From IMG/VR virus record IMGVR_UViG_3300005613_000015, positions 1 through 64,000 of that record: a stretch of 64,000 bases of DNA. The stretch is one strand, 5' to 3'. The position numbers were made by a program, and so were the translations under genes. Positions 1-64,000 of the stretch are shown in pieces. Below the pieces are notes generated by a model. That model was not told where the DNA came from and searched no databases. It saw only the letters and a program-made list of their open reading frames with translations. Within the stretch, counting starts at the first letter, position 1. Every line of letters starts with the position of its first letter. This stretch comes from a virus.

Positions 1-4
1 CTTT

Positions 5-175
5 CTAAAACTCTCCTAGTTGTTTTCCAATCTTCCAAATCAGGTCTTGGATTCGGTCGTCGAGGAGCAGCCCCCAGCTGCGACGGCGCTCAAGAGTGTC
101 CCGAATCTCTTTCAGTTCCTCGAAAGCATACCGAAGTAGCTCAAGCGATTCTTCTAGTTCTTCTCGTTCATTCAT
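5..175 (-). CDS. Small early hypothetical protein (56 aa, MNEREELEES...)
   Basis: ATG at 175 overlaps the end of the upstream 52-aa ORF; charged, helical composition. Confidence 0.65.
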   Translation of the reverse strand: MNEREELEESLELLRYAFEELKEIRDTLERRRSWGLLLDDRIQDLIWKIGKQLGEF

Positions 176-326
176 CGTTATTCCTTTGCTCCTCAAAATA
201 AGCCGCTTTTTGTTCATCGGTCATCCAATAAACGACTTCCCCCTCATCATCGAGTCCACACTCGATTTTGCCTTCAGAAACAAGCATCCAGAGAGTTTTT
301 TCCAGTTCTTCGTTGATGTCTTCCAT
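168..326 (-). CDS. Small acidic early protein (52 aa, MEDINEELEKTLWMLVSEGKIECGLDDEGEVVYWMTD...), not in ORF track
   Basis: Hand-translated; ATG lies 1 nt after the HAD gene stop; fills the gap between neighbours. Confidence 0.7.
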   Translation of the reverse strand: MEDINEELEKTLWMLVSEGKIECGLDDEGEVVYWMTDEQKAAYFEEQRNNDE

Positions 327-327
327 G

Positions 328-777
328 TTAGTTGAATCGGGTGCGGGTTTCGTCGTAAAGGAACACGCCGCAGTCTACGGCGGCTTCAAGGTTAGGCTCT
401 TCGTTATCGAAGAAGTAAGTGCGGAACTTGAGAGAAAGCTCTCGAAGAAGCTCTGCTTTGTAGGCGGAGACTTCCAACCCCTTATCTCCCACACAGTAAA
501 CTTGCTGAGCGGTTACACCGTATTGAGAGAGAAGGCTCATAATCGTCTGAGCAACAATCGACTGGCGAGCGGTCAGAATGTAGACTTCGTGACCCTCATT
601 AGCGACCGTGCGAGCGAAATCGAGAAGAGGAAGCGGCTTGCTCTCAAGAGCGAGCTTTTCGCAATCGTTGAACTCGATAAAGGCATCAAGCCCTTCCGCC
701 TCTTCGTGAATCACGGCAGAGGTTTCAAAGAGGGTTCCGTCAAGGTCGAACACGAATGCTTTAGCTTCTTCTTTCAT
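328..777 (-). CDS. HAD-superfamily phosphatase (149 aa)
   Basis: Motif I FDLDGT, motif II ILTAR, Lys, motif IV FFDN; start reassigned to ATG 777, 7 nt after TATAAT. Confidence 0.85.
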   Translation of the reverse strand: MKEEAKAFVFDLDGTLFETSAVIHEEAEGLDAFIEFNDCEKLALESKPLPLLDFARTVANEGHEVYILTARQSIVAQTIMSLLSQYGVTAQQVYCVGDKGLEVSAYKAELLRELSLKFRTYFFDNEEPNLEAAVDCGVFLYDETRTRFN

Positions 778-813
778 GTGGGTCATTATACCAGACTCAG
801 GCGGTCTGGTCAA
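778..813 (-). promoter_or_regulatory. Early sigma70-type leaderless promoter (TTGACC-17-TATAAT-7-ATG)
   Basis: -35 at 808-813, extended -10 TGGTATAAT, -10 at 785-790. Confidence 0.85.
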
Positions 814-985
814 GAGATTTTTGGAGATTCTGGCGAATTTTCCGCCGAACATAGCGGGAGTCCTTCGGCTTCGCCTTGCGCGGGGACACGCGCCACAGGT
901 TGCAGCAGGTGCAGCCGAAGCCACCGATACCGTGACGGGTGCGGAGTGCCTTGTCGTTCGTAAGGTCGAATCCGTTGTTCTTCAT
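797..985 (-). CDS. Small basic Cys-containing early protein (62 aa, MKNNGFDL...CTCC...)
   Basis: ATG 985 lies 6 nt after TATAAT; Arg/Lys-rich C-terminus. Confidence 0.75.
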   Translation of the reverse strand: MKNNGFDLTNDKALRTRHGIGGFGCTCCNLWRVSPRKAKPKDSRYVRRKIRQNLQKSLDQTA

Positions 986-1019
986 GCGTGTATTATACCA
1001 CACTATCAGGGGATTGCAA
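986..1019 (-). promoter_or_regulatory. Early leaderless promoter, class A (TTGCAA-16-TATAAT-6-ATG)
   Basis: -35 at 1014-1019, -10 at 992-997. Confidence 0.85.
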
Positions 1020-1118
1020 GCCTTTCGAGGAGGAAATACAAAAGTTTTTTTGCGTGACCTCCTAAGTCCTTGCTATGCATGGGTTTACGACGGGACGGAG
1101 GCCCCCGCCAAAGGGGGT
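1014..1118. repeat. About 100-bp dispersed repeat upstream of class A promoter, copy 1
   Basis: Aligns with 1733-1835 and 2692-2786; contains A/T tract, 25-bp TAA-N19-TTA element (1063-1087) and GC hairpin (1101-1118). Confidence 0.9.
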
Positions 1119-1151
1119 GTAGACCCTCAAACTCGGGCGCTATTGGCCGAT

Positions 1152-1424
1152 TCAGTTCCAGTCGTCGTAGCTGTAGGAGTCGTCATCTCCCCAGCCAGCC
1201 GAGGTGAAAGCGGACTCGTCATCCCCATCGTTGCAATCGGGTTCTTGCGAGAAGGACACGCCCTTGTCGCAGGTGCAGGCGACTTTATCGCCGTAGTCGT
1301 CGTAATCGTACCCCGTATCGTTGCAGCGGTTGCACTCGAAAGGGGTCCAGTTCTGGGAAGCCTCGAAGGTTTCGAGGTAACGGAAATCGCCTTCGTACTG
1401 GCTAAAAGTGTTGTCGTTCATCAT
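1152..1424 (-). CDS. Highly acidic small early protein with CxxC/CxC (90 aa)
   Basis: ATG 1424 lies 6 nt after TATAAT; Asp/Tyr-rich. Confidence 0.8.
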   Translation of the reverse strand: MMNDNTFSQYEGDFRYLETFEASQNWTPFECNRCNDTGYDYDDYGDKVACTCDKGVSFSQEPDCNDGDDESAFTSAGWGDDDSYSYDDWN

Positions 1425-1459
1425 GCGTGTATTATACCAGAGGTTAGTGAGGTTGTCCA
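1425..1459 (-). promoter_or_regulatory. Early leaderless promoter, class B (TGGACA-17-TATAAT-6-ATG)
   Basis: -35 at 1454-1459, -10 at 1431-1436. Confidence 0.85.
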
Positions 1460-1461
1460 GT

Positions 1462-1704
1462 CTATTCTTCGGAATCTTCCGAAAAAATATCATCCTGGCA
1501 GGACTGGCACATCCCCGAAATCTTGTATTCGGCCAGGGAGAGCGCATCGCGCCAGTAGCCACCATCGCCAGGGTAGGCGTCATGGGCAGGGATGCCCTCT
1601 TGGTCACAGGTGACGCACCATCCCCGCTCGATGCACTCGACACGGTTGGAGCCAGTAAGGTTGAAGGAGACGTCGAGCACGGGCGCTTTGTCGGTTGCTT
1701 TCAT
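1462..1704 (-). CDS. Small putative Zn-binding early protein (80 aa; CVTC...CQSC)
   Basis: Two CxxC pairs; ATG 1704 lies 6 nt after TATAAT. Confidence 0.8.
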   Translation of the reverse strand: MKATDKAPVLDVSFNLTGSNRVECIERGWCVTCDQEGIPAHDAYPGDGGYWRDALSLAEYKISGMCQSCQDDIFSEDSEE

Positions 1705-1738
1705 GGGTGTATTATACCACATCCTCGCAGGATTGCAA
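1705..1738 (-). promoter_or_regulatory. Early leaderless promoter, class A (TTGCAA-16-TATAAT-6-ATG)
   Basis: -35 at 1733-1738, -10 at 1711-1716. Confidence 0.85.
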
Positions 1739-1835
1739 GCCTTTCGAGGAGGAAATAAAAAGTTTTTTTGCTTGACCTTGTAAGTTCTTGCTATTCATGG
1801 GTTTACGGCGAGCGGGTGGCCCCCCGCAAGGGGGC
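1733..1835. repeat. About 100-bp dispersed repeat upstream of class A promoter, copy 2
   Basis: 25-bp element at 1781-1805; CCCCC-GCAA-GGGGG hairpin at 1821-1834. Confidence 0.9.
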
Positions 1836-1838
1836 GCG

Positions 1839-2033
1839 TCAAGCAGAAAACCCCAATTCTTGAAGGTCTTTTTCAATTTCTTCGGCGCAAGGCTTACAGC
1901 AGTCCGTGTAGCCGTTACGGGCTTTCTCGGTCACGGAAAGGTTTTGTTCGCACACTTGGCAGGTGAACCACGTTTGCGCGAGCTTGGTTTGGTCTGCCAG
2001 CCACTCGGAGTAGTGTAGGTCGTTGTAACTCAT
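1839..2033 (-). CDS. Small putative Zn-finger protein (64 aa; CQVC...CCKPC)
   Basis: TAATG-coupled to the upstream gene; Cys pairs. Confidence 0.75.
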   Translation of the reverse strand: MSYNDLHYSEWLADQTKLAQTWFTCQVCEQNLSVTEKARNGYTDCCKPCAEEIEKDLQELGFSA

Positions 2034-2305
2034 TATTCGTTAGAGGTATCCTCTTGCCGTTGAAGAATAGGGTGAAGTCGGTTAGAATACTCCAACTTAC
2101 CATAGTAGTAGTCGTAGTTATTCATAACTCGGATTCGAGCATCCGTAAGCGTACGAACGTCTTGAATGTTCAGGTAGATTCGATTAGGACCCATCGAGGG
2201 GATGGACACCTGATAAGCTCGCTCGCGGTCTTTGCGTTCCGCGATGACGATTTCGCCTACCATGTAAATGCTTTCGAGAGGAGCGGTATTCATGTCGTTT
2301 TTCAT
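2033..2305 (-). CDS. Early hypothetical protein (90 aa, MKNDMNTAPL...)
   Basis: ATG 2305 lies 6 nt after TATAAT. Confidence 0.75.
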   Translation of the reverse strand: MKNDMNTAPLESIYMVGEIVIAERKDRERAYQVSIPSMGPNRIYLNIQDVRTLTDARIRVMNNYDYYYGKLEYSNRLHPILQRQEDTSNE

Positions 2306-2340
2306 GCGTGTATTATACCAGATGGGAGAGGGTTTGTCCA
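2306..2340 (-). promoter_or_regulatory. Early leaderless promoter, class B (TGGACA-17-TATAAT-6-ATG)
   Basis: -35 at 2335-2340, -10 at 2312-2317. Confidence 0.85.
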
Positions 2341-2357
2341 GAGGAAACTTGAGAAAG

Positions 2358-2528
2358 TTAGAGGATGGGACGCTCTTCGACCTCAACCTCAGCGTTAGGC
2401 CATTCAGCCATAAGCTCAGCCTGACGGACAAGCGCGGTCGCCTTAGCGGCGTGGAGACTGTCCAGAACCTCCTCAGAGGAGCTAAGGGAGATGAGGACGA
2501 CGAACACGGTGAGAGGGGTGTCTTTCAT
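2358..2528 (-). CDS. Small early protein (56 aa, MKDTPLTVFVVLISLSSSEEVLDSLHAAKATALVRQAELMAEWPNAEVEVEERPIL), not in ORF track
   Basis: Hand-translated; fills the space between two promoters. Confidence 0.75.
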   Translation of the reverse strand: MKDTPLTVFVVLISLSSSEEVLDSLHAAKATALVRQAELMAEWPNAEVEVEERPIL

Positions 2529-2563
2529 GGGTGTATTATACCAGAGGGAAGAGGGTTTGTCCA
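2529..2563 (-). promoter_or_regulatory. Early leaderless promoter, class B (TGGACA-17-TATAAT-6-ATG)
   Basis: -35 at 2558-2563, -10 at 2535-2540. Confidence 0.85.
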
Positions 2564-2570
2564 GAGAAAA

Positions 2571-2663
2571 CTACAGAAAAGCTGCGAGTTGGTACAGAAA
2601 CAGAATCGCCAAGCCAAGACCGATGAGTTCGAGGACTTCGAGGAGGAGCTTCGTTTTCTTCAT
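2571..2663 (-). CDS. 30-aa membrane peptide (MKKTKLLLEVLELIGLGLAILFLYQLAAFL), not in ORF track
   Basis: Own promoter 6 nt upstream; basic N-terminus followed by a hydrophobic helix. Confidence 0.7.
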   Translation of the reverse strand: MKKTKLLLEVLELIGLGLAILFLYQLAAFL

Positions 2664-2697
2664 GTGTGTATTATACCACACTTCCGAGAGAATGCAA
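2664..2697 (-). promoter_or_regulatory. Early leaderless promoter, class A (TTGCAT-16-TATAAT-6-ATG)
   Basis: -35 at 2692-2697, -10 at 2670-2675. Confidence 0.85.
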
Positions 2698-2786
2698 GCC
2701 TTTCAAGGAGGAAATAAAAAAGTTTTTTTGCATGACCTTGTAAGTTCTTGCTATTCATAGGTTTACGGCTCGCCGGGGGCCGCCGT
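2692..2786. repeat. About 100-bp dispersed repeat upstream of class A promoter, copy 3
   Basis: 25-bp element at 2741-2765; nearly identical to copy 2 over about 70 bp. Confidence 0.9.
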
Positions 2787-2808
2787 CAAGAAAATTTTGG
2801 ATTTTTTT

Positions 2809-2901
2809 CTAGCGGTCTTGCTCGCCTTGTGAGGCGGCTACGCACAAGGACCAAGCGACGAACGCTAGGCCAGCGCAGATGATTCCGAGAGCAACTAGCA
2901 T
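2809..2901 (-). CDS. 30-aa membrane peptide (MLVALGIICAGLAFVAWSLCVAASQGEQDR), not in ORF track
   Basis: ATG overlaps the upstream stop (ATGCTAG); hydrophobic helix. Confidence 0.55.
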   Translation of the reverse strand: MLVALGIICAGLAFVAWSLCVAASQGEQDR

Positions 2902-3122
2902 CCTGCGTAGGCGCTCTGCGTAGCTCGCCAGGGCTTCATCAGGCTACCGTTGTGGTTGCCGTAGTGCTTGCCGCACTTCATGCGAGGAAGCGACTGGCGA
3001 AGGCTGATGTAATGCTCCAGCAGAGCCAGGACGAGCTTGTTCTCGCTCGGAAGCGCCTTGTAGGTGAGGGCGAAGAGGGAACCGATGAGGTGAGAGTAGA
3101 CGTTGATGATGTCGTTTTTCAT
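2895..3122 (-). CDS. Early hypothetical protein (75 aa, MKNDIINVYSH...)
   Basis: ATG 3122 lies 6 nt after TATAAT. Confidence 0.7.
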   Translation of the reverse strand: MKNDIINVYSHLIGSLFALTYKALPSENKLVLALLEHYISLRQSLPRMKCGKHYGNHNGSLMKPWRATQSAYAGC

Positions 3123-3157
3123 GTGTGTATTATACCACGGGTTAGAGAGTTTGTCCA
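3123..3157 (-). promoter_or_regulatory. Early leaderless promoter, class B (TGGACA-17-TATAAT-6-ATG)
   Basis: -35 at 3152-3157, -10 at 3129-3134. Confidence 0.85.
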
Positions 3158-3175
3158 GAGGAAACTTGGATTTTT

Positions 3176-3322
3176 TCAAAAAGAGGGGAGCATCCGAATA
3201 AGCTCCGCAGCGCGCAGCGCAATCGTAGCGCATACCGTCAGGGCGAGAGCGAGGACATCCGAGAACATAACCGTAAGAACGCCCAACAAGACCCATTTGA
3301 TGATTTTTCCGTTTTTCTTCAT
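3176..3322 (-). CDS. 48-aa membrane peptide (MKKNGKIIKWVLLGVLTVMFSDVLALALTVCATIALRAAELIRMLPSF), not in ORF track
   Basis: Own promoter; basic N-terminus followed by a long hydrophobic stretch. Confidence 0.7.
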   Translation of the reverse strand: MKKNGKIIKWVLLGVLTVMFSDVLALALTVCATIALRAAELIRMLPSF

Positions 3323-3356
3323 GCGTACATTATACCACGTTCTTATAGGATTGCAA
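3323..3356 (-). promoter_or_regulatory. Early leaderless promoter, class A (TTGCAA-16-TATAAT-6-ATG); first of the array
   Basis: -35 at 3351-3356, -10 at 3329-3334; diverged 25-bp TAA-N19-TTACG element at 3383-3407. Confidence 0.85.
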
Positions 3357-3487
3357 GCACTTTTTGAAGAAATATGTCCTCCTAACCCCCTGGGGGGTAG
3401 GCACTTACGTCACCGGAGAATTTCGCGTTTTTTGGTACCATAGACGCAGCGGTTTGCGTATTACTTCCCGAAGGTTCATCTTTGTAA

Positions 3488-3653
3488 GGGACTCCTAAAA
3501 ACAAACAAACTCTAAAATAAAAAAATAACTCATGGGACTCCTAAATAACTACATGGAATCTTCAGTAAAAGAGCTACTAGCTGAAAAAGCTAAAGGCAAA
3601 AAATGCGAAGAAGATGAAAAAGTCTTCGCACTGCCGGGAGTGGGACTGCTAAA
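3488..3653 (+). repeat. Three direct repeats GGGACT(C/G)CTAAA
   Basis: 3488-3499, 3534-3545, 3642-3653; the last two run into CTAAATA late-promoter-like motifs. Confidence 0.75.
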
Positions 3654-3684
3654 TAATATGAGGTTTTATTTATGTCAGATATAG
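3553..3684 (+). CDS. Possible 43-aa protein (MESSVKELLAEKAKGKK...)
   Basis: ATG 5 nt after CTAAATA; N-terminus loosely resembles that of the 4918 protein. Confidence 0.35.
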   Translation: MESSVKELLAEKAKGKKCEEDEKVFALPGVGLLNNMRFYLCQI

Positions 3685-4280
3685 GAAGAATATGGGATGG
3701 TTATTGCACACTAACCGTTCAAGCAATTATAAGCATTTATGAGAAAGAGATACCGGGCAATCCTGGAAGCCCTCCAGCTAAAACATGGAGAGTAAACATT
3801 AGGCTCATAGCTATAACAAGATGCGAAGAAAAAGAAGGCTGGAAAGGTAGTCGGGTTAGAATGGCGAATGAGGTGACAGACAAGACCGCGCAGGCGACTA
3901 TAGCGAAGCGTACAATATGCTCGATGTGCGATACCTCTTGTGGAGAGGAGACTATAGGAGTGTGGAACCTAAGTGATAAGGGAAGCGGCAATCTTCCAGC
4001 AAGATTTCGTAGGCTAAGAAATTCTTTAAACGGACAGTGTTTTGAGGAGGGCGGCGAGCCTTTAGGAAGTGAAAGTTTACGGAATAGAATTGGTCCCGAT
4101 AACCGCAGAGGAGAGGATGTTATTCAAGATATAGGTGGTGCGCTTGAAGAACTTATGGGAGATGCGACTATAGCGAGTGTAATACCTGACTGTGATTCTA
4201 GTTCTTGTGCCTGTGGTGATGAAGACCCCCCGCAAGTTTTTGGACTTGCAAACACAACATTCCCAAGCATAGTGGACTAA
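3672..4280 (+). CDS. Cys-rich hypothetical protein (202 aa)
   Basis: Long ORF downstream of CTAAATA at 3649-3655. Confidence 0.7.
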   Translation: MSDIGRIWDGYCTLTVQAIISIYEKEIPGNPGSPPAKTWRVNIRLIAITRCEEKEGWKGSRVRMANEVTDKTAQATIAKRTICSMCDTSCGEETIGVWNLSDKGSGNLPARFRRLRNSLNGQCFEEGGEPLGSESLRNRIGPDNRRGEDVIQDIGGALEELMGDATIASVIPDCDSSSCACGDEDPPQVFGLANTTFPSIVD

Positions 4281-4302
4281 ATAATAATAAGGAGAAACCC
4301 CA

Positions 4303-4863
4303 ATGCCCATTCAACCTATTTCTGCCATCCCTGCAACCAACCCTTCCTTTCAGTATTCTGCTTCTTCAACAAGTGGAGCAGATTATATTGCACACTATCA
4401 GTACCTTAATGGTACTTGGCAACGCAAGTGGGTGTATGGCTCTGTACCCACTGGAACCTCTGGTCCTCCTACAATGTCTTACAGCTACATTGAGTTGTAC
4501 TTATCAGTATCCGTTGATACCTCTCTACTAGAAGATATTCAGTTGTCGGGTACGGGTCCATATATTATCAAACATAACGTCGATTATGATTCCGATAGCT
4601 CGGCAGGTGGGTTCGGTACGTCAGGAATATTTTACACTAGCCAAGCCGGGGTTGTATTAACCTTGGCTCCTTCGGGAACGACATCTGCTGATGTTAGTGG
4701 TAGCTGTACTAAAACATTCACATTGAGAACTGCCTTACAGCAAGGTGGTTATAATGAGTCGTTAGATACTAGTGGAAGCCTTGGCCCGTACTTCACGCAA
4801 GATGTTGTTGGAGCAGCAAAAAGGCTATGTAGAGACTTCAGAGTTGACCTACTTGACATTTAA
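4303..4863 (+). CDS. Ser/Thr/Gly-rich hypothetical, possibly virion-associated (186 aa)
   Basis: CTAAATA at 4277-4283 and AGGAG SD upstream. Confidence 0.75.
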   Translation: MPIQPISAIPATNPSFQYSASSTSGADYIAHYQYLNGTWQRKWVYGSVPTGTSGPPTMSYSYIELYLSVSVDTSLLEDIQLSGTGPYIIKHNVDYDSDSSAGGFGTSGIFYTSQAGVVLTLAPSGTTSADVSGSCTKTFTLRTALQQGGYNESLDTSGSLGPYFTQDVVGAAKRLCRDFRVDLLDI

Positions 4864-4917
4864 AAAGTAGGCGTAGTGTTAAAATGAGCTACCCCTCCTG
4901 CACCTGCGTTTATAAGA

Positions 4918-5340
4918 ATGGAATCTACATTTAAAGAAGCTCTTATGGAAGCTCTGAAGAAAAAGAGCAAGAAGAGAATGAAGAAGTCCTCTCGTTGTTG
5001 GGCGGGGTACAAGCCAACTCCAGGAAAGGAACCCTTCTCGAAAGGTTCCTGTATGCCCGAAGCGAAGACTCCTGCATGGCAGAGAAAGGCTGGAAAGAGT
5101 GAAGAAGGTGGATTAAATGATGCTGGTATTAAATCCTATCGTGCTGCCAACCCTGGTTCCAAGCTCAAGAAAGCAGTAACAACCAAACCAAGCAAACTCA
5201 AAAAAGGTTCAAAATCTGCTAAGCGCCGCAAATCATTTTGCTCGCGTATGGGCGGCATGAAGAAGCGTCTCACTTCCAAGAAAACTGCGAGCGACCCGAA
5301 CAGCCGTATCAATAAGGCACTCAGAAAGTGGAATTGTTAA
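4918..5340 (+). CDS. Very basic conserved phage protein (recalled as DUF6321-like)
   Basis: AWQRKAGK..GGLN..G..SY; RRKSFCSRMGGMK; DPNSRINKALRKWNC, a motif set familiar from aquatic phages. Confidence 0.75.
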   Translation: MESTFKEALMEALKKKSKKRMKKSSRCWAGYKPTPGKEPFSKGSCMPEAKTPAWQRKAGKSEEGGLNDAGIKSYRAANPGSKLKKAVTTKPSKLKKGSKSAKRRKSFCSRMGGMKKRLTSKKTASDPNSRINKALRKWNC

Positions 5341-5742
5341 ATGGTTTCCTATCCCCCGTCTTTTGTTGATGAATACTCCTATTCGATGCCAGCATACACC
5401 TCTGGCCTTTCTGCTACTTTTAATGTAGTAGGAACCTCAGCAATTTTTGACGGGTTGAGTGCTGTAGAAGGTCACTCATATGCCATTTTCGGATGGCAAG
5501 CAGTTTTCGATACAGCAAGCGATAATGACAAGGGGCATCTCATTCTTAAACTTACCTGTAATCTTGGAACTTGTGCGGGATTAATGCATTGTTCAGATGA
5601 CGATAATACGGTAGTGATGTTGCCTCAACCGTTGCGCCTGCCTTCTGGGTCTGGAGTATATCGAGTGACGGTTGCAAATAAACTAAAATCAGGAACTAGC
5701 ATTCATCTCAATGTTTTCTATGCTCTGGTTCCTGACCGCTAA
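5341..5742 (+). CDS. Hypothetical protein (133 aa)
   Basis: ORF abuts the upstream stop. Confidence 0.7.
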   Translation: MVSYPPSFVDEYSYSMPAYTSGLSATFNVVGTSAIFDGLSAVEGHSYAIFGWQAVFDTASDNDKGHLILKLTCNLGTCAGLMHCSDDDNTVVMLPQPLRLPSGSGVYRVTVANKLKSGTSIHLNVFYALVPDR

Positions 5743-5755
5743 GCAGGGAGAAAGA

Positions 5756-5804
5756 GTTACGTAGAGCATACCTCAACGCTCGGCCATGTATGCTTCGTCG
5801 TAAC
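5756..5804. terminator. Hairpin between convergent genes
   Basis: GTTACG/CGTAAC and GAGCATAC/GTATGCTT arms; no U-tract. Confidence 0.4.
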
Positions 5805-5806
5805 GG

Positions 5807-6790
5807 TCAATCATAGCGTTTCAAAACTGTAAGTGCTTGTTTGATACAGTCGTCCATATCAAGATACTTATAAGTGCCTAAGCGTCCTAAGAAAAGAACA
5901 TTATTCTTTGGAAGCTCCTTATACTTGTTATAGACCTCCTGGGACTCAAAAGGCTTTGGATAAAACCTCTCAGTAGTTGGATTATTCAAGCTAAACTCCT
6001 CTGGAAATTCGCGTGTAAACACACTCTTCTTTACATCTTGGTCATACCAGTGAGAATGGTCTACGGTGCGGGTATGTTTAACGGATTTATTGCATTCGTT
6101 GAGTTGCACCCAATGAGTTCTCTGGTCTTCGAAGATTTCAAACCTGAGCGAACGGTATGTTAGAGGACCGTAACAATAATCGTAATACTGGTCAATGGAG
6201 CCCGTGTAAATCAGAAGGTCATAGGGATATTTCTTCCATTCATCTGGGTCGCAGCCGAGGTGTACCTCGCAACCGTCAAACATGTTTGTGATAAACTGCG
6301 TATAACCCCCAATAGGAACGCCTTGGAACTCATCGGTGTGATAGTAGGGGTTGCGGTCATTTCGCTTCTTCGGAACGCGACCGCTGATACTCTTAGGGAG
6401 TTTATCAAATGGGATGCCCCAATGTTTCTCACTGTAATCTACGAACAGTTGTTCTAGAATCTCCTCCGAAGACCAAGCCCCCACAATATCTTGACTGACA
6501 AGGTTGTAGGGGATTGGAATTACTTTATCATTACGAAGTCTGGCGATTGCGGTATGCTTGAAGTTGTTAAAGGCTGCATACTTGTTTACGAAGTCCCACA
6601 CATACTGTTGGTCGGTGTGGAATGCATGAGGTCCGTAGTTGTGAACCTGAATGCCTTTAATGCTCGAATCAAAGCAGTTACCTGCAATGTGAGGTCGGCA
6701 TTCAAATACTTGAATGTCGTGTCCTTTCTCCTTCAAGGTTGCTGCCGCCGTAGCAGCAGCCAACCCAGCCCCTACGATTGTAACTTTCAT
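5807..6790 (-). CDS. glf: UDP-galactopyranose mutase
   Basis: IVGAG FAD-binding start, HIAGNC, HNYGPHAFHT, YRSLRF, FYP, GRLGTYKYLDMD. Confidence 0.93.
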   Translation of the reverse strand: MKVTIVGAGLAAATAAATLKEKGHDIQVFECRPHIAGNCFDSSIKGIQVHNYGPHAFHTDQQYVWDFVNKYAAFNNFKHTAIARLRNDKVIPIPYNLVSQDIVGAWSSEEILEQLFVDYSEKHWGIPFDKLPKSISGRVPKKRNDRNPYYHTDEFQGVPIGGYTQFITNMFDGCEVHLGCDPDEWKKYPYDLLIYTGSIDQYYDYCYGPLTYRSLRFEIFEDQRTHWVQLNECNKSVKHTRTVDHSHWYDQDVKKSVFTREFPEEFSLNNPTTERFYPKPFESQEVYNKYKELPKNNVLFLGRLGTYKYLDMDDCIKQALTVLKRYD

Positions 6791-7467
6791 AGCGTATACA
6801 TGAAAGAGCTGAAGTGTTCAAACAGAAAGTCTTCAACTAGTTCGTCCCTTCCATTGTGGTTATACATTCCTAGCGAGTTATCCCACATGTCTAGGATTTG
6901 TTTGTAAAAGCTTCGGGGATACTTATGCAGAACAGCCCTAGACGCGATGAACATCCCCCCTGCACCAAAGTAGTATTCAAAATCTTCGGGCAGGTTAGGG
7001 AATAGAATCTTACGCGCCTTCATGAGATGCTCAGTCATCTCAAAAGATTGCATGTGGTTTTTGCCGTGAACCGGAGCCCCAAGACTACAGTATTCGTGAG
7101 GTCTTAGATTGTTCTCCAACATCATCACGGCAGCGTATCCATTCTTAGGGTCGCTAAAATATCTCGCCCTGTTAGGGTTATACAGTACCTGTGTTAGATG
7201 TTCTAATGCACCAGCCTGAAGAAACGCAGTATGCTCGTCTAGGTTGTGATAATTATGGTAGATGTGGGAGTAGAACGTATACTGCTCTCTTCCGATGTTC
7301 GGGGTGTTTACAATCTCCACATTCTCGCCTTTTCGAGGCGGTTCTAGTTTTTCTCCTTTATTGTAGATAAGTACGGGGAAATGCGCGGAGGGCATCCAAC
7401 CCACCCAAGAAACATCCTCGTTATACCTAGCAATTACGAGTTTAAGGTCAAGCTTGTATTTTTGCAT
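6787..7467 (-). CDS. DUF3431-like protein (putative glycan-related enzyme)
   Basis: VIARYNEDVSW, IYNKG, PNIGRE..T...HI..NY..L...TAFLQ. Confidence 0.75.
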   Translation of the reverse strand: MQKYKLDLKLVIARYNEDVSWVGWMPSAHFPVLIYNKGEKLEPPRKGENVEIVNTPNIGREQYTFYSHIYHNYHNLDEHTAFLQAGALEHLTQVLYNPNRARYFSDPKNGYAAVMMLENNLRPHEYCSLGAPVHGKNHMQSFEMTEHLMKARKILFPNLPEDFEYYFGAGGMFIASRAVLHKYPRSFYKQILDMWDNSLGMYNHNGRDELVEDFLFEHFSSFMYTL

Positions 7468-7500
7468 TACATATAATCGTCTTAAACAACTCTGAAAGGG

Positions 7501-9405
7501 TCATAGTTCACATACTCCTCCAACACAATCCTCAACGGCTCCCGCCTGTTCCTCGTAAACGCCTTCCCTCATCATCTTGTCGATGTTAATCGCCGTCCAA
7601 TCAACAGCCGTCAAAGGCTCGTTCCCGCGAGACCCTGCACGGTAGAAGGTAAAGCCCTTAAGTTCGCTCGCGTACTCTGCAAGCTGGTCTTTCACTTCTT
7701 GGGTTGCTTGATAGTCACTGGGAAGATTGCATGTCTTTGAGACAGCCGAGTCAATGTAAGATTGTACCACTGCTTGCACTTTGATGTGTTCTTCGGGGGT
7801 GACATCGTAGGCTCCGACGACATGGCTGATGTCTCGTCCTCGTTCGTAGAGGTCTTTGAAAAGGGAGTCCACGACAAAAGTTTCGTTCCATACCCCATCA
7901 GTACCAGTACGCCAACGCCGCTTATACACAGGAGCGAAAATAGGCTCAATACCAGTAGATGTGCCAAGGACCATACTAATCGTCCCGGTAGGAGCAACAG
8001 TGAGTAGCACAGCGTTACGAAGTCCTTTACTTCGAATTTCGTTTCGGATTCGGGAGGGGAGGGTTTTGAAGAACTTTTCATCTTTTAGCTTATCCCAATC
8101 ATAGGCAGGGAAGGAACCTTTTTCAGCAGCAATCGCACAGGAAGCCTTGTACGCTTCGTTTCTAAAAGTAGCGCAAACACGGTCAAGGAATTCCAGACAG
8201 CTTTCCGAGCCGTAGCGATACCCTGCTTTGATAAGGAAATAGTGAAGACCCGTCAGTCCAAGTCCAACACGACGAGAACGGAAACCAGCATCACGACACT
8301 CATTAATCGGGAAATGGTTTACTGTTAGAATATTATCTAGATAACGAACACCTGTACGAATTGTACGAGCAAACTTCTTCCAATCAATTTCTCCGTTATC
8401 ATCTACCATATTCGCAAGGTTTACATGTCCAAGGCAGCAGTTGCCGTAATTGGGAAGAACCTCTTCACCACAAGGGTTGGTGGATGGCATATACTCGAAG
8501 TACGATACATTGGTGTACTCGTTGGCAAAGTCGATGTTGAAGATTCCAGGCTCTCCCGATTCAATTGCGTTCTCAACTAGACGACCCCATAGTTCCTTGG
8601 CACGAATTTCAATCTTACGAGCGTTCTCGAACTTGTCTACCCAATGCTTCTTGTGGAACATATCCGCACGACCAAGAGCGTCTTCCTCATCAAGAGCAAC
8701 GACCTTTACAGTATCGTTACCCTCCTCAGAGATACGGTCTACTTCGTACTGATAATACTTCTGGTGACGCCCACCCCAAGTAAAATACCACTCCTCATCA
8801 TTTTCCACGGCGCGAAGGAATCGCTTTGTAATTGCTACCGAAACATTGAAATTGTTTAGCTCATGAAGGTCAAGCTTCACATCAAGGAACTCTAGAAGGT
8901 CAGGATGAGTGATATTGAGAATTGCCATCAGAGCAGTACGACGATTCTTGCCCGCACGTACATGATTGCCAATCTCGTTAATCATACGCATCACAGAAAT
9001 TGAACCGGGCGCGCTATTGCGAATATTTCCGATGTCGTTTCCTTTAGGACGAATGTTACTAAAATTGAACCCGATTCCCCCGCCACCGCAGGAAATCTTA
9101 TACATATCAGCAATCGTCTTACCAATACTCTCTACGGAATCTTCAGGGTCAAGAACATAGCAGTTCAGAAGATTTTGATGAGTTCTTCCAGAACCGAAAA
9201 GAATGCGACCTCCAGGACAGAAATCTCCAGAACGAATGGCATCGTAAAACTTCTTTTCTACGGCAACCCGTTTTTCATCACTTTCCGCGCCAGCAGCGTG
9301 AGAGGCTGCTCGCTTTGCACATTCTTTCCACGACTTCTCACCGGGGAAAGCATATTTTTCCATAAAGATTTGGTGTCCAAGACCAATAGGTTCAAAATTA
9401 TTCAT
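7501..9405 (-). CDS. nrdJ: Ribonucleotide reductase catalytic subunit, probably class II (B12-dependent)
   Basis: PGGR, NCYV, GGGIG, GEPG, TNPCGE, APTGTIS, GIEP, C-terminal CVGGVC; no ATP cone and no adjacent beta-subunit gene. Confidence 0.85.
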   Translation of the reverse strand: MNNFEPIGLGHQIFMEKYAFPGEKSWKECAKRAASHAAGAESDEKRVAVEKKFYDAIRSGDFCPGGRILFGSGRTHQNLLNCYVLDPEDSVESIGKTIADMYKISCGGGGIGFNFSNIRPKGNDIGNIRNSAPGSISVMRMINEIGNHVRAGKNRRTALMAILNITHPDLLEFLDVKLDLHELNNFNVSVAITKRFLRAVENDEEWYFTWGGRHQKYYQYEVDRISEEGNDTVKVVALDEEDALGRADMFHKKHWVDKFENARKIEIRAKELWGRLVENAIESGEPGIFNIDFANEYTNVSYFEYMPSTNPCGEEVLPNYGNCCLGHVNLANMVDDNGEIDWKKFARTIRTGVRYLDNILTVNHFPINECRDAGFRSRRVGLGLTGLHYFLIKAGYRYGSESCLEFLDRVCATFRNEAYKASCAIAAEKGSFPAYDWDKLKDEKFFKTLPSRIRNEIRSKGLRNAVLLTVAPTGTISMVLGTSTGIEPIFAPVYKRRWRTGTDGVWNETFVVDSLFKDLYERGRDISHVVGAYDVTPEEHIKVQAVVQSYIDSAVSKTCNLPSDYQATQEVKDQLAEYASELKGFTFYRAGSRGNEPLTAVDWTAINIDKMMREGVYEEQAGAVEDCVGGVCEL

Positions 9406-9520
9406 GAGATTATCTAGTTCGGATAGCGACTCGAAAAAATTAGGCGGTTGACCCGCCTGCTCTACATAATAGTCGAGAAAGTGTCTACATTCGCATCCTT
9501 TCTCACTATTATATTATACC

Positions 9521-9688
9521 ATGTGGAAAACAATTCTAGAAAAAATTCAAAGTGGTATCCTGGCTTACTGGAGTCAGGTTACTTGGTTCGTTCTTGGCGT
9601 TCTTCTTGGAACGATGCTTCTTGGCGGTCTTGTTTCGTGTACGTCCGCTGAGCAGAGTGGCTCTTCAGCACTTACCGCTGCTGAGTAG
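9521..9688 (+). CDS. 55-aa membrane or lipoprotein-like peptide (MWKTILEKIQ...LLGGLVSCTS...), not in ORF track
   Basis: Hand-translated; hydrophobic segment ending in LVSC; followed by an intrinsic terminator. Confidence 0.6.
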   Translation: MWKTILEKIQSGILAYWSQVTWFVLGVLLGTMLLGGLVSCTSAEQSGSSALTAAE

Positions 9689-9709
9689 TTTTATCTCAAT
9701 CTTTTTAAT

Positions 9710-9752
9710 AAGCCGTGATGGGATTTTTCCTGTCATGGCTTTTTTTGTTTTT
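9710..9752 (+). terminator. Rho-independent terminator
   Basis: AAGCCGTGATGGGA/TCCTGTCATGGCTT stem followed by a T-run. Confidence 0.85.
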
Positions 9753-9755
9753 GTG

Positions 9756-9772
9756 GCTATATAAAATAGGAG
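9756..9772 (+). promoter_or_regulatory. Late-promoter-like motif plus SD (GCTATATAAAATAGGAG)
   Basis: Identical 17-mer at 63329-63345 before the tail tube gene. Confidence 0.7.
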
Positions 9773-9801
9773 CGCGAGTGCAGGGCAGGAGCGCCGCCAG
9801 C

Positions 9802-10518
9802 ATGAACTTCGTAGAACAAAATAAGATAGTCGGGCATTTAACAATTGTTAAACGAGATAGCCGAACTAAAAAAGAAGAGGTCGTATACGACGATTCAAAC
9901 GTCATTTGCGGCGGCATGGGTAGAAGCATAGCTCAGTTCATGTCGCTTACAGGATGTGATTTAAACGAATGTGGTGTAGACATTCCTGGGGGTGAGGCGT
10001 GTGACCTCATACATTACCAGATTTCAAAATACCAAGTTGGTATTGGCGCTTCTGGAACAACAGCTACGTCCTCCGTGGTAGGTCTCGTTTCTCCTTTATC
10101 GTATGAGGATTATGGAGGCGGTTTAAAAAGCGTAAAGCTCTCTAAAGCCGATTTATACTCCGACTCAGATGTAAAAATTTCTGAGGACGAAACCTTCGGT
10201 GTCCTTGAAAGAGTAGGAAAAAGCACCTCATCTATTACGCATATATGGCTTATGGATGAGGAGACAGGGAACGGCCAGCGAATTGATGAGGCTGGTTTGT
10301 TTGTTGAAAATCCCTATCTAAAAAAGAAGCAGTCCTTTAGCGATTTATCGCGGGTTCGAATTTCGTTGTTAGGAGACCCTTATCAAGACCAGACGGTTAT
10401 TGAACTCAAAGAGGAGTTTAGTCCTGGGCATATTCTATGCGCTTATAAGCAGTTCACTCCTATCTATAAGGAAACCTACTTCAGTCTTCTCTTTCGTTGG
10501 AAGATTACATTTCTGTAA
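9802..10518 (+). CDS. Tail-collar/fibre-attachment-like protein, paralogue of 43714-44292 (alternative GTG start at 9778)
   Basis: Shared motifs GHL.IVK, SNVI..GMG, E.GLF..NP, LCAY..FTP..K...FS.LFRW.I.F. Confidence 0.75.
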   Translation: MNFVEQNKIVGHLTIVKRDSRTKKEEVVYDDSNVICGGMGRSIAQFMSLTGCDLNECGVDIPGGEACDLIHYQISKYQVGIGASGTTATSSVVGLVSPLSYEDYGGGLKSVKLSKADLYSDSDVKISEDETFGVLERVGKSTSSITHIWLMDEETGNGQRIDEAGLFVENPYLKKKQSFSDLSRVRISLLGDPYQDQTVIELKEEFSPGHILCAYKQFTPIYKETYFSLLFRWKITFL

Positions 10519-10816
10519 AGTATTCTTTCGGTTTGCCTGTCCCGAACGCAAATCCCTTTGGGTTGGGAGGAGGCCAAGGAAGGTTTTTAGGGTCTTTCAC
10601 AAATAGATAACAACAACCTTCAATTTCAGTCTGTACAACTTCACAATCTTCGCGAAATGTAAGTGGAAGCCCTTCAAACGGAAATCCATTCCCCGGAACT
10701 ACACGCACAATCCAACTTCCTTTCTCCCAATGAACAGGAGCATACGAACGAATCAAATACGGAGCATCATACCAATCCCAGATAGTGTAGAAGTTTCGAT
10801 TAGAAGAGTCTTGCAT
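10505..10816 (-). CDS. Hypothetical protein (103 aa)
   Basis: ORF with ATG, divergent from the next gene. Confidence 0.6.
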   Translation of the reverse strand: MQDSSNRNFYTIWDWYDAPYLIRSYAPVHWEKGSWIVRVVPGNGFPFEGLPLTFREDCEVVQTEIEGCCYLFVKDPKNLPWPPPNPKGFAFGTGKPKEYFTEM

Positions 10817-10836
10817 GGTAGTATATAATAGTGCTT

Positions 10837-11343
10837 ATGCAGAAGAAAATATTGTCTGTTTTTGGAGATGAATCCTTTCCTCGTACAGGTCTTGGCGGCT
10901 TGCCTACAAAACGACAGGTTGCGACAGACAATATTATGATGTTCTTTAAGAGTCTTGCACCAGACTTAGTATACATTGTTCCAAGGAACGGAACTTGTGC
11001 TTATGCAGCCGCAGTGTGCAAGATGATGAATATCCCATACATCTTAGTCTGTCCGTATCCTGGATATTTTGAAAATCTAAAGATAACTGACGCAAAGCTT
11101 TTATCTCGGGTAATAGATTCTGCTAAAACTCTTATTATTCTAAACGAGACTCCGATTGATAAAAACCAAGCAATAAAGGAATCAAATCAGTTCCTATCAA
11201 ATGTCGGAGCGTTTATGGTCTTTTTATATGATTCAGAAGGAGACCCAATGTTTCAAGAGTTTATGGACAAACAATGTGAGAAGTATTTTGATTCAAGGGT
11301 TCTGATGGAGTTAGCGTACAACGAGCGGCAAGTGTTTAGATAG
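10837..11343 (+). CDS. SLOG/YspA (DUF1273)-like protein, degenerate
   Basis: YAAAVC...IPYILVCPY, SNQFL....FMVFLYD pattern; ATG 7 nt after TATAAT. Confidence 0.5.
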   Translation: MQKKILSVFGDESFPRTGLGGLPTKRQVATDNIMMFFKSLAPDLVYIVPRNGTCAYAAAVCKMMNIPYILVCPYPGYFENLKITDAKLLSRVIDSAKTLIILNETPIDKNQAIKESNQFLSNVGAFMVFLYDSEGDPMFQEFMDKQCEKYFDSRVLMELAYNERQVFR

Positions 11344-12015
11344 AATTTTTTGCCACGTTGGAATTGCATCGAAAAATTCTTTCGGGTAGCGCCCTGGGGA
11401 TTCATGCCGAATTGGTAACGCGATGGTGCGGTTTTTAAACTTCTTAATGTGGGCTTGTACTGTATAAAAGAAATCGTACCAATCCCAATTGCATCCAGGT
11501 TCAAGTGCTTTTGGTTTTGCAATCTTAATTGAGTTTAGAACTTTTCCCGTAGTTGCAAGGAATAATCCGTCGAGTGCAATTACTGGTCCTACATGTCCGA
11601 AATGACTGTAAAACATGTTGTGGGCTGAATCCCCATGATAGCAGCCTCCATGTCCGCTTTGATTGTTCACCGCACATTGAAACCAACCAATATGCTTGTC
11701 GATGATTGAAGACCCTGCAACTCCAAGGAATCCAGTTTCGGGGTCAGCGAGGTGTTTACCGATAAGCATATTGAAATCTTCTTTCTGTAGAAGAATCTCA
11801 ATATCATCATGGCATAGAATTACTGCGTCTTCGTCTTGAACATCAAACTCTTTAACTCCTTTTCTGTGAGCAGCCCAAATTGAACTCTCATTTTCCATGA
11901 ACTTTACCTGCCAACCAGCCTCGGTAAAATACTTTTCAAGTCGTGCTACAGTCAGCTTGGAATCGCGTCTATCTTTCTCGGTCGTGCGAGTTGCGATAAT
12001 TACGTAGTAGTTCAT
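11311..12015 (-). CDS. Glycosyltransferase-like family 2 (GT-A fold)
   Basis: SIWAAH..G, ILCHDDIEI, GFLGVAG, LDGLFLA, WDWYD, IRHES. Confidence 0.8.
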   Translation of the reverse strand: MNYYVIIATRTTEKDRRDSKLTVARLEKYFTEAGWQVKFMENESSIWAAHRKGVKEFDVQDEDAVILCHDDIEILLQKEDFNMLIGKHLADPETGFLGVAGSSIIDKHIGWFQCAVNNQSGHGGCYHGDSAHNMFYSHFGHVGPVIALDGLFLATTGKVLNSIKIAKPKALEPGCNWDWYDFFYTVQAHIKKFKNRTIALPIRHESPGRYPKEFFDAIPTWQKILSKHLPLVVR

Positions 12016-12028
12016 GCTATATAATAGC

Positions 12029-13501
12029 GTGGACAGACAAGAAATTTTATCAGAGTTGGATAAATGTTCTAAAGACCCAGCTCATTTTATCAAAACTTAC
12101 GTAAAGGTAATTCATCCTGTAAAGGGAGTTATGCCGTTCGATTTGTTTCCTTTTCAGGAACGAATGATTGGCGAGATTCACGGTAACAGATTTACCCTTG
12201 TAAAAAAATTCCGACAGGCGGGAATTACAACTCTTGCAGCAGCGTATTCATTGTGGACTGTTATTTTCAACGACCATAAGAACGTCATGGTAGTATCTAT
12301 TGGCGACCGCGAATCAAGAGCCTTTCTAGCGCGTGTAGTAGCCATGTACGAGGACTTACCTGCATGGATGAAGCCCAAGGTCTTGGAACAGAACAAGCAC
12401 GTTCTGAGGCTTTCTACGGGCTCTCAGGTGAAGTCTCAGCCCGCAGGTGCTGGTCGTGGTGAATCGGTATCTCTGCTTATTGTAGATGAGGCTGCTTTCG
12501 TAGAGAAGATGCGTGAGTTCTGGATGGCAATCTACCCTACGATTTCGACTGGTGGTGCTGCGTGTATCATCTCCACAGTGAATGGTATGAGTAATCTGTA
12601 CTACGAGCTGTATCAAGGCGCGTTAAAAGGAGAAAATAAATTCCATATCGTAGATATTGAATGGCAAGAACATCCGTGGTATACTCCTGAGTGGTATGAA
12701 GAAACTCGTCCGAACATGAGCGACAAAGCGTGGCTTCAGGAATACGAATGTGAGTTCCTTGGAACGGGAGATACTTTCATTGACCGAAACACGCTTGGAA
12801 TTATGCGAGAAACAACTTCCGACGATTGGGATTCCAGATACACTCACAGAATGCGTGTGTGGGAGGAGCCTATGCCGTATTACAATTATCTAATTGCGGT
12901 TGATGCTTCGTACGGTCGTGAGCGAGACCATTCTGCATTCCATATTATAAATCTATATAATGGTCAACAGGTAGCAGAGTTTTACTCAAACGTAACTCCT
13001 TTAAGTAAGTTTGCTGAGATTATATGTAAAGAAGGCTATGCGTACAACACCGCTTATGTACAAGTTGAGCGTAATGGTTTGGGTCTGGCATTGATTGAGC
13101 AGTTATGGGAAACTCTAGAATACGATAACTTAGTAATGGACGAGAAAGGCGAGTTTGGTCTTATGCTCACCACAAAGACTCGGGAAGTCGTGTTGGCAGA
13201 TTTAGAGGATTGTCTGCGTAAAGGACGAATCAAAATTAATTCTGAGCGAACTGTAAATGAATTACTAACTTTTGTTATTGACGAAAAAACTGGTAAAGTT
13301 CAAGCAGACGAAGGCTATAATGATGATTTAGTAATGAGTCTTGCTCTTGCTGCTCATACTATGGATGATTTGTATAGAGGAAGTCCTGAACCTCTATCCT
13401 CTGAGGATATCAATAACAATTCAGCACCAATGCCTGTTATTAGTACTAAATACTCACAGGACGAAGATATTAGAGATTACCACAAATGGCTGAACAAATA
13501 A
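12029..13501 (+). CDS. terL: Large terminase (T4 gp17-like); probable GTG start
   Basis: F.LFPFQ, KFRQAGITT Walker A, LLIVDEAAF Walker B, ISTVNG, QEYECEF, AVDAS, NDDLVMSLA. Confidence 0.95.
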   Translation: MDRQEILSELDKCSKDPAHFIKTYVKVIHPVKGVMPFDLFPFQERMIGEIHGNRFTLVKKFRQAGITTLAAAYSLWTVIFNDHKNVMVVSIGDRESRAFLARVVAMYEDLPAWMKPKVLEQNKHVLRLSTGSQVKSQPAGAGRGESVSLLIVDEAAFVEKMREFWMAIYPTISTGGAACIISTVNGMSNLYYELYQGALKGENKFHIVDIEWQEHPWYTPEWYEETRPNMSDKAWLQEYECEFLGTGDTFIDRNTLGIMRETTSDDWDSRYTHRMRVWEEPMPYYNYLIAVDASYGRERDHSAFHIINLYNGQQVAEFYSNVTPLSKFAEIICKEGYAYNTAYVQVERNGLGLALIEQLWETLEYDNLVMDEKGEFGLMLTTKTREVVLADLEDCLRKGRIKINSERTVNELLTFVIDEKTGKVQADEGYNDDLVMSLALAAHTMDDLYRGSPEPLSSEDINNNSAPMPVISTKYSQDEDIRDYHKWLNK

Positions 13502-15117
13502 ATGAAGATATGGGCTCGACAGAGTTCCCGTCCACAAATACCTACGGAGATGATACCCCTGGTTATCGCGGTAGATTCTCTGCGTTTTTCCAAAAGTTTT
13601 TTGGAGAAAAACGCAGAGGTCGTCCGTTACAACAACAACCATTAGCGGGAGATGCGAAGTCGGCTGCAATAGAAACACCGGAAGATTATTCAGGGGGGTA
13701 TGGTAAATCTCAAGGTGCTCATGCTATGCCTCGCGTTGAAAGCGAGCGAAGACGGCGCTATGCTGATTATGAGCGAATGGACCAGGAATCCGAGGTCGGC
13801 GCTGCATTGGATATTTATGCTGATGACGCTACTCAGGAAAATACCCGCGAAGAACTCTTTGAACTGAACACCGACAACAGCCTGGTGAAAGACGAAGTAA
13901 ATCGTTTCATCAAGCAATCGCGATTGGACAAGTGCATTTGGGATATTGTTCGAAATGTTGCAAAGTACGGGGATTGTTTTGTTGAAAATGTTGTAGACCT
14001 TAATAACATTGGAAAAGGAATTCAACGCCTTAAGGTACTTAATCCAAACTTTATTTACCGCGTTGAAGATAAGTATGGATACCTGAAAGAGTTCTTACAA
14101 GAGATTCCAGACAAGAGAGCTTCGGGCACAGACTACTCTCAGTCCTTCCTTCCTGATAAAAAGAAGAAGAACATTATAAAACTCAACAAGGACCAAATTG
14201 TCCACTTCCGTAGAATGACCTCGGATGCAAATTTCTACCCCTACGGAAAAGGTGTTCTTGCTTATGGTGTTCGTGTTTTCAAATCATTGATGCTAATGGA
14301 AGATGCGATGCTTGTGTACCGCATCCAACGCGCTCCTGAAAGACGCGCTTTCTATCTGGAAACAGGAAACCTTCCACAATCAAAGGTAGAAGCCTTCGTT
14401 GAACGAATCAAAGCTAAATTTAAGAAGCAGCCTATGTGGAATCCAGGGTCGAATACAATCGACCATCAGTACAACCCCCTTGCCGTAGATGAGGATTTCT
14501 TCATTCCTATTCGAAACGGTCAAGGTACAAGAGTTGAAGTTCTTCCTGGTGCTCAAAACCTTGGCGAGACTGAGGATGTTAAGTATTTCCGTGATAAGCT
14601 TCTTGCCGCTCTAAAAGTTCCGAAAGACTTTATTGTTGAAAAAGATAAGTCTCCCGAGAGAAAGGCTAATCTATCTCAACTAGACGTTAAGTTTGCAAAA
14701 GCTGTTCAGCGCTTGCAGCGCGATGTCGAGGCTGGACTAAATGTACTTCTACGTCGGCACCTTACCTTAGTTGGTCTTCCAAAAAGCTTGATTGATTCGG
14801 TTGACATAAAACTCACTTCACCGTCCGATATGTTTATGAAGCGGCGTTTGGAAGTGGATGAGCAGAAAGTTCGAATCGTACAAGCCGTAAAAGGTTTAAT
14901 GCTTTTCGATGATGAGTACCTCTACAAGGAGTACTTCTCAATGACTGATGCCGAGATTGACGATATGAAGTCGCGGGTCGAGAAGCAAAAAGAAAAGGAT
15001 GGCCAGGCGGGCGGAATGCCGGGAATGCCAGGAATGCCAGCGCCTCCAGGAGCGCCTGGAGAACCCCCTCCAGAGGGTGAAGGTCCACCAGAGGGCGAAG
15101 GTCCTCCTCCAGAATAA
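13486..15117 (+). CDS. Portal protein (T4 gp20-like)
   Basis: LMEDAMLVYRIQRAPERRAFY, GNLP, EDFFIP.R, T.VEVLPGAQNLG, DVKYF. Confidence 0.95.
   Translation: MAEQINEDMGSTEFPSTNTYGDDTPGYRGRFSAFFQKFFGEKRRGRPLQQQPLAGDAKSAAIETPEDYSGGYGKSQGAHAMPRVESERRRRYADYERMDQESEVGAALDIYADDATQENTREELFELNTDNSLVKDEVNRFIKQSRLDKCIWDIVRNVAKYGDCFVENVVDLNNIGKGIQRLKVLNPNFIYRVEDKYGYLKEFLQEIPDKRASGTDYSQSFLPDKKKKNIIKLNKDQIVHFRRMTSDANFYPYGKGVLAYGVRVFKSLMLMEDAMLVYRIQRAPERRAFYLETGNLPQSKVEAFVERIKAKFKKQPMWNPGSNTIDHQYNPLAVDEDFFIPIRNGQGTRVEVLPGAQNLGETEDVKYFRDKLLAALKVPKDFIVEKDKSPERKANLSQLDVKFAKAVQRLQRDVEAGLNVLLRRHLTLVGLPKSLIDSVDIKLTSPSDMFMKRRLEVDEQKVRIVQAVKGLMLFDDEYLYKEYFSMTDAEIDDMKSRVEKQKEKDGQAGGMPGMPGMPAPPGAPGEPPPEGEGPPEGEGPPPE
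15013..15114 (+). repeat. Pro/Gly low-complexity repeats in the portal C-terminus (GMP x3, PEGEGP x2)
   Basis: GGAATGCCR x3 and CCAGAGGGYGAAGGTCCW x2. Confidence 0.75.
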
Positions 15118-15193
15118 CCGAAATAATTTTTTAATTTTTTAAAAACTGCCAAATAGGTATCCTACATAAAGATACCTAGGCTTATTATATATT

Positions 15194-16813
15194 ATGATTA
15201 CATCTACATTTTTTGGTCGTGACCAGTCCATTGCAAAAGTAAACCTATCCATGAACTATCTTAGTCGAATTGTTCGTGAGAATATGGTTCTTTTTGATTT
15301 CGATGCGAAGAACGATAAAGCATCTTTTCTTACAGAGAGCAATCTTATTGTAGACTGCACGATTATAGAGACCGCAGTCGGTGTCTGCTTACAGAATATT
15401 CAGGTAAACGAGGCAAATAACCTGTACTCGAATCAAAGTGTAGATACTAGAGTAAATGAGTCCATTCATTCATTTATTGGAAGTCTTCGTGATGATGAGT
15501 ATTCGGACGCAGAAAATAATTTTTCTACTATTCTTAAATCATTTCAAAGCCGTAGTCGAATTAGTGAGGTTCGTGCTAAACTAGAAAGACGCGCCTTATC
15601 ATTTACCGATAACCAGAATATTTTAGAGACGGCTGAGTATACAAAGCTTGGCGAGATTCGTGAGAAAGCAGTAGAGTATCTTAAAGAAAATAAAGATACT
15701 CTTCTTTCTTTTGAAGAGATTTCAAACTCACTAAAGCTTGCCAACGCTCTTGGTAAGGCATTTAATGTTCCTCGTAAAACTTGGGAAGAAGTTGTTTCTG
15801 AAGGCGAACTTAAAGTTCCTTTTGATACCCAAAAAACAGTATTCGAAATGGTTTGCTCTCAAGAGTTAATTCGTTCCGAGCTTAGCGAATCAAAAGAAAA
15901 CTTCTCTCGGTCTTGGATAAAGAACGAAAAGATTGCTGCTCTTGCTTCGTGCATTTACAATGACGATGATACTGTTTTAGAGGCTCTTCGGTCGGCTATC
16001 ACGGCTGTACCCTATCTAGCTCTCGCTTCTAAGTCCGACATTAAAACAGTTTTCGCCTCGATTTACGAAGCCTCAGATGTTGCCAATATTTCTCAGAAAG
16101 ATATTCGTGAGTATGTTGCCCGTATCTTTGAATTTAAGAAGCCTATTAAACAAGAGATTCTTGGCGAGTTAAACGAGTCGTACGGTATTAACGTTCAGAA
16201 TATGAAGTTTGTTCCGACCTTCTCAAATCTTGCCAAAGCACAGTCTGTTCTCTTCGAGGCATTGGCATCGACTTGTGAAAAAGAAAGCGTTGTTCGTGAT
16301 GTGTTTGAGGCTTTCTCCAAGTGTCTGCGAAAGAAAGGCGGCATTCAAGCACTAGATGTTAATGATTTCATCTTCGGTCTCTTTGATGATGCGGAAGTAA
16401 TGTCGGAAGGTGTTCTTTTCCGCGAAATAGACTTAGATAGTCTGGTCGAGTCGCTCTTTGAAGCAAAGGAAATGCCAAAGAAAGATATGAAGAAAGAGGA
16501 AGAGCCGATGGAAGACGAGGAGCCTGAGATGGAGAAAGGGGGTAAAAAAGCCTCGAAGCCTATGGGCAAGAAGAAAAAGAAGGTTGAGAAAGGTGAGGAG
16601 GATATGAATGCCCGCGCCGACGAGAGTGCCGAAGAAGAGGAAGACCTTGATAGCCCTGAAGGAGGGCTTGGTTTAGGTGCCGACGAAATGACTGACCTTA
16701 TGCAAGAGCTTGAGACCCTTTTCAAGGATATTGATTGGGATGCCCTTGCCGAAGAAGAGGAAGAGGAAGGTGAAGAGGAGTTCGAAACTGCCCCTCAACC
16801 TGAGCAGGCTTAG
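15194..16813 (+). CDS. Hypothetical head-associated protein with acidic tail (539 aa)
   Basis: Follows portal; CTACATA at 15162-15168; Glu-rich C-terminus. Confidence 0.7.
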   Translation: MITSTFFGRDQSIAKVNLSMNYLSRIVRENMVLFDFDAKNDKASFLTESNLIVDCTIIETAVGVCLQNIQVNEANNLYSNQSVDTRVNESIHSFIGSLRDDEYSDAENNFSTILKSFQSRSRISEVRAKLERRALSFTDNQNILETAEYTKLGEIREKAVEYLKENKDTLLSFEEISNSLKLANALGKAFNVPRKTWEEVVSEGELKVPFDTQKTVFEMVCSQELIRSELSESKENFSRSWIKNEKIAALASCIYNDDDTVLEALRSAITAVPYLALASKSDIKTVFASIYEASDVANISQKDIREYVARIFEFKKPIKQEILGELNESYGINVQNMKFVPTFSNLAKAQSVLFEALASTCEKESVVRDVFEAFSKCLRKKGGIQALDVNDFIFGLFDDAEVMSEGVLFREIDLDSLVESLFEAKEMPKKDMKKEEEPMEDEEPEMEKGGKKASKPMGKKKKKVEKGEEDMNARADESAEEEEDLDSPEGGLGLGADEMTDLMQELETLFKDIDWDALAEEEEEEGEEEFETAPQPEQA

Positions 16814-17040
16814 TCCTCCATGTAACCCTGCTTTAGCCAAGTAATGTTGTAAAATACAAACCTACCATAAATTGTAAATAGAAGACTAATAATCTGATAT
16901 AAATCTTTAATCGACTCTTCTGAGATATTGGAAGAGTCGATTATTTTTTGAATTCTGTCTCGTACAAATCTAAGGTCTTCAGCATCTTCGGGTCTAAGTT
17001 TACTTAATGCCTTTATATATTCTTCTTTATTCTTAATCAT
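16810..17040 (-). CDS. Hypothetical protein (76 aa)
   Basis: ATGA-coupled to the helicase gene. Confidence 0.6.
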   Translation of the reverse strand: MIKNKEEYIKALSKLRPEDAEDLRFVRDRIQKIIDSSNISEESIKDLYQIISLLFTIYGRFVFYNITWLKQGYMED

Positions 17041-18371
17041 TGTATTGTAATCTTTAAGGATTTATAGGCTCTGCGTCTCGCCGCAGCATGTTCTTTTAGG
17101 TACGGTACTTGGTCCGCGAAATCGTATATATATACTTTGCTTTTGCTTTCGTGAATACGCAGCGCTCTTCCAAGTGCTTGGAGCGTAGCAATCTCAGACT
17201 TAAGGCCGCGTGCATTGATAAGATGCGTAATCTCTGGGATGTCTACACCAGTCTGTAGAATCTTAGTGCCAATCAATACTGAGCGTTGCTCATTCTTAAA
17301 GGCTTTAATCACTCCTTTTCGGTGTGTTAAATCATCTTTCCCTTCTAAAGTGTATGCTTCTGGAATCATCGCTTTTAGAATTTCCAGATGCTTCAGATTC
17401 TTCACTAGAATCAATATTCTACCAGTCTCGATACTATCGCATACTTTTTTGATTTTCCCATTTCTAATGTCGCTATGAACGACGTGTTTCTCATATATGT
17501 CGCTATAACTGGAATCTAGTAACGAATGGTCTCTGTACTCTGGAAGTTCGAGGAAGGTTACTGTAGGCGGTGTGAGAAACCCGTCATCAACTAACTGAGC
17601 GACATCAACCTCCGAGATAATATCCCCCAGATACGCTACTAAATTTAGCTTTGCCATACGGTCTTTCGGCATCGTAGCAGACATTCCAAAGCGGTATACG
17701 GCGTTCGGAAATGACTTCACAACCTTTGTAGAGAGTTTTCCTTTGGAGAATTCATGAACCTCATCAAAGATGATAAACTCAGACTGGTCGAGATGAGTGT
17801 CTAATACCTTGTGAATCGACTGTACTGTACAGAGAGTGATAGGCTTTAACTCTACCCCATCACCGAAAGCAACTCCTACATCAAACCCTAAATTAGTAAG
17901 AAAATCGTAAGTTTGCAGTAGCAGCGTTTTCTGCGTAAAGAATATTAAACCTGTTTTATTTTCTAACGCTTTCAGTATCCCTGCCAAAATGACAGTCTTG
18001 CCCGCGCCCGTAGGAGCTTTAATAAGCGCCATTCGCTTTTTTAGCGCAAGATTAATCAGCGATTCTTGATAGTCACGATACTGAATTTTCTCTATATCTA
18101 TATCATGCCTATCTACTACTGCATCTCGGTGGTCCTCAAGTTCGTAAGAAATCTCTGCTAATTCAAGGTCTTTAAGGATGAATGGAAGTAGTCCTGTCCC
18201 GAAACTGCCTTTCTCTGTAATAAAGTATTTTGCACCATCCCAACCACGACGATAAGCTTTACTATATCTCGCGCCAGGAATCTTTGCACTATACTTCTTT
18301 CGTAGAATACTTAGAAGTTCTTTATTGTGGGTTTGTAATAAAGAATTTACATTTTTTACGATAATCTTCAA
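17037..18371 (-). CDS. uvsW: SF2 DNA helicase (UvsW-like)
   Basis: YRDYQ, APTGAGKT, DEVH, GMSAT, TGVDIP, QALGRALR. Confidence 0.88.
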   Translation of the reverse strand: MKIIVKNVNSLLQTHNKELLSILRKKYSAKIPGARYSKAYRRGWDGAKYFITEKGSFGTGLLPFILKDLELAEISYELEDHRDAVVDRHDIDIEKIQYRDYQESLINLALKKRMALIKAPTGAGKTVILAGILKALENKTGLIFFTQKTLLLQTYDFLTNLGFDVGVAFGDGVELKPITLCTVQSIHKVLDTHLDQSEFIIFDEVHEFSKGKLSTKVVKSFPNAVYRFGMSATMPKDRMAKLNLVAYLGDIISEVDVAQLVDDGFLTPPTVTFLELPEYRDHSLLDSSYSDIYEKHVVHSDIRNGKIKKVCDSIETGRILILVKNLKHLEILKAMIPEAYTLEGKDDLTHRKGVIKAFKNEQRSVLIGTKILQTGVDIPEITHLINARGLKSEIATLQALGRALRIHESKSKVYIYDFADQVPYLKEHAAARRRAYKSLKITIQ

Positions 18372-18409
18372 ACCGTAACTATAATAGTCTAAAATATTAA
18401 ATTTTTATC

Positions 18410-19285
18410 ATGAGTAACGAATCTATTGTTGACCTTGTACAAAAACACCAAGCCCAGATGGGAGCTTCTGCACCTGCACCTACACCGACCGAAGGTTTAG
18501 AAAAGGTTGATAGTGCAGCCGTTCAGCACAAATCTGCTATGATGGCTGGGAATATGCCGGAAGATAGAATGTCTTCTGATGCGTTAGATAGGCTACTAGC
18601 TAACGTCAAGACAAAAATGGCCTGGATAACTGTTGAACTGCCATCTCAAGGTCTTCTTTATCAAAATGGGGAGCGGGTCGCAGAAATTCGCCCATTCACT
18701 TTTGATGATGAGCGAATTCTAAAGTCTGCGCGCTCAGTATCGAAACCAAACGAAACAGTCGAGAGACTTCTACGTAACTGTGTCCGTGGTGTAGAGGTTT
18801 CTGACCTTACTCCATATGACCGTTTATATCTTCTCTTCAGAATTCGTGGTATTTCTTACGGAGATGATTATCCCATTCAACACGATTGTAGTAACTGTGC
18901 AAGAACAAGCAAGCTAACTCTACAAATCTCTACCCTACAAACAACACCGCTTACTGAAGACCATATGCGGTTTATGCTTCCTGACTCGCAGCAAGAAGCA
19001 GTTATCAAGCTGCCTAGGGCTCAAGATGAGCACCTTTATAGCAGCGCCGAACGCCTCATGGAGAACCTGTACCAGTTTGTCTACAGCGTTGGTGGCATTA
19101 CTGACAAGACCATTCTAGAGGCGTTTATCCAAAAAACAACTGTTCGTGATATTGATACGTTGCGTAGAAAAATCTTTACTCCTGATTATGGAATGGAGGA
19201 CCATTTCTTCTACACCTGTAATGAGTGTGGTTATAAGAACCGAGTGAACATTGGTCTCAACGAAGATTTTTTTACCGCGAGCTAA
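18410..19285 (+). CDS. T4 gp26-like baseplate hub / tail assembly protein
   Basis: ELPSQG, IRPFT..DE.IL, DRLYLLFRIRGISYG, two CxxC, C-terminal DFF. Confidence 0.8.
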   Translation: MSNESIVDLVQKHQAQMGASAPAPTPTEGLEKVDSAAVQHKSAMMAGNMPEDRMSSDALDRLLANVKTKMAWITVELPSQGLLYQNGERVAEIRPFTFDDERILKSARSVSKPNETVERLLRNCVRGVEVSDLTPYDRLYLLFRIRGISYGDDYPIQHDCSNCARTSKLTLQISTLQTTPLTEDHMRFMLPDSQQEAVIKLPRAQDEHLYSSAERLMENLYQFVYSVGGITDKTILEAFIQKTTVRDIDTLRRKIFTPDYGMEDHFFYTCNECGYKNRVNIGLNEDFFTAS

Positions 19286-19464
19286 CTAGTTTTTGGAGAG
19301 AAGATGACTTGGAATCTCAAGCATATCTTCTAGTTAAGCACGCAAATATCAGTCTCTCCGATGTAGGTGATTTAACATTCATCGAAAGGCAAACCTATAT
19401 ACAATTACTTAAGGATGAATGGGAGCGTGAGCGTCAAGAATTTGAGAAGCTCCGTAAGAGATAA
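19273..19464 (+). CDS. gp51-like open frame (63 codons, no ATG), reached by -1 frameshift or from TTG 19309
   Basis: YLLVKHANISLSDVGDLTFIERQTYIQLLKDEWERE resembles small gp51-like proteins; T7 run at 19267-19273. Confidence 0.65.
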   Translation, partial: YRELTSFWREDDLESQAYLLVKHANISLSDVGDLTFIERQTYIQLLKDEWERERQEFEKLRKR

Positions 19465-19482
19465 ATCCTAAATAATATTATC

Positions 19483-20388
19483 ATGGCTTCTTTCAACGGA
19501 TACACAGTAATTAAACGATATAACCGCCCAAGCATTCTAACTCGCACGCAGCTAGACATGATGTTTACGAATAACGGGTCGTACTTTAACCCGTATTCAA
19601 TTAGCGCGGTTTATATCCTGCCTGATACGACAACTACGAACGGCAGTCCTGATATTTACATTAACCGTACAGTTAGTGATTTAGGAACACCTGAATACGG
19701 TATGCTTAATGCTACAGGTCTCTCTGCTGTCGCCGCGTACTATGATGTAAGTAACGGAGCGGAGGTACAGGTTCCAGGGGTGTATGACCCCGATACATCA
19801 GCGGCAAGTGCAATTTACAGTCTAACCACCGGACAATTTGCAGTTATTGCCGATGGTGCAGCCCATCCATCATTTTCTTCTTTAGGGTTATCTGATGGAA
19901 AGTGGTTTGATGTGTGGCTTGTCAAAGACTTCGAAACAGTAGATGCCTCAGCAGGCTGGAAGCTGTACTGGAATAAATTTGAAACATACAATGACAGAGT
20001 AGTTACGTTCACAGAACCTCTTCAAATTACTACTCATAACAAACTGCAAAATAAGTATATTCAACTAAGCTCTATTGAGACTTTGAGAATTACAACTGAT
20101 ATGTTTGTTGCTAACAAGGAGATGGGGCAAGACCTTAAAAATATCTGGCGTCAAACTGTAATTGATAATGCTGAAATTAGAATCCGTAAAAGAAATCCGC
20201 GAACTACAGGTCTTTTAACAGATATTGTTGCTTGGACTTCTACGGGAGTTAATGTGAGTTCTGAAAGTACGATTCTGTATACCTGGGATACTTCGGCGCT
20301 AGAGAAGGGCGATTACATTGTAGAAGTTAAGTATACTCTTCTTGAGCAGACCTTCTACAGTGAAGAGTTTAGTTTAGTGCTTCGGTAA
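19483..20388 (+). CDS. Hypothetical virion-like protein (301 aa)
   Basis: CTAAATA at 19468-19474; C-terminal YTWDT....GDY.VEV beta-sandwich-like pattern. Confidence 0.7.
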   Translation: MASFNGYTVIKRYNRPSILTRTQLDMMFTNNGSYFNPYSISAVYILPDTTTTNGSPDIYINRTVSDLGTPEYGMLNATGLSAVAAYYDVSNGAEVQVPGVYDPDTSAASAIYSLTTGQFAVIADGAAHPSFSSLGLSDGKWFDVWLVKDFETVDASAGWKLYWNKFETYNDRVVTFTEPLQITTHNKLQNKYIQLSSIETLRITTDMFVANKEMGQDLKNIWRQTVIDNAEIRIRKRNPRTTGLLTDIVAWTSTGVNVSSESTILYTWDTSALEKGDYIVEVKYTLLEQTFYSEEFSLVLR

Positions 20389-21361
20389 TCTCGTACTCAA
20401 AGTCTACGGGCTTTAGTCCTGCAACAAGAAAATCTCTGAACTGAGCTTTAGAGTCGCAGTCAATGTGAAGCTCATTCCAGTCTTTGTAAGTCTTGTTTAG
20501 ATTCTGTGGAAGTCTTGCAATACAGAACTCATTTTTATTTTTGCTTAGCATCATACGACGGGCTTGCCGTACCCCCTCAGCCCCAGCCTCGTCGTTATCA
20601 TAAGCAAAAATAATCTGCTTGGTCTTAAGCATTTCTGCCTGCGCGTGGGATAGTCGGCTACCTTGTGTACAAGTAGCGTTAATGCCGTTTATCTGTAGTG
20701 TGATAGCATCTAGGGGTCCCTCTGTGATAAACACATAATCACAATCCTCTTTGAATGGGTACAGAATATCAGAAGCTTTTACTCCTGTAACGCCGCGAGA
20801 GGGGTTGAGATATTTCATACCGACAATGCTAAGATTACGTGCCTGAAAGTAGTAGGGCTTTTCATCTTTCATGTACGGAATGATTAGCCTGTTTGCGTAC
20901 CTTCCGCTGGTGCTTACATAAAAGCTACCTTTTTGTAATTTTCTAGACAGGATAAACTTTCGCGCCAACCTTTCCGTGAGGTTGCTTTCGTTAATAGCGC
21001 GGGGGTCAAACTTCTTAAATGAGTTGAAGATGTCTTGGATGTTACTGTTTGTAACTGGTTCTTGTTCGAGACGAATAGAGGATACTTCAAACAGAAGTTC
21101 TGGAGTATCAAACAGCTTACTACGTAGATAAGATAGTGCAGATTCATATGGAATTTCTTCAACAGCAGCGATTAATTGTGCGAAGTTACCCTTTTCCTGT
21201 GATTTGAAATCTTGCCATAACCCTGTATCCATATTGATAGACATATGGAGTTTTTCGTCCTCGGCAAAGATGGAATTGGTCGTAAATTCTTGACCAAATA
21301 CCTTATTTGTCGGGAACTTCGAGTGCAAATACTCTTTAATAAGGTTGGACGGTAACATCAT
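20369..21361 (-). CDS. DNA primase (Toprim), DnaG/gp61-like
   Basis: RLIIPY, YFQAR, KYLNP, FITEGPLDA, AYDNDEAG, KDWNE. Confidence 0.9.
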   Translation of the reverse strand: MMLPSNLIKEYLHSKFPTNKVFGQEFTTNSIFAEDEKLHMSINMDTGLWQDFKSQEKGNFAQLIAAVEEIPYESALSYLRSKLFDTPELLFEVSSIRLEQEPVTNSNIQDIFNSFKKFDPRAINESNLTERLARKFILSRKLQKGSFYVSTSGRYANRLIIPYMKDEKPYYFQARNLSIVGMKYLNPSRGVTGVKASDILYPFKEDCDYVFITEGPLDAITLQINGINATCTQGSRLSHAQAEMLKTKQIIFAYDNDEAGAEGVRQARRMMLSKNKNEFCIARLPQNLNKTYKDWNELHIDCDSKAQFRDFLVAGLKPVDFEYEITEALN

Positions 21362-22148
21362 GTATATTAAAGGCTTCTCCCCCTCAAAATTGAACACTTT
21401 CGACGAATGCGAGCAAAAATATCGCTACAAGTACATCCACTATCTCCCAGAGGAGTATAATGAAGGGCTTTCAACGGACGCTTTGCAGTTCGGCTCATAT
21501 ATTCACAAAATCTTTGAAGACGGCGTGGAAGCCTCGACCATCGAGGAGCTTCAGGAACACGCCACGCTACTACGTGATAGTTATCAGTTCGCGGGTCGTG
21601 GCGAAGATATTCAAAAATGTATTCGTAACTTCCATTCCTTTAACAGCAAGCTAACTGAAAACGTCTCTACAGAGATGAGGTTTGCCGTAGAGGTTATTCC
21701 AGACCTCGAAGTGAACGGTATCATTGACCGCGTGGTGAAGGGTAGTAACGGCGGCTATCTTGTAATCGACTACAAGACGAGCAAGAGGGAAAAAACCAAG
21801 CGAGAGCTTTACAACGACCCTCAGCTTATGATTTATACTGCCGCTATCTCAAAGATGTACAAGTGTGATATTCGTAATATCACGGTCGCACACTACTACC
21901 CGCTAACTGGGAATCTGGTCACAATCAAGTACCTTCCGAGTCATGTTGCGGCTTTTTTGCGGAAACTAGACGAAAAAAAGTGGCGAATCCGAAAAAAGAA
22001 GGCGGATGAATTTAAACCAAGAGTAAACCAGTTCTGTGACTGGTGTGGCTACAAGAACCTCTGTCCTAAATTTGGCGGAACTCCAAAAATGCTGGAAGAA
22101 GCTATTGAGAAGAAGAGCAGCGGTAAATCATCGGGTAGTAAAGACTGA
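21360..22148 (+). CDS. PD-(D/E)XK RecB/Cas4-like exonuclease with four-Cys (Fe-S-type) staple
   Basis: SPSKL....C...Y, GIIDRV, IDYKT, QL..Y, CDWC.Y...CP. Confidence 0.88.
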   Translation: MYIKGFSPSKLNTFDECEQKYRYKYIHYLPEEYNEGLSTDALQFGSYIHKIFEDGVEASTIEELQEHATLLRDSYQFAGRGEDIQKCIRNFHSFNSKLTENVSTEMRFAVEVIPDLEVNGIIDRVVKGSNGGYLVIDYKTSKREKTKRELYNDPQLMIYTAAISKMYKCDIRNITVAHYYPLTGNLVTIKYLPSHVAAFLRKLDEKKWRIRKKKADEFKPRVNQFCDWCGYKNLCPKFGGTPKMLEEAIEKKSSGKSSGSKD

Positions 22149-22401
22149 TATCTATCATGTAGAGAAAATCTCTTACTTGTAGTAAATCATATCCATGTTT
22201 TTTTATGAAATGATTTTCTAGGTAAGAGATTTTTATAGGCTTTTGTTGTTGAAAAGCATCAATCAATAACCCTTGAAAGATATTAATAAAAGCTTCAGAA
22301 TATCTATGTCTCCATTTTTCCTTAAACTCTAAAGATAAAGCATAGTTTATTTGTTCAAGGAACTCTTCAAGCTCCATCTTGTCGTCTAGGTTCAAACTCA
22401 T
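22102..22401 (-). CDS. Hypothetical protein (99 aa, MSLNLDDK...)
   Basis: First ATG at 22401. Confidence 0.65.
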   Translation of the reverse strand: MSLNLDDKMELEEFLEQINYALSLEFKEKWRHRYSEAFINIFQGLLIDAFQQQKPIKISYLENHFIKKHGYDLLQVRDFLYMIDISLYYPMIYRCSSSQ

Positions 22402-22443
22402 ATCTATATAATATAATAGATTATAGTCTGAGTAATTCAAAAA

Positions 22444-22938
22444 ATGCCGAGAAAAATTCAGTCAAGTTTACAGCTTCGAAAAGGAACTCCCGGAAAAAGC
22501 TTAGGTTCTATCCGTAACATGGCTAGGTATGCTGGCCAGCTATACACTTTTGGGTATAACAGTTATGGTCCTAGCGAATCTAGGCGTCGTCCAAATTTGG
22601 ACAAACAGCCTTTGTTATTGTTAGCGTATAAAGGTGGTTCTAAGGTATGGAAAGCGAAGAACGGCAAAAGCTATATCTATGGATTTAATTTAAATTACTT
22701 AGAAGGTCATCGACGTTTAGAGGTTATTAGAAATTTAATAGATGCTTTCTCAGAAAAACCAGGAAGAACGTTGTCCTATCAAGAACTTAAAAATGAACTG
22801 AATCTTCCAGAAGGTAAAGAGGACTCTATATTCCGTAAGTATGATGTACGTGGGAGCAAGTTACGGTCATTAAAACAGGTTGACCTAAATACCTATGAGT
22901 CTTATCTAGACGAAGCATTAAAAGAACAGGACGAGTAA
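22444..22938 (+). CDS. T4 gp2-like DNA end protector
   Basis: GQLYTFGY, D..PLLL, GFNLNYL...R, LSYQELK, FRKY. Confidence 0.65.
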   Translation: MPRKIQSSLQLRKGTPGKSLGSIRNMARYAGQLYTFGYNSYGPSESRRRPNLDKQPLLLLAYKGGSKVWKAKNGKSYIYGFNLNYLEGHRRLEVIRNLIDAFSEKPGRTLSYQELKNELNLPEGKEDSIFRKYDVRGSKLRSLKQVDLNTYESYLDEALKEQDE

Positions 22939-22941
22939 TAA

Positions 22942-25281
22942 ATGGCATCCTCAGAAGATAGGCAGTTTTTCGAAGACCTAAACAAAGACCTTGCTAATTC
23001 CCTTAACGACGCTATTTCGAGCGCATTCTCGGACTTTGGGAAAGCTTTTGGCGATAGTGCTTCTCAAAGTATTTCCTCTGCTATATCCAAAGGATTTGAA
23101 GAGTCTGGCTCTGGAAAGTCTGGTGATAAAAAAGAAAAGGACAGAGGAGGTTTCGATAAGCTTTCTTCAGCTTTAGGTAGGTTTGGAAAAGCGTTTGGTA
23201 CGTTAAAAGCTATTGCCAGACCTTTAGACGGCGCAAGCTCTCAAATTAAACAGTTCGGCAATACAATGGCCAGGACTGTTGCTCAAACAGGCAATCACGC
23301 TCTTGTAAACGCTAGGTTACAAAAAGGCGCCATGACTGAGCTAAACAAACTCAATGTAGGTAGTTTAGCACAGACTATCAGTGGCGAGTTCGCAGATTTT
23401 GGAATTGGACTAGGGCAGACTGGTCAGATTTTAGATACCGCCCTAAGAACTAATGCTAAAGTAAATGATAAGGGAACTCAAGAGTTCTTAGCGAGAGCCG
23501 TTGGACTTGGTAATAATTTAGGGCTTGCAACTCAGGCAATTGCAACAAATACAAACTACTTAGGACTATCTACAGACGCTTCGGATAATTTTAATCAAGG
23601 CTTAATCCAAACTGCAAAAGCGAATGGCCGTTTAGCAGACACAATTTTTCAAGCAGTAGAAGCCTTCAAAGAGAATACACGTTCTCAGAATATTGTATTT
23701 GGAACTCAGTTTGCAGGAACTATGCGAAGCGTGGTAGCTGGATTACAGGCCGCTATGCCGGATACAGGAATTATTGATGCTGTTGGTAAAATCACTGGAA
23801 CAGATTTTAAACAGCAACAAGCAACTGCCGCCCTCCTCGCTCGTCTAAATGTCGGAGCTACAACACAAGAACTTTCACAAGACCCAGCCGCGGTTCTCGC
23901 GAAAATGTTCAAAGCTATTGAAGCAGATTTAGGAAGATTCCAAAATGACCCACGGGCTATGGCTTCTCAAATGGAGCTTATGGCTTCTCAAGCAGGGTTA
24001 AGTAAATCTGATATCGAAGCCATTCTAACTCAAAGTGCAGGCAAAAGCACGGGCGAGCTAGAAAAGATTATGCGTAACCAGGCTGGGCAAAAACTTCCAA
24101 CCAGAGAAGAACTTAAGGGGGAGCAGACTGTTGTAGGTGGTTTGAGCGTAGATGCTGCCGAGGCGATGAAAGATGCTAAAATAGCAATTCAGGGTGCCGA
24201 CGTAGCGTTTAACATGCTTTCAACTACAACAGAGGTAGTACGAACAAGTCTTGATGCTTTTGATGGGGCTCTTGCAAAAGTTATGGGAACTATGGCAGGA
24301 ATGTCAACAGGCGTTCAAATGGGCGCGCAAGCCACGGGTGTTATGGGTATGGTCTCAAGTCTTGCCGACATTACCAGTATCGCCGCTGATATTTCTAGAT
24401 TTCGTAGAGGGGGAGGTTTTGGAAAGATTGGCAAAAGTGCGAAAAATATGTTTAGTCGAGTTCGCGGCGCACCTCGTGCAGGAGTACAAGGATTTAAAGG
24501 ACTCCTACGGGGTGCAGGTGAGGCGGTTGGAACTAGCCCTGCTATGGCGGGAGCAGGAGGGTCACGCTTCTTAGGCGTAGCAACCCCCTTCACCAAGACA
24601 GGCCGTGAAATTATGAAAGCACGTTCACTTACGTCTGGAGGTCTTAAAGGAGGGCTTAAAGGCATTTCTAAAAAGATTCCGCTACTTGGCGCTGCTATTG
24701 CAGGCGGTCTTGAGTTGGCTGAGTCTGGCGATAAAAGTAGAGCAGCCGCTACTGCCATAGGTTCAGGTGGCGGCGCAGCCGCAGGGGCGGGTATAGGAGC
24801 CGCTATCGGAACTATGATTTTCCCTGGAGTCGGAACCGCAATTGGTGGGTTGTTGGGCGGTGCCCTCGGCGCTTGGGGAGGTGAAAGCGGCGCTAAAGCT
24901 ATTCACGATAAGTTCGACCCTGAATTTGTTGCAGACCAACAACGAAAAGAACAAGAAGCTGCTGAAGCTGAAAGAGATGCTAAAACTTTCAAAGGAACTC
25001 CTGAAGAGCTTCGGGCAGAGGCAGAGGCTATGGCGATTCAGCAGATGCAGCTAGACGAACAAACCCGACTCAATACAAATATCGAGAAAATGATTGATAT
25101 TCTAAATCAGCCTGGGTACTATGAAGGGGAGAGGGTTAGTGGTATAGGTACTGGCACCTTCCATACTAAAGAGGCATCTTCGCGGTTTGATGAAAGGTAT
25201 GACGATGCGTGGGAGCAAAAAGCGTTCTTAAATGCTTACCACGGAAAGTATATGGAGATTAAGCACGGAGGGGGTAACTGA
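22942..25281 (+). CDS. Tape measure-like protein (779 aa)
   Basis: Ala/Gly-rich helical protein with Gly-zipper segment, directly before the baseplate genes. Confidence 0.75.
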   Translation: MASSEDRQFFEDLNKDLANSLNDAISSAFSDFGKAFGDSASQSISSAISKGFEESGSGKSGDKKEKDRGGFDKLSSALGRFGKAFGTLKAIARPLDGASSQIKQFGNTMARTVAQTGNHALVNARLQKGAMTELNKLNVGSLAQTISGEFADFGIGLGQTGQILDTALRTNAKVNDKGTQEFLARAVGLGNNLGLATQAIATNTNYLGLSTDASDNFNQGLIQTAKANGRLADTIFQAVEAFKENTRSQNIVFGTQFAGTMRSVVAGLQAAMPDTGIIDAVGKITGTDFKQQQATAALLARLNVGATTQELSQDPAAVLAKMFKAIEADLGRFQNDPRAMASQMELMASQAGLSKSDIEAILTQSAGKSTGELEKIMRNQAGQKLPTREELKGEQTVVGGLSVDAAEAMKDAKIAIQGADVAFNMLSTTTEVVRTSLDAFDGALAKVMGTMAGMSTGVQMGAQATGVMGMVSSLADITSIAADISRFRRGGGFGKIGKSAKNMFSRVRGAPRAGVQGFKGLLRGAGEAVGTSPAMAGAGGSRFLGVATPFTKTGREIMKARSLTSGGLKGGLKGISKKIPLLGAAIAGGLELAESGDKSRAAATAIGSGGGAAAGAGIGAAIGTMIFPGVGTAIGGLLGGALGAWGGESGAKAIHDKFDPEFVADQQRKEQEAAEAERDAKTFKGTPEELRAEAEAMAIQQMQLDEQTRLNTNIEKMIDILNQPGYYEGERVSGIGTGTFHTKEASSRFDERYDDAWEQKAFLNAYHGKYMEIKHGGGN

Positions 25282-26690
25282 TGGGACTTCTAGACGGAAT
25301 TACAAATAAAATAGATGAGATTTTAGATAAAACTATAAATAAACTTCCTACCCTAGGAGCGTCCAAACCAATGTACCAACCAATTCCCAAAGGTACTATG
25401 GAAATCAGGGATATCAGCCCAGGGAGTGCTCCACAGTTAGGAAGCGATGTATTGAGTCCTCTTCCGAGCGCTCAAAATAACGTTGATGAAGTTTCAGATT
25501 TCACCAACCTACCGCCTAAAGGGTCGTTGGTTAAAAGTCCTGTAAAAACAATTTATAACGGTACGGAAGCTCAAGTCCCTCCTCGAACGCCTAATCAACC
25601 CGAGACAGGAGCAGGAGCAAAGCCTGGTTCAATGCTCCGTCCAATTCCAAGAAGAGTTTCTTCAAACGATGCAAATGGAACAATTCTAGGGGTTAATGAG
25701 ATTGGTATTGTTGATGATACTATCAAACGGCGATACCAAGAAGCTGAATGGAACGGTATTATTAAAGAGAACACTGCAAGAATTAATACTGTATTAGAAG
25801 AGCGGTCGTATTTAGATTTCTACTTTCCAAACCAAGCACTAGGTACAAGGCGGGTTGCATTCTTTGAAAACCCTTCGATTCAAGAACAGCGTTCTGCCCG
25901 ATACGCACAGCAGAATATTCTTTCTCGTAATGAGCCCGTACGTTTATACGTTGGTTCTGATGCAAGACGAGTAACTTTACGCTTTAACTATACGCTCCCT
26001 CATGTCGCAGCATTTTGGGCTGAGGTTGGAAGACCCCCTATTGGAAAGTTTAATAAAGAGGTGCTAAACCAATATAAAATGGCTACAAAGCTTGCCATTG
26101 AGAAATTTTTTATTGGAGTAAATGTTAAGCTTAATGACGGGGGTAAAACAACGTTTACTAACTACGGCTCAACAGGCCCTAGACTTACAGATTCAGATGG
26201 AAAGGGTAGTGGAAATTCAAGTACTGGATATTTAAACGTTCCGTTTGTTGTTGGTCTTTTTTCTAATTGGTCTACAGACGCTAACTCGATGGATACTCCT
26301 ATTATGGCAGCAGCCCACTATACGCAGTACGCTATTGATACTATCCGTGCATCTGTTGTAGGCGACCTAACTAAAATTGGCCCTCAAGGACCTCCTATTG
26401 TACGGCTACGTCACGGCACGGTGTTTGATGAAGCGCCTTTTATTGTTAAAACCTTTTCGATAAGCTACCCCCAAGATAAAGGTTATGAAGTGAAAACTCT
26501 ATACCCACGGGTAATTTCATTTGATTTACAGTTAGAGGAGTTCAGACAAACTCATGGCAGTCATCACGGCGATACTTTAGAGCAATTACCGGGAGCTTCA
26601 GACATTATTGATTTAGGGCTTAAGTTCCCTCCTGTTGACCCTGGTGATGGGTACAACACAGATAGAGCAACATACAACAGACAGGTATAG
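25281..26690 (+). CDS. Tail tube initiator / baseplate protein (gp48/gp54-like)
   Basis: IQEQRSARY....ILSRNEP...Y.GS..R.VTLRF, PPIVRL; position after tape measure. Confidence 0.65.
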   Translation: MGLLDGITNKIDEILDKTINKLPTLGASKPMYQPIPKGTMEIRDISPGSAPQLGSDVLSPLPSAQNNVDEVSDFTNLPPKGSLVKSPVKTIYNGTEAQVPPRTPNQPETGAGAKPGSMLRPIPRRVSSNDANGTILGVNEIGIVDDTIKRRYQEAEWNGIIKENTARINTVLEERSYLDFYFPNQALGTRRVAFFENPSIQEQRSARYAQQNILSRNEPVRLYVGSDARRVTLRFNYTLPHVAAFWAEVGRPPIGKFNKEVLNQYKMATKLAIEKFFIGVNVKLNDGGKTTFTNYGSTGPRLTDSDGKGSGNSSTGYLNVPFVVGLFSNWSTDANSMDTPIMAAAHYTQYAIDTIRASVVGDLTKIGPQGPPIVRLRHGTVFDEAPFIVKTFSISYPQDKGYEVKTLYPRVISFDLQLEEFRQTHGSHHGDTLEQLPGASDIIDLGLKFPPVDPGDGYNTDRATYNRQV

Positions 26691-26692
26691 TT

Positions 26693-26995
26693 ATGGTAAA
26701 GGTAAAAACATCTCGCTACGTATCGTACTCTCCGCTCAATCGTCAACACCGGGGTAAACCTTTTTTAGATTTAGTTAATTCTGAATCATGGAAAACGTTT
26801 ATTACAGAAAATTTAGATAAGTATCAGTATAAGATTGCAGTGATTCCGGCTACGATGGAATATCGCCCTGATGTTATCTCTTTTTCAATTTACGGCACGG
26901 AAAAATTATGGTGGCTTATTTGTGCGGCAAATGGAATTATTGACCCGAATACAGAATTAGTTGCTGGAAAGCAGATTAGAATTCCTATAATATAA
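26693..26995 (+). CDS. LysM-like baseplate wedge protein (gp53/gpX-like)
   Basis: RPDVIS..IYG...LWWLI..ANGI.DP..EL..G..IRIP. Confidence 0.85.
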   Translation: MVKVKTSRYVSYSPLNRQHRGKPFLDLVNSESWKTFITENLDKYQYKIAVIPATMEYRPDVISFSIYGTEKLWWLICAANGIIDPNTELVAGKQIRIPII

Positions 26996-26998
26996 CAC

Positions 26999-29830
26999 AT
27001 GTCTAGGATTGGTTACAGAACGACTGCGCCCGCACAGGTATTTTTATCCTTTAACTATGAAGCGTTATTGGACACGGGTGCGGGTATAAGTAATTATGAT
27101 GACCCTCTGAACCTGAAGGATACTTTTTTATCCTTTGAGTACACCCCCGCAAACACTCCGAATGCACAGGGTAGTCACATTAAGATTGTTCTGATTAACC
27201 CGAATACAAATATTGAAAAGCTTCTATTCTCAAAGTATGCCGCATTTACTCCAAGAGCTTGGAAGTCGCAAGATGAGGTGTTTCAAGAGCTTCGCGAGAA
27301 TAGCCGAAAACTAGACACAGCGTACATTCGCTGGGGTTACGTATCTGACGACCCAGATGACGCTACAAAAGATAAAACAGCTTTATCGCATATCCATAGA
27401 ATTCATCTCATTGAGATTGATTACGATATTAACAGCAATCAAGATAGACTTGTTACTCTACGCTTCTCGGACTCCTTTGATACTTTCCTGAGAGGTTATA
27501 TAAAATCTAACATAGAATTACCTCCATTCTCGGTTACTTTAACTGACAACGACAATAAGCTGCGTAAGATTAGTGATGTGGTAGGTGAAAGGCTTCTAAA
27601 TGTGCTTGGCATGGCGGACGGGTATGAGTTTGTAAACAACATGTCCAGCGCGCACAGAGATTCTTTAGACGAAGCTTTACGAGGAGCTTTAGCGACTCTT
27701 ACAAATAAAGAGCTTGATTCGGTTCCATCACTTGCAGGTAAGCAAATGCCCTCACTGGTTGATATGCCGCTTGTTCTTGCCCCCCAAGAAAATGTTAATG
27801 ATGACGACGTAAAAAATACATTATCCGCATATCAGAAGTTTTTGCACTTTTTAGGAGGGTCTTTACGAGTTCCTACAGAAGATGGTGATGCGATTGCAAC
27901 TGTTGATGGGGAGTCTGTTGAGCTTACAAAGATTCCAGAACCGCAGCCTTCTTTAAATTCTGAGGGAGTAGAAAATGCAGGAACTTTAGATAACCCGAAC
28001 ACAAAAGCAGCCAGCCAGGCTAAGGTCGCGGCAACTGCTGACCCAGACGAAAAACATCATGTATATTTTGAATCAATAGGATTTCATCATATTGACAAGA
28101 ATCCATATTCTCGATATCCAGGAGGAAACCCTGATGAAACCCCCTACTCCGCGCCTTTTAAATACTTGTATTTTTTATGTACGTATGATTCTGAAACAGG
28201 TATTAAAACCAAGTTTACTTTAGACGAGCTTAGACAAATGTACGGGGATATGGTTAGCCCGTACGGACCAGCAGGGCAGACCAACAATCAGAATTATAAA
28301 TACATGTTCATTAATCAGCCAGCCTACAACGCTTCAAAAAAAGAGGAGGGCGGCTTCTGGTGGTGGTCGGATAGTGCAGAGAAGGCTCAAGAAAAGTTTA
28401 TTGCATATAATGCAGACGGTGATAAGATGATATCATATGGTGCAGCCCGTGCCCAGCTTTGGACGACGATTCAATTGCTTGAAGCAAGATACGCTGAAGC
28501 TGCCGCCCCTGTTGAAGATGTCGAACATGCAGCCGCAGTACAAGATACGTCCGAAGCGTATGAAGAATCAGGAGGGCAAAAAGAAAAATCCCCAGTCCCT
28601 GCGGCTGAAAAAAAATACACCGCTCTTTTTGAGAATCAAGGAAATCCCATTCAGATTCTGGGTTCGCTCGTCGGAATGTTAAATGAGTCTATTCTCAGGT
28701 ATGGCTCTTCTAAACTTCTCACCTACGCAAGATTTGAGTATGCGAATATACCTCCTGACCGACGAGAGGATTTTACTAAGGCTATCGGGCATTCCCTGAA
28801 CTTTGAGAGTTATGATGGCGTATTCGTTCTTGGCGATTCGGATGAGCTTGAAAAGTTGACCGAGGCTTTCTCTGAACCTATTAAATCTTTCGCAATTCAG
28901 GTTGCAGAGGACCAGAAAAGGTTGTCTCTGGCTAGTGGGTTCTCAAAGAGAAAGGATAATATTATTACAGGGCTTTCGTTTCGGCAAGATAATGCCAAGA
29001 TGTATACTGCCTTAAGAATGGCACCTTCCTTCAAACAAAAACTGTATGTAGTAGGAAAACGGTTTGAGAGTAAGGAGTACCGAGATACTATTGCACAAGC
29101 AGTTTATTTTGATTGGGGCGCGTTGAATGGTGCTAACAACCAACCGAGCGACTCCTCAAAATCAGATGTAGATGCACGTTCAGTCCCTCCCGACGCCTTC
29201 GCTGATGATGTTATTGAACACAATCTAAAGGCCGCGCTAAGCTATTCTGATACGAATAATGGAGATAGCCAGAACCCAGACATCCCGAAACTTACAAAAG
29301 AAATAAAAGAGGATTTAAAGTTCATTCTTGATAATAGCTTTATGGATATATTCTTTCCTTTAAAGGACGGTAGCCAAAGCCAAGTAAGCGTTAAATCAAA
29401 TAGTGGAGAAGACGAGTTAGTTTCTACAAAAAAAATTCCATTTTATCGCACGATAGGAGCCTCCCCCCTAGCTGCACTTACTTCCAAAACAAAAAGCGAA
29501 GATGAAGAGAAAGCACTTCTTTATGCAGCAAAAATGCAAGCTTTAAGTCAGTTACAAAATACTATAACTGATGTAGAAATAACAACTTTAGGAGTGCCTG
29601 AGCTAGACCTATTACCACAAGAAATGGCAACTAGAAAAGTTGCTTTGTGGGTAGCAGAACCAAGGTCTCCTGGAGAGTATAATTGGATTACTGGAACATA
29701 TACAATACAAAATCTTTCCCATAAAATTGACGAGTCTGGATACACAAGTAGTTTTACCATGTACCCGTGGAGACCTCAAATTTCTGAGGATTTAGTAAAA
29801 CACCAAACAGCATTTTTGAGCGATGATTAG
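26999..29830 (+). CDS. Baseplate hub protein (gp27/gpD-like) with large insertions
   Basis: YIRWGY near N-terminus; EITTLGVPEL...TGTY.I..LSHKI...GYTSSF at C-terminus. Confidence 0.65.
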   Translation: MSRIGYRTTAPAQVFLSFNYEALLDTGAGISNYDDPLNLKDTFLSFEYTPANTPNAQGSHIKIVLINPNTNIEKLLFSKYAAFTPRAWKSQDEVFQELRENSRKLDTAYIRWGYVSDDPDDATKDKTALSHIHRIHLIEIDYDINSNQDRLVTLRFSDSFDTFLRGYIKSNIELPPFSVTLTDNDNKLRKISDVVGERLLNVLGMADGYEFVNNMSSAHRDSLDEALRGALATLTNKELDSVPSLAGKQMPSLVDMPLVLAPQENVNDDDVKNTLSAYQKFLHFLGGSLRVPTEDGDAIATVDGESVELTKIPEPQPSLNSEGVENAGTLDNPNTKAASQAKVAATADPDEKHHVYFESIGFHHIDKNPYSRYPGGNPDETPYSAPFKYLYFLCTYDSETGIKTKFTLDELRQMYGDMVSPYGPAGQTNNQNYKYMFINQPAYNASKKEEGGFWWWSDSAEKAQEKFIAYNADGDKMISYGAARAQLWTTIQLLEARYAEAAAPVEDVEHAAAVQDTSEAYEESGGQKEKSPVPAAEKKYTALFENQGNPIQILGSLVGMLNESILRYGSSKLLTYARFEYANIPPDRREDFTKAIGHSLNFESYDGVFVLGDSDELEKLTEAFSEPIKSFAIQVAEDQKRLSLASGFSKRKDNIITGLSFRQDNAKMYTALRMAPSFKQKLYVVGKRFESKEYRDTIAQAVYFDWGALNGANNQPSDSSKSDVDARSVPPDAFADDVIEHNLKAALSYSDTNNGDSQNPDIPKLTKEIKEDLKFILDNSFMDIFFPLKDGSQSQVSVKSNSGEDELVSTKKIPFYRTIGASPLAALTSKTKSEDEEKALLYAAKMQALSQLQNTITDVEITTLGVPELDLLPQEMATRKVALWVAEPRSPGEYNWITGTYTIQNLSHKIDESGYTSSFTMYPWRPQISEDLVKHQTAFLSDD

Positions 29831-31001
29831 AGTTGGACGAGTAGTAGAATCTAAAGACCCTCTTGCTGCGGGATGTATCAGAGTAATTCCCTTGGATGCT
29901 CAAGGGACTACGGCTGATTTTGTATGCGCACCCTGCACGCCGAATCTTGGTGGTGGTACAGGATTCCTATCCGTTCCAGGTCCAGGCACCGCTGTACTAT
30001 TCGTACACCTAAAGGAGTTCTCGTACACGCTTGCAGGGGGCGATAACCATAGCTACAATTATGTGTGGCTAGGTGCTCTTGGAGAACAGATTGTTAGCGA
30101 GAAAGGAAGACACCCGCACGGTGCGGATAAGAACGCGGCTGAAAATTGGGATACCTCACAAAGAACAGCCCAGCAAGGAGTCGTTTTAGATACAGGAATA
30201 CCTGAGCCTGATAGAGTTTATGGAAGTAATTTCTATCCCGAGGTTGATATTTGGAAACATCGAAACGGACATAAAATTCTTTTAGCCCATAAAGTAGCCC
30301 TTGATGGAGTAAACGATGATTGCATTTTAGTGCAAGCTCGCTCAGGAAAGAGAATTCACATTGATGACCAAGCCCCTGTTTCTACGGGGGGTGGGGATAG
30401 AATTACAATATGTGACGAAAAAGCCGATAGTACGAGAAATGCAAATCGCATCGAGTTGATTACTTCGAATGATAAACTTGAAGTAGAAACGTTTAGGGAC
30501 CAAGAATACATTTCTAACAAAGGACATCAAAACCATACAATCCTTCATCAGAGTTCAGGACATCAACGTCGCGATAATATGGGAAGCGGCGATATTCTTG
30601 ATACTGTACACCAAGGAAATTATCAGGTTATTGCGAAAAAGAATGTAACTGATATTGCTGAGGAGGAGGATATTCTATACCAAGCCAAGAAAGGCGATAT
30701 TACGATTACGGCAACCCAGGGGAGCATCCTGGAAAATGCCATGACGGAGATTAAAATTCAGGTCATGGGCACTACGATTACCGTCACCCCTACAAGCGTA
30801 TCAGTAGATGCGACCGCAGACATTACTTTGAATGCTCCTTCGATTACATTAAATTCGTCGGAATTTACTGTAAACTCTCCTGCAATGTCGTTTAATGGAG
30901 TCGCATCTCTTTCGCCAACACCATATGGCACTAGTGTTCTTAACACTCACACGCACATCTCCGCGGGCTCCGGCAATTCTACGTCAGAACCTAATACCTG
31001 A
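29823..31001 (+). CDS. Central baseplate spike (gp5/gpV-like)
   Basis: GRVV...DPL..G.IRV OB-fold, G....P.PG..V, beta-repeat region, C-terminal HTH tip motif. Confidence 0.85.
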   Translation: MIRVGRVVESKDPLAAGCIRVIPLDAQGTTADFVCAPCTPNLGGGTGFLSVPGPGTAVLFVHLKEFSYTLAGGDNHSYNYVWLGALGEQIVSEKGRHPHGADKNAAENWDTSQRTAQQGVVLDTGIPEPDRVYGSNFYPEVDIWKHRNGHKILLAHKVALDGVNDDCILVQARSGKRIHIDDQAPVSTGGGDRITICDEKADSTRNANRIELITSNDKLEVETFRDQEYISNKGHQNHTILHQSSGHQRRDNMGSGDILDTVHQGNYQVIAKKNVTDIAEEEDILYQAKKGDITITATQGSILENAMTEIKIQVMGTTITVTPTSVSVDATADITLNAPSITLNSSEFTVNSPAMSFNGVASLSPTPYGTSVLNTHTHISAGSGNSTSEPNT

Positions 31002-31035
31002 TATATATTATTATGAAAGATAGGAGTTTGATGGC

Positions 31036-34000
31036 GTGATTTCTCTTGATACTTTAAAAATGTTACCTTCGACTGCATTAGCGTCGATATCTGACCATTT
31101 CACGGCAGTAGCTCAAGATGCGGCGGCTGAACTGTCTTCGGCTAAAGCACGGGTAGACCGTCTTCTAGGCTACGTTGAAGTTGCAACTACAGAAGGCGGT
31201 ATTGTTGTTACCAAACTGAAAAACTTTGCGGCTGGCGCTGCTAAATACGGGGCTTTTGCGGCAGCAGCTTACTCTGCCGTAAACACTGCCAAAACTCTTC
31301 TAGATGGCGGGCAAGACCCCTATGAGCCTGGTTCTTTACCAGACGACACCATAGCCGATGCAGAAACCTTAGACACCGCTTCAGCCGAAATCAGTACGGA
31401 GCTTCCAAAACCAAACCCTGCTCAATCCGCCATAACGCAGTTAGAATTAGACGCAGCCTCGAATAAAATTACGGCGGCCCAAAACGCGCTTGCTGAGGCG
31501 CTTCAACAGCGTGACCAAGTGAATTCAGTTCTAGCAAAAAGAGCCAGCGGAGAATTGCCAGAACCAAAAGTTAATGTTTCTAAGTTGGCTGAGGCTGTTG
31601 AAAATATTATCAATGGACTTACAGGATACTCTGAAGAAGATAAGAATGTTATTCGCCAGGCAATTGAAAATGCAGCCGCAGTAAACTTAGATAACTTTGA
31701 AAAATATGTACAGGATAGATTAGCTATTCCTTACGCTAGAAACAAAGCGGCTTTAAATATTATTAAAGCCCAGCTTCGTGGAGAAGAGGAGGAAGTAGAG
31801 CCGGACGCTATATTTGATACGGTATACGGACCTCCTATCTCGCAGTCGGGTCGCTTTATTTTATCTGAGGATGGTATTTATTATGATTCCCGTACAGGAA
31901 GTATTCCTTATATTACTGCGCAAAAAATAGATGCACGTTCTTGGGAACTTCGATACGCTGCGAACCGAGGAGGTAAGGGTCAGCTATATTCATCAGGCCG
32001 TATAAATCGCTTTGCCGATACAATTCTATCTGATGATTATAAAAATGAAACGGGAGATGTGCATTTGTTTTATGAACACGATGATGTTCTACAAAACATG
32101 GTTAGCGATAGAGACCTTCAGATTCAGGACGTTTCTGCCAAGATTCAAACCCTGATAGATGAAGGGTACGCTGCATCCTCTGCTATTATAAGAAACTATG
32201 AAGAGAGCTACGCAGCAGTCGCACATACGTATGATAGGAAAATCAAGAAAAGAAAAAAGCAGCTACAGATTGCTGCGCTTTTTGGTCCTTTCGGAATTAC
32301 AAAAGAGGATGCTTTAGTAGGGCCACATAAATTCTACCGAGAGATATCTGTACAGCAAATCAATGTGCCCGATTCTTTATGTGGTTTTGAAGATAAGGTA
32401 ATTGAGATTGATTTTTCAAAAGCCGAACATTTATCTTCAGTTGAATATATCCCGAGAATTCCTGTAAATGATTTTTCATATCTAAAGGACATTGGTTTAA
32501 TCCCAGAGCTTGAACTTCAAAAAGAGATAACTCTAAATTCTTCGGATTTAGACGACACTACAGCACCTCTTGTTCCAACGTATATTACGGCAGGAACTCA
32601 ACCTACTTATGATGCATTCCCCGAGCTTGCAGTCTCTCCTTACGGAACGGCAGACTGGATTACTACCTCTGGAGATACCGACACCTCCACGGTTGTTTCT
32701 AGTACGGTGTCTGGAATTGTACCTTACTTACGCACTCTTGATGATTCGATTGCTACAGATGGGTTAGTTGTTTGTTATAACTTTTTAGAAGCGTCAGCAG
32801 CAGTTGAGCCGAGTTCAAATATTTTTGGTATTAGGAATTATGCCGATACTGGAACTGCGCTTAATGCGAAACTCGTAGGCGCTGCTAGTGCTATTTTTAT
32901 ATCGGGAATTAGTATTCCTTATCTTGGAGGTACTCTCTATAAGCCAGGGCTTAAGTACGGAGCAAAATATGCTTATTTACCGCAAGGGTCTTATGTAAGG
33001 CTGCCGAATAATTATAAGAATGGCAAGGCATATCCTTCAACACAACCGTTAGATGATTTGATGTATAATCCTAACGGATGGTCTATGGAATTTTGGGCGC
33101 ATGTCCCTAACTTATCAGCCAATCTGAACACCGCTCACAGGTATCGTATTGTAGCTGCAAATGAGAATTGTGGAGAGGCTTTAGACCCAACACAAACACC
33201 AGGTATTTTTGCAGACCCGGTTGCAAACAACCCTTCAATAGGTTCTCAAAAGAGGACAAAAGGAATGATTATAGGCTGGCGCGATAGAGGCGACCCAGGG
33301 ACTGCGAATGCAAGCGGGTTAGAGTTTGTTGTCCTTCCAACTCTAGCACAGAATGACCAAGTATGGGGAAAGAGTATTGTGATTGCTGAGTCAGTCTCAG
33401 GGCAAGGTGCTGATGCTGGTTGTAGGCAAGAATTAGGGTTTAAAGTAGATGTAAGCCTCTCTACTAACTCTGGATTTACTATCTCGGCTGCCGATAGCAG
33501 TTTTGCTTATTATAGTATTGTATGCGACCATACATTAAATTCCATTACATTATTTGTAAACGGAGAGTTTTTAACATCCTCGGTTTGTAGTGATGCCTTT
33601 AAAGTAAAGGAAGGCAAGCCGCTACGAATTCCTTCTAAGATAGGTCCTGGGCATTACCATTCATCTTCTATTAATGGTTTATTTGAAAGTCTTTATACAG
33701 GAAATTTACCTGATACTCCTATCTTTACCCCGTGGGTTCTAGGGGGAGGGTTTTCCGATGGTATTACGGATTCTCCCTTCACATCCACTGCAAGTCTTAA
33801 CACTACGCTACCTGGATTCTTAGGTACTAACACCAACACCTCCTATTATCAAGAAGGTCTTGACGCTGGGTTAGGTCCTTACGGACAGCATACTAACGGA
33901 GCCGTGCCAGGATTAGGCGGTTATGATAAAACAGGAGTTTCATACGACATCGCAAGGTCTAGTCTAGAAGGGTATATCGGAAGTTTTAAGATGTATTCAA

Positions 34001-34089
34001 AACCCCTATCTATAGATGAGATTACTAGAAATTATAACGCACAAAGACCATATTTTTCTGGTATCCAAGTTCCTAAAGTATTACTCTAA
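31036..34089 (+). CDS. Large virion protein with LamG/ConA-like C-terminal domain
   Basis: WSMEFW, LFVNGE, GYIGSFKMYSKPLS..EI..NY. Confidence 0.7.
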   Translation: MISLDTLKMLPSTALASISDHFTAVAQDAAAELSSAKARVDRLLGYVEVATTEGGIVVTKLKNFAAGAAKYGAFAAAAYSAVNTAKTLLDGGQDPYEPGSLPDDTIADAETLDTASAEISTELPKPNPAQSAITQLELDAASNKITAAQNALAEALQQRDQVNSVLAKRASGELPEPKVNVSKLAEAVENIINGLTGYSEEDKNVIRQAIENAAAVNLDNFEKYVQDRLAIPYARNKAALNIIKAQLRGEEEEVEPDAIFDTVYGPPISQSGRFILSEDGIYYDSRTGSIPYITAQKIDARSWELRYAANRGGKGQLYSSGRINRFADTILSDDYKNETGDVHLFYEHDDVLQNMVSDRDLQIQDVSAKIQTLIDEGYAASSAIIRNYEESYAAVAHTYDRKIKKRKKQLQIAALFGPFGITKEDALVGPHKFYREISVQQINVPDSLCGFEDKVIEIDFSKAEHLSSVEYIPRIPVNDFSYLKDIGLIPELELQKEITLNSSDLDDTTAPLVPTYITAGTQPTYDAFPELAVSPYGTADWITTSGDTDTSTVVSSTVSGIVPYLRTLDDSIATDGLVVCYNFLEASAAVEPSSNIFGIRNYADTGTALNAKLVGAASAIFISGISIPYLGGTLYKPGLKYGAKYAYLPQGSYVRLPNNYKNGKAYPSTQPLDDLMYNPNGWSMEFWAHVPNLSANLNTAHRYRIVAANENCGEALDPTQTPGIFADPVANNPSIGSQKRTKGMIIGWRDRGDPGTANASGLEFVVLPTLAQNDQVWGKSIVIAESVSGQGADAGCRQELGFKVDVSLSTNSGFTISAADSSFAYYSIVCDHTLNSITLFVNGEFLTSSVCSDAFKVKEGKPLRIPSKIGPGHYHSSSINGLFESLYTGNLPDTPIFTPWVLGGGFSDGITDSPFTSTASLNTTLPGFLGTNTNTSYYQEGLDAGLGPYGQHTNGAVPGLGGYDKTGVSYDIARSSLEGYIGSFKMYSKPLSIDEITRNYNAQRPYFSGIQVPKVLL

Positions 34090-34529
34090 TGTCTACCTAC
34101 GGCGACCTAACCTTCGATACAATTTCTAAAACAAGTACTGTAAAAGGATTACAGTACCCTGTAGACACAGCGAATACAGGAGGAATGTTCTCTAGAAGCT
34201 TTAATGAGCGTGCAATTCGAGACGGCTTATTACAACTGCTTTTAACCCAAAGAGGAGAGAGGCCGATGCGTCTGGATTATGGAACTACCTTAAGAACAGC
34301 TTGTTTTGAGCCATTGGACGGTGCATTACTAGACTCTTTACGAAAATCAATTTTAGCTGCAATTGCAAAGTACGAGCCTAGGATTGTAGTGCGGGATTTT
34401 CAAATTAAGTCGGATGATACAAACTCGCGCATTTTTCTCAAGATGGTTTTTTCAATCAAGAATAATGTCTTCTACACAGACCAAATCGCACTTACAGTAG
34501 ATTCAAAAGGAGTACAATTAAATGGTTAA
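34089..34529 (+). CDS. Baseplate wedge gp25/GPW-like
   Basis: LLLTQRGERPMRLDYGT.L....FEP, I.KYEPRI. Confidence 0.92.
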   Translation: MSTYGDLTFDTISKTSTVKGLQYPVDTANTGGMFSRSFNERAIRDGLLQLLLTQRGERPMRLDYGTTLRTACFEPLDGALLDSLRKSILAAIAKYEPRIVVRDFQIKSDDTNSRIFLKMVFSIKNNVFYTDQIALTVDSKGVQLNG

Positions 34530-36174
34530 TAATGTTCCTGGATATAACCCCGCGTTTGATGCCATTTACAATACAAGTGGTTTTAACGGGCAAGTAACGA
34601 CAGATTTTCTTCGTCTTGGTGGAATACCTGCGGCTCTGAGGAAGGACTTAATTGATTTTTCTACCGCAGACTTCGATGATTTTAAAGAAAGTTTTAATAA
34701 TTATGTAAAATCAGTTTACCCTGCGGATTACACTAATTTTATTGAATCTGATTTAGGGCAAATGCTTTCCGAGTTATTTGCTTATCTGGCTGCTGTACTG
34801 TCTTATAAGGCAGACGCCCTTGCACAAGAAAATTATTTAGCAACTGCTAAAACAAGCCAAGGTCTGATTAAATTGTTAGAATTAATCGGAATTGAAATTC
34901 GAGGTCCAATCCCTTCAAAAGCAACTGCTCAACTTACCCTACCTGCGGCAAACCCCGTATCAACTGGAGATACGGTAGAAATTCTTTTTGCTGATAGAAC
35001 TGTACAGACAGTCAGTACAAAAGACAATCTTCCTTTAACATACACGTTATACAAAGTTGATTCAAATGGTAATATAGACCAGACCAATTTACAAGCGTTA
35101 GAATTAACGGAGGACAATTTTACGGACGACCCTGCTAATTTAAAAAGCAATCTAGGAGACCTCGTTTTACTAGAAGGGCAGTTACAGCAAGTAACAGGAA
35201 CTTTCCAAACCGGAGTTGCTAACCAGACTATCGAACTTTCATTCCCCTCGGTAGTCGAAGGTAGTATAGTTGTTTCTGGCTCAGACGGATTATATACAGA
35301 AATTGAAAATATATGGTTTGCCTCTTCTACGGCAAAGGTATTCCAAAAAAAGTACAACGATGATTATTCCTGCCGCCTGATTTTTGGTGATGGGCAAGTA
35401 GGAAAATCCCCAGTCCCAGGAACCCCTTATACCGTATATTTTAGAACAGGAGGTGGCTTGAGAGGTAATGTCGTTTCTAACACATTATCAAAAACGGTTA
35501 CATGTAGATATACTCCTAGCGGTGGTTCCCTGACAGGCATTACTGCACAGTACGAGAATGTAAAAGCGGGAACTGGAGGGCAGGATGCTCAGTCATTAGA
35601 GGAGGCTCGCAGGTTTGGTCCGATGTGGTTTGCTACTCAGTACCGTGCTGTTACGGGACAAGACTATACGGCGTTTATCAATAAGTTTAGAAGCACGCTA
35701 GGGAAGACTGGTAAAGGTTTAGCGGTATTACGAGATAACGGTGCCGCAGGTAATATGATTGATTTGTATGTTCTACAAAAAGCTACAGATGCCCATTTAG
35801 AGCGAGCATCCTACGAATTCAAAAAAGAGCTTTTGGAGTATATGAATCAATATAAAATGCTTACTGATGAGCTTACCGTTGTGGATGGAATCGTGCGCAC
35901 AATGGATATCGTCTCTACTTTGTATATTGACCGTACACAAAGACTGTCTTCCGAAGACATCAAGCAGCGTATTGCAGAAAAAATCGTACAATTCTTTTCA
36001 CCGGATACGAGAGATTTTGGTAGCCCATTAATTCTATCCGAATTAATTAACTTTGTACTACAGGACCCGGGTGCGAGGTTCTTCTCGATTGATAACTATC
36101 CAAATGATGTTTATGTTGATTTTAATGAAATCATTCAGTTAAACAACATAGAGATTAACATTCAGTTTGTATAA
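34522..36174 (+). CDS. Baseplate wedge gp6 / baseplate J-like
   Basis: DFDDFK, ESDLG, ENYLATA, FGDG..GK.P, Q.RAVT..DY. Confidence 0.9.
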   Translation: MVNNVPGYNPAFDAIYNTSGFNGQVTTDFLRLGGIPAALRKDLIDFSTADFDDFKESFNNYVKSVYPADYTNFIESDLGQMLSELFAYLAAVLSYKADALAQENYLATAKTSQGLIKLLELIGIEIRGPIPSKATAQLTLPAANPVSTGDTVEILFADRTVQTVSTKDNLPLTYTLYKVDSNGNIDQTNLQALELTEDNFTDDPANLKSNLGDLVLLEGQLQQVTGTFQTGVANQTIELSFPSVVEGSIVVSGSDGLYTEIENIWFASSTAKVFQKKYNDDYSCRLIFGDGQVGKSPVPGTPYTVYFRTGGGLRGNVVSNTLSKTVTCRYTPSGGSLTGITAQYENVKAGTGGQDAQSLEEARRFGPMWFATQYRAVTGQDYTAFINKFRSTLGKTGKGLAVLRDNGAAGNMIDLYVLQKATDAHLERASYEFKKELLEYMNQYKMLTDELTVVDGIVRTMDIVSTLYIDRTQRLSSEDIKQRIAEKIVQFFSPDTRDFGSPLILSELINFVLQDPGARFFSIDNYPNDVYVDFNEIIQLNNIEINIQFV

Positions 36175-39100
36175 TGGCTTTTTCATCTACAACAAAATAC
36201 GATTACATTGAAGTTATAAATCGCTTTGTTCCTGAATTTTATCGGGAACTCGATTATACAAAATATGGTTCGGAAGAGGATATCAACCTTACGTTTTTAG
36301 GGAAGCTTCTTAAAGCAGCAACCTTAAACGACCTCATTTTTAATGTAAATGACTATACAAAACAGGAGATTGCCGAGTTCTTCTTACCCGAGGGACGTAC
36401 CTCCATTAATCCTAATACCTTCCAATCAAAAATTCTAGTTCTCTATGGAAAAAAGTGGAGTTCCTTTTTATCAAAAACTGATTTCAAAACTTGGCTCTCT
36501 GGAACTTTATTCCCAGACATTACTGTTAATAATCCTGTAGGGTTTCACGCATACCTTTCATCGCTTGCCTTTGGAGAGTTTTCCTCACTTAGTTCAACGC
36601 ATTTATACCTAGCCGACCAACTGGGTATGTTTTATTTTATGAATGCTTCTAGCTTGAGTGGGGCTTCTTCTAATGCCTCTGCCGTAGCTATAGATTATCT
36701 CGCTGATAGAATTTACATCGGGGAAGAGGCAACAGATAAAGATGCCATTAATGCATTGTTTAGGTTCTTTTGGGATAACCGAGAATCAAGTACGTTCTAT
36801 AAAAGTTTTTTCCCACCATCACATTCTAGCGGTACTGCGGATATCTCTGGTAATGAATATTTATCAGGAACGCAGATGTATGATGCTATTCGATTACAAC
36901 TAGAAACGTGGACAGACCCACGACTTAAAGATAGTAGTTTTTATAAAGCTTCTTTAAATGCTCTGCTTACTGATGGTTCCGCTGAATTTCCTTCGCAGTT
37001 AAGGGATGCTGGTCCATTTCAGAGATTTTTAAAGGCTGTCAGTCTTGGTATTGCAGACATAAACTTAATTCTAGAAGAGATAGGGGATTTACTAAGTATA
37101 GATGAATGTCCTGAAAAGTTTTTAGAGCTGTTAGCTAATAATATTGGGTGGAGGTTTCTTACAGGTGATTTTGATAAATGGCGTAATCAACTACGTAATG
37201 CCGTGATGTTATATAAAACAAAAGGTAGTGTAGTTGGTTTAGAAGCCGCTTTGAAACTTGTATTCCCTGACGGTTTATTCTCAACCTCAGATATAATAGA
37301 ATCGTGGGAATCTTATCTTCCAAAGTTACTTTATTACCTTATCAAGACAGATTCCTTTATCGCTAGAGAGGGTTTGCAGTTTGCTGCAAAAGAAGAAATG
37401 TTTGAGGGGGGTTGGCCTGTTGGTGTTAGGTTTAACCAAGCTCTCTCAACGTATCAAGATGCAAAAGATAGAAATTATCGGTTTTTAGTTGATGCTATTC
37501 TAGAACACTATCACAATACTTTTAAAGGGATTATTATTTCTGGGCAAGATTTCAGACAGCTACCTATGTGGACTTGCTTACCTGAAAAACCTTTATCAGA
37601 TGGGGAAGGTAGAGGGAAAGGGTTTTATCATCGTAACTATCCAAATGACCCGGCAGCAGAAAGCGGCTTTTTTGTCGCTGTTCCTCCGTGGGAAAAGTAC
37701 GGCTTTTATAAAGAGTGTGAGTTAGATTACGAGTCACTAGACTTCTTTTGTGATATATTATCTGGTAGCAGGGATAGCTTCGGGTTTGAGGTGTCAGAAA
37801 GCGCCGTCTCTGAATTTAAATCCCTACTCACCAGCGCTTTTGAAAGTGTATACGTCATCGAAGGTATTCCTAAATTTTCCCAAAACAATAGATTTAGATT
37901 TTTTACTGAAGGGCATCACTTACCTCCAAACTATTCGAGTTTCGTAGTTCCTGGAAGTACCGATTCCTTACAGGATTTTGATGTTTGGAGTACTAAAGCA
38001 TCTTTTATGTTTGCATCTTTTGCAGCGTCTTCTATGGACTACACTTTAGATGCATACGATACGTATCGTAACCGTGCCGCCTTACAAACGTTTGTAGATG
38101 TTTTAAAAGAGACGATTCCGCTGCACGTTGCACTTAGAGTTATTTTATATAATGACTTGGAAGATGACTATGAGCCAACGCAGTCACTAGCTGTAATTTC
38201 AGACCAGTGTTTAGATTTATTTAATGTTGAATATTTAAATTCTAAACATGCGGATTTCTGGGCTGGTGCTAGTGGCACGGGGTCTTTAGGGACAACCTAT
38301 GTAAACGGAGATGGTCGAGTACTTCCAAGCTATGTTTCAAGTGATAGCGGCTGGTGGCAGGTTAGTGCGACTCTAGACCGAAATACGTCTCGGAGAAGAG
38401 ATTATAGGTATGCGTTAGAGTGTTATCCGTATGTTAGGTCAGGAAAAGGAATGCCTGTCGCTCTTACGCATTATAAAATTGCTACTTCGTCGGCTACGGT
38501 AGATGATAACCCGTACATTAATACGTGGGAATATATTCTTAAAGGGTTCGAATATGATAAGCAGGAGTTCCTACCAACATCTTCTACGGTATGGGATTCA
38601 AGTGGATTTTATGTCGCTACAGAAGGGTGCTACGTTTCAGGAACGTCCAACGAGTTTGACCTGTCTACCTTATATCCAGTCAGGGCAGTTCCAGAGACCG
38701 ACTACGCAGCTAGTTCCGTTCTTGTGTATAGAGATACGATGAAAGGAATTCTAGAAGTAATTACTTCTAAGAAGATTCGGGAGGATAAGTTTGCGCCTTT
38801 ATCAGATGATGATTATAAATCATTTGAATTTGGAAATAGTGTACATGAAGCATACACGATTTACAAAAATGAGTTTTCGGGGCTTTTAAAAAATACGTTA
38901 GGCCCCAACACGCCTTATTACGGTGGATACAACTTTATTTCTTATGCTTTTGGACCGACTATTTGGAATAGCGATTTCCGACACTTAGGAGAAATTACTA
39001 ACGCCTCAATCCCAACCACGCTTCCAGGGCTTACGTTATCGAAGTATGGATATGACACTCAGTGGTCTTCTGTCGTGGGAGGCACGAACGCAGGCGGTCA

Positions 39101-40097
39101 GTTATATCAAAATCAGAATGGTAGAAAAGTTACTGTTGCGGAGAGAACATATTTTGGAGAAGCCCCTGATGTAATTTCAAACGAAGATATCGGCGTGACA
39201 AGAACACGGGCATTCTTGTCTACTAGAGAAATTTTATCCGGGCTAGAGCTTCGCCAAACGACATCGGACTCACAAAGCTTTATAGTGGTTAACAACCAAT
39301 CGGTTACTAAAAATGAAAATACCGATTCAAAATATAGTATTACATTATTTAATCCTGACGGGAATCCGCTGTCTATCGTAGTTCCTTTTAGACCTTCAGA
39401 TAGCGCCACAACACATTATAATAAGTTACGCCCACAATCACAGTTTAGTCTTGATATATTTGCTAAGACAAGCGGAGTTAAATCTCAAGAAATTAAAATT
39501 GAACTGGTAACTTCAGGGCTAACGGATGATGCAGGTAGTGATAAAGAGTGGACGTTTGATTGGTTTGAAAGAAAATGGCGTCCTACAGAAAATATTCTAG
39601 AAGATTATAGATTTACTACGCTTACTGTTTCAAAAGATGAGAACTGTATTAAACCTTATCGAGTAGATTTCCATACTGAGGATATTTTTACAGAAAAAGT
39701 GTTGCCGTGTACAACTCCTTTTAAAACGGGAGATGTACACACTTCTTCCACAAACTACCTGTTAAAGATTACCTGCCCAACAATCTCCCCCTCAAAAAGA
39801 GATGTACTTGTTGATGGGTTAACAGTTTATGAAATTTCTATTACAGATAGATTGTTAAATCAAAGTATGAATGACTTTAATGCTTCTGAAATGGATATTG
39901 TATATAATTTTTGGGATGAACTTTCAGAGGGTAAGCATTCCAGAGACGCAACCAACTCAGCAAGTTTCTTTGAGACTAACGGAGGTAGTAGGGCTGAATA
40001 TGTTGAACTTTTGGGCGGCGGTCTGTATAGCGTTTCTTCTACTATAGGGGTGGGAGCCCCGTCAGGAAACGCATATATTTATAACCTAGAGGACTAA
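36174..40097 (+). CDS. Baseplate wedge gp7 / tail protein I-like (1307 aa)
   Basis: IDECPEKFL.LLA..IGW, LYKTKGS..GL, P.HV; position after gp6. Confidence 0.7.
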   Translation: MAFSSTTKYDYIEVINRFVPEFYRELDYTKYGSEEDINLTFLGKLLKAATLNDLIFNVNDYTKQEIAEFFLPEGRTSINPNTFQSKILVLYGKKWSSFLSKTDFKTWLSGTLFPDITVNNPVGFHAYLSSLAFGEFSSLSSTHLYLADQLGMFYFMNASSLSGASSNASAVAIDYLADRIYIGEEATDKDAINALFRFFWDNRESSTFYKSFFPPSHSSGTADISGNEYLSGTQMYDAIRLQLETWTDPRLKDSSFYKASLNALLTDGSAEFPSQLRDAGPFQRFLKAVSLGIADINLILEEIGDLLSIDECPEKFLELLANNIGWRFLTGDFDKWRNQLRNAVMLYKTKGSVVGLEAALKLVFPDGLFSTSDIIESWESYLPKLLYYLIKTDSFIAREGLQFAAKEEMFEGGWPVGVRFNQALSTYQDAKDRNYRFLVDAILEHYHNTFKGIIISGQDFRQLPMWTCLPEKPLSDGEGRGKGFYHRNYPNDPAAESGFFVAVPPWEKYGFYKECELDYESLDFFCDILSGSRDSFGFEVSESAVSEFKSLLTSAFESVYVIEGIPKFSQNNRFRFFTEGHHLPPNYSSFVVPGSTDSLQDFDVWSTKASFMFASFAASSMDYTLDAYDTYRNRAALQTFVDVLKETIPLHVALRVILYNDLEDDYEPTQSLAVISDQCLDLFNVEYLNSKHADFWAGASGTGSLGTTYVNGDGRVLPSYVSSDSGWWQVSATLDRNTSRRRDYRYALECYPYVRSGKGMPVALTHYKIATSSATVDDNPYINTWEYILKGFEYDKQEFLPTSSTVWDSSGFYVATEGCYVSGTSNEFDLSTLYPVRAVPETDYAASSVLVYRDTMKGILEVITSKKIREDKFAPLSDDDYKSFEFGNSVHEAYTIYKNEFSGLLKNTLGPNTPYYGGYNFISYAFGPTIWNSDFRHLGEITNASIPTTLPGLTLSKYGYDTQWSSVVGGTNAGGQLYQNQNGRKVTVAERTYFGEAPDVISNEDIGVTRTRAFLSTREILSGLELRQTTSDSQSFIVVNNQSVTKNENTDSKYSITLFNPDGNPLSIVVPFRPSDSATTHYNKLRPQSQFSLDIFAKTSGVKSQEIKIELVTSGLTDDAGSDKEWTFDWFERKWRPTENILEDYRFTTLTVSKDENCIKPYRVDFHTEDIFTEKVLPCTTPFKTGDVHTSSTNYLLKITCPTISPSKRDVLVDGLTVYEISITDRLLNQSMNDFNASEMDIVYNFWDELSEGKHSRDATNSASFFETNGGSRAEYVELLGGGLYSVSSTIGVGAPSGNAYIYNLED

Positions 40098-40099
40098 GA

Positions 40100-43000
40100 A
40101 TGCACGGAACTGTTCGTATTTACAAAAACTTCGAAGAAAGCCCTGTTATAGAAGAACCCAACATGATTGTTGATGGGTTCAAGGAGCATATTGTAGATAT
40201 GATGACTTGGATTCCTGCTCCTTCAGAAGGATATTCTTCAGTCTCGGCGGGTTATAACGTTTCAAATTTTACGATTCAGGCGATGGCTTTAGCTCCTTGC
40301 CAAGCCGCAGCGCAACGCGCAGACGCTCTTCTAGCGGTTTCTGGGTATACGGTTACTGGAGCGCCTTCAGGAATAGGGCTCTCCTCATTAAAACGTTCTG
40401 GAGAAAGTTGGACGTATATGGAGGATATACCAAATAACTTTTTCAGTTCTGTTAACTCCCGCAGCGCAAGTAGTTTTCCGAACTCCATACTAAAAAATCC
40501 GACACTTTCAGCCTATACTTCATACTTAAAAAACGGAAAATTTAAAAATTACAGCATCAATCACTTTCTATCAGGCTCTTTCATAAATGAGCTTTTAGAT
40601 TTATATGAACTTCCTAATTGGTCTATTCAAAGCTACCTTAGATATGACCCAAATTCAACAGAGTATGATGATACTTATGTTGCTGGCTCCTGCGCTAGAT
40701 ATGCTTTAAGTTCTGTATCTGCACTATACTCGACACTATCCTCCGTTTACGCCGAAGAAGATGAAGGCGTGTTGTATATTCGTTCTTTTGCAACTAGTTC
40801 TGAAGGAGATACCTCTGGAGCCGTAAAACTCTCGCAGCAATTTTTATTTCCTACTACGGAGTTTGAGCCTTTAGAAACTGTAGCTTCTGCAACTAGTATT
40901 GCAGAGATTACGGCTCAGTTCAGTTCTGTTAGTGGGACTACTAGCCAAGCAGCGATTCACGTTAGTCTGCGAGATGTTACAACAGGTGAGTCGTATAATT
41001 TTGCTTCTGGAAGTTACACAAGACACTCTTGGCAAGGGTCTGGAACTCCATTAATTATTCCGGCTAGTGCAAGTACATCTGGAACAATCTCTACGTTTTT
41101 CAATATTCCAAACGATAAGCTTAAAAATAAGTTTGAGGTTGAGTTCGCGTTCTACTGTGATGCTTCCAGTAATCCTCTAGGAACATACTTTTGGAATGCT
41201 AACGTACAACAATGTGAGGGTTGGAAGTTCGGGAACATTTACGAAAATGCTGATATTCATAGGGTCGTTAACAATGATTTTGCTAATCCAGGAATGTACT
41301 TCTATGCGTCCAGCATAGGTAGTTCCGTTAGTGCAACGGATTTAAGCAACGTAACATATGTATCCCAGGGGGTGAGGCTTAATCCTTTAAAGAAATACTC
41401 TTTTAACCCTATGCCTTATGGTTCCTGGGCTACTAGCTCCGATAATATGAGTTATGGGCTTATTAAATGGGCAAGCTCTAATGTGCAAGAACAGTACAGA
41501 TATAATTTGCTTGCTACTATCGGAGCAGAAAATCTATTAGAAACACGCTTAAATTCGGTGAGTTATGTCGTAACTCCCAACCTATCTCGTACTTCAACCT
41601 ATAACGATACTACTGTTTATAAGGAAAAGATTTTACCAGAGGACTTGTTTTTAGAGATTTCCTCCCAGCAACAAAAGACAGGGACATTTAATGTTGTGGA
41701 TGGAGATTCTTTTGACCTTCAATTCTCATTCCTTAACGAGTATGACAGTACTTTAAGCGCTGGAGTTTCAAAAATTAATCTCTTAACCTCTCGTTACGGT
41801 ACAGACGGAAATCAGAGATTTTATGATTTCGCAAATAATGAGTGGGCAATATCCTCAACTAACTCTGATTTATATACTTCATCATTAATAGTTTCAGGTC
41901 CTGTAGGTCATTACGACGGTGCAGCAATTATAACCGATGGCCTAAACGGTATTATCGACGTTGAAAGTGATAATACTTATGAACTAATTTTAACTGTTGA
42001 AAGTGTAGGCGATACCCCCTCCTACATAAAAAATATTCGATGCAACTCGAAACCTGTTTCGGAAACTCCAACATCCTACGGATTTAAGTCTAATCTTTCT
42101 GGTGCGGGATATCTTGATGTAGCTTGGCTATCTACTAATGATAATAGGAACACGTTATTCAGCAGTCTCGGGTCTTTGTTCACTCCTGATGCTCCATTAA
42201 ATTACGGTAGTCAGGCGGGGTCAATACTTATCGAAGGTATGTTTGATGACCCAAGGTATGTTCACACGGAGGAGTCTGAATATGAAATATTCCTTATGAA
42301 TTCGAATGTAGATTCGGCTTCAAACTATATCAAACTTCGGGCTACTCTAACAGATGCGGCTTTAAGTCTTTGTACAGAAGAGATAGACAGTAACATTTTA
42401 ACGTCTGAGGATTATATCAACAAACCACGTTTCGATATTATCGGACAACCGTTCTTTGAATATAACGGATTGAGTGGATTGTACGGACAAGGAGGATTGT
42501 TTGATATCTTTTTTAGAGCCCCTGGAGGTTCGGTAAATTATATTCCTGATACTTCGTATGAGTATTTTTCAGGGACAGGTGGATTGAATATTCACTATCC
42601 TTTCGATGCAAGTGTAGGTAGTCTTTATGGAGGTTTTGAAACGTCCCCAAAGACAAAGCTTGGGTATACTTATGCATTAAGTGATATTAGCTTGCCTGTA
42701 AGTGCAACTGAAATGGCTTTTGGGTTTGAATATAACAGTAGAGAAACCTCCTCCTACCCGTCTGTAAATTGGCAAGCCGCTGCCACTACGAAGGATGGTA
42801 ATGTTTTATGGTGGGATAGCGCGGTAAATAAATGGGAGCATTACGATATTAGCGCACAACCTCTTAATGCTTTTGACCATACTCTACAACCAGGAGATTT
42901 AAGCGCGGTTGTAAAAACGGCACTTAGTACGAAAGTAGATATCACTTCTGAACGCTTTGATAGCACTACAAAAATTACCTTCTATATTGTTTGTACTGAC

Positions 43001-43714
43001 TGGGCTTCAAATAGCGCAGCACAGCCTGTAGACGCTGTATTTATTACAAACTGGCGATTTTACATCGTCAACCAAGAACCGCCCGACCATTTACCAGGGT
43101 TTCCCAGTCCTTTAGATAGAACTTTAATACCTATCAATTATGAAACGACCCCTTACGGACACTATGGAAATGAGTTGAATTATTGGAGTAGTATATCTGG
43201 GGTTTCTTACGAGAGAATAACAGGTCGTATTAATGCAGCCCCTCATGTAAAGACAGACCCGAATGGAAATTCAATTGCTGTTAATGGTGTACAGTCTAGA
43301 AGCTTTTTGAATCAGTATAGTGGTATAAATTCAGAAGGGTATATTCTTCCTGGTAATCTGCTCGCAGGGCTGGCCGTAAAGGGTTTTGTGACAAGCGCGA
43401 CGACTTCATCAATTGTACTGACCTTAGACCTTGCAAATGATTATGTCTCGAACTTTTACGACCTTGATGTACTTGAGGCTCAGGGAGGTATCGGAGCTAT
43501 TGGACTGTACGTTCTTGATGTAAAAGCAACTTATAAAAAGCTTTTAGAAGGTGGTTATGATTTATCTGCTATGAATGATGATTTATTTAATACCGATACA
43601 AATCCAGTATATAAGTTAGTTGCTAAGAAAGTATTTAGACAAGCGTTAACAAATCCTAACGACGCTCTTAGTAATGACTACATTCGTATTCAGTGGGAGA
43701 TTAACTTCTTATAA
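40100..43714 (+). CDS. Large tail/baseplate protein (1204 aa) with split tail-collar-like domain
   Basis: N- and C-termini match the 43714 protein; Ser/Thr-rich beta-type interior. Confidence 0.65.
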   Translation: MHGTVRIYKNFEESPVIEEPNMIVDGFKEHIVDMMTWIPAPSEGYSSVSAGYNVSNFTIQAMALAPCQAAAQRADALLAVSGYTVTGAPSGIGLSSLKRSGESWTYMEDIPNNFFSSVNSRSASSFPNSILKNPTLSAYTSYLKNGKFKNYSINHFLSGSFINELLDLYELPNWSIQSYLRYDPNSTEYDDTYVAGSCARYALSSVSALYSTLSSVYAEEDEGVLYIRSFATSSEGDTSGAVKLSQQFLFPTTEFEPLETVASATSIAEITAQFSSVSGTTSQAAIHVSLRDVTTGESYNFASGSYTRHSWQGSGTPLIIPASASTSGTISTFFNIPNDKLKNKFEVEFAFYCDASSNPLGTYFWNANVQQCEGWKFGNIYENADIHRVVNNDFANPGMYFYASSIGSSVSATDLSNVTYVSQGVRLNPLKKYSFNPMPYGSWATSSDNMSYGLIKWASSNVQEQYRYNLLATIGAENLLETRLNSVSYVVTPNLSRTSTYNDTTVYKEKILPEDLFLEISSQQQKTGTFNVVDGDSFDLQFSFLNEYDSTLSAGVSKINLLTSRYGTDGNQRFYDFANNEWAISSTNSDLYTSSLIVSGPVGHYDGAAIITDGLNGIIDVESDNTYELILTVESVGDTPSYIKNIRCNSKPVSETPTSYGFKSNLSGAGYLDVAWLSTNDNRNTLFSSLGSLFTPDAPLNYGSQAGSILIEGMFDDPRYVHTEESEYEIFLMNSNVDSASNYIKLRATLTDAALSLCTEEIDSNILTSEDYINKPRFDIIGQPFFEYNGLSGLYGQGGLFDIFFRAPGGSVNYIPDTSYEYFSGTGGLNIHYPFDASVGSLYGGFETSPKTKLGYTYALSDISLPVSATEMAFGFEYNSRETSSYPSVNWQAAATTKDGNVLWWDSAVNKWEHYDISAQPLNAFDHTLQPGDLSAVVKTALSTKVDITSERFDSTTKITFYIVCTDWASNSAAQPVDAVFITNWRFYIVNQEPPDHLPGFPSPLDRTLIPINYETTPYGHYGNELNYWSSISGVSYERITGRINAAPHVKTDPNGNSIAVNGVQSRSFLNQYSGINSEGYILPGNLLAGLAVKGFVTSATTSSIVLTLDLANDYVSNFYDLDVLEAQGGIGAIGLYVLDVKATYKKLLEGGYDLSAMNDDLFNTDTNPVYKLVAKKVFRQALTNPNDALSNDYIRIQWEINFL

Positions 43715-44292
43715 TGACTCAAATTTTAAATTACAATAATACTGATATTCGAGGGCACTTAGAAGTTGTTAAAGTGTTTTCTGACGGTACAGAAGAAGTT
43801 CATTTTTCTGATTCAAATGTTATTACCTCTGGAATGGGCCATACCCTATTAAAAGCTTTTTCAAACCCTAGTACATACAATATCTCAAGTTATCAAATTG
43901 TATACTTTCAGTTAGGCGTCTCAGGAGATGCGAGCCTTCAAGTGTCTAGTACAGGAGAACTTTCTTCTGCGCTGGCTATTGGTGATTATGGCACAGCCAA
44001 TTTTGAGATTTCAACTCATGATTTATCCTCTGGCGCAGGCGCAAGTAGCGTTCCTTTTGGTATCATCCCATTCTCCTATATAAAGAAGATTAGCCCTGCG
44101 AGGGTTATGTATCAAATATTTGTGGGGGAAAATGCTTGTAATAGCCAAACGCTCAATGAAGTGGGATTATTCAGCCGTAACCCCGATAATGCTGCAACCG
44201 AGGGTAGTTACTTATGCGCTTACCGATATTTTACTCCTTTGGAGAAGAATGACAGTTTTTCTGTTTTGTTTAGATGGGTAATTGAATTCTAA
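43714..44292 (+). CDS. Tail-collar/fibre-attachment-like protein (192 aa)
   Basis: NVIT.G...L, NEVGLF, L.AY..F....K......FRWVIEF. Confidence 0.7.
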   Translation: MTQILNYNNTDIRGHLEVVKVFSDGTEEVHFSDSNVITSGMGHTLLKAFSNPSTYNISSYQIVYFQLGVSGDASLQVSSTGELSSALAIGDYGTANFEISTHDLSSGAGASSVPFGIIPFSYIKKISPARVMYQIFVGENACNSQTLNEVGLFSRNPDNAATEGSYLCAYRYFTPLEKNDSFSVLFRWVIEF

Positions 44293-47200
44293 TGGTTTCC
44301 TTTAGTTCAACACTGTACGAATACTTCGACGTTACAGGAGGTGATAATAACCTCTCAGGATACGCCTTCCCAGAAGTGCATAAGCATGACGCTAGTTCAT
44401 TCTACAACTGGGAGCAGGATAACCTGCCGATACTTGACCTTGAAACGCGCTCAGATGTCCTGAAACAGCACTTGGGCTTAGACACGACCCTTACGGGGGT
44501 AACGCTTACAGTCTCAGCAGACGCGCTTAGAAGCGCCTCCAGCGTGGGGGTATACCAGACTGTTCAGGAAGCATTGGAAGTAGTTCCTCGTAGGTTGAGG
44601 TTTCCGGTACTGATTGAGATTTGTAGCTTTGGTGATTTAGGAGAGTTACATTTAAAAGATATTCAGTGTGAGGGTGACGGGGCTTTACAAATTAGTTGTC
44701 GTCAGTATGCAAACTCCTTTTTAATGAAGGCAGCATCGGTTAGTGCCACTCCTAAATATGGACCTTCAGCCACGCAAACTGTTGCCTTGGAGATGTCTGG
44801 CCCGTCGAACCAAATTACGACAGCCATTGGGAATGCCTCTTCTACAAAGCTAGGCATAACCTGCTCATCTGTTGATAAATGGGATAGACACGCAAGGGCC
44901 TTTTTTTCTAAGTGGCCAAATTCTCAGGATGAAGCACAGAACATAGCATTTTCTGTATTCCCTTCCCCCGATAATGGAAGTTTTAGTTCGACAACTGCGA
45001 ACTTTTTCAATCTTCCTGCGTACGATACTCGTTATGATAGTACGGTTTTACAAGACGTAAATCCAAGAGAGGCAAACGGCTCAGGCGCTTCACTTATTTC
45101 GAGTCGAGAAGCCTTAGAAGTAGGTGACTATGGTACTGTTACTCTATATGGTTCTTATTTTAGTAAGGTTACTATCCATAACTGTTCTAAAATTAAATTA
45201 CAAGGGGTATGTATAGATTCTGGTCGTGGTGCGGATTTCTCTTTCCCTAATAACCTTGTTCATTACTGCGATACAGGACTTGAGGTAGTTAATTCAAATA
45301 TTCTGCTCGAAGATGTCGCAGTCTGTCGCATGAAAAAGACAGGAATTTCAGCGCAAAACTCTGTTATTAGCGCAAGCAAGGGCTTGGTTGTTTATCGTAT
45401 TTATGATAGAACTGCTACACAAGCTCGCTCTTCAAACGGTACAGGAATTTTGCTTGTTGATTCCACTCTTGCATACAGTACAAGTTCCGTAAACGGAGAT
45501 GGGCTCGAATTAAGAAATATTTCAAAATGTAAAACAGGTCTTCACGCAATAAACTCTACCGTTGAGGGTGGTTTTAATAACCAGACTAGTAATAATTTCG
45601 TTACAAAACTTGTGTTTCATGGTAACGAAATTGGTATTAAGTTAGAGCATTCTAAATACACGCCAAATGCTAGAACAGAAGTATTCTGTAATCTTGAAGG
45701 TATTCAAGCAGAGCAATCTATTATTGAGGCTGACACATTCTCAATTGATTCTAATCAAGGCGTAGGGATTTATCTTGATAAATCTACGTATACATATGGA
45801 AAACTGATAGGAACTTACTACACTGACGCTTCGAATTTTTCGGGAGGACCTGCCGCAGCTTCACCAAAACCCGCTTATACATGTGACTACAACGGTGTTA
45901 ATTTATTCGTAAATAACGGTTCAACGGTTAAATATGCTGATGGTTGTACGACCGTAAGCAGTTTAGGTTTGTGGGGAGGTTCTGTACTTGAGCAGGGAGC
46001 AACTAACGAGCGTCCAATGTCTAATCACGGACAGGTGAATGGAAAAGCCCAACCTTGCATTATCGTATCCAAGAATTCAAGTGCTGAGTTTGCGCATTTA
46101 TCCGTAGGTGCTTCTCAAACTAGACAAGGTGTAGCTGGCGCGTGCGTACTGGCCGAAAAAGATTCTACAGTAATCTTCCGAGGAAGTGGACAATCAAACA
46201 CATGTCTTGGAGGTACTGGAGGTGTTACAACAACAACTTTAAAAAGTCTTTGGACTAATGCGGGCGTCGCAGCGGTTGATAATTCAAAAGTTATTTTCAC
46301 TGGACCCACTAAAATCGCTGGGTTTGGGGTAGGCGTTCTTGCTCAAGGACGTTCAAAAATGTCTTTCGGTCCTCCTACGACTGACTACACAACATGGCTT
46401 CCTGATTCAACGAAGTTCTCTTTAGACGCATCCTCTAACCACTCTTTCTTAGATATTCATTCTGCGAGAGCTTGTTTGGTTGCAACCGATAAATCAACAA
46501 TTGAATTAATGGCACTCGGAGGGTCTGCCCTAGACGCCGATAATTCAGTTGATATGAATCAGAATTATAATTCCTCCGCAATATTCGCCAGCGCTACGTC
46601 TGGAAGTTATGTAAGATTTTCTCCTAATGGTTTTACGGAGCGAGTTAATACTACCAAAGCCGCTGGAGGAGCGTTCGATGTTTTTTCACGAACTGCGGCG
46701 GCCTTTGCGGATGATGCTCAATCAGATGTAACTACAGGAGGGATGTGCGTAAGGGCAATTGGCTCTAGCCAAGTAAATGCAAATCTCGTAAATTTTAAAA
46801 TAGATAACGCTCTTTCAAATTCATTATCAGGCGTTTGTTATAATTATGACGGAAATGGTTGTGAGTTTGATGATACGATAACATCTGGAATTGTTACCTC
46901 TCTAACCTCTAATGTTTGTGATTTAGTTTCTAGTTGCTGTACTGTTGTAACTACTATTGCTAGTACAACTACAACCACAACTACAACCACAACTACAACC
47001 ACAACTACAACCGGCATTACAACCATAACACTTCCAAGCACCATAACATTTCCACCCCCTCCAACTGAATACAATATAAACGCAGCTATTACTTATAATG
47101 TGGACGGCGCGAGCGGCGGCGTAGATGATTTTTATACAACGCAGGGGGGTATCGAGTTCTCTTGTGTTGGTACGCAGATTCATCTATGGAATATTGCTGA

Positions 47201-48011
47201 CACTTCCCGTCTACATGCAGCTAACTTGCTTATAAACGGTACGAATCCGAAGACTGAGTGTGTAAATAATAACCTTCATGGACCTACTGGTCGTTGGTAC
47301 AATGGTGCTGCATGTGATTATTATGGGAAGTATGGATATGCTGCGTCTGCATTAAGTGCGGCAGGAATCGACACTGGTGGAGAGACTGGTGATGGTTTTA
47401 GAAACTTAGGGATTTTCCGACTAGTTGGCTCTCACCGTGGTTTCCTTAAAACTTACTCCGAAGTTGACTATGGCGGGATAGGCATTTTCTCTCAAACATT
47501 TGGAGGAGGCTCTCCTTTAGACCAGATTAACTGCCAAGGATATCAAACTATGTTTGATGCTGCGATTTACACATTTGGAGCAGAAGATGAAGTTTCTTAT
47601 CACTTAGGTCTTGAGCCTGGACTTACGCCAGGAACCGAGCCTGTATTTGGTCGTGGACTAGCAGGGTCTCCTAACATGCCAGGAAAAATGAATGGAGTGG
47701 TTACTCACGCTATGATGACAGAAGGTATTGGAATGCTTTGGGATGCAGGACAACTACACCCCTCATTCCCAGTCCCTCCATTACACTTGGATTGGCAGGG
47801 TTATATAAGAAATTGGGTTGATGAATCTGCGGCTAGTGTATTTGCAAATGCGCGTCATGGGGCAAATAAAAAAGTTAACTTACTTTCGATTTACCGCGCA
47901 ACTACAGACGCCTCTCAAGGTGGCGAAGGCAGAGATATGACCACAGGCTCGCCTACCTTTGGCGTTGGAGTTCGCTCATTAAATATGTTTGATTTAGATA
48001 GGCTTTTATAA
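44292..48011 (+). CDS. Beta-helix-like tail fibre/spike protein 1 with poly-Thr insert
   Basis: Repeating GI....S.. rungs; paralogous to the next gene along its length. Confidence 0.7.
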   Translation: MVSFSSTLYEYFDVTGGDNNLSGYAFPEVHKHDASSFYNWEQDNLPILDLETRSDVLKQHLGLDTTLTGVTLTVSADALRSASSVGVYQTVQEALEVVPRRLRFPVLIEICSFGDLGELHLKDIQCEGDGALQISCRQYANSFLMKAASVSATPKYGPSATQTVALEMSGPSNQITTAIGNASSTKLGITCSSVDKWDRHARAFFSKWPNSQDEAQNIAFSVFPSPDNGSFSSTTANFFNLPAYDTRYDSTVLQDVNPREANGSGASLISSREALEVGDYGTVTLYGSYFSKVTIHNCSKIKLQGVCIDSGRGADFSFPNNLVHYCDTGLEVVNSNILLEDVAVCRMKKTGISAQNSVISASKGLVVYRIYDRTATQARSSNGTGILLVDSTLAYSTSSVNGDGLELRNISKCKTGLHAINSTVEGGFNNQTSNNFVTKLVFHGNEIGIKLEHSKYTPNARTEVFCNLEGIQAEQSIIEADTFSIDSNQGVGIYLDKSTYTYGKLIGTYYTDASNFSGGPAAASPKPAYTCDYNGVNLFVNNGSTVKYADGCTTVSSLGLWGGSVLEQGATNERPMSNHGQVNGKAQPCIIVSKNSSAEFAHLSVGASQTRQGVAGACVLAEKDSTVIFRGSGQSNTCLGGTGGVTTTTLKSLWTNAGVAAVDNSKVIFTGPTKIAGFGVGVLAQGRSKMSFGPPTTDYTTWLPDSTKFSLDASSNHSFLDIHSARACLVATDKSTIELMALGGSALDADNSVDMNQNYNSSAIFASATSGSYVRFSPNGFTERVNTTKAAGGAFDVFSRTAAAFADDAQSDVTTGGMCVRAIGSSQVNANLVNFKIDNALSNSLSGVCYNYDGNGCEFDDTITSGIVTSLTSNVCDLVSSCCTVVTTIASTTTTTTTTTTTTTTTTGITTITLPSTITFPPPPTEYNINAAITYNVDGASGGVDDFYTTQGGIEFSCVGTQIHLWNIADTSRLHAANLLINGTNPKTECVNNNLHGPTGRWYNGAACDYYGKYGYAASALSAAGIDTGGETGDGFRNLGIFRLVGSHRGFLKTYSEVDYGGIGIFSQTFGGGSPLDQINCQGYQTMFDAAIYTFGAEDEVSYHLGLEPGLTPGTEPVFGRGLAGSPNMPGKMNGVVTHAMMTEGIGMLWDAGQLHPSFPVPPLHLDWQGYIRNWVDESAASVFANARHGANKKVNLLSIYRATTDASQGGEGRDMTTGSPTFGVGVRSLNMFDLDRLL
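46965..47012 (+). repeat. Tandem repeat (ACAACTACAACC) x4 encoding 16 Thr
   Basis: Four exact 12-nt units. Confidence 0.95.
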
Positions 48012-51000
48012 TGAACCGTCTGTTTGAGTATTATGAGGTTTCTGGAGGGTCAGATGTTATTACTTCTGGCTATCCTGACGTATTTCATTTTGACCCAAGT
48101 ACCTATTACAATTATACTACAGATAATTACTCTACAACAAGCCTTGAAGAGCGCTTTGATTATTTAGCGCAAGGGTTAGGGTTTCCCGGTACTTCTACAT
48201 ATTCAGGCATTACATACCTTATATCCTCGACAGCCACTCCCGATTCTGATTCTGGTATCTTTTCTAGCGTTCAAGATGCCGTCGATTTTCTACCTAGAAT
48301 ATTAGACTATCCTGTCAATATTGAAATTGCAGATTACGGTGCGTTAGGAGCGTTAAACCTTCAAGGGCTTCGCTGTGAAGGAGACGGTGCTATTCAAATT
48401 CATTGTCTTAACTATGCCTCCGATAACCAAGCAGTCGTCAGCGGTATCAGCGTGTATGGCGATATTAGCGCAGTAAGCTCCGTTAAATCTGATGTTATTC
48501 TTGATTCCCTTACAGGGATTACCGACTTCCGAACATCCACTTCGCTTTTTGATGCTACAAGCTGGAAGGATAATGGCAGGGCATTTGGGCAAGTAAGTCC
48601 CGATTCGCAGCACGAAACGCAGGTATTATCATTTGCTTCACAAGCGTCAGCCACTCAGTACGCATTTAGTTCCGCCTCTAACGTGTTTATTGTTGAGCAA
48701 TATACTCAATACTCGGCAACCTATGATAAGAGTCTGTCAATCGACGTAGACCCAGAGAATACTTCAGATAGTACAAAACTTCTTACAAACAGACGGGCTC
48801 CCGAAACTAGCGGTATTGCAACTGCTGTACTTTATGGCGCTTATTTCTCTTCAATTAATATTCAGGACTGTAACAAAGTTAAGTTAAAAGGGGTTTTAAT
48901 TGATGGGGTTGGAACAGATACGTTTGCAACATACGACGCTTCTGTTGGGCTGTTATTACGTAATTCAAATGTACTATTAGAAGATGTTGCCATAACACGA
49001 TGCAGCGATTACGGTCTTAAATCTCTCAACAGTAAAATTAGCGTTACGAAATCATTTATCGTTAATCGTGTTTTTGAGAAATCTTCCGATACCGTTACAG
49101 AGGTATATGGAACAAGGGGATACGGCGTTTATCTTAAAAACTCAAATTTAATTTTCGATACGAGTTCAATAGATTACTCAGGCCGTTATATCCGTATAAT
49201 TACCGGAGGGTGTAGGTACGGTATTTATGCGGATAATTCCTACATTTTAGGAGGGTCACGTTCTACACAGACTGGACTCACTATTATTAAGAATGCAGGA
49301 GGCTCTGACACAAGAACTACCCACTTGCAGTCTAGCCGTAATTTGGTAGGATTTGAGCTTATTAATAGCTTCTTTGATTTCGAAGGTCGGCTTGATTCCT
49401 TTCTGAATATTCAAGGGTTTAATGCAGCAAACTCTCATATTTCTATTCCACAGTTTAGTATAGATGATAATGAAGAACATGGAATTAATTTAGACCATTC
49501 AGTTTTATACTACGGAAAGTATTCTGATTTCGTCTACGACAACGGGGGTGTGAGCAGTAATACATATGGAATCCCTTTCTTTCATAACGATTTTAATGGG
49601 ATAAACCTCATCGCCCGAAATAATTCTGTTGTCGATGTTCACCCATCTGTTAAATCATATCCTAAAGTAGGTGCTTGGGGAGGCAATACCGCTCTAAGCG
49701 CTGGAGAGACCGAGGTATCTGCAAATAGTATAGGTAGAAACTTTGGTGTTCGCGTTGGGGGTGTAATGGAGCCTTCTATAATTATTGATAATAACTCTTC
49801 TGCAAAACTCACTAGATTAGGGTATACCGGAGATGTTGGCGATTATGTTCGCCGTGGCGCGTGTGCTTTGGTAACAAAAAACTCTTCTTTACAGTTGTAC
49901 GGGTTTGGAGAGCAAAGAACTGTCATAACCTCCAACGGTAGTTTTGCATCTGATGACGCAAAACGTAAGAAAGCTTGGTCCTCGACGGCATTTTTAGTTT
50001 CTGATAATTCTCGCCTTTCTTTTCACGGTCCTGTGAAAATTTCTAGGTATGGAGTGAACGCAGTATGTGATAACGGCTCCGAAGTATATTTTGGTATTCC
50101 AGAAGACGAAGGGCGGGCTTCTATTGCAACCATAAAATATGGTTTAGAAACAAGTTCAAACCATACTCAAGCAGACCTACATTCAGTTCGAGCATGTCTT
50201 GTTGCAAACGATAGCTCAAGAATTAGATTCTATGGAATGGGTGCATCAAGCCTAGATGACACTTCTATCCACACTGAGGGAGATGTTCTCGATAAATATT
50301 CAAAAGGCGGGTATCTACAGTTCTACCCAAATGGATTTACTAGTGAACTTTCAACGGTTGTCGCGATTGCTCAAGGTACTGATATTGATAGATGGACGCG
50401 CACGACGAGTTTGGATGGAGGTAATTTAGAGCTGCACCCTTCTGGAAGTACGGGAGGTATGTGTGTTCGGGCGGCAAACAACAGTGATGTTATCGTAGAT
50501 TCTGTCAACTTTAGATTCGGGATGGATGCTTCCAGCGTATCCGGAACTTTCTACAACTGGCACGGTACTGGCTCAGAGTTTATTGATAGTTTAGATTATT
50601 ATTCTGAGCTATCGCAAACGACAGAAACTTGTTGGATTGCGAAGCTTTGTTGTGAGTGCGCCGCGCCCACTACTTCAACCACAACTACAACCACAACTAC
50701 AACCACAACTACAACCACAACTACAACCACTACTTCAACCACTACTTCAACCACAACTACAACCACTACTTCAACCACAACTACAACCACTACTTCAACC
50801 ACTACTTCAACCACAACTACAACCACTACTTCAACCACTACTTCAACCACAACTACAACCACTACTTCAACCACAACTACAACCACTACTTCAACCACTA
50901 CTCCAAGCACCATCAGTACAGCCCCGCCGCCTAGCACTATTACTATTAACCCTCCTTTCGACCCTTGGGAAGACCAACGTGCGGCTATTCCTGGAAATGC

Positions 51001-51922
51001 TTTTGATGGCGGTGGAGAGGCAATAGTCTTGAATGATGAGTTCACTTTTAGTTCTTTTGGAACAAAAATTCATATATGGAATATTTGTGATACCTCTCGG
51101 ATACGAGTTAGTAATGTACTATTAAACTCACAAGACCCTTTTAGAAACTCGGTAAATAACGACTATCACGGCCCGACAGGTCGATGGTATAATGGCGCAG
51201 CCTGTGATTATTACGGAAAATACGGATATGCCGCGCATAATAAGTATGAAGTACCTGGATTTCAAAACCAGGGTGTTTTCCGATTAATTGTTGGGGGTGA
51301 CGGACATCTAAAAACTTTAGAGGAGGCTGAGTATATTGATTTTGATACGTACGGCACTTCTGTTAGTTCAGTTGCACAGCTTACTGCTGGGTATGGCTCT
51401 CCTTATGACCAAGTAAATGGTCAAGGATATCAAATGCCTTCTGATATTGCTTATACAGTAAGTGACCTTACCTATGAAGCCTCTATCGGTGAAAATGATA
51501 TTGTAGACACTACAGGGGGTCCTCAATGGGCAAACCAAGCTGTTACAGGCGTTGTCCACGCATACGGACGAGGACTTGCAGGGTACTATACGCTTCCAGG
51601 GCAAAATAATGGAATGTGGACTGGGGCTATTATGTCCGAAGGAAATCTTCTTAGATTTCAACACGGACAACTCCACCCTTCGTTTACACCGCCCCCACTG
51701 CGAATGAAGTGGTTTGGATTTTTGGATAATCACTTTGATGAATCCGCTGCATCACTATTTGCAAACGCACGACACGCAGCAAATAAAAAGGTTAACTTAG
51801 TTTCAATTTATAAACCAGTAACATCTGTTGGGGGTGCTGGTCGAGATGTAAATATTGCTGGCGCGTCTTTCGGAGTAGGCGTTAGGTCCCTAGATATATT
51901 TGAACTTACTCAGTTAGTATAA
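48011..51922 (+). CDS. Beta-helix-like tail fibre/spike protein 2 with 76-aa Thr/Ser insert
   Basis: Shares HGPTGRWYNGAACDYYGKYGYAA, GQLHPSF..PPL, FANARH.ANKKVNL.SIY, FGVGVRSL with protein 1. Confidence 0.7.
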   Translation: MNRLFEYYEVSGGSDVITSGYPDVFHFDPSTYYNYTTDNYSTTSLEERFDYLAQGLGFPGTSTYSGITYLISSTATPDSDSGIFSSVQDAVDFLPRILDYPVNIEIADYGALGALNLQGLRCEGDGAIQIHCLNYASDNQAVVSGISVYGDISAVSSVKSDVILDSLTGITDFRTSTSLFDATSWKDNGRAFGQVSPDSQHETQVLSFASQASATQYAFSSASNVFIVEQYTQYSATYDKSLSIDVDPENTSDSTKLLTNRRAPETSGIATAVLYGAYFSSINIQDCNKVKLKGVLIDGVGTDTFATYDASVGLLLRNSNVLLEDVAITRCSDYGLKSLNSKISVTKSFIVNRVFEKSSDTVTEVYGTRGYGVYLKNSNLIFDTSSIDYSGRYIRIITGGCRYGIYADNSYILGGSRSTQTGLTIIKNAGGSDTRTTHLQSSRNLVGFELINSFFDFEGRLDSFLNIQGFNAANSHISIPQFSIDDNEEHGINLDHSVLYYGKYSDFVYDNGGVSSNTYGIPFFHNDFNGINLIARNNSVVDVHPSVKSYPKVGAWGGNTALSAGETEVSANSIGRNFGVRVGGVMEPSIIIDNNSSAKLTRLGYTGDVGDYVRRGACALVTKNSSLQLYGFGEQRTVITSNGSFASDDAKRKKAWSSTAFLVSDNSRLSFHGPVKISRYGVNAVCDNGSEVYFGIPEDEGRASIATIKYGLETSSNHTQADLHSVRACLVANDSSRIRFYGMGASSLDDTSIHTEGDVLDKYSKGGYLQFYPNGFTSELSTVVAIAQGTDIDRWTRTTSLDGGNLELHPSGSTGGMCVRAANNSDVIVDSVNFRFGMDASSVSGTFYNWHGTGSEFIDSLDYYSELSQTTETCWIAKLCCECAAPTTSTTTTTTTTTTTTTTTTTTTSTTTSTTTTTTTSTTTTTTTSTTTSTTTTTTTSTTTSTTTTTTTSTTTTTTTSTTTPSTISTAPPPSTITINPPFDPWEDQRAAIPGNAFDGGGEAIVLNDEFTFSSFGTKIHIWNICDTSRIRVSNVLLNSQDPFRNSVNNDYHGPTGRWYNGAACDYYGKYGYAAHNKYEVPGFQNQGVFRLIVGGDGHLKTLEEAEYIDFDTYGTSVSSVAQLTAGYGSPYDQVNGQGYQMPSDIAYTVSDLTYEASIGENDIVDTTGGPQWANQAVTGVVHAYGRGLAGYYTLPGQNNGMWTGAIMSEGNLLRFQHGQLHPSFTPPPLRMKWFGFLDNHFDESAASLFANARHAANKKVNLVSIYKPVTSVGGAGRDVNIAGASFGVGVRSLDIFELTQLV
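50669..50896 (+). repeat. Tandem array of 19 x 12-nt units of two types (ACAACTACAACC, ACTACTTCAACC)
   Basis: Order B-AAAA-BB-A-B-A-BB-A-BB-A-B-A-B. Confidence 0.95.
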
Positions 51923-53610
51923 TGACGAACATTAATAAGAACATACGGTTTTATCAACCAAACGACCCTTACTATTATCAGGTCGATAATTTACCGTTGG
52001 TAGACTTACTCAATAACGATATCACACTAGAAAATAGGCTTTCAGAACTTGAGCAGTCTGTTAATGCGGTTATTACTGGAGGGACTCAAGGAACAATTAC
52101 TTTAGGTTCTATAAGCGATTTAAAAGCTTATGTGGAGCCTTTGGATGGAGACATTGATAACTTTGGACGTATTTACGTTCGGCCAGGTAAGTTTAATTGT
52201 CGTATGCAGTTACCCGCAACCAGAGAAAGCGGTTGGCGAATGATGCGTGATGACGATAACTTTTTTAATAACACAAACTTCAACGGTACTGGAGGTTTGA
52301 TTTCTACTAACACCGAAGCGGATTTTGTTAGAGAAACGAAAGGTTTAGCACGTACAGCAATTGTTGAGTTCTACCAAACATCTACAGGAACCGACAAATT
52401 TATTGAAGTTCCTAGTTTTGATGCTTCCGAATTTAATAGTGCATCACCTCCCGCAGAGCGCTTAGACCTTATTTATATTAAGGGTTCTAAATCCCTAGAC
52501 ACTCGGTATGAATCCACAAATATCCCAGAGGCTTCTCTCGGTATTATTAGAGGCGCTTATTTCAGAACCGATGCTGCTGCGGGCTTGAAAGGTAACGGTC
52601 CTAGATTCGATAACCCTGTAGCTCGTCTATCGGGAAAAGTGACAGGAATGTCGAATGCTCAAATCCCAGCGGGAACTAACCTGCCTAACTTTGGCTCGGT
52701 GCCGTTGCCTGACGACTTAGTAAATTTTGCCTGGCACAAAACTACGCTAGACACGCTTGATAGTACGTTGATGAATCAGCAGGTAGAAACACAAGCTGCT
52801 TTCTGTCTGCCTGTAGCCTATGTTCGTGTACCCGCAGGGTATACCCAAGGACAGTCTATTGACCCTTCCAATGTAGTTGATATCCGTCCTTTCTTTCGTA
52901 CAGCGGAGCTTACATATAATGAACGGGCTGCTATTGCGAGCGCGGTTAGGCCAAACGGTAGTAATCCGTTTGTTACTCGAACTGCTCTCGATGCTGAGTT
53001 AGCTGCCTTAACAAACGGCTCAAGCGAGAATTCAAACCGAATTGAAATTTTAACAGGACAAGTGGAAGTTGTTCAGGTAGAGGTTAATGATATTAAAAAC
53101 GACCTTTATGGGACTGGAACTTTAGAAACCCCCACTAGCAAAAATTTTGAAGGTCGGATTATAAACCTTGAGGCGGGGTCTACAGGCGGCGGAGGTTCGG
53201 GGGCAGGGCATAAAGTTCACATGTTTTCATTTCCTGTTGCGATTGCAGGAGGTTCAACAGCTATTTTCGGAACAAATTTTCCGGCTTATCATAGTATTGG
53301 GCCACTAGTTTTACCCTCTCACCAAAATAAAGTAGTTGCTGGATTATTTACAGTAAGGTCGGAGCCTTTAGCTGGTTTAGCACAATCTCTTGCGTTACGT
53401 ATTGGAGCAACCTCTACAGATTTTCTAATATCCGAAGCTATAGCTATCCCAAACATGTCTTTCCAACCAAAACACTACCACTCCTTTCAGTGTGCGGTGG
53501 ATGAAGGTGGTTCAGGCTCTTCTTATTATGCTGTTTTCCGCACAACAACGGCAGGCGTAGACGGGCATGTGTTTACATTGTGGTGTACTGGGTATATTTA
53601 TGAAGGCTAA
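51922..53610 (+). CDS. Tail-associated protein (562 aa)
   Basis: YYYQVDNLPLVDL resembles FYNWEQDNLPILDL of the 44292 protein; R.DLIYI and LPVAYVRVP motifs; coiled coil. Confidence 0.65.
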   Translation: MTNINKNIRFYQPNDPYYYQVDNLPLVDLLNNDITLENRLSELEQSVNAVITGGTQGTITLGSISDLKAYVEPLDGDIDNFGRIYVRPGKFNCRMQLPATRESGWRMMRDDDNFFNNTNFNGTGGLISTNTEADFVRETKGLARTAIVEFYQTSTGTDKFIEVPSFDASEFNSASPPAERLDLIYIKGSKSLDTRYESTNIPEASLGIIRGAYFRTDAAAGLKGNGPRFDNPVARLSGKVTGMSNAQIPAGTNLPNFGSVPLPDDLVNFAWHKTTLDTLDSTLMNQQVETQAAFCLPVAYVRVPAGYTQGQSIDPSNVVDIRPFFRTAELTYNERAAIASAVRPNGSNPFVTRTALDAELAALTNGSSENSNRIEILTGQVEVVQVEVNDIKNDLYGTGTLETPTSKNFEGRIINLEAGSTGGGGSGAGHKVHMFSFPVAIAGGSTAIFGTNFPAYHSIGPLVLPSHQNKVVAGLFTVRSEPLAGLAQSLALRIGATSTDFLISEAIAIPNMSFQPKHYHSFQCAVDEGGSGSSYYAVFRTTTAGVDGHVFTLWCTGYIYEG

Positions 53611-54046
53611 GTTTCTGCTACTTTCTTTTCTGCTTTTATCAAGCTGTTCATCTCTTAGAACTATAGGGTTCGCAGCGGGAGGCGCGGCTGGAGGAGCATT
53701 ACTTGGTCCTGGGGGTGCTGCTGCTGGTGCTGCTGTTGGCGTGGCGGGGTCTGAACTTCTTGAAAAGGATAGCGTAGAAAAGGAACTTCAAGAAGCTAGA
53801 GCCACTGTTCCTAAATCAACAGGCGAATCTTTTATTGATAGCACTACTGATTTATTACATACCGTGGGTTGGTGGTATTTGATTATCTTTATCCTCATAC
53901 CTCTACTTACAAAGAAAGGTAGGAGTTGGATTGCTAATTTAGCTACTCTTCATAATACAGCAACTAAAAAAGACGTTGATGAATATTCTTCACGACTAAA
54001 TAAACTAGAGGGAATGATTTCCTCGTTACAGGATATAAAAAAATGA
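53600..54046 (+). CDS. Lipoprotein with Gly-zipper and internal TM helix (148 aa)
   Basis: MKAKFLLLSFLLLSSC lipobox; WWYLIIFILIPLL; C-terminal coiled coil. Confidence 0.75.
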   Translation: MKAKFLLLSFLLLSSCSSLRTIGFAAGGAAGGALLGPGGAAAGAAVGVAGSELLEKDSVEKELQEARATVPKSTGESFIDSTTDLLHTVGWWYLIIFILIPLLTKKGRSWIANLATLHNTATKKDVDEYSSRLNKLEGMISSLQDIKK

Positions 54047-54582
54047 AGTACTTAAACAATGAGTCGCAGTTCACTCGTATTTCTGATGACCATGCTCGCG
54101 CTATGATGGAGAGCCTTGGTTACACCATTCCCTCGCAAGAAGAACAAAAGCCTGAGCAGGTTCACGTTGATGTTTATGCTTTCGGGGACCACCGCTTTGC
54201 TCTTAGCGAAGAAGTTGTCGAAGCTACGGATGGGCACTACATTCGTCTTGATGAACTTGATGAGAACTTTACTGTTCAGCTTGACGAGAGCGGTGAAGAA
54301 ATTCTTATCGAAGCTGTCATGTTCGATGACGGTGATTACATTCTAGAAGGCGTTTATGAGGACGAAGAAGGTAATCTCTTTGCTCGAATGATTTCTGAGG
54401 CTGACCTTGTTGACGAAGACGAAGACGATACTGACGACGAAGAAGTTGACGAGGCGATGGATAAAGAAGAGATGATGGCTAAGATGAAAGACAAGGCCAA
54501 AAAAACTAAGAAGAAAAAGTCTGCCGCTAAAAAGTCCGATATGGAAGACGAGTCCTGCGAGGACGAAGAAGAAATGGAGTGA
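54043..54582 (+). CDS. Acidic head-region protein (179 aa)
   Basis: ATGA overlap; CTAAATA at 53996-54002. Confidence 0.75.
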   Translation: MKYLNNESQFTRISDDHARAMMESLGYTIPSQEEQKPEQVHVDVYAFGDHRFALSEEVVEATDGHYIRLDELDENFTVQLDESGEEILIEAVMFDDGDYILEGVYEDEEGNLFARMISEADLVDEDEDDTDDEEVDEAMDKEEMMAKMKDKAKKTKKKKSAAKKSDMEDESCEDEEEME

Positions 54583-54586
54583 AGTG

Positions 54587-55426
54587 ATGGAAAAGAGTAT
54601 CATGTCTTTAGCTGATGATATTCTTGGAGGCGCTCTTACTAGCCCTGCCAAGGCCAAATCAGCGGTTTCAAACCCTTACAACGAGCCTGAACTTCCTGAA
54701 GTTTTGGACGAGCAACGCGAGAGTATAATTATGGAATCTATAAACGAAAAACTTGGTCCTGAGCTTAAGAAGTTTGCAAAAAAAACTTCGCGAGACCATT
54801 ACCCTGGTGATAAAGGTGTGGAGACTAGAATTGACCCGAGCGCAAGGAAGGCCAGCCTGTCTGCGAAGGCAAAGTCAAAGTTAAGTCGCCATGACGTACG
54901 CAAAACATCCAGAGATGATGAAGCAACTTCGTGGGCAGTTGACCGTAGAACGGATAGACAAAAAGCTAATTGGCAAGCTACCCGCGACAGTCAGAAGGCG
55001 CACCGTCAAGCTCGCGGTGTACAAACTCGCGGTGCCAAACCCTCCGCAACGGGTGTTGATAAAGAGGCTTTGCTGAAGAAGAAGCGTGAGGCTGAAGAAA
55101 AACGTAGGCGCTCTCAAGGTATTCAGGCACGTAAGCCTGGAATGGAAAACTCTAACCTTCAAATCTTACTTCAAGCCCGTGACATTCTTCGTGAAATGAC
55201 TTCCGTAGGTGCTATCGGTACTGGCCCTCAAATGACAGCTTCCCGTGCATACAGCACTCATGGAGCGAACATGGGCAAAGATACAGTACCCGTAAAGCCC
55301 GTAGATAAGTCCATGCGCAAGGTTGAGAAGGGTAAGGCATCAAAGAAAAAAGCTAAGAAGGTAAAGAAGGAGTCCTTTGAGCTATTCTTAGACCGTATTC
55401 TTAATGAACACTTAGGAGACAAGTAA
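54587..55426 (+). CDS. Basic head-region protein, possible internal/core protein
   Basis: Lys/Arg-rich segments; directly before the prohead protease. Confidence 0.7.
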   Translation: MEKSIMSLADDILGGALTSPAKAKSAVSNPYNEPELPEVLDEQRESIIMESINEKLGPELKKFAKKTSRDHYPGDKGVETRIDPSARKASLSAKAKSKLSRHDVRKTSRDDEATSWAVDRRTDRQKANWQATRDSQKAHRQARGVQTRGAKPSATGVDKEALLKKKREAEEKRRRSQGIQARKPGMENSNLQILLQARDILREMTSVGAIGTGPQMTASRAYSTHGANMGKDTVPVKPVDKSMRKVEKGKASKKKAKKVKKESFELFLDRILNEHLGDK

Positions 55427-56034
55427 TGCTTATTCGAGATATCTTTTCTTTCGGTGAAGTTTCCCTGATTTCTGAAGGACGTTCTGGTGGACCTATTCGA
55501 TTTAAAGGTATCTTCTCTGAAGCCGAACGTCCAAACGGTAATAAAAGGGTTTACAGTAAAAGACTTTTAGAGCGTGAAGTAAAGAAGCTTCAAGGCCAGA
55601 TTAATGACCGTAGACTTCTTGGGGAGCTAGACCACCCTTCGGATGAAATTGTTCACCTTGGTAATGTATCCCATGTTATTACGAATCTTTCTATACAAGG
55701 TAATCATGTTATGGGAGAGGGCGAGGTTCTTAACACTCCCGCTGGCAAAGTTCTTGCAGAGCTTCTTCGTGCTGGCGTAAAACTAGGAATCTCCTCTCGC
55801 GGTACAGGCTCAGTTGATTTAGATGAGTCAGGGGCACACTATGTCGTAGGAGAGAACTACAACATGATTACCTTTGATATGGTTTCTGAGCCCTCTAGCC
55901 AGGATGCCTTTCCTGCTCTTGCGGAGCACAAACAACTAAATGAAGTACGTGGGCCGATTATTGAGGAACTTCAACACTTTCACAATGACCGGATTTATCT
56001 TACGGCGTTAAAGAGACGTTTAAGCAAACTTTAA
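55426..56034 (+). CDS. Prohead protease (T4 gp21-like)
   Basis: N.N.RVY, LGELDHP, VSH.I, TP.G, LGISSRG.GS, FDMV.EPS. Confidence 0.95.
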   Translation: MLIRDIFSFGEVSLISEGRSGGPIRFKGIFSEAERPNGNKRVYSKRLLEREVKKLQGQINDRRLLGELDHPSDEIVHLGNVSHVITNLSIQGNHVMGEGEVLNTPAGKVLAELLRAGVKLGISSRGTGSVDLDESGAHYVVGENYNMITFDMVSEPSSQDAFPALAEHKQLNEVRGPIIEELQHFHNDRIYLTALKRRLSKL

Positions 56035-56092
56035 AAATAAAACGCTTTTTCTTTCGCCGTATAATACATAATCATAGCAACCGAAATTTATT

Positions 56093-56698
56093 ATGGAAAC
56101 AAATCTCGATAAGTTAGTAGAAGCTCTTCCCAAAGGTCTTACCGAGGCTGGGATTGAAGAAGTGGCTTCTCTAATTGATGAAGTCGTTGAAGAGCGCGTT
56201 GCAGACGAAGTTAAGATTATCGAAACTAAGGTTAAGGCTTTTCTTCGTACTAAGCTTGACGAGCTAAAAGAGTCCGCACGTGAGGAGCTTGCTGCTGAGG
56301 ATAACTTGGTACGAGCCTTCAAAGCGTTTGAAGCGGTAAAGATGATTGTTGCTTCTGAACTTGATAGTGTTGATTTTGATAACGCTATTTCTGTGCATGA
56401 AGCTGCAAACACTAAACTACAAGAACAGCTTGACGCTACTCGACAGCAACTCAACGAATCCCTTAAAACAGTTAATCTCCTTGAATCCAAGCTGGACCAC
56501 CAGGAGGTTGAACTTAGCCAACTCTCAGAGGCGCTAATTGACGAACGGGAAAAGGCTGAAATTCCCTTCAAGTCCTCAGAGTCGGCGGTCATGATAACCA
56601 ATGAAAATCATGAAACCCAAGGTCTGCCCGATTCAGCCCGGGAGAATTACTTCCTGAATGAGGACGTTATTCGTTTGTCCCAAACTTATAGGAGCTAA
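56093..56698 (+). CDS. Prohead scaffold (gp22-like)
   Basis: Acidic coiled coil between protease and capsid genes. Confidence 0.75.
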   Translation: METNLDKLVEALPKGLTEAGIEEVASLIDEVVEERVADEVKIIETKVKAFLRTKLDELKESAREELAAEDNLVRAFKAFEAVKMIVASELDSVDFDNAISVHEAANTKLQEQLDATRQQLNESLKTVNLLESKLDHQEVELSQLSEALIDEREKAEIPFKSSESAVMITNENHETQGLPDSARENYFLNEDVIRLSQTYRS

Positions 56699-56701
56699 AA
56701 A

Positions 56702-58282
56702 ATGCTAAATAAACAAACATCGAAAACTCTAGTTGATAAGTGGAGTCCGATTCTTGAAGGTGTTAATGACTCGTACACTCGCGAGACAACTGCCGTCCTC
56801 CTTGAGAACCAAGCTCGTCATATCTTGAACGAGGCTCAAAAGGATGGTATGCTCTCCGAGGCTACTCCCGGTCAGGGTCCAACCACAGTTGGTTCCATTG
56901 GTACTTTCCAGAAGTTCGCCTTCCCTCTCGTTCGTCGGGTTTTTCCCGAATTAATTGCTAACAGGGTTGTTGGCGTTCAGCCCATGCAAGGGCCTGTCTC
57001 GCAAATCTTCTACCTAGGCTACGACCGTCTTACCGACTCGCGCCGTGAGACCGTCTACGGTAAGTATGACCTTACCTACGGCCAGAATGCTTATGGAGAC
57101 GCCTCTGCTCAGTGGGCTGGTGCTTCTAGCCTCGACACAATGGTTGCTAACTCAAGCCTTTCTACCGTAACTGTTGATGCTCCCAGCGCAACTCTCGGTG
57201 GTGAGATTGCTGGGTTCCCGACTTCTGGTATCCACGTTGGCTTTGATGTCTCCACTGGTGAGGTTCTTGGTAAGGTTGTCAGTCCAAATTTCTCTGACGC
57301 TACTGCTATCGGTGACATTACTGGGTTTGATGCTACTCCAAACGGCGTCATTCCTGAGATTAACTTCCACATCGAGCAGCAGCCCGTAACCGCACAGACT
57401 CGTAAGTTCCGTGCCCTTTGGACTCTTGAAGCTGCTCAAGACCTTCGTGCTTATCACAACCTTGACCTTGAGCGTGAACTTACTGACCTTCTTGGTAAGG
57501 AAGTTGCTCTTGAGATTGACCGTGAGCTTATCGAAGATATGCGCGGCATCGCTTATGATTCCTCTGGTGCGGTTTGGCAGCGCAAGATGATGGACATGCC
57601 TAACAGCAACAACTTTACTGGTGCTGGTCGCAACGGTGCTTTTGACCCAGGCCAATTCCTGTATGATGTAACTGGTTCCACGTCTGTAACCGGACAAGGC
57701 GGCGGTCAATGGGGTACTCGTAGTAACGTTTACTTCGTAGACTTCGCTTCGACTGCTCTTAACCTTGCTCCTCGCCACGTTGGTCAGGCTTACGCAAACC
57801 TCCTTGCTACCCTGAACTTCGCTTCGCAGGATATCTACAAGACGACCTACCGTGGTGCTGGTAACTACCTTATCACCTCGCCCTTCATGGCCGCTATTCT
57901 TAACTCGGCTTCGAAGCTCGAAGGCGGTGTGAAGGCTGGTAACTGGGAAGGTCAGCTTGGCGCTAACATCAACTACGCTGGTAAACTCCAGGGCATGTTC
58001 GATGTTTACGTTGACCCGCTCTATCCTGACGATGAGATTCTCATGGGTTACAAGGGCAGCTCGCCTATGGACGCTGGCTTCGTGTACGCCCCGTACATCC
58101 CGCTCCAGATGCTTCCCACTGTTACCGACCCTGAGACCTTCCAGCCCCGTAAGGGTCTGCTTACCCGCTACGGCAAGGCTGCTGTGTCTCCCGAGTCCCG
58201 CTTCTTCCGTGTCATCCGAGTTGTCGGTGCTGGTAGCAACTTCCTCTTCCGTCCTGGTGCTGTTGGGCGAGCTAACGCCTGA
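56702..58282 (+). CDS. Major capsid protein (T4 gp23-like)
   Basis: KWSPILEG, LLENQ, LVRR.FP.LIA..VVGVQPM.GP..QIF, TRK.RA.WT.E.AQDL, YAPYIPL, DPETFQPR.G..TRYG. Confidence 0.97.
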   Translation: MLNKQTSKTLVDKWSPILEGVNDSYTRETTAVLLENQARHILNEAQKDGMLSEATPGQGPTTVGSIGTFQKFAFPLVRRVFPELIANRVVGVQPMQGPVSQIFYLGYDRLTDSRRETVYGKYDLTYGQNAYGDASAQWAGASSLDTMVANSSLSTVTVDAPSATLGGEIAGFPTSGIHVGFDVSTGEVLGKVVSPNFSDATAIGDITGFDATPNGVIPEINFHIEQQPVTAQTRKFRALWTLEAAQDLRAYHNLDLERELTDLLGKEVALEIDRELIEDMRGIAYDSSGAVWQRKMMDMPNSNNFTGAGRNGAFDPGQFLYDVTGSTSVTGQGGGQWGTRSNVYFVDFASTALNLAPRHVGQAYANLLATLNFASQDIYKTTYRGAGNYLITSPFMAAILNSASKLEGGVKAGNWEGQLGANINYAGKLQGMFDVYVDPLYPDDEILMGYKGSSPMDAGFVYAPYIPLQMLPTVTDPETFQPRKGLLTRYGKAAVSPESRFFRVIRVVGAGSNFLFRPGAVGRANA

Positions 58283-58301
58283 TAAATAACCTAAATTAAA
58301 T

Positions 58302-58340
58302 AAGAGAGCCGTGCTTTTTCGAGTGCGGCTCTCTTTGTTT
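58302..58340 (+). terminator. Rho-independent terminator after the capsid gene
   Basis: AAGAGAGCCGTGC/GTGCGGCTCTCTT stem followed by TGTTT. Confidence 0.85.
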
Positions 58341-58365
58341 GTCTATATACATTAGAGGTGATATT

Positions 58366-58629
58366 ATGCTTTTAAAGAATACAGGACATAGTTCCGTTTT
58401 TGTTCAATTTACTGGTAGTCGAATTATTTTAGGTCCCGGCCAAACTGCCGAGGTAGACGCTAAGGCGATTGTAGGTCTTCCTCCTGGAGTTGTGGAGGTA
58501 GTTGAATCTGTTGAAGTTACTACTACTACCATTATGTGTAGTACAGAGGCCGAAACAACCGTCACAGAAGAACAAGAAGTTACAACTACAAAAAAACGAC
58601 ACATAAAAAAAACTACTTCAGAGGAGTAA
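58366..58629 (+). CDS. Small Thr/Glu-rich hypothetical protein (87 aa)
   Basis: CTATATA at 58343-58349 and GAGGTG SD before ATG 58366. Confidence 0.7.
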   Translation: MLLKNTGHSSVFVQFTGSRIILGPGQTAEVDAKAIVGLPPGVVEVVESVEVTTTTIMCSTEAETTVTEEQEVTTTKKRHIKKTTSEE

Positions 58630-58634
58630 GTTAA

Positions 58635-59510
58635 ATGTCATTCAGGGCAGTAAAACCTCAAACACGGTACGGTAACACTTTCGGCTCTGTCAGCGGAAGT
58701 TATGCAGTATTAGAGGACTGGGATTATCCCGGCGATATAGAATACGGCCAACTTAATCGACGTAGATTCCGAAATCAAACTTACTTTACTGAGTTTTATG
58801 AGATTGTAAAAGATTTTGTTCTTGCTCGTCTTGGATTTCCTGTTGTTCGTGTAGAGCTTACAGACTTTCAAATTCAGACTGCTATTGATGAGGCAGTATC
58901 AAAGTTAGATTATCATGCTCCTGACTGGTGCTCTCAGTTCTGCACCTTTGCAACATCTGCTGGAATTTCTCTTTATGAGTTACCTCAAGTTGTCGCAAAT
59001 AACTTTAGGGGTGCTGTGTATCGTAAAAACCTTCTTAGTGTTGCGCAGTCAAACGGAACACTAGAATTTGATTTCTTCATCAAATACTTTCAAGATAACT
59101 TCTTGTTTAGAGACTTTTCTATTGGAGATTATTACCTTACTATCTCTCATTTAGAAATGGTACGAAAGATACTTGGAAATGACGGAACCTTTAATTTAAT
59201 TAACGGCAACTTACTTAATATTTCCCCTACACCAACTGCTGTTTATGATGAAGTTGTTGTTGAGTTCAAAGCAATTGACACAAATACGCTTCATCCTTAC
59301 TTTGTAAGCTGGATTCAAAAATATAGCCTTGCCATATGTAAAGTTATTCTAGGACAAATTCGCGGGAAGTATCAGACACTCCCCTCCCCTGGAGGCGGCG
59401 CTCAACTAAACGGAGAGGCTCTGATTACACAAGGAACTGATGAACAAGAAAAACTTGTTGAAGCCTTGTTAACCGAAATTGAAGAGCCGCCTGCATTTAG
59501 TACCTTCTAA
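58635..59510 (+). CDS. Neck protein (gp13-like)
   Basis: RLGFPVVRVELTD.QI...IDEA, WI..Y.LA..K..LGQIRGKY...P.PGG..LNG. Confidence 0.9.
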   Translation: MSFRAVKPQTRYGNTFGSVSGSYAVLEDWDYPGDIEYGQLNRRRFRNQTYFTEFYEIVKDFVLARLGFPVVRVELTDFQIQTAIDEAVSKLDYHAPDWCSQFCTFATSAGISLYELPQVVANNFRGAVYRKNLLSVAQSNGTLEFDFFIKYFQDNFLFRDFSIGDYYLTISHLEMVRKILGNDGTFNLINGNLLNISPTPTAVYDEVVVEFKAIDTNTLHPYFVSWIQKYSLAICKVILGQIRGKYQTLPSPGGGAQLNGEALITQGTDEQEKLVEALLTEIEEPPAFSTF

Positions 59511-60064
59511 TGGCTGACCGTAAACAGTTCAGAACTTCTCATAAGATTGTAGGCGATACGGCTGAGCAGTTTAATGATTTGCTAAATCTTTATGATTTAG
59601 ATAATCCTGATATTGAACTGTTTAATTTGGTTGACGATGAACTTATTCGCTTAGGCGGCTCTAAAATTTTACTATACAAATTTTTTCGTACAGACGGTAT
59701 GGCTGATGATTTGTATGGAGAGGCGTCTCAAAAAGTTATATCGAATGAGCCGATTGTTCTTCAAGGCCACTACGAGCCTCAAGCCCTCGAAGAAAATTTA
59801 ACTGAATTTGGTATTGAAATTACCAGCGAGCAGATATTTACATTCAATAAGAGTTATTTAGAAAAGCTCGTTGGCCGTCCTCTTATTCCTGGAGATATTC
59901 TTCAACCAGACTTTCAAAATCTAAAGTACGAGGTTTTTGAGGTTCAAGAAGACCAGTTCGATGTATACGGTGTTTACCACCTAACCTGTGCCGCCAGAGT
60001 CCTTCGCGATGATGAGGATATTACAAGAGCAGAGGAGTCCTTTCCTCAAGATGAGGTGTTCTGA
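59510..60064 (+). CDS. Neck protein / head closure (gp14-like)
   Basis: ELIRLGG, DDLYGE, L..FGI, P.GDI, YEVFEV. Confidence 0.85.
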   Translation: MADRKQFRTSHKIVGDTAEQFNDLLNLYDLDNPDIELFNLVDDELIRLGGSKILLYKFFRTDGMADDLYGEASQKVISNEPIVLQGHYEPQALEENLTEFGIEITSEQIFTFNKSYLEKLVGRPLIPGDILQPDFQNLKYEVFEVQEDQFDVYGVYHLTCAARVLRDDEDITRAEESFPQDEVF

Positions 60065-60852
60065 TGGCTGGGGCATTATGGACAATTGATGATATTCGAC
60101 GCGAGATTGAAAAGCTCGAATCATCCGCAAGTTTTCAAAAACCTGATTTCTATCGTATCTTTACTAGACGACTGAAAGAAATATTTAGTAGCTTTAAAGT
60201 TCTAAAGGGAGATGATACAGTACGGGAGGTAGAGATTATCTACGCTAATCCAGAGCGAGCAGTTGCTAAAATTGTCGAGGGTAAAACGCAGAATCTACCG
60301 TTGCTGTCGTTGCAGCTAGATGGAGTTTCTATTGATACTGCTAGACAGAAACCGATGGAGGCTCTTGTAGAGCGCAAGTTTTGGATACCTGAAAAACAAC
60401 GAGCTATTCGATACATGGCTCTTGCACCTGTAGCAGCAAATCTAGGGTTTGTTTTAAACGTTTGGGGTAAGTACGTAGAGGAGGTTAACCAGCTTACAGA
60501 GCAGATTATACTTCAGTTCCGCCCTAATCTAAGAGTTGATATTCGTGAGGATGAAGTTTATCAAGCTTACCTTAAAGATGTTTCAGACTCCTCTAACATG
60601 TCTGTAGGCGACCGTCAGGACAGGATTATTAAACGACAACTCAGATTTGAAGTTCAATCGTATATTCCCAGTAAAGTATTTAGATTTACTAATACTGGTG
60701 AGATACAGCTTATGAATTTTGAAGTGTACTTAGATGAAACTGCCGGTCTTGTACCTTTGGAAAGCTATCTTGCTGGGGGTGGCAGAGATTTTCAGTTAAA
60801 TCAGATACCAAATAGGGGTTCGGGTATTACAACGATTACTGAAGAATCTTAA
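60064..60852 (+). CDS. Tail terminator / sheath stabiliser (gp15-like)
   Basis: IIYA.PE, LPLLS, APV, QL.EQI..QF.P. Confidence 0.85.
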   Translation: MAGALWTIDDIRREIEKLESSASFQKPDFYRIFTRRLKEIFSSFKVLKGDDTVREVEIIYANPERAVAKIVEGKTQNLPLLSLQLDGVSIDTARQKPMEALVERKFWIPEKQRAIRYMALAPVAANLGFVLNVWGKYVEEVNQLTEQIILQFRPNLRVDIREDEVYQAYLKDVSDSSNMSVGDRQDRIIKRQLRFEVQSYIPSKVFRFTNTGEIQLMNFEVYLDETAGLVPLESYLAGGGRDFQLNQIPNRGSGITTITEES

Positions 60853-60922
60853 CAAACAACTTCAAAAAAACTAATGGTTTTACGCTGCACCCTGTCTAAA
60901 TACAATAGAGAGGATTAATCCA

Positions 60923-61111
60923 TTGACCGCTTATAAAAGAATTAAAAATCTGACCCACCAAGGTCTTGAAATTATCACGAAACTTCCTTCGGGGCAATAT
61001 GACCATATTTGGTTGGCCTCAAAGAAATCGGTTATTGTACCTGCTGACTCGATTACCGACCTTATTCGCGTTGCCGAGCAGCGACAAATGGTAAAAATCT
61101 CGAACGCCTAA
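60923..61111 (+). CDS. Small hypothetical protein before the sheath gene (62 aa, TTG start)
   Basis: CTAAATA at 60896-60902 and GAGGA SD. Confidence 0.65.
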   Translation: MTAYKRIKNLTHQGLEIITKLPSGQYDHIWLASKKSVIVPADSITDLIRVAEQRQMVKISNA

Positions 61112-61125
61112 TAGGAGAATAAAAC

Positions 61126-63327
61126 ATGCCCGCATATGTAAGCCCCGGAGTATATGTAATTGAAAAGGACTGGTCTGATTATACGCCGTCCCTCAACGCA
61201 ACCAACGTTGGTATTATGGGATTCGCATCTCAAGGACCAGCAGGGGTAGCTACTCTAATCACAAACGCCGACCAACTTATTCAAACCTTTGGCCGTCCTG
61301 AAGATGCTGAAGGTGGTCAAGGTTTAATCGGCGCTTATCACATTCTTGACCGTACAAATACGGTATACTTTACGAGAGTTGTTACCTCTAGTGCAACGGT
61401 AGCTGATGCTGCGGTTAAGATTGGTACATGTCCCGATGTGTCCCCATCCGCAGGACTTAGCGAGAATAATCACTATCTTTTCATGGCAACTGTTAAAAAT
61501 TCGGCTGGTGTTACGGTCACAACCGACCCGCTGATTTTTAACGTAACTCCCGCTTCTGCTAACGCCTTATGGATTGGTGGTGCGGATGCCGTGCTGGCTA
61601 CTGTCAACTCAAGGACAACTCCAAGCTCACCAATCTCTTTCCTTCGCGATACCTCGTCTACAGGGCGGTTTATAGGTTCTTACGCAGGTTCGGGTGCGGA
61701 ACTTACCATGTACGCATGGTCTTCGACATCAAGCTTCCCGACTCTTCCTATAGGAACCACGAATGTAGATGTTACTGCTTTTTCTGGCTCTAATGCAGCT
61801 TTATCGGCTACTGGGGGTAATGTTACTTTAAAGCCGTCTACTGGTAGTGGTTATGGTACTCCGGGGTCTGGTGTTACTGCCTCTGCCGTAACTATGGACT
61901 CGACAAGTCTAAGCGGCGGGGCTTATGTAACACGAACACTTTATCCCGGCGCTGGATACAATTACTCTGCAAGTATAGAAACTTACGGATTAAAGACTAC
62001 AGGGCTTCAAGATGTTGTTACGGCGAATCAAGCAGATAGGACTGAGTTTGTACTGAATAAAGGTGGCGGTGCCGAAGAAAGCTATGTTGTAAACTTAGTT
62101 AGCCCCGCCGCAGGTACGGACATTAGCCCTTCAAGCGTTATCAATAGTACGACTGACGCAACAAACAAAACTTCTGATTACATTGTGGGTGAGTTTGCTA
62201 TTGACAACGCCGATAGAGATGATGTTGCCTGGACTCTACCTCCTAGATGGGGTAATGCTATGGCCGGTGATACTCTAAGTGCTGGAACCTTTATCGACTC
62301 GGCTGGAGCCTCTGCTAGTCTCGACTTTTCCGCTGTTAAGCTTATTAAACTTGTTGATGGTACTTACAACTTTGCAGGTGGTGTAAATGGAGACCTTGGA
62401 GATGGCTCTAAAACTTTCTCTGATGCCGAAGTAAAAGCTGCATTCATCGGTAATGCTGCTGACGGAAACGGTGTCTACTCCTACCTGAAAGAAGATGTTG
62501 ATATCTCTCTACTTGCTATTCCTGGAGTTACAGAACAAAATATTGTGAACAATGCAATCTCGATTGCAGCAGATTCACAAGAGTTCTTGGTTGTAACTAA
62601 CCCTCCAATTGGTATTACCAACCCTCAAACTGCTATCGCCTGGTCGAATGGTACTGCCGAAGGTAGAACAGCCGCCCTCAACAACTCATACGCTTGTGTG
62701 TACTGGCCTTGGGTAAAGCTCTTCAACCCTTTCACTCAGATTGACGAGTACGTCTCACCAGACATCTTCGCTATTCGCCAGATGGCTTTTACAGACGCTA
62801 CTTTCGACGCTTGGTTTGCTCCTGCTGGCCTTGTGCGAGGTAGACTTACCAAGCCTGTCGATGTTGAAGTTGTCCTTACCAAAGGTGATAGAGACGCTCT
62901 CTATGGCCCAGGAAACGTAATCAACCCCGTTCAAAAATTCCTCACGGACGGTATCGTCCTGTGGGGCCAGCGAACTACTCAAAGAACCGCCACGGCTCTT
63001 GATAGAATCAACGTTCGCCGTCTTATGATTGTAATTCGCAAGATGCTTCTGGCTTCTACTCGCCAGTTCGTCTTCGAGCCCAACGACGCTGCAACCTGGA
63101 AGCGAATCACGAACGCTGTCGAGCCTCTCATGGCTGACATCAAGAGTCGTAGAGGGGTTGTGGATTTCAAGGTTATCTGTGATTCGAGTACCAACACACC
63201 AATTCGTATCGACCGAAACGAGCTTTGGTGCAAGGTAATTCTTCAGCCTACAAAGGCTGCGGAAGTTATCGTCTTCGAACTTAACCTAACAAGCGCAACC
63301 TTGGGAACTGACCTACCCACTGCTTAA
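61126..63327 (+). CDS. Contractile tail sheath (gp18-like)
   Basis: YVSPGVYVIEKD, YWPW, WFAPAG..RG, LWGQRT, RINVRRL, FVFEPND, PTKAAE.I. Confidence 0.96.
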   Translation: MPAYVSPGVYVIEKDWSDYTPSLNATNVGIMGFASQGPAGVATLITNADQLIQTFGRPEDAEGGQGLIGAYHILDRTNTVYFTRVVTSSATVADAAVKIGTCPDVSPSAGLSENNHYLFMATVKNSAGVTVTTDPLIFNVTPASANALWIGGADAVLATVNSRTTPSSPISFLRDTSSTGRFIGSYAGSGAELTMYAWSSTSSFPTLPIGTTNVDVTAFSGSNAALSATGGNVTLKPSTGSGYGTPGSGVTASAVTMDSTSLSGGAYVTRTLYPGAGYNYSASIETYGLKTTGLQDVVTANQADRTEFVLNKGGGAEESYVVNLVSPAAGTDISPSSVINSTTDATNKTSDYIVGEFAIDNADRDDVAWTLPPRWGNAMAGDTLSAGTFIDSAGASASLDFSAVKLIKLVDGTYNFAGGVNGDLGDGSKTFSDAEVKAAFIGNAADGNGVYSYLKEDVDISLLAIPGVTEQNIVNNAISIAADSQEFLVVTNPPIGITNPQTAIAWSNGTAEGRTAALNNSYACVYWPWVKLFNPFTQIDEYVSPDIFAIRQMAFTDATFDAWFAPAGLVRGRLTKPVDVEVVLTKGDRDALYGPGNVINPVQKFLTDGIVLWGQRTTQRTATALDRINVRRLMIVIRKMLLASTRQFVFEPNDAATWKRITNAVEPLMADIKSRRGVVDFKVICDSSTNTPIRIDRNELWCKVILQPTKAAEVIVFELNLTSATLGTDLPTA

Positions 63328-63357
63328 TGCTATATAAAATAGGAGAACATAAAACCA

Positions 63358-64000
63358 ATGGTTAATGTAGACTTACAAGACTTCTTTGGCGAAACAGGGC
63401 GTGTCCTTGATGTCGCTGGCGTTACCGGGGGTACGGAACTGTTTCACAGATACGACTCCTACCGAGCTTACAGTTGGCTCATTCGTATCAACGGTCTCGG
63501 CGGTGTTGTAGGCAGTATCTTATCGAATACTGGTCTTACAAGCCCTGATAACGTGCTAACTCTCGCGGCCAAACAAGTTGGTCAGATTGGTTACAACGTT
63601 GAAGATATCATGGTAGACCGTGTGAACGATAAGTTTTACTACCCAGGTAGACCTTCAACTGAGGAGACAGTAATTACGTTCGACAACCTTCTTAAAGGTG
63701 ATGCTGCTAAGGCTCTTTTTAACTGGATGCGAACCACTTACGACCCGATTACTGGTACTCACTCTTCTTCGGTTCAATCTAATATCGCTGGGCAGATTAT
63801 CTCTGGTGGTGGCGGTTTCAAGCGTACAATTGATGTTGTTCTTCTAGACAACAACCGCAAGCCACAGTTTGTCGCTCGAATGTACGGCGCTTACTGTAAG
63901 AACTGGCGACTTGCAGAATTCAACTACTCGGCTAACGAATTCCACTCTATCGAGTGTACGGTTCGTTACGACATGGTTGGTTACTTCCGCAACGGTGATA
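63358..64000 (+). CDS. Tail tube protein (gp19-like), truncated by window end
   Basis: Hand-translated MVNVDLQDFF...YYPGR....TVITFDN...NWM...YDP.TG...FKR.I....LD...MYGAY...VRYD; SD AGGAG. Confidence 0.88.
   Translation, partial: MVNVDLQDFFGETGRVLDVAGVTGGTELFHRYDSYRAYSWLIRINGLGGVVGSILSNTGLTSPDNVLTLAAKQVGQIGYNVEDIMVDRVNDKFYYPGRPSTEETVITFDNLLKGDAAKALFNWMRTTYDPITGTHSSSVQSNIAGQIISGGGGFKRTIDVVLLDNNRKPQFVARMYGAYCKNWRLAEFNYSANEFHSIECTVRYDMVGYFRNGD

Follow-up and report, generated by a model that had tools for sequence, protein, structure and literature searches.

A row of nine small genes at one end of a viral contig, each starting a few nucleotides downstream from the same promoter sequence, raises two questions: how such genes are translated, and whether the repeated sequence takes part in bringing them together. 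The window analyzed here (64,000 nt) covers the left 64 kb of an IMG/VR record of 101.7 kb, and the array runs off the contig end. To judge by its gene content, the record is an uncultured, deep-branching, distantly T4-like myovirus, with a core that includes a Gp23-type capsid protein, terminase, portal and sheath; it also encodes a UvsX-like recombinase and an SSB. Neither a distant DNA search with the array nor a protein search with its HAD-type phosphatase returned a cultured phage. We consider it likely that the locus is a hyperplastic early-gene array, made of leaderless promoter-gene cassettes that are shuffled through their repeats by phage recombination.

The promoter module and its cassettes

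The extended -10 word, TGGTATAAT, is found nine times on the minus strand of the array, always just 5' of an ATG (word positions 785, 992, 1431, 1711, 2312, 2535, 2670, 3129 and 3329). The 11 copies present in the window compare with 0.59 expected from shuffled sequences, none of 100 shuffles having reached 11. When the whole 101.7-kb record was searched for the word followed by 6 or 7 nt and ATG, the minus strand gave nine occurrences, each of them within the array, and the plus strand one (at 99119); a control search with the pattern reversed gave 0 occurrences. The -10 hexamer lies 6 nt from the ATG in eight of the nine modules and 7 nt in the remaining one (ATG 777). In an independent consensus scan, eight modules scored as sigma-70-type promoters, with 10-11 matches out of 12 in the hexamers, a TG and a spacer of 16 or 17 nt; in the ninth (ATG 2663) the -35, TTGCAT, is weaker. 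The linker between -10 and ATG reads ACAC(G/A/C)C in seven modules, the repeat extends into codons 2-4, and eight of the nine first-ORF proteins begin with Met-Lys. These features agree with the original prediction, which had placed nine such sites before ATGs at 6 nt (once 7 nt), each with a -35-like hexamer 16-17 nt further upstream, a linker mostly of the above form, and Met-Lys at eight of nine starts.

Two alternating forms of the module can be distinguished. In class A, the promoter is preceded by a G/C hairpin, a conserved box and an A/T tract; a class B module consists of the promoter alone, lacks the hairpin and abuts the previous stop codon. The array is made up of the following elements.

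Cassette 1, 3176..3356, minus strand: class A-like promoter with -35 TTGCAA (3351-3356) and extended -10 (3329-3337); ATG 3322; 48-aa predicted membrane protein.
Cassette 2, 2809..3157, minus strand: class B promoter with -35 TGGACA (3152-3157); ATG 3122; 75-aa ORF followed by a 30-aa ORF (2809-2901) whose ATG overlaps the stop codon of the first.
Class A upstream element, 2698..2789, minus strand: weak G/C hairpin, conserved box of ~27 nt, A/T tract just 5' of the -35; copy 3 of the 134-nt repeat D2.
Cassette 3, 2571..2697, minus strand: class A promoter with -35 TTGCAT; ATG 2663; 30-aa hydrophobic peptide.
Cassette 4, 2358..2563, minus strand: class B promoter directly after the previous stop codon; ATG 2528; 56-aa ORF.
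Cassette 5, 1839..2340, minus strand: class B promoter; ATG 2305; 90-aa ORF and a coupled 64-aa Cys-rich ORF (1839-2033, TAATG overlap).
Class A upstream element, 1739..1840, minus strand: 7-bp all-G/C hairpin, conserved box, A/T tract.
Cassette 6, 1462..1738, minus strand: class A promoter; ATG 1704; 80-aa CxxC...CxxC protein.
Cassette 7, 1152..1459, minus strand: class B promoter; ATG 1424; 90-aa acidic Cys-rich protein.
Class A upstream element, 1020..1120, minus strand: G/C hairpin, conserved box, A/T tract; counterpart 5' of position 1204 in the related locus L056.
Cassette 8, 797..1019, minus strand: class A promoter; ATG 985; 62-aa basic protein.
Cassette 9, 5..813, minus strand: promoter with -35 TTGACC and 7-nt linker; ATG 777; 149-aa HAD-type phosphatase; the contig ends here.
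Further ORFs of cassette 9, minus strand: 168-326 (coupled) and 5-175 (own Shine-Dalgarno site).

The first ORFs encode proteins of 30-149 aa that fall into nine different similarity families, in line with the earlier claim of tiny, mutually unrelated cargo. A clear family can be named for the 149-aa phosphatase only. Summed over the nine first ORFs, the frames stay open for 680 codons, which by our own estimate has a chance probability of about 1e-14. The description of these units as nine self-contained promoter-gene cassettes held in part. Every cassette has its own promoter, and there are nine modules; on the other hand, class B units have no hairpin, and some cassettes contain two or three ORFs. 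Three translationally coupled ORFs and the one with its own Shine-Dalgarno site bring the array to 13 ORFs, and since the contig starts inside the array, nine cassettes is a minimum. The cargo probably consists of host-takeover and accessory proteins, among them small membrane peptides, Cys-rich proteins and the HAD phosphatase.

The class A hairpins are 5-7 bp long, lie 60-90 nt upstream of the promoter and lack a U tract. Their fold z-scores are not significant, and a role as terminators would be no more than putative. The conserved class A box does not correspond to any known RNA, the window having given no match in an Rfam scan. In class A copies, the -35 is immediately preceded by an A7/T6-type tract; an A/T-rich patch at this place is also seen in the consensus of 196 modules and is weak in class B.

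Start of transcription and translation

In eight of the nine modules, the A of the ATG is the seventh base after the -10 hexamer. The seventh base is the modal start position of sigma-70 polymerase. From this promoter geometry, each message probably starts at its AUG and is leaderless. Several findings bear on the position of the true start. Each of the nine array ORFs begins with ATG, homologues in other loci begin at the same module ATG, and in the HAD family the DxDGT motif (motif I) starts at residue 9-12 counted from it. The latter two observations identify the module ATG as the true start; with the catalytic motif so close, no space is left for an upstream start or a ribosome-binding site. 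As had been predicted, a Shine-Dalgarno site cannot exist in the 6-7 nt that separate the -10 from the ATG.

We propose that the unit is a strong host-type sigma-70 promoter (-35, 16-17-nt spacer, extended -10 and 6-nt discriminator) fused to an ATG. Transcription would begin on the A of the start codon, and translation of the leaderless mRNA would need no Shine-Dalgarno site, the host's capacity for leaderless translation being assumed. Because the repeat covers codons 2-4, unrelated proteins share the same first residues. As the ATGs further downstream lack a ribosome-binding site, the first gene of each cassette would be expressed mainly from its own promoter.

The module is not confined to this record. 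It is repeated in arrays in about 30 of 73 fetched IMG/VR stretches, with 209 modules in all, including the -35 and the A-rich codons, which lie outside the search pattern. The 6-nt discriminator is kept in 196 of the 209, although conservation of the core across these loci is partly a matter of ascertainment, since they were fetched by the core motif. In other lineages, genomes hold from tens to more than 100 copies of the same word at this spacing from ATG, and the reversed control has almost no matches; this is the pattern expected for leaderless genes.

An alternative would be that the promoters are real while most translation takes place on read-through transcripts, or on transcripts starting a few bases upstream, by a route that is independent of Shine-Dalgarno sites (relying on S1 or on A-rich sequence) and not leaderless. 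A terminator scan of the array detected no canonical terminator between cassettes, which makes read-through likely, and the A-rich codons 2-4 would also favor Shine-Dalgarno-independent internal initiation. In addition, with a linker of 7 nt at 777 and of 5 nt at other places in the genome, +1 would not fall on the A in every case. Against this stand the retention of the discriminator in nearly all modules, though under transcription from its own promoter this conserved segment would itself stay untranscribed, the ATG at every start in the window, and the recurrence of the word at a fixed distance from ATG in other lineages. We judge this alternative rather improbable and favor leaderless initiation at the module ATG.

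The remainder of the genome offers a point of reference. The structural genes of the same phage have TAGGAG-type Shine-Dalgarno sites, while replication and recombination genes (DnaB, UvsX, dCMP deaminase) have TATAAT 5-6 nt before the ATG. A search for phage-encoded translation helpers, S21 and the C-terminal domain of IF3, found neither.

Cassette exchange and breakpoints of homology

Comparison of cassette order and content in relatives had been named beforehand as a check on gene shuffling. No fixed order was found: cassettes are permuted, replaced and laterally exchanged, all of them on one strand and always in the same orientation. Arrays adjoin the same block of glycosyltransferase-like gene, terminase and portal in 11 loci; the array region is variable between relatives and the neighboring terminase block is conserved. 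Across arrays, the cargo amounts to 47 families plus 53 singletons. In L056, terminase and portal are only 49% identical at the protein level, yet single cassettes are held in common at 94-98% DNA identity. Conversely, the closest core relative (L022, terminase 83%) shares just two diverged cassettes, in reversed order. Promoter-plus-gene units have been gained, lost, reordered and laterally exchanged among related phages.

Individual cassettes show the same mosaic. The protein of cassette 1 belongs to a family (F0) present in 9 other loci. Cassette 2 has a relative in L056 at 42% amino acid identity, and cassette 3 matches L056 (4956-5130) at 82% DNA identity. The first ORF of cassette 5 is 97% identical to its L056 counterpart in protein sequence. 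The protein of cassette 6 matches phrog_19722 and has family members (F4) in 6 other loci, all starting at the module ATG. Relatives of cassette 7 occur in L022 and L053; the cassette 8 protein is 88% identical to that of L056, with more relatives in L066, L009 and L024. The last ORF of cassette 9 is 98% identical to one in L056, where it is preceded by a leaderless module of its own. One separate idea, that the contig ends lie about 6.5 kb apart in a relative, was ruled out: a 495-aa ORF places L056 before L005 in the contig order.

Homology breaks sit inside the -10/ATG core: similarity runs through the next promoter and ends just past the ATG, as it does for cassette 4 against L056. For cassette 5 and L056, differences number 9 in 273 bases of the ORF, 0 in 15 of the core and 8 in 31 upstream of the -10 (Fisher p = 6e-5). 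Overall, 37.5% of homology-block ends fall within -45 to +15 of a module ATG, compared with 10.7% by chance (maximum 24% in 1000 trials). In this statistic related loci are included and every pair enters in both directions; the tendency of a conserved core to draw BLAST block ends may also contribute to it. This concentration of breaks and the uniform orientation agree with the shuffling part of the original prediction. PeSL (promoter-early stem-loop) crossovers in phages RB49 and phi1 were mapped between the -10 and the ATG (PMC2839356). While the flux of cassettes and the position of the breakpoints come directly from comparison of relatives, the recombination mechanism is one that we infer from the likeness to PeSL mini-circles, and by the same analogy the repeats themselves may cause the recombination. 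The repeats, 40-130 bp long, would double as homology for the phage's UvsX and SSB, so that promoter-bounded cassettes could be deleted, reinserted, reordered and passed between co-infecting phages.

Two other origins of this pattern were weighed. Modules might be alike through selection for consensus early promoters, with cassettes turning over by illegitimate recombination or in some other way that does not use the repeats as substrate. Most of the conserved positions do have a promoter function, block ends are attracted to any conserved island, and the 3' break of cassette 5 lies at the stop codon, outside any module. We nevertheless regard this as unlikely: the class B spacer, the linker, codons 2-4 and the 134-nt class A unit are shared despite having no known promoter role, identity changes by a sharp step inside the core, cassette orientation is preserved throughout, the phage encodes its own UvsX and SSB, and PeSL mini-circle crossovers have been sequenced in this very interval (PMC2839356). 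An integron-like or other site-specific system, in which the repeats would be sites of a dedicated recombinase, would account for a one-strand array of single-gene units with variable content. However, no integrase or recombinase adjoins the array in the window or in the loci whose neighbors were compared, the repeats agree with a promoter in all defining positions and lack the imperfect-palindrome structure of attC sites, and integron cassettes, which are attC-bounded, moved by an integrase and promoterless, are the opposite of units that each carry a promoter. This reading was rejected as very improbable. Recombination through the promoter repeats is the explanation that we retain.

Known systems and possible hosts

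PeSLs have been described in the T4-type phages RB49/phi1, T4/PST and KVP40/nt-1 (PMC2839356; PMC4122927). Adjacent copies recombine with each other into mini-circles, and their stem-loop, which immediately precedes the promoter, terminates transcription. The full arrangement of a PeSL is approached by class A. The array and PeSLs have in common repeated near-consensus sigma-70 early promoters before small ORFans in a hyperplastic T4-like region, an A/T tract and a GGGG/CCCC-type hairpin upstream (in the array, class A only), and indels, replacements and displacements between relatives at the repeats, with crossovers between the -10 and the ATG. They differ in that PeSLs carry a Shine-Dalgarno site and start codon at their 3' end, whereas the array modules lack the former, have the -10 6 nt from the ATG and reach codons 2-4. 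Moreover, about half of the array modules (class B) have no stem-loop, the hairpins have no U tract, and cassettes are common to phages whose terminases are about half identical. By its sequence, then, the array is a ribosome-binding-site-free variant of PeSL shuffling cassettes.

The phages in which PeSLs were defined infect Proteobacteria and have ordinary ribosome-binding sites; PeSLs are, to our knowledge, the only described mechanism of accessory-gene shuffling in T4-type phages. Their logic would here extend to a deep uncultured branch in compressed form, a unit of about 40 bp setting transcription start, translation start and recombination homology. We found no published description of such leaderless cassette arrays in the literature. 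The comparative evidence for single cassettes jumping between distant phages points to a route for the spread of anti-defense and host-takeover genes. The module may also be viewed as a natural and compact design for expression that needs no ribosome-binding site, and its motif as a searchable signature for early genes, perhaps hosts, of uncultured phages. Gene callers that need a ribosome-binding site will overlook these genes or misplace their starts.

Sevostyanova et al. reportedly found in 2007 that the middle and late transcripts of Thermus phage phiYS40 are leaderless. That phage is likewise a large myovirus transcribed by host RNA polymerase; a -10-like element adjoins the start codon, so that many of its mRNAs are leaderless. 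Its leaderless classes, however, are middle and late, with promoters devoid of a -35. The array modules are of early type, with both a full -35 and an extended -10, and in the array phage it is the late structural genes that use Shine-Dalgarno sites. We know of no cassette shuffling in phiYS40. A -10 hexamer a few bases before the start codon, with no ribosome-binding site, is also a feature of leaderless genes of Actinobacteria and of the '-10 region adjacent to ORF' expression mode of Deinococcus-Thermus (PMC12340547); there it serves scattered cellular genes, here promoter-gene units of a phage that are repeated in tandem and mobile.

More tentatively, and with considerable doubt, the module could be a portable expression platform that works across lineages, with promoter, transcription and translation start and first codons traveling with any small gene from one phage to another, even where core proteins are no more than about half identical. 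Leaderless early genes and late genes with Shine-Dalgarno sites might then constitute a translation timing switch in a host proficient in leaderless initiation, possibly a motif-rich Verrucomicrobiota lineage. The capsid protein was absent from the five motif-rich Verrucomicrobiota MAGs searched, and no close cellular relative was found for the Glf protein. An exact copy of the 20-base module is present in 39 bacterial genomes, one per genome; such genomes have many leaderless promoters, so these single matches can be due to chance. The only matches of the capsid protein are two small contigs, which belong to the bin of one Planctomycetales MAG that is not itself motif-rich (2 motif copies in the genome).

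Geometry of the promoter modules

Between positions 328 and 3410 the minus strand carries nine copies of the extended -10 word TGGTATAAT, and an ATG lies 6 nt downstream of each copy (7 nt at 777), opening an ORF of 30-149 codons. Eleven copies of the word are present in the window against 0.59 expected, a number that none of the shuffled sequences reached. When the word was combined with a 6-7 nt linker and an ATG, scanning of the 101,674-bp record yielded nine minus-strand matches, all inside the array, and a single one on the plus strand; the reversed control pattern gave 0 matches in the same record. An independent generic promoter scan recovered all sites but one, each with 10-11 of the 12 hexamer positions matched, a 16-17 nt spacer and a TG; the -35 of the remaining module is weaker. 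Counts, shuffles, control and scan confirm the nine modules of the original prediction, whose linker, Met-Lys starts and unrelated cargo genes (those behind the modules) were all found as claimed.

Promoter modules of the array and the upstream box. Class A modules have an upstream hairpin, box and A/T tract in three of four copies, and class B modules have no hairpin; L056 is a distantly related IMG/VR locus.
ATGs 3322, 2663, 1704 and 985, minus strand: class A modules, -35 TTGCA(A/T)
ATGs 3122, 2528, 2305 and 1424, minus strand: class B modules, -35 TGGACA, common C/T-rich spacer
ATG 777, minus strand: unclassed module, -35 TTGACC
Window 1020-1115, 1739-1835 and 2698-2789; L056:1241-1380 and 2693-2830: region of the ~27-nt box, upstream of class A modules

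Three of the class A copies sit in a 134-nt repeat made up of a short G/C hairpin, a conserved ~27-nt box and the A/T tract. Class B modules start no more than ~20 nt from the preceding stop codon and have no hairpin. The module repeat extends into the coding sequence, class B genes opening M-K/E-N-D and class A genes M-K-K. Four cassettes contain extra ORFs, three of which either overlap the stop codon before them or are at most one base away from it, while one has its own Shine-Dalgarno (SD) site. No canonical terminators were found in a scan between the cassettes, and the class A hairpins carry no U tract. The G+C content of the array is 48-52%, versus about 38-47% for the remaining window; measured over positions 1-4000 it stands 5-10 points above the rest of the genome, and the coding strand of the array is C-rich.

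The ~27-nt box, 55-85 nt ahead of the class A start codons, contains TAGCAAG and has TAA...TTA half-sites at its flanks. It is retained in L056 despite differing surroundings and has no match in Rfam; it may bind a protein or belong to a terminator or insulator. Just upstream of cassette 1, the cassette farthest from the contig end, there are two to three copies of TAGGAGTCCC (3480-3560, minus strand), with one copy at the equivalent L056 site (about 5200). This element may be the SD site of mini-ORFs or a regulatory site heading the array.

Start codons and the leaderless layout

By sequence comparison the module ATG can be taken as the true start codon, since cargo homologues in other contigs all open at it and are of similar length, the catalytic DxDGT motif of the HAD family begins at residue 9-12, and the nine frames stay open for 680 codons altogether. 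The A of this ATG is the 7th base downstream of the -10 hexamer; sigma-70 polymerase starts most often at the 7th base past the hexamer, with a preference for purines. We infer that transcription begins on the A of the ATG. The gap of only 6 nt between TATAAT and ATG leaves no room for a ribosome-binding site.

The structural genes of the phage have TAGGAG-type SD sites. TATAAT lies 5-6 nt ahead of the ATG in the genes for DnaB, UvsX, dCMP deaminase, a nuclease and a DNA-binding protein, so that the leaderless layout extends beyond the array:
G000 (apparently the full record) 74455, 81636, 84909, 86263, 87573, 92122 and 99122, plus strand: TATAAT-ATG replication and recombination genes, upstream parts less conserved
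On this evidence, leaderless design looks like a habit of the non-late genes, of which the array would be the most stereotyped form. Ahead of several structural or late genes (window 12020, 18380, 22407 and 56060; G000 64072) stands a (C)TATAATA-type word that has no -35 and is followed by a long leader with a TAGGAG SD site; these words resemble T4-type late promoters.

Cassette exchange among related phages

IMG/VR was searched with an exact 18-base core in which one position was left free. The core was found in 73 stretches, and 31 of the fetched loci contain at least two copies. A looser scan gave 209 modules with an extended -10, whose consensus includes a -35 and A-rich codons 2 and 3, two features that the search did not specify. 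At 11 loci the array has the same neighbour a few kb away, a block running from a glycosyltransferase-like gene through terminase to portal. First ORFs across loci have a median length of 75 aa and make up 47 families and 53 singletons. Cassette order varies among contigs and orientation is constant: L026, L024 and L009 are collinear, L067 has their families in permuted order, and L014 and L008 differ again. At L067:12264-12372, where two adjacent cassettes have paralogous cargo (family F6), one module lies within the frame that starts at the module before it, as if unequal exchange between modules had recently produced a tandem duplication.

Judged by core genes, L022 is the nearest relative (terminase 83%, ribonucleotide reductase 83%, portal 78%); it has only two cassettes in common with the window, diverged (36-39% aa identity) and in reversed order. 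The core genes of L056 are far more diverged (terminase and portal 49%), but it has cassette 5 at 94% DNA identity, the last ORF at 98% and cassette 8 at 87%. Single cassettes have therefore passed, not long ago, from one phage to another far removed from it. The homology of the window with L056 begins at the -35 of cassette 3, spans the gene and the entire next promoter, and ends just past the ATG of cassette 4; beyond that point the two carry unrelated cargo. Mismatches in cassette 5 number 9/273 in the ORF, 0/15 in the core (-15 to -1) and 8/31 in the 31 nt upstream of the core (ORF versus upstream, Fisher p = 6e-5).

When internal homology-block ends were counted over 17 array loci, 37.5% of them fell between -45 and +15 relative to a module ATG, against 10.7% under random placement (maximum 24% in 1000 trials), a figure that is supportive rather than decisive because it takes in related loci and both directions of every pair, and because the conserved core alone also draws block ends. 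Recombination is the presumed mechanism. The original prediction had proposed gene shuffling, to be checked by comparing cassette order and content in relatives; permuted order, exchange and breaks at modules support that reading.

Lineage, known systems and candidate hosts

The source record, from IMG/VR, is linear and an estimated 93% complete. Since the window comprises its bases 1-64000, the array runs up to the contig end and may extend beyond it. The genome codes for a Gp23-type major capsid protein, terminase, portal, tail sheath, ribonucleotide reductase, family A polymerase, DnaB, a UvsX-like recombinase and SSB, and has four tRNA genes reading A/U-ending codons. The best matches in cultured phages are only 31% (capsid protein) and 35% (terminase) identical. 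The phage represents a deep T4-like lineage without a cultured member.

PeSLs, the promoter-early stem-loop elements of T4-type phages, consist of an A/T-rich region, a stem-loop, a sigma-70 early promoter, an SD site and a start codon (PMC4122927). They sit in hyperplastic regions, where they give rise to indels and mini-circles, and the crossovers that have been mapped fall between -10 and ATG (PMC4122927; PMC2839356). Like PeSLs, the modules have a promoter, an A/T tract, a comparable location and rearrangement at the elements; unlike PeSLs, they lack an SD site. The short class A hairpins would be the candidate counterparts of the stem-loop terminator. Judged by these features, the modules appear to work like PeSLs yet form a distinct, leaderless variant. 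No description of leaderless PeSL-type arrays was found in the literature searched. Leaderless genes are known in Thermus phage phiYS40 and in actinobacteriophages. Genes with a -10 adjacent to the ORF occur in Deinococcus-Thermus (PMC12340547).

Two leads, to Verrucomicrobiota and Planctomycetales, name candidate hosts, neither being evidence of infection. The first lead comes from bacterial MAGs that were picked up through containing the exact module: three of them, two with the label Verrucomicrobia and one with the label Kiritimatiellae, have 48-143 copies of TGN-TATAAT-N6-7-ATG versus 0-1 of the reversed control; about 60% of the copies have TGG, and CGC or CAC is a frequent linker ending, as it is in the phage. 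The motif is likewise abundant in a Saccharibacteria MAG, which, however, favours other bases at the N of TGN. Sampling limited the trait to a minority of genomes in the phylum Verrucomicrobiota and class Kiritimatiellae. Among these, G001, G002, G003, G059, G119, G132 and G142 (some labelled Kiritimatiellae), reached via loci L082, L091 and L097 and by sampling, hold 18-84 copies of TGGTATAAT-N6-7-ATG (reversed control, 0-1), and for the majority of sampled genomes in this phylum and class the count is 0-2. Such richness suggests that leaderless genes are a habit of particular lineages. In conflict with the Verrucomicrobiota lead, two small contigs (L115 and L116) whose capsid proteins are 68% and 57% identical to that of the phage are binned in one Planctomycetales MAG, itself not motif-rich; these contigs could be phage fragments binned in error, or could hint at the host.

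Follow-up and report, generated by a model that had tools for sequence, protein, structure and literature searches.

The question raised by this locus is whether a 25-bp imperfect palindrome that recurs upstream of early promoters is an element in its own right and, if so, what kind of factor might recognize it. The window considered here is a stretch of 64 kb (64,000 nucleotides) of an uncultured T4-like phage, whose 101.7-kb genome is 93% complete. The initial annotation listed four 25-mers on the plus strand of this window, each followed by CG, and all of them were recovered as described. Read on the minus strand, box 1 (1063-1087; TAAACCCATGCATAGCAAGGACTTA on the gene strand) lies 43 bp upstream of the -35 element of the class A promoter A1, box 2 (1781-1805) 42 bp upstream of that of A2, and box 3 (2741-2765) 43 bp upstream of that of A3, which bears out the distance of about 43 bp given earlier for three of the copies. 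Box 4 (3383-3407, also on the minus strand) occupies a divergent gap, 26 bp upstream of the -35 element of A4, with which the leftward early array opens. This copy had been called diverged, and it is indeed degenerate: it deviates at 2 of the 12 fixed positions and contains a CCCCC/GGGGG hairpin. In the phage genome the boxes depart from the family consensus at 1-2 of those 12 positions, their distal half reads TAAACCCAT, and a near-identical counterpart of box 1 is found at position 1284 of L095, the closest relative.

The pattern that first drew attention to these sites, TAA-N19-TTACG, is too loose to be significant alone, given that 2.8 matches are expected per window and that 31 of 100 shuffles contained at least four. 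This is one argument for seeing in the box a functionless relic of duplication or a likeness due to chance; another is that copies 1-3 form part of a longer repeat, about 115 bp in length. Against it stands the result of scanning all 101,650 genome positions with a position weight matrix (PWM) trained on other phages only, in which five boxes take ranks 1-5. The four copies in the window are second to fifth (box 1, 20.8 bits; box 2, 17.4 bits; box 4, 15.0 bits; box 3, 12.6 bits), and the first rank belongs to a further copy, outside the window (93628-93652; 21.0 bits), situated 41 bp before the -35 element of a rightward promoter. The whole-genome scan that the initial annotation had proposed thus yielded an additional site. 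In 20 shuffled genomes the best score averaged 9.2 bits, one shuffle reaching 20.3, and each of the five best matches in the real genome precedes a TGGTATAAT -10 element by 45-62 bp.

The same box is widespread in other phages. Allowing at most one mismatch, 648 boxes were counted in 238 related viral loci (2.28 Mb), as opposed to 15 for the reversed control, although many of these loci are related to one another and the counts are not independent; the exact 18-base pattern occurs in at least 120 IMG/VR contigs. The family consensus is CG-TAAGTNCTT-N7-AAGNACTTA-CG, with a 9-7-9 symmetry that replaces the 10-5-10 layout assigned at first. The conserved half-sites are positions 1-9 and 17-25 (T/A/A at 97-100%, C7 at 94%, T8/T9 at 97-98%), while the central 7 bp are unconstrained across the family and differ even within one genome. 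The earlier observation that length and ends are kept extends to hundreds of phage contigs, in which the box is always 25 bp long, and the consensus persists across lineages with almost no common genes. Hundreds of occurrences elsewhere with the same geometry, together with the PWM ranks and with an adjoining promoter spacer that has diverged where the box has not, make a relic or a chance resemblance hardly credible, and this reading is largely refuted. The 25-mer is a real cis-element and belongs, as a single-box and slightly diverged variant, to a large family of 25-bp dyad boxes in phages. It is absent from the nearest cultured phages by portal, and neither nucleotide searches of cultured phages nor a string search of the literature for the half-site returned anything relevant.

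In the relatives, boxes are usually paired around a GC-rich core in a 78-bp unit that separates the end of a gene from an early promoter, with a start-to-start spacing of 53 bp (n=121) or 52 bp (n=28), that is, approximately five helical turns. The present phage shares with this unit the box consensus, the GC core and the position between gene end and early promoter, but its boxes are single, follow the GC hairpin instead of surrounding it and are tied to leaderless class A promoters; no second box was detected at ±53 bp or elsewhere in the PWM top list of its genome. The arrangement with a single box after a GC hairpin is a reduced form of the paired unit, and L095 carries both single and double forms. 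The spacing between box and -35 varies from 20 to 45 bp in the family, and the distances to the -10 fall into two main classes, 49 and 59.5 bp, about 10.5 bp apart; the copies of this phage, at 64-65 bp from the -10 hexamer, lie outside both. Among leaderless promoters of the relatives, a box precedes 50% of those with a TTGCA-type -35 and 15% of those with a TKGAC-type one (odds ratio 5.6, p = 1e-7, relatedness uncorrected).

The surroundings of the box in the window are equally regular. Promoter A1 (983-1019, minus strand) has its -35 element TTGCAA at 1019-1014, an extended -10 TGGTATAAT at 1000-992 and an ATG at 985, so that its mRNA is leaderless; the design recurs with -10 elements at positions 1711, 2670 and 3329, the -35/-10 pairs, of sigma70 type, match at 10 of 12 positions, and no early cassette is without a promoter. 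A conserved 43-bp block (1020-1062, minus strand) separates box 1 from the -35 and includes an A7/T-rich, UP-element-like tract, whose equivalents are at 1739-1780 and 2698-2740 and whose GTCA(A/C)GCAAAA-T-run is also present in L095 and L109. On the other side of the boxes, sequence and folding identify GC hairpins on the minus strand. The first (CCCCC-loop-GGGGG, 1102-1117) comes after the stop of the gene at 1152-1424 and 14 nt before box 1, has no U-run after it and is presumed to be the end of the preceding transcription unit; the second (GCCCCCC-loop-GGGGGGC, 1819-1835) lies 13 nt before box 2, and a GC-rich hairpin region (2766-2788) immediately precedes box 3. The initial annotation regarded the box as a conserved element, which is true family-wide; among copies 1-3 it does not stand out as an island, because conservation is unbroken from the -35 to about -108, and divergence sets in upstream of the box. 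Within this span the box is invariant at 22 of 25 positions and the adjacent block at 38 of 43 (88% together), and the spacer between -35 and -10 at only 5 of 13 (38%).

The box might conceivably act as RNA or as a cruciform. The arms of the family boxes show no covariation, Watson-Crick pairs at the variable positions 4-7/19-22 being at or below the shuffled expectation (in one example, 132 observed against 147.2 ± 4.7), and none was found in any tested box-to-box pairing scheme or between box centre and GC core. Stem mismatches are frequent, most often at the 6-20 pair, and about 40% of proximal boxes have one at 7-19. Folding of both strands in all four box regions gave z-scores of -1.2 to +0.4, no better than shuffled sequence, there is no U-run 3' of the box, and Rfam returned no match at E <= 1 in the window region and none in bacterial copies. 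Covariation, folding and the Rfam search thus all make it improbable that the box works as RNA or as a cruciform. An antisense G-U bias that was apparent at first vanished once many boxes were counted.

Comparison with known phage modules leads to a more substantial alternative. T4-type phages carry promoter-early stem-loop (PeSL) cassettes (Arbiol et al., 2010, PMC2839356; Comeau et al., 2014, PMC4122927), and this terminator-promoter cassette is the closest known analogue of the box module. The phage has the markers of the T4 type, namely a gp20-like portal, a tail sheath, a large terminase and gp55-like sigma region-2 proteins, and its portal is 31% identical to those of Microcystis and Flavobacterium T4-like phages. 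Both modules are intergenic composites of a stem-loop, an A/T-rich tract, a sigma70-type early promoter and a small ORFan, present in multiple copies in a plastic early region, with a lineage-typical stem-loop sequence and with cassettes shuffled between close relatives through junctions in conserved parts of the promoter. As described, a PeSL contains a single short stem-loop, read as a terminator (PMC2839356, PMC4122927). Here, unlike in PeSL cassettes, an extra 25-bp dyad box with non-covarying arms sits between GC hairpin and promoter, is doubled at 53 bp in most relatives and has a consensus common to nearly gene-disjoint lineages, and the mRNAs are leaderless, with no Shine-Dalgarno part. 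The box does not qualify as the terminator stem-loop of a PeSL, whereas the separate GC hairpin could fill that role.

It is nevertheless conceivable that the box is a passive part of a PeSL-like mobile cassette, a second weak stem-loop that helps to end or stabilize the upstream transcript and has no dedicated binding protein, its copies being similar because cassettes spread and homogenize by recombination. The affiliation of the phage, a distant T4-type myovirus, points in this direction, as do the PeSL layout of hairpin, A/T tract, promoter and small gene (PMC4122927), the occurrence of the same early cassettes in shuffled order in L095, the GC hairpin that is always beside the box at the unit end, and some Planctomycetota and spirochaete genomes in which the same palindrome with a T-run follows tmRNA or tRNA genes in terminator-like fashion. 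The mismatched and non-covarying arms, the unremarkable folding and the missing U-run argue otherwise. Moreover, a consensus that spans lineages with hardly a gene in common, with centres that differ within a genome, is not what recent copying would produce, and a hairpin needs no rigid 53-bp pairing. All things considered, the passive reading is unlikely, though less so than the other alternatives.

The shuffling of the cassettes also bears on the second half of the initial proposal, which held the box to be a site for either a dimeric protein or a site-specific recombinase, the latter making the blocks integron-like. In a tyrosine-recombinase core, such as that of lambda att, a 7-bp overlap is flanked by 9-bp arms. 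The 9-7-9 geometry of the box resembles such a core, and the shuffling of early cassettes between this phage and L095 might be taken for its work. No recombinase gene had been noticed in the window, and no match to the Phage_integrase (PF00589) or Resolvase (PF00239) domains was detected in the 93%-complete genome either. Strand exchange among the copies would be blocked, because their 7-bp centres are not the same. When synteny breakpoints were compared, as the initial annotation had proposed, the homology blocks shared with L095, whose order differs, ended in the -35/-10 cores of the promoters, and one of them crossed an entire box. The cassettes have promoters of their own, unlike those of integrons, which are promoterless, and the box is fixed at 25 bp, unlike attC, whose length varies. 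The integron reading is unsupported, because neither integrase nor resolvase was found in the 93%-complete genome and the breakpoints lie in promoter cores and not in the box, and a core recombination site can be considered highly improbable.

The dimeric-protein site is the part of that proposal best supported by the sequences compared, because two 9-bp half-sites flank 7 non-conserved bp, the arms do not covary, length and ends are kept and a further copy exists in the genome. A host architectural protein would be one way to occupy it, and the box might be a site for an IHF-type bending protein that shapes the DNA upstream of early promoters. The CAA-N4-TTA of each half overlaps the IHF core WATCAANNNNTTR, although its presence is partly built into the search pattern, and boxes 1-3 read TAGCAAG(G/A)ACTTA, matching that core at 12 of 13 positions. 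HU/IHF genes were found neither in this phage genome nor in four other box-bearing phages, and therefore any such factor would be the host's. In bacterial genome G004, the same GC-box, 9-nt linker and box lie about 55 bp upstream of the genome's own sigma70 promoters, beside housekeeping genes. On the other hand, box position 15 shows no preference for the T specific to IHF (T 19%, A 44%), position 14 is unconstrained, the well-conserved positions 4-7 coincide with the unspecified N4 of the IHF core, and the IHF site is asymmetric, in contrast to the 9-7-9 dyad. Bacterial genomes contain hardly any paired 78-bp units (14 matches vs about 4 expected); these come mostly from short freshwater MAG contigs binned to unrelated taxa and are read as mis-binned phage DNA, L163 being the one contig examined. 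A bending protein of this kind is accordingly an improbable occupant. Planctomycetota looked enriched in exact-pattern matches and were considered as hosts, but in 301 of their genomes the single box reached only about twice its control, which also tells against an IHF-type factor.

Other systems show what comparable elements can do. The p4 operators of phi29, centred near -82, are inverted repeats of imperfect symmetry whose half-sites lie far apart and on which dimers pair into tetramers. The box may be likened to them as a long dyad with a non-conserved centre, lying upstream of the -35 at about -70 to -100 and often present as two sites on the same DNA face, and p4 could serve as a working analogy for a protein that switches early promoters; the two elements are dissimilar in sequence and belong to different types of phage, and a search for p4 homologues gave none. 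The CIRCE operator of HrcA, TTAGCACTC-N9-GAGTGCTAA, is likewise a 9-bp inverted repeat whose spacer has a constant length, and it too is conserved over very distant genomes; it differs in half-site sequence, in its spacer (9 bp against 7) and in its location downstream of the promoter of heat-shock operons. The REP/BIME elements of enterobacteria are palindromic units at gene ends, set in fixed pairs around a linker, for which binding of an architectural protein has been proposed. They share with the box family the pairing around a linker at gene ends, and differ from it as high-copy host elements with pairing stems, the box family being essentially phage-borne, with arms that do not covary.

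From the conservation, geometry and position of the box, and the absence of base-pairing constraint on it, all of which are established, we infer both that a protein binds and the direction of its effect. We lean towards reading the box as a double-stranded DNA docking site for a putative sequence-specific dimeric protein, encoded by phage or host, at the boundaries of early transcription units. An early unit of this phage runs from the GC hairpin at the presumed end of the previous unit through the box, the A/T-rich UP-like tract, the leaderless class A promoter, a gene and an internal class B promoter to the last gene or genes. A protein at about -78 to -103 would adjoin RNA polymerase on its upstream side at the first promoter of the unit. 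Our committed guess is that it would gate or assist initiation there and would also shield this promoter from read-through. Because no box occurs without a GC hairpin and a gene end beside it, a termination-linked role is inseparable from a promoter role; the first promoter of the leftward array has no unit before it that would need terminating, and the box there is degenerate (box 4 of this phage; half so at the homologous promoter of L061) or absent (L095).

The search for a protein partner turned up none. Pfam searches with the bona fide leaderless early proteins returned no match, and BLAST of the phage genome against G306, a complete box-bearing phage, revealed only nucleotide-metabolism and replication enzymes in common. 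Clustering of the ORFs around boxes produced no universal neighbour, the commonest being a gp55-like sigma, which was also the sole addition when profiles of 81 neighbour families were compared with the phage genome. Rather tentatively, and with somewhat less than an even chance of being right, it can be proposed that the box and an undescribed phage or host protein recognizing it make up a system, widespread among large uncultured phages, that gates early units or sets their boundaries. Such a system would be a PeSL cassette upgraded to operation by a protein; it would control the unit's first promoter and at the same time mark gene modules as exchangeable. Should a protein indeed dock on the box, one undescribed control element of early infection would be common to hundreds of large uncultured phages of lakes, seas and sediments, and would open a way into the switching, insulation and exchange of their early gene blocks. 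If the box were merely a passive cassette part, modular shuffling of the PeSL type would extend to distant T4-type phages with leaderless mRNAs. The box is short, precisely defined and easily synthesized, hence directly testable, and it would be of practical use for finding early regions and the limits of units in phage genomes from metagenomes. A minor observation concerns TGCCAA-N6-TTGGCA, another palindrome, absent from the 64-kb window: the sigma54-like boxes that follow some of the units in G306 are part of it.

The source record is a linear sequence of 101,674 bp, 93% complete according to CheckV, and its first 64 kb form the window. It encodes a large terminase, a T4 gp20-like portal, a tail sheath, a ribonucleotide reductase and two gp55-like sigma region-2 proteins, a gene set that establishes the virus as a distant T4-type myovirus; no close cultured relative was found. 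The two gp55-like proteins, which are candidate late sigma factors, are small, carry region 2 of sigma70 only, and are encoded at 67551-67943 (minus strand) and 97720-98304 (plus strand) of the genome.

The leftmost 3.4 kb of the window consists of small leftward genes, each with its own early promoter, and the nine promoters (window 785-3337, minus strand) share the arrangement -35, TGGTATAAT, six nucleotides and ATG. Since TGGTATAAT lies six bases before the start codon, the early mRNAs should be leaderless, a design that is also present in more than 100 IMG/VR contigs. Four of the promoters belong to class A, with -35 TTGCAA or TTGCAT, and five to class B, with -35 TGGACA or TTGACC. The stop codon of the preceding gene adjoins class B promoters, and a gap of approximately 165 bp precedes those of class A, in which a GC hairpin, the 25-mer, a conserved 43-bp A7/T-rich block and the -35 follow one another on the gene strand. 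From this layout, the early unit can be defined as box, A promoter, gene, B promoter, gene or genes, and hairpin. The early proteins without a Pfam family (window 797-985, 1152-1424 and 1462-1704, minus strand) include a very basic one of 62 aa, behind promoter A1, and two small Cys-rich ones of 80 and 90 aa; all three are common to a few relatives.

In the initial annotation a 25-bp near-palindrome was placed before each of the class A promoters A1-A4, and the four 25-mers (1063-1087, 1781-1805, 2741-2765 and 3383-3407), each followed by CG, were confirmed on the sequence. The loose pattern TAA-N19-TTACG alone is not significant, given that 2.8 matches are expected per window and that at least four were obtained in 31 of 100 shuffles. 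Copies 1-3 are contained in a repeat of approximately 115 bp. Among A1-A3, 22 of the 25 positions of the box and 38 of the 43 of the adjacent block are invariant, compared with only 5 of 13 in the -35/-10 spacer, and the repeats diverge beyond the box. The fact that box and block were kept while the spacer and the sequence past the box diverged implies that the upstream part is under constraint, which in this comparison is no higher on the box than on the neighbouring block. A position matrix trained on relatives alone and then scored at 101,650 positions of the genome ranks the four sites 2-5. The first rank corresponds to a fifth box, TAAACCCATGTAGGACAAGGACTTA, located outside the window at 93628-93652 of the genome (L367:9628-9652), where the end of a gene and GC-rich sequence precede it; 41 bp separate it from the -35 (TTGACC) of a rightward promoter, which yields a leadered mRNA. 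The whole-genome profile scan suggested in the initial annotation thus yielded one more copy, so the objection that no others exist falls away. The box is a real feature, beyond chance or duplication.

Relatives were gathered by the promoter motif (117 IMG/VR contigs), and among the contigs with promoter arrays, 25-bp TAA...TTA elements precede a subset of the promoters. The form common to the relatives is a 9-7-9 dyad, TAAGTNCTT-N7-AAGNACTTA, usually with CG on its flanks, and this exact pattern is present in at least 120 IMG/VR contigs. A search of 238 viral loci (2.28 Mb) for the 12 fixed positions, one mismatch being allowed, gave 648 matches, against 15 for the reversed control. The boxes are usually paired, their starts lying 53 bp (121 cases) or 52 bp (28 cases) apart, and form a 78-bp unit of box, GC-rich core and box, followed by an A/T-rich stretch and the -35. 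The core often holds GCGAAGC (L110, L120, L275, L285 and L353), which is an unusually stable mini-hairpin. Conservation is strongest in the half-sites adjoining the core and weaker in the outer ones. In this genome the boxes occur only singly; in L095, the closest relative, they are single and double, always at class A promoters. The window contributes a reduced variant, with single boxes linked to leaderless class A promoters, together with a fifth copy in the right genome arm and a direct comparison of breakpoints with a close relative.

A palindrome may act as DNA or as an RNA stem, and the evidence on the box speaks against base pairing. In the arms, positions 4-7 and 22-19 vary, and Watson-Crick pairs between them never exceed what column composition predicts and tend to be fewer (132 observed vs 147.2 ± 4.7 expected in the distal, far-side boxes of the paired units; 130 vs 139.0 ± 4.4 in the proximal, promoter-side boxes), and the paired boxes of a unit likewise show no covariation with each other. 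Stem mismatches are frequent, most often in pair 6-20, and pair 7-19 is mismatched in approximately 40% of the proximal boxes. Neither strand folds better than shuffled sequence, no U-run follows the box and an Rfam search gave no match. Taken together, these observations imply that the half-sites are conserved as sequence and not as stem partners, which would be the signature of double-stranded DNA recognition by a symmetric protein; the anti-correlation of the halves would fit boxes in which one strong half makes up for a weaker partner. The protein site proposed in the initial annotation is thus the best supported reading.

The same annotation considered an integron-like recombinase site, to be checked by breakpoints in the box centre and by a search for a recombinase gene elsewhere in the genome. 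Several early cassettes are common to this genome and L095, with 75-98% identity and in a different order (window 1-3400 vs L095:700-5200). The homology blocks (e.g., 809-1019, 2030-2351 and 2524-2698) stop at the promoter -35 or -10 instead of the box centre, the block 973-1155 spans box 1 without a break, and no tyrosine or serine recombinase domain was found in the genome (93% complete); the recombinase reading is unsupported. In the promoter-early stem-loop (PeSL) cassettes of T4-type phages, modular shuffling is mediated by promoters (PMC2839356, PMC4122927). The early cassettes of this phage, shuffled relative to L095 with junctions at promoter cores, are alike in this respect, and we class the box module as a PeSL-type cassette plus an added, widely conserved dyad box.

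The box could be linked to the promoter or to the boundary of the unit and its termination, and the evidence is divided between the two. Among the leaderless promoters of relatives, a box is present at 32 of 64 of the TTGCA type versus 28 of 185 of the TKGAC type (odds ratio 5.6), the distances from box to -10 form two clusters, at approximately 49 and 59.5 bp, which differ by one helical turn, and the first promoter of the early region of G306, a complete box-bearing phage, has the promoter-side box only. These data favour the promoter. The boundary, in turn, is favoured by the GC hairpin and gene end that always lie beside the box, and by the lack of boxes at promoters that directly adjoin the preceding gene. 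The array's first promoter, before which no transcript has to be ended, has a degenerate box in this genome and in L061, another relative, and none in L095. The spacing in this genome, with 64-65 bp from box to -10 hexamer, also departs from the main phase. Because both links find evidence, we commit only to the prediction that a protein docks at the upstream edge of early units. A less certain guess is that a protein docked there would gate or assist the first promoter, and might also shield it from read-through.

A Pfam search of the true early proteins returned nothing, and HU/IHF is not found in five box-bearing phages. An IHF site fits the CAA-N4-TTA part only; the T that is diagnostic of such a site is disfavoured, and the conservation of positions 4-7 is left unexplained. 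The 200-kb G306 has 25 boxes, 23 of these within 57.8-74.3 kb, and shares with this genome, by BLAST, only dUTPase, DnaB, ThyX, RNR, deaminase, nucleases and other enzymes of this kind. Among 81 protein families encoded near boxes, a gp55-like sigma is the only one for which this genome has a remote homologue; in the 200-kb phage lineage, the family encoded most often beside box arrays is a related sigma family of 149-234 aa.

Binding by a host factor is possible, given that the Sedimentisphaerales MAG G004 has at least five chromosomal box modules beside unrelated housekeeping genes. These modules (L241, L243-L246) are intergenic, measure approximately 330 bp and comprise a T-run, CGGGTGGGCC, 9 nt, the box and approximately 55 bp; a TTGACA-17-TAATAT promoter and a conserved leader are present in three copies and weak or absent in the other two, and the neighbours include DAP epimerase, PriA, a sigma70-family gene and an FGE-sulfatase protein. 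However, in 301 Planctomycetota genomes the box is just approximately twice as frequent as the control, and paired units are nearly confined to phage DNA. Sister lineages (L272 and L056) have other dyads, GTTACG-N4-CGTAAC, at the same junctions, which hints at binders that are lineage-specific and hence phage-encoded.

The dyad of L272 (1400-5600) and L056 is perfect and lies beyond the GC hairpin, at the position of the distal box in other phages. In G306 (58.8-60.4 kb, L370), TTGGCACG-N4-TTGCA motifs that resemble sigma54 promoters are found between the double box and the sigma70 promoter, and belong to a palindrome, TGCCAA-N6-TTGGCA. The palindrome of the box, as TAAGTCCTTG-N5-CAAGGACTTA followed by a T-run, is present in Planctomycetota MAGs (L127, L145 and L204) and at several spirochaete loci, a few bases past tmRNA or tRNA genes, in the manner of an intrinsic terminator.
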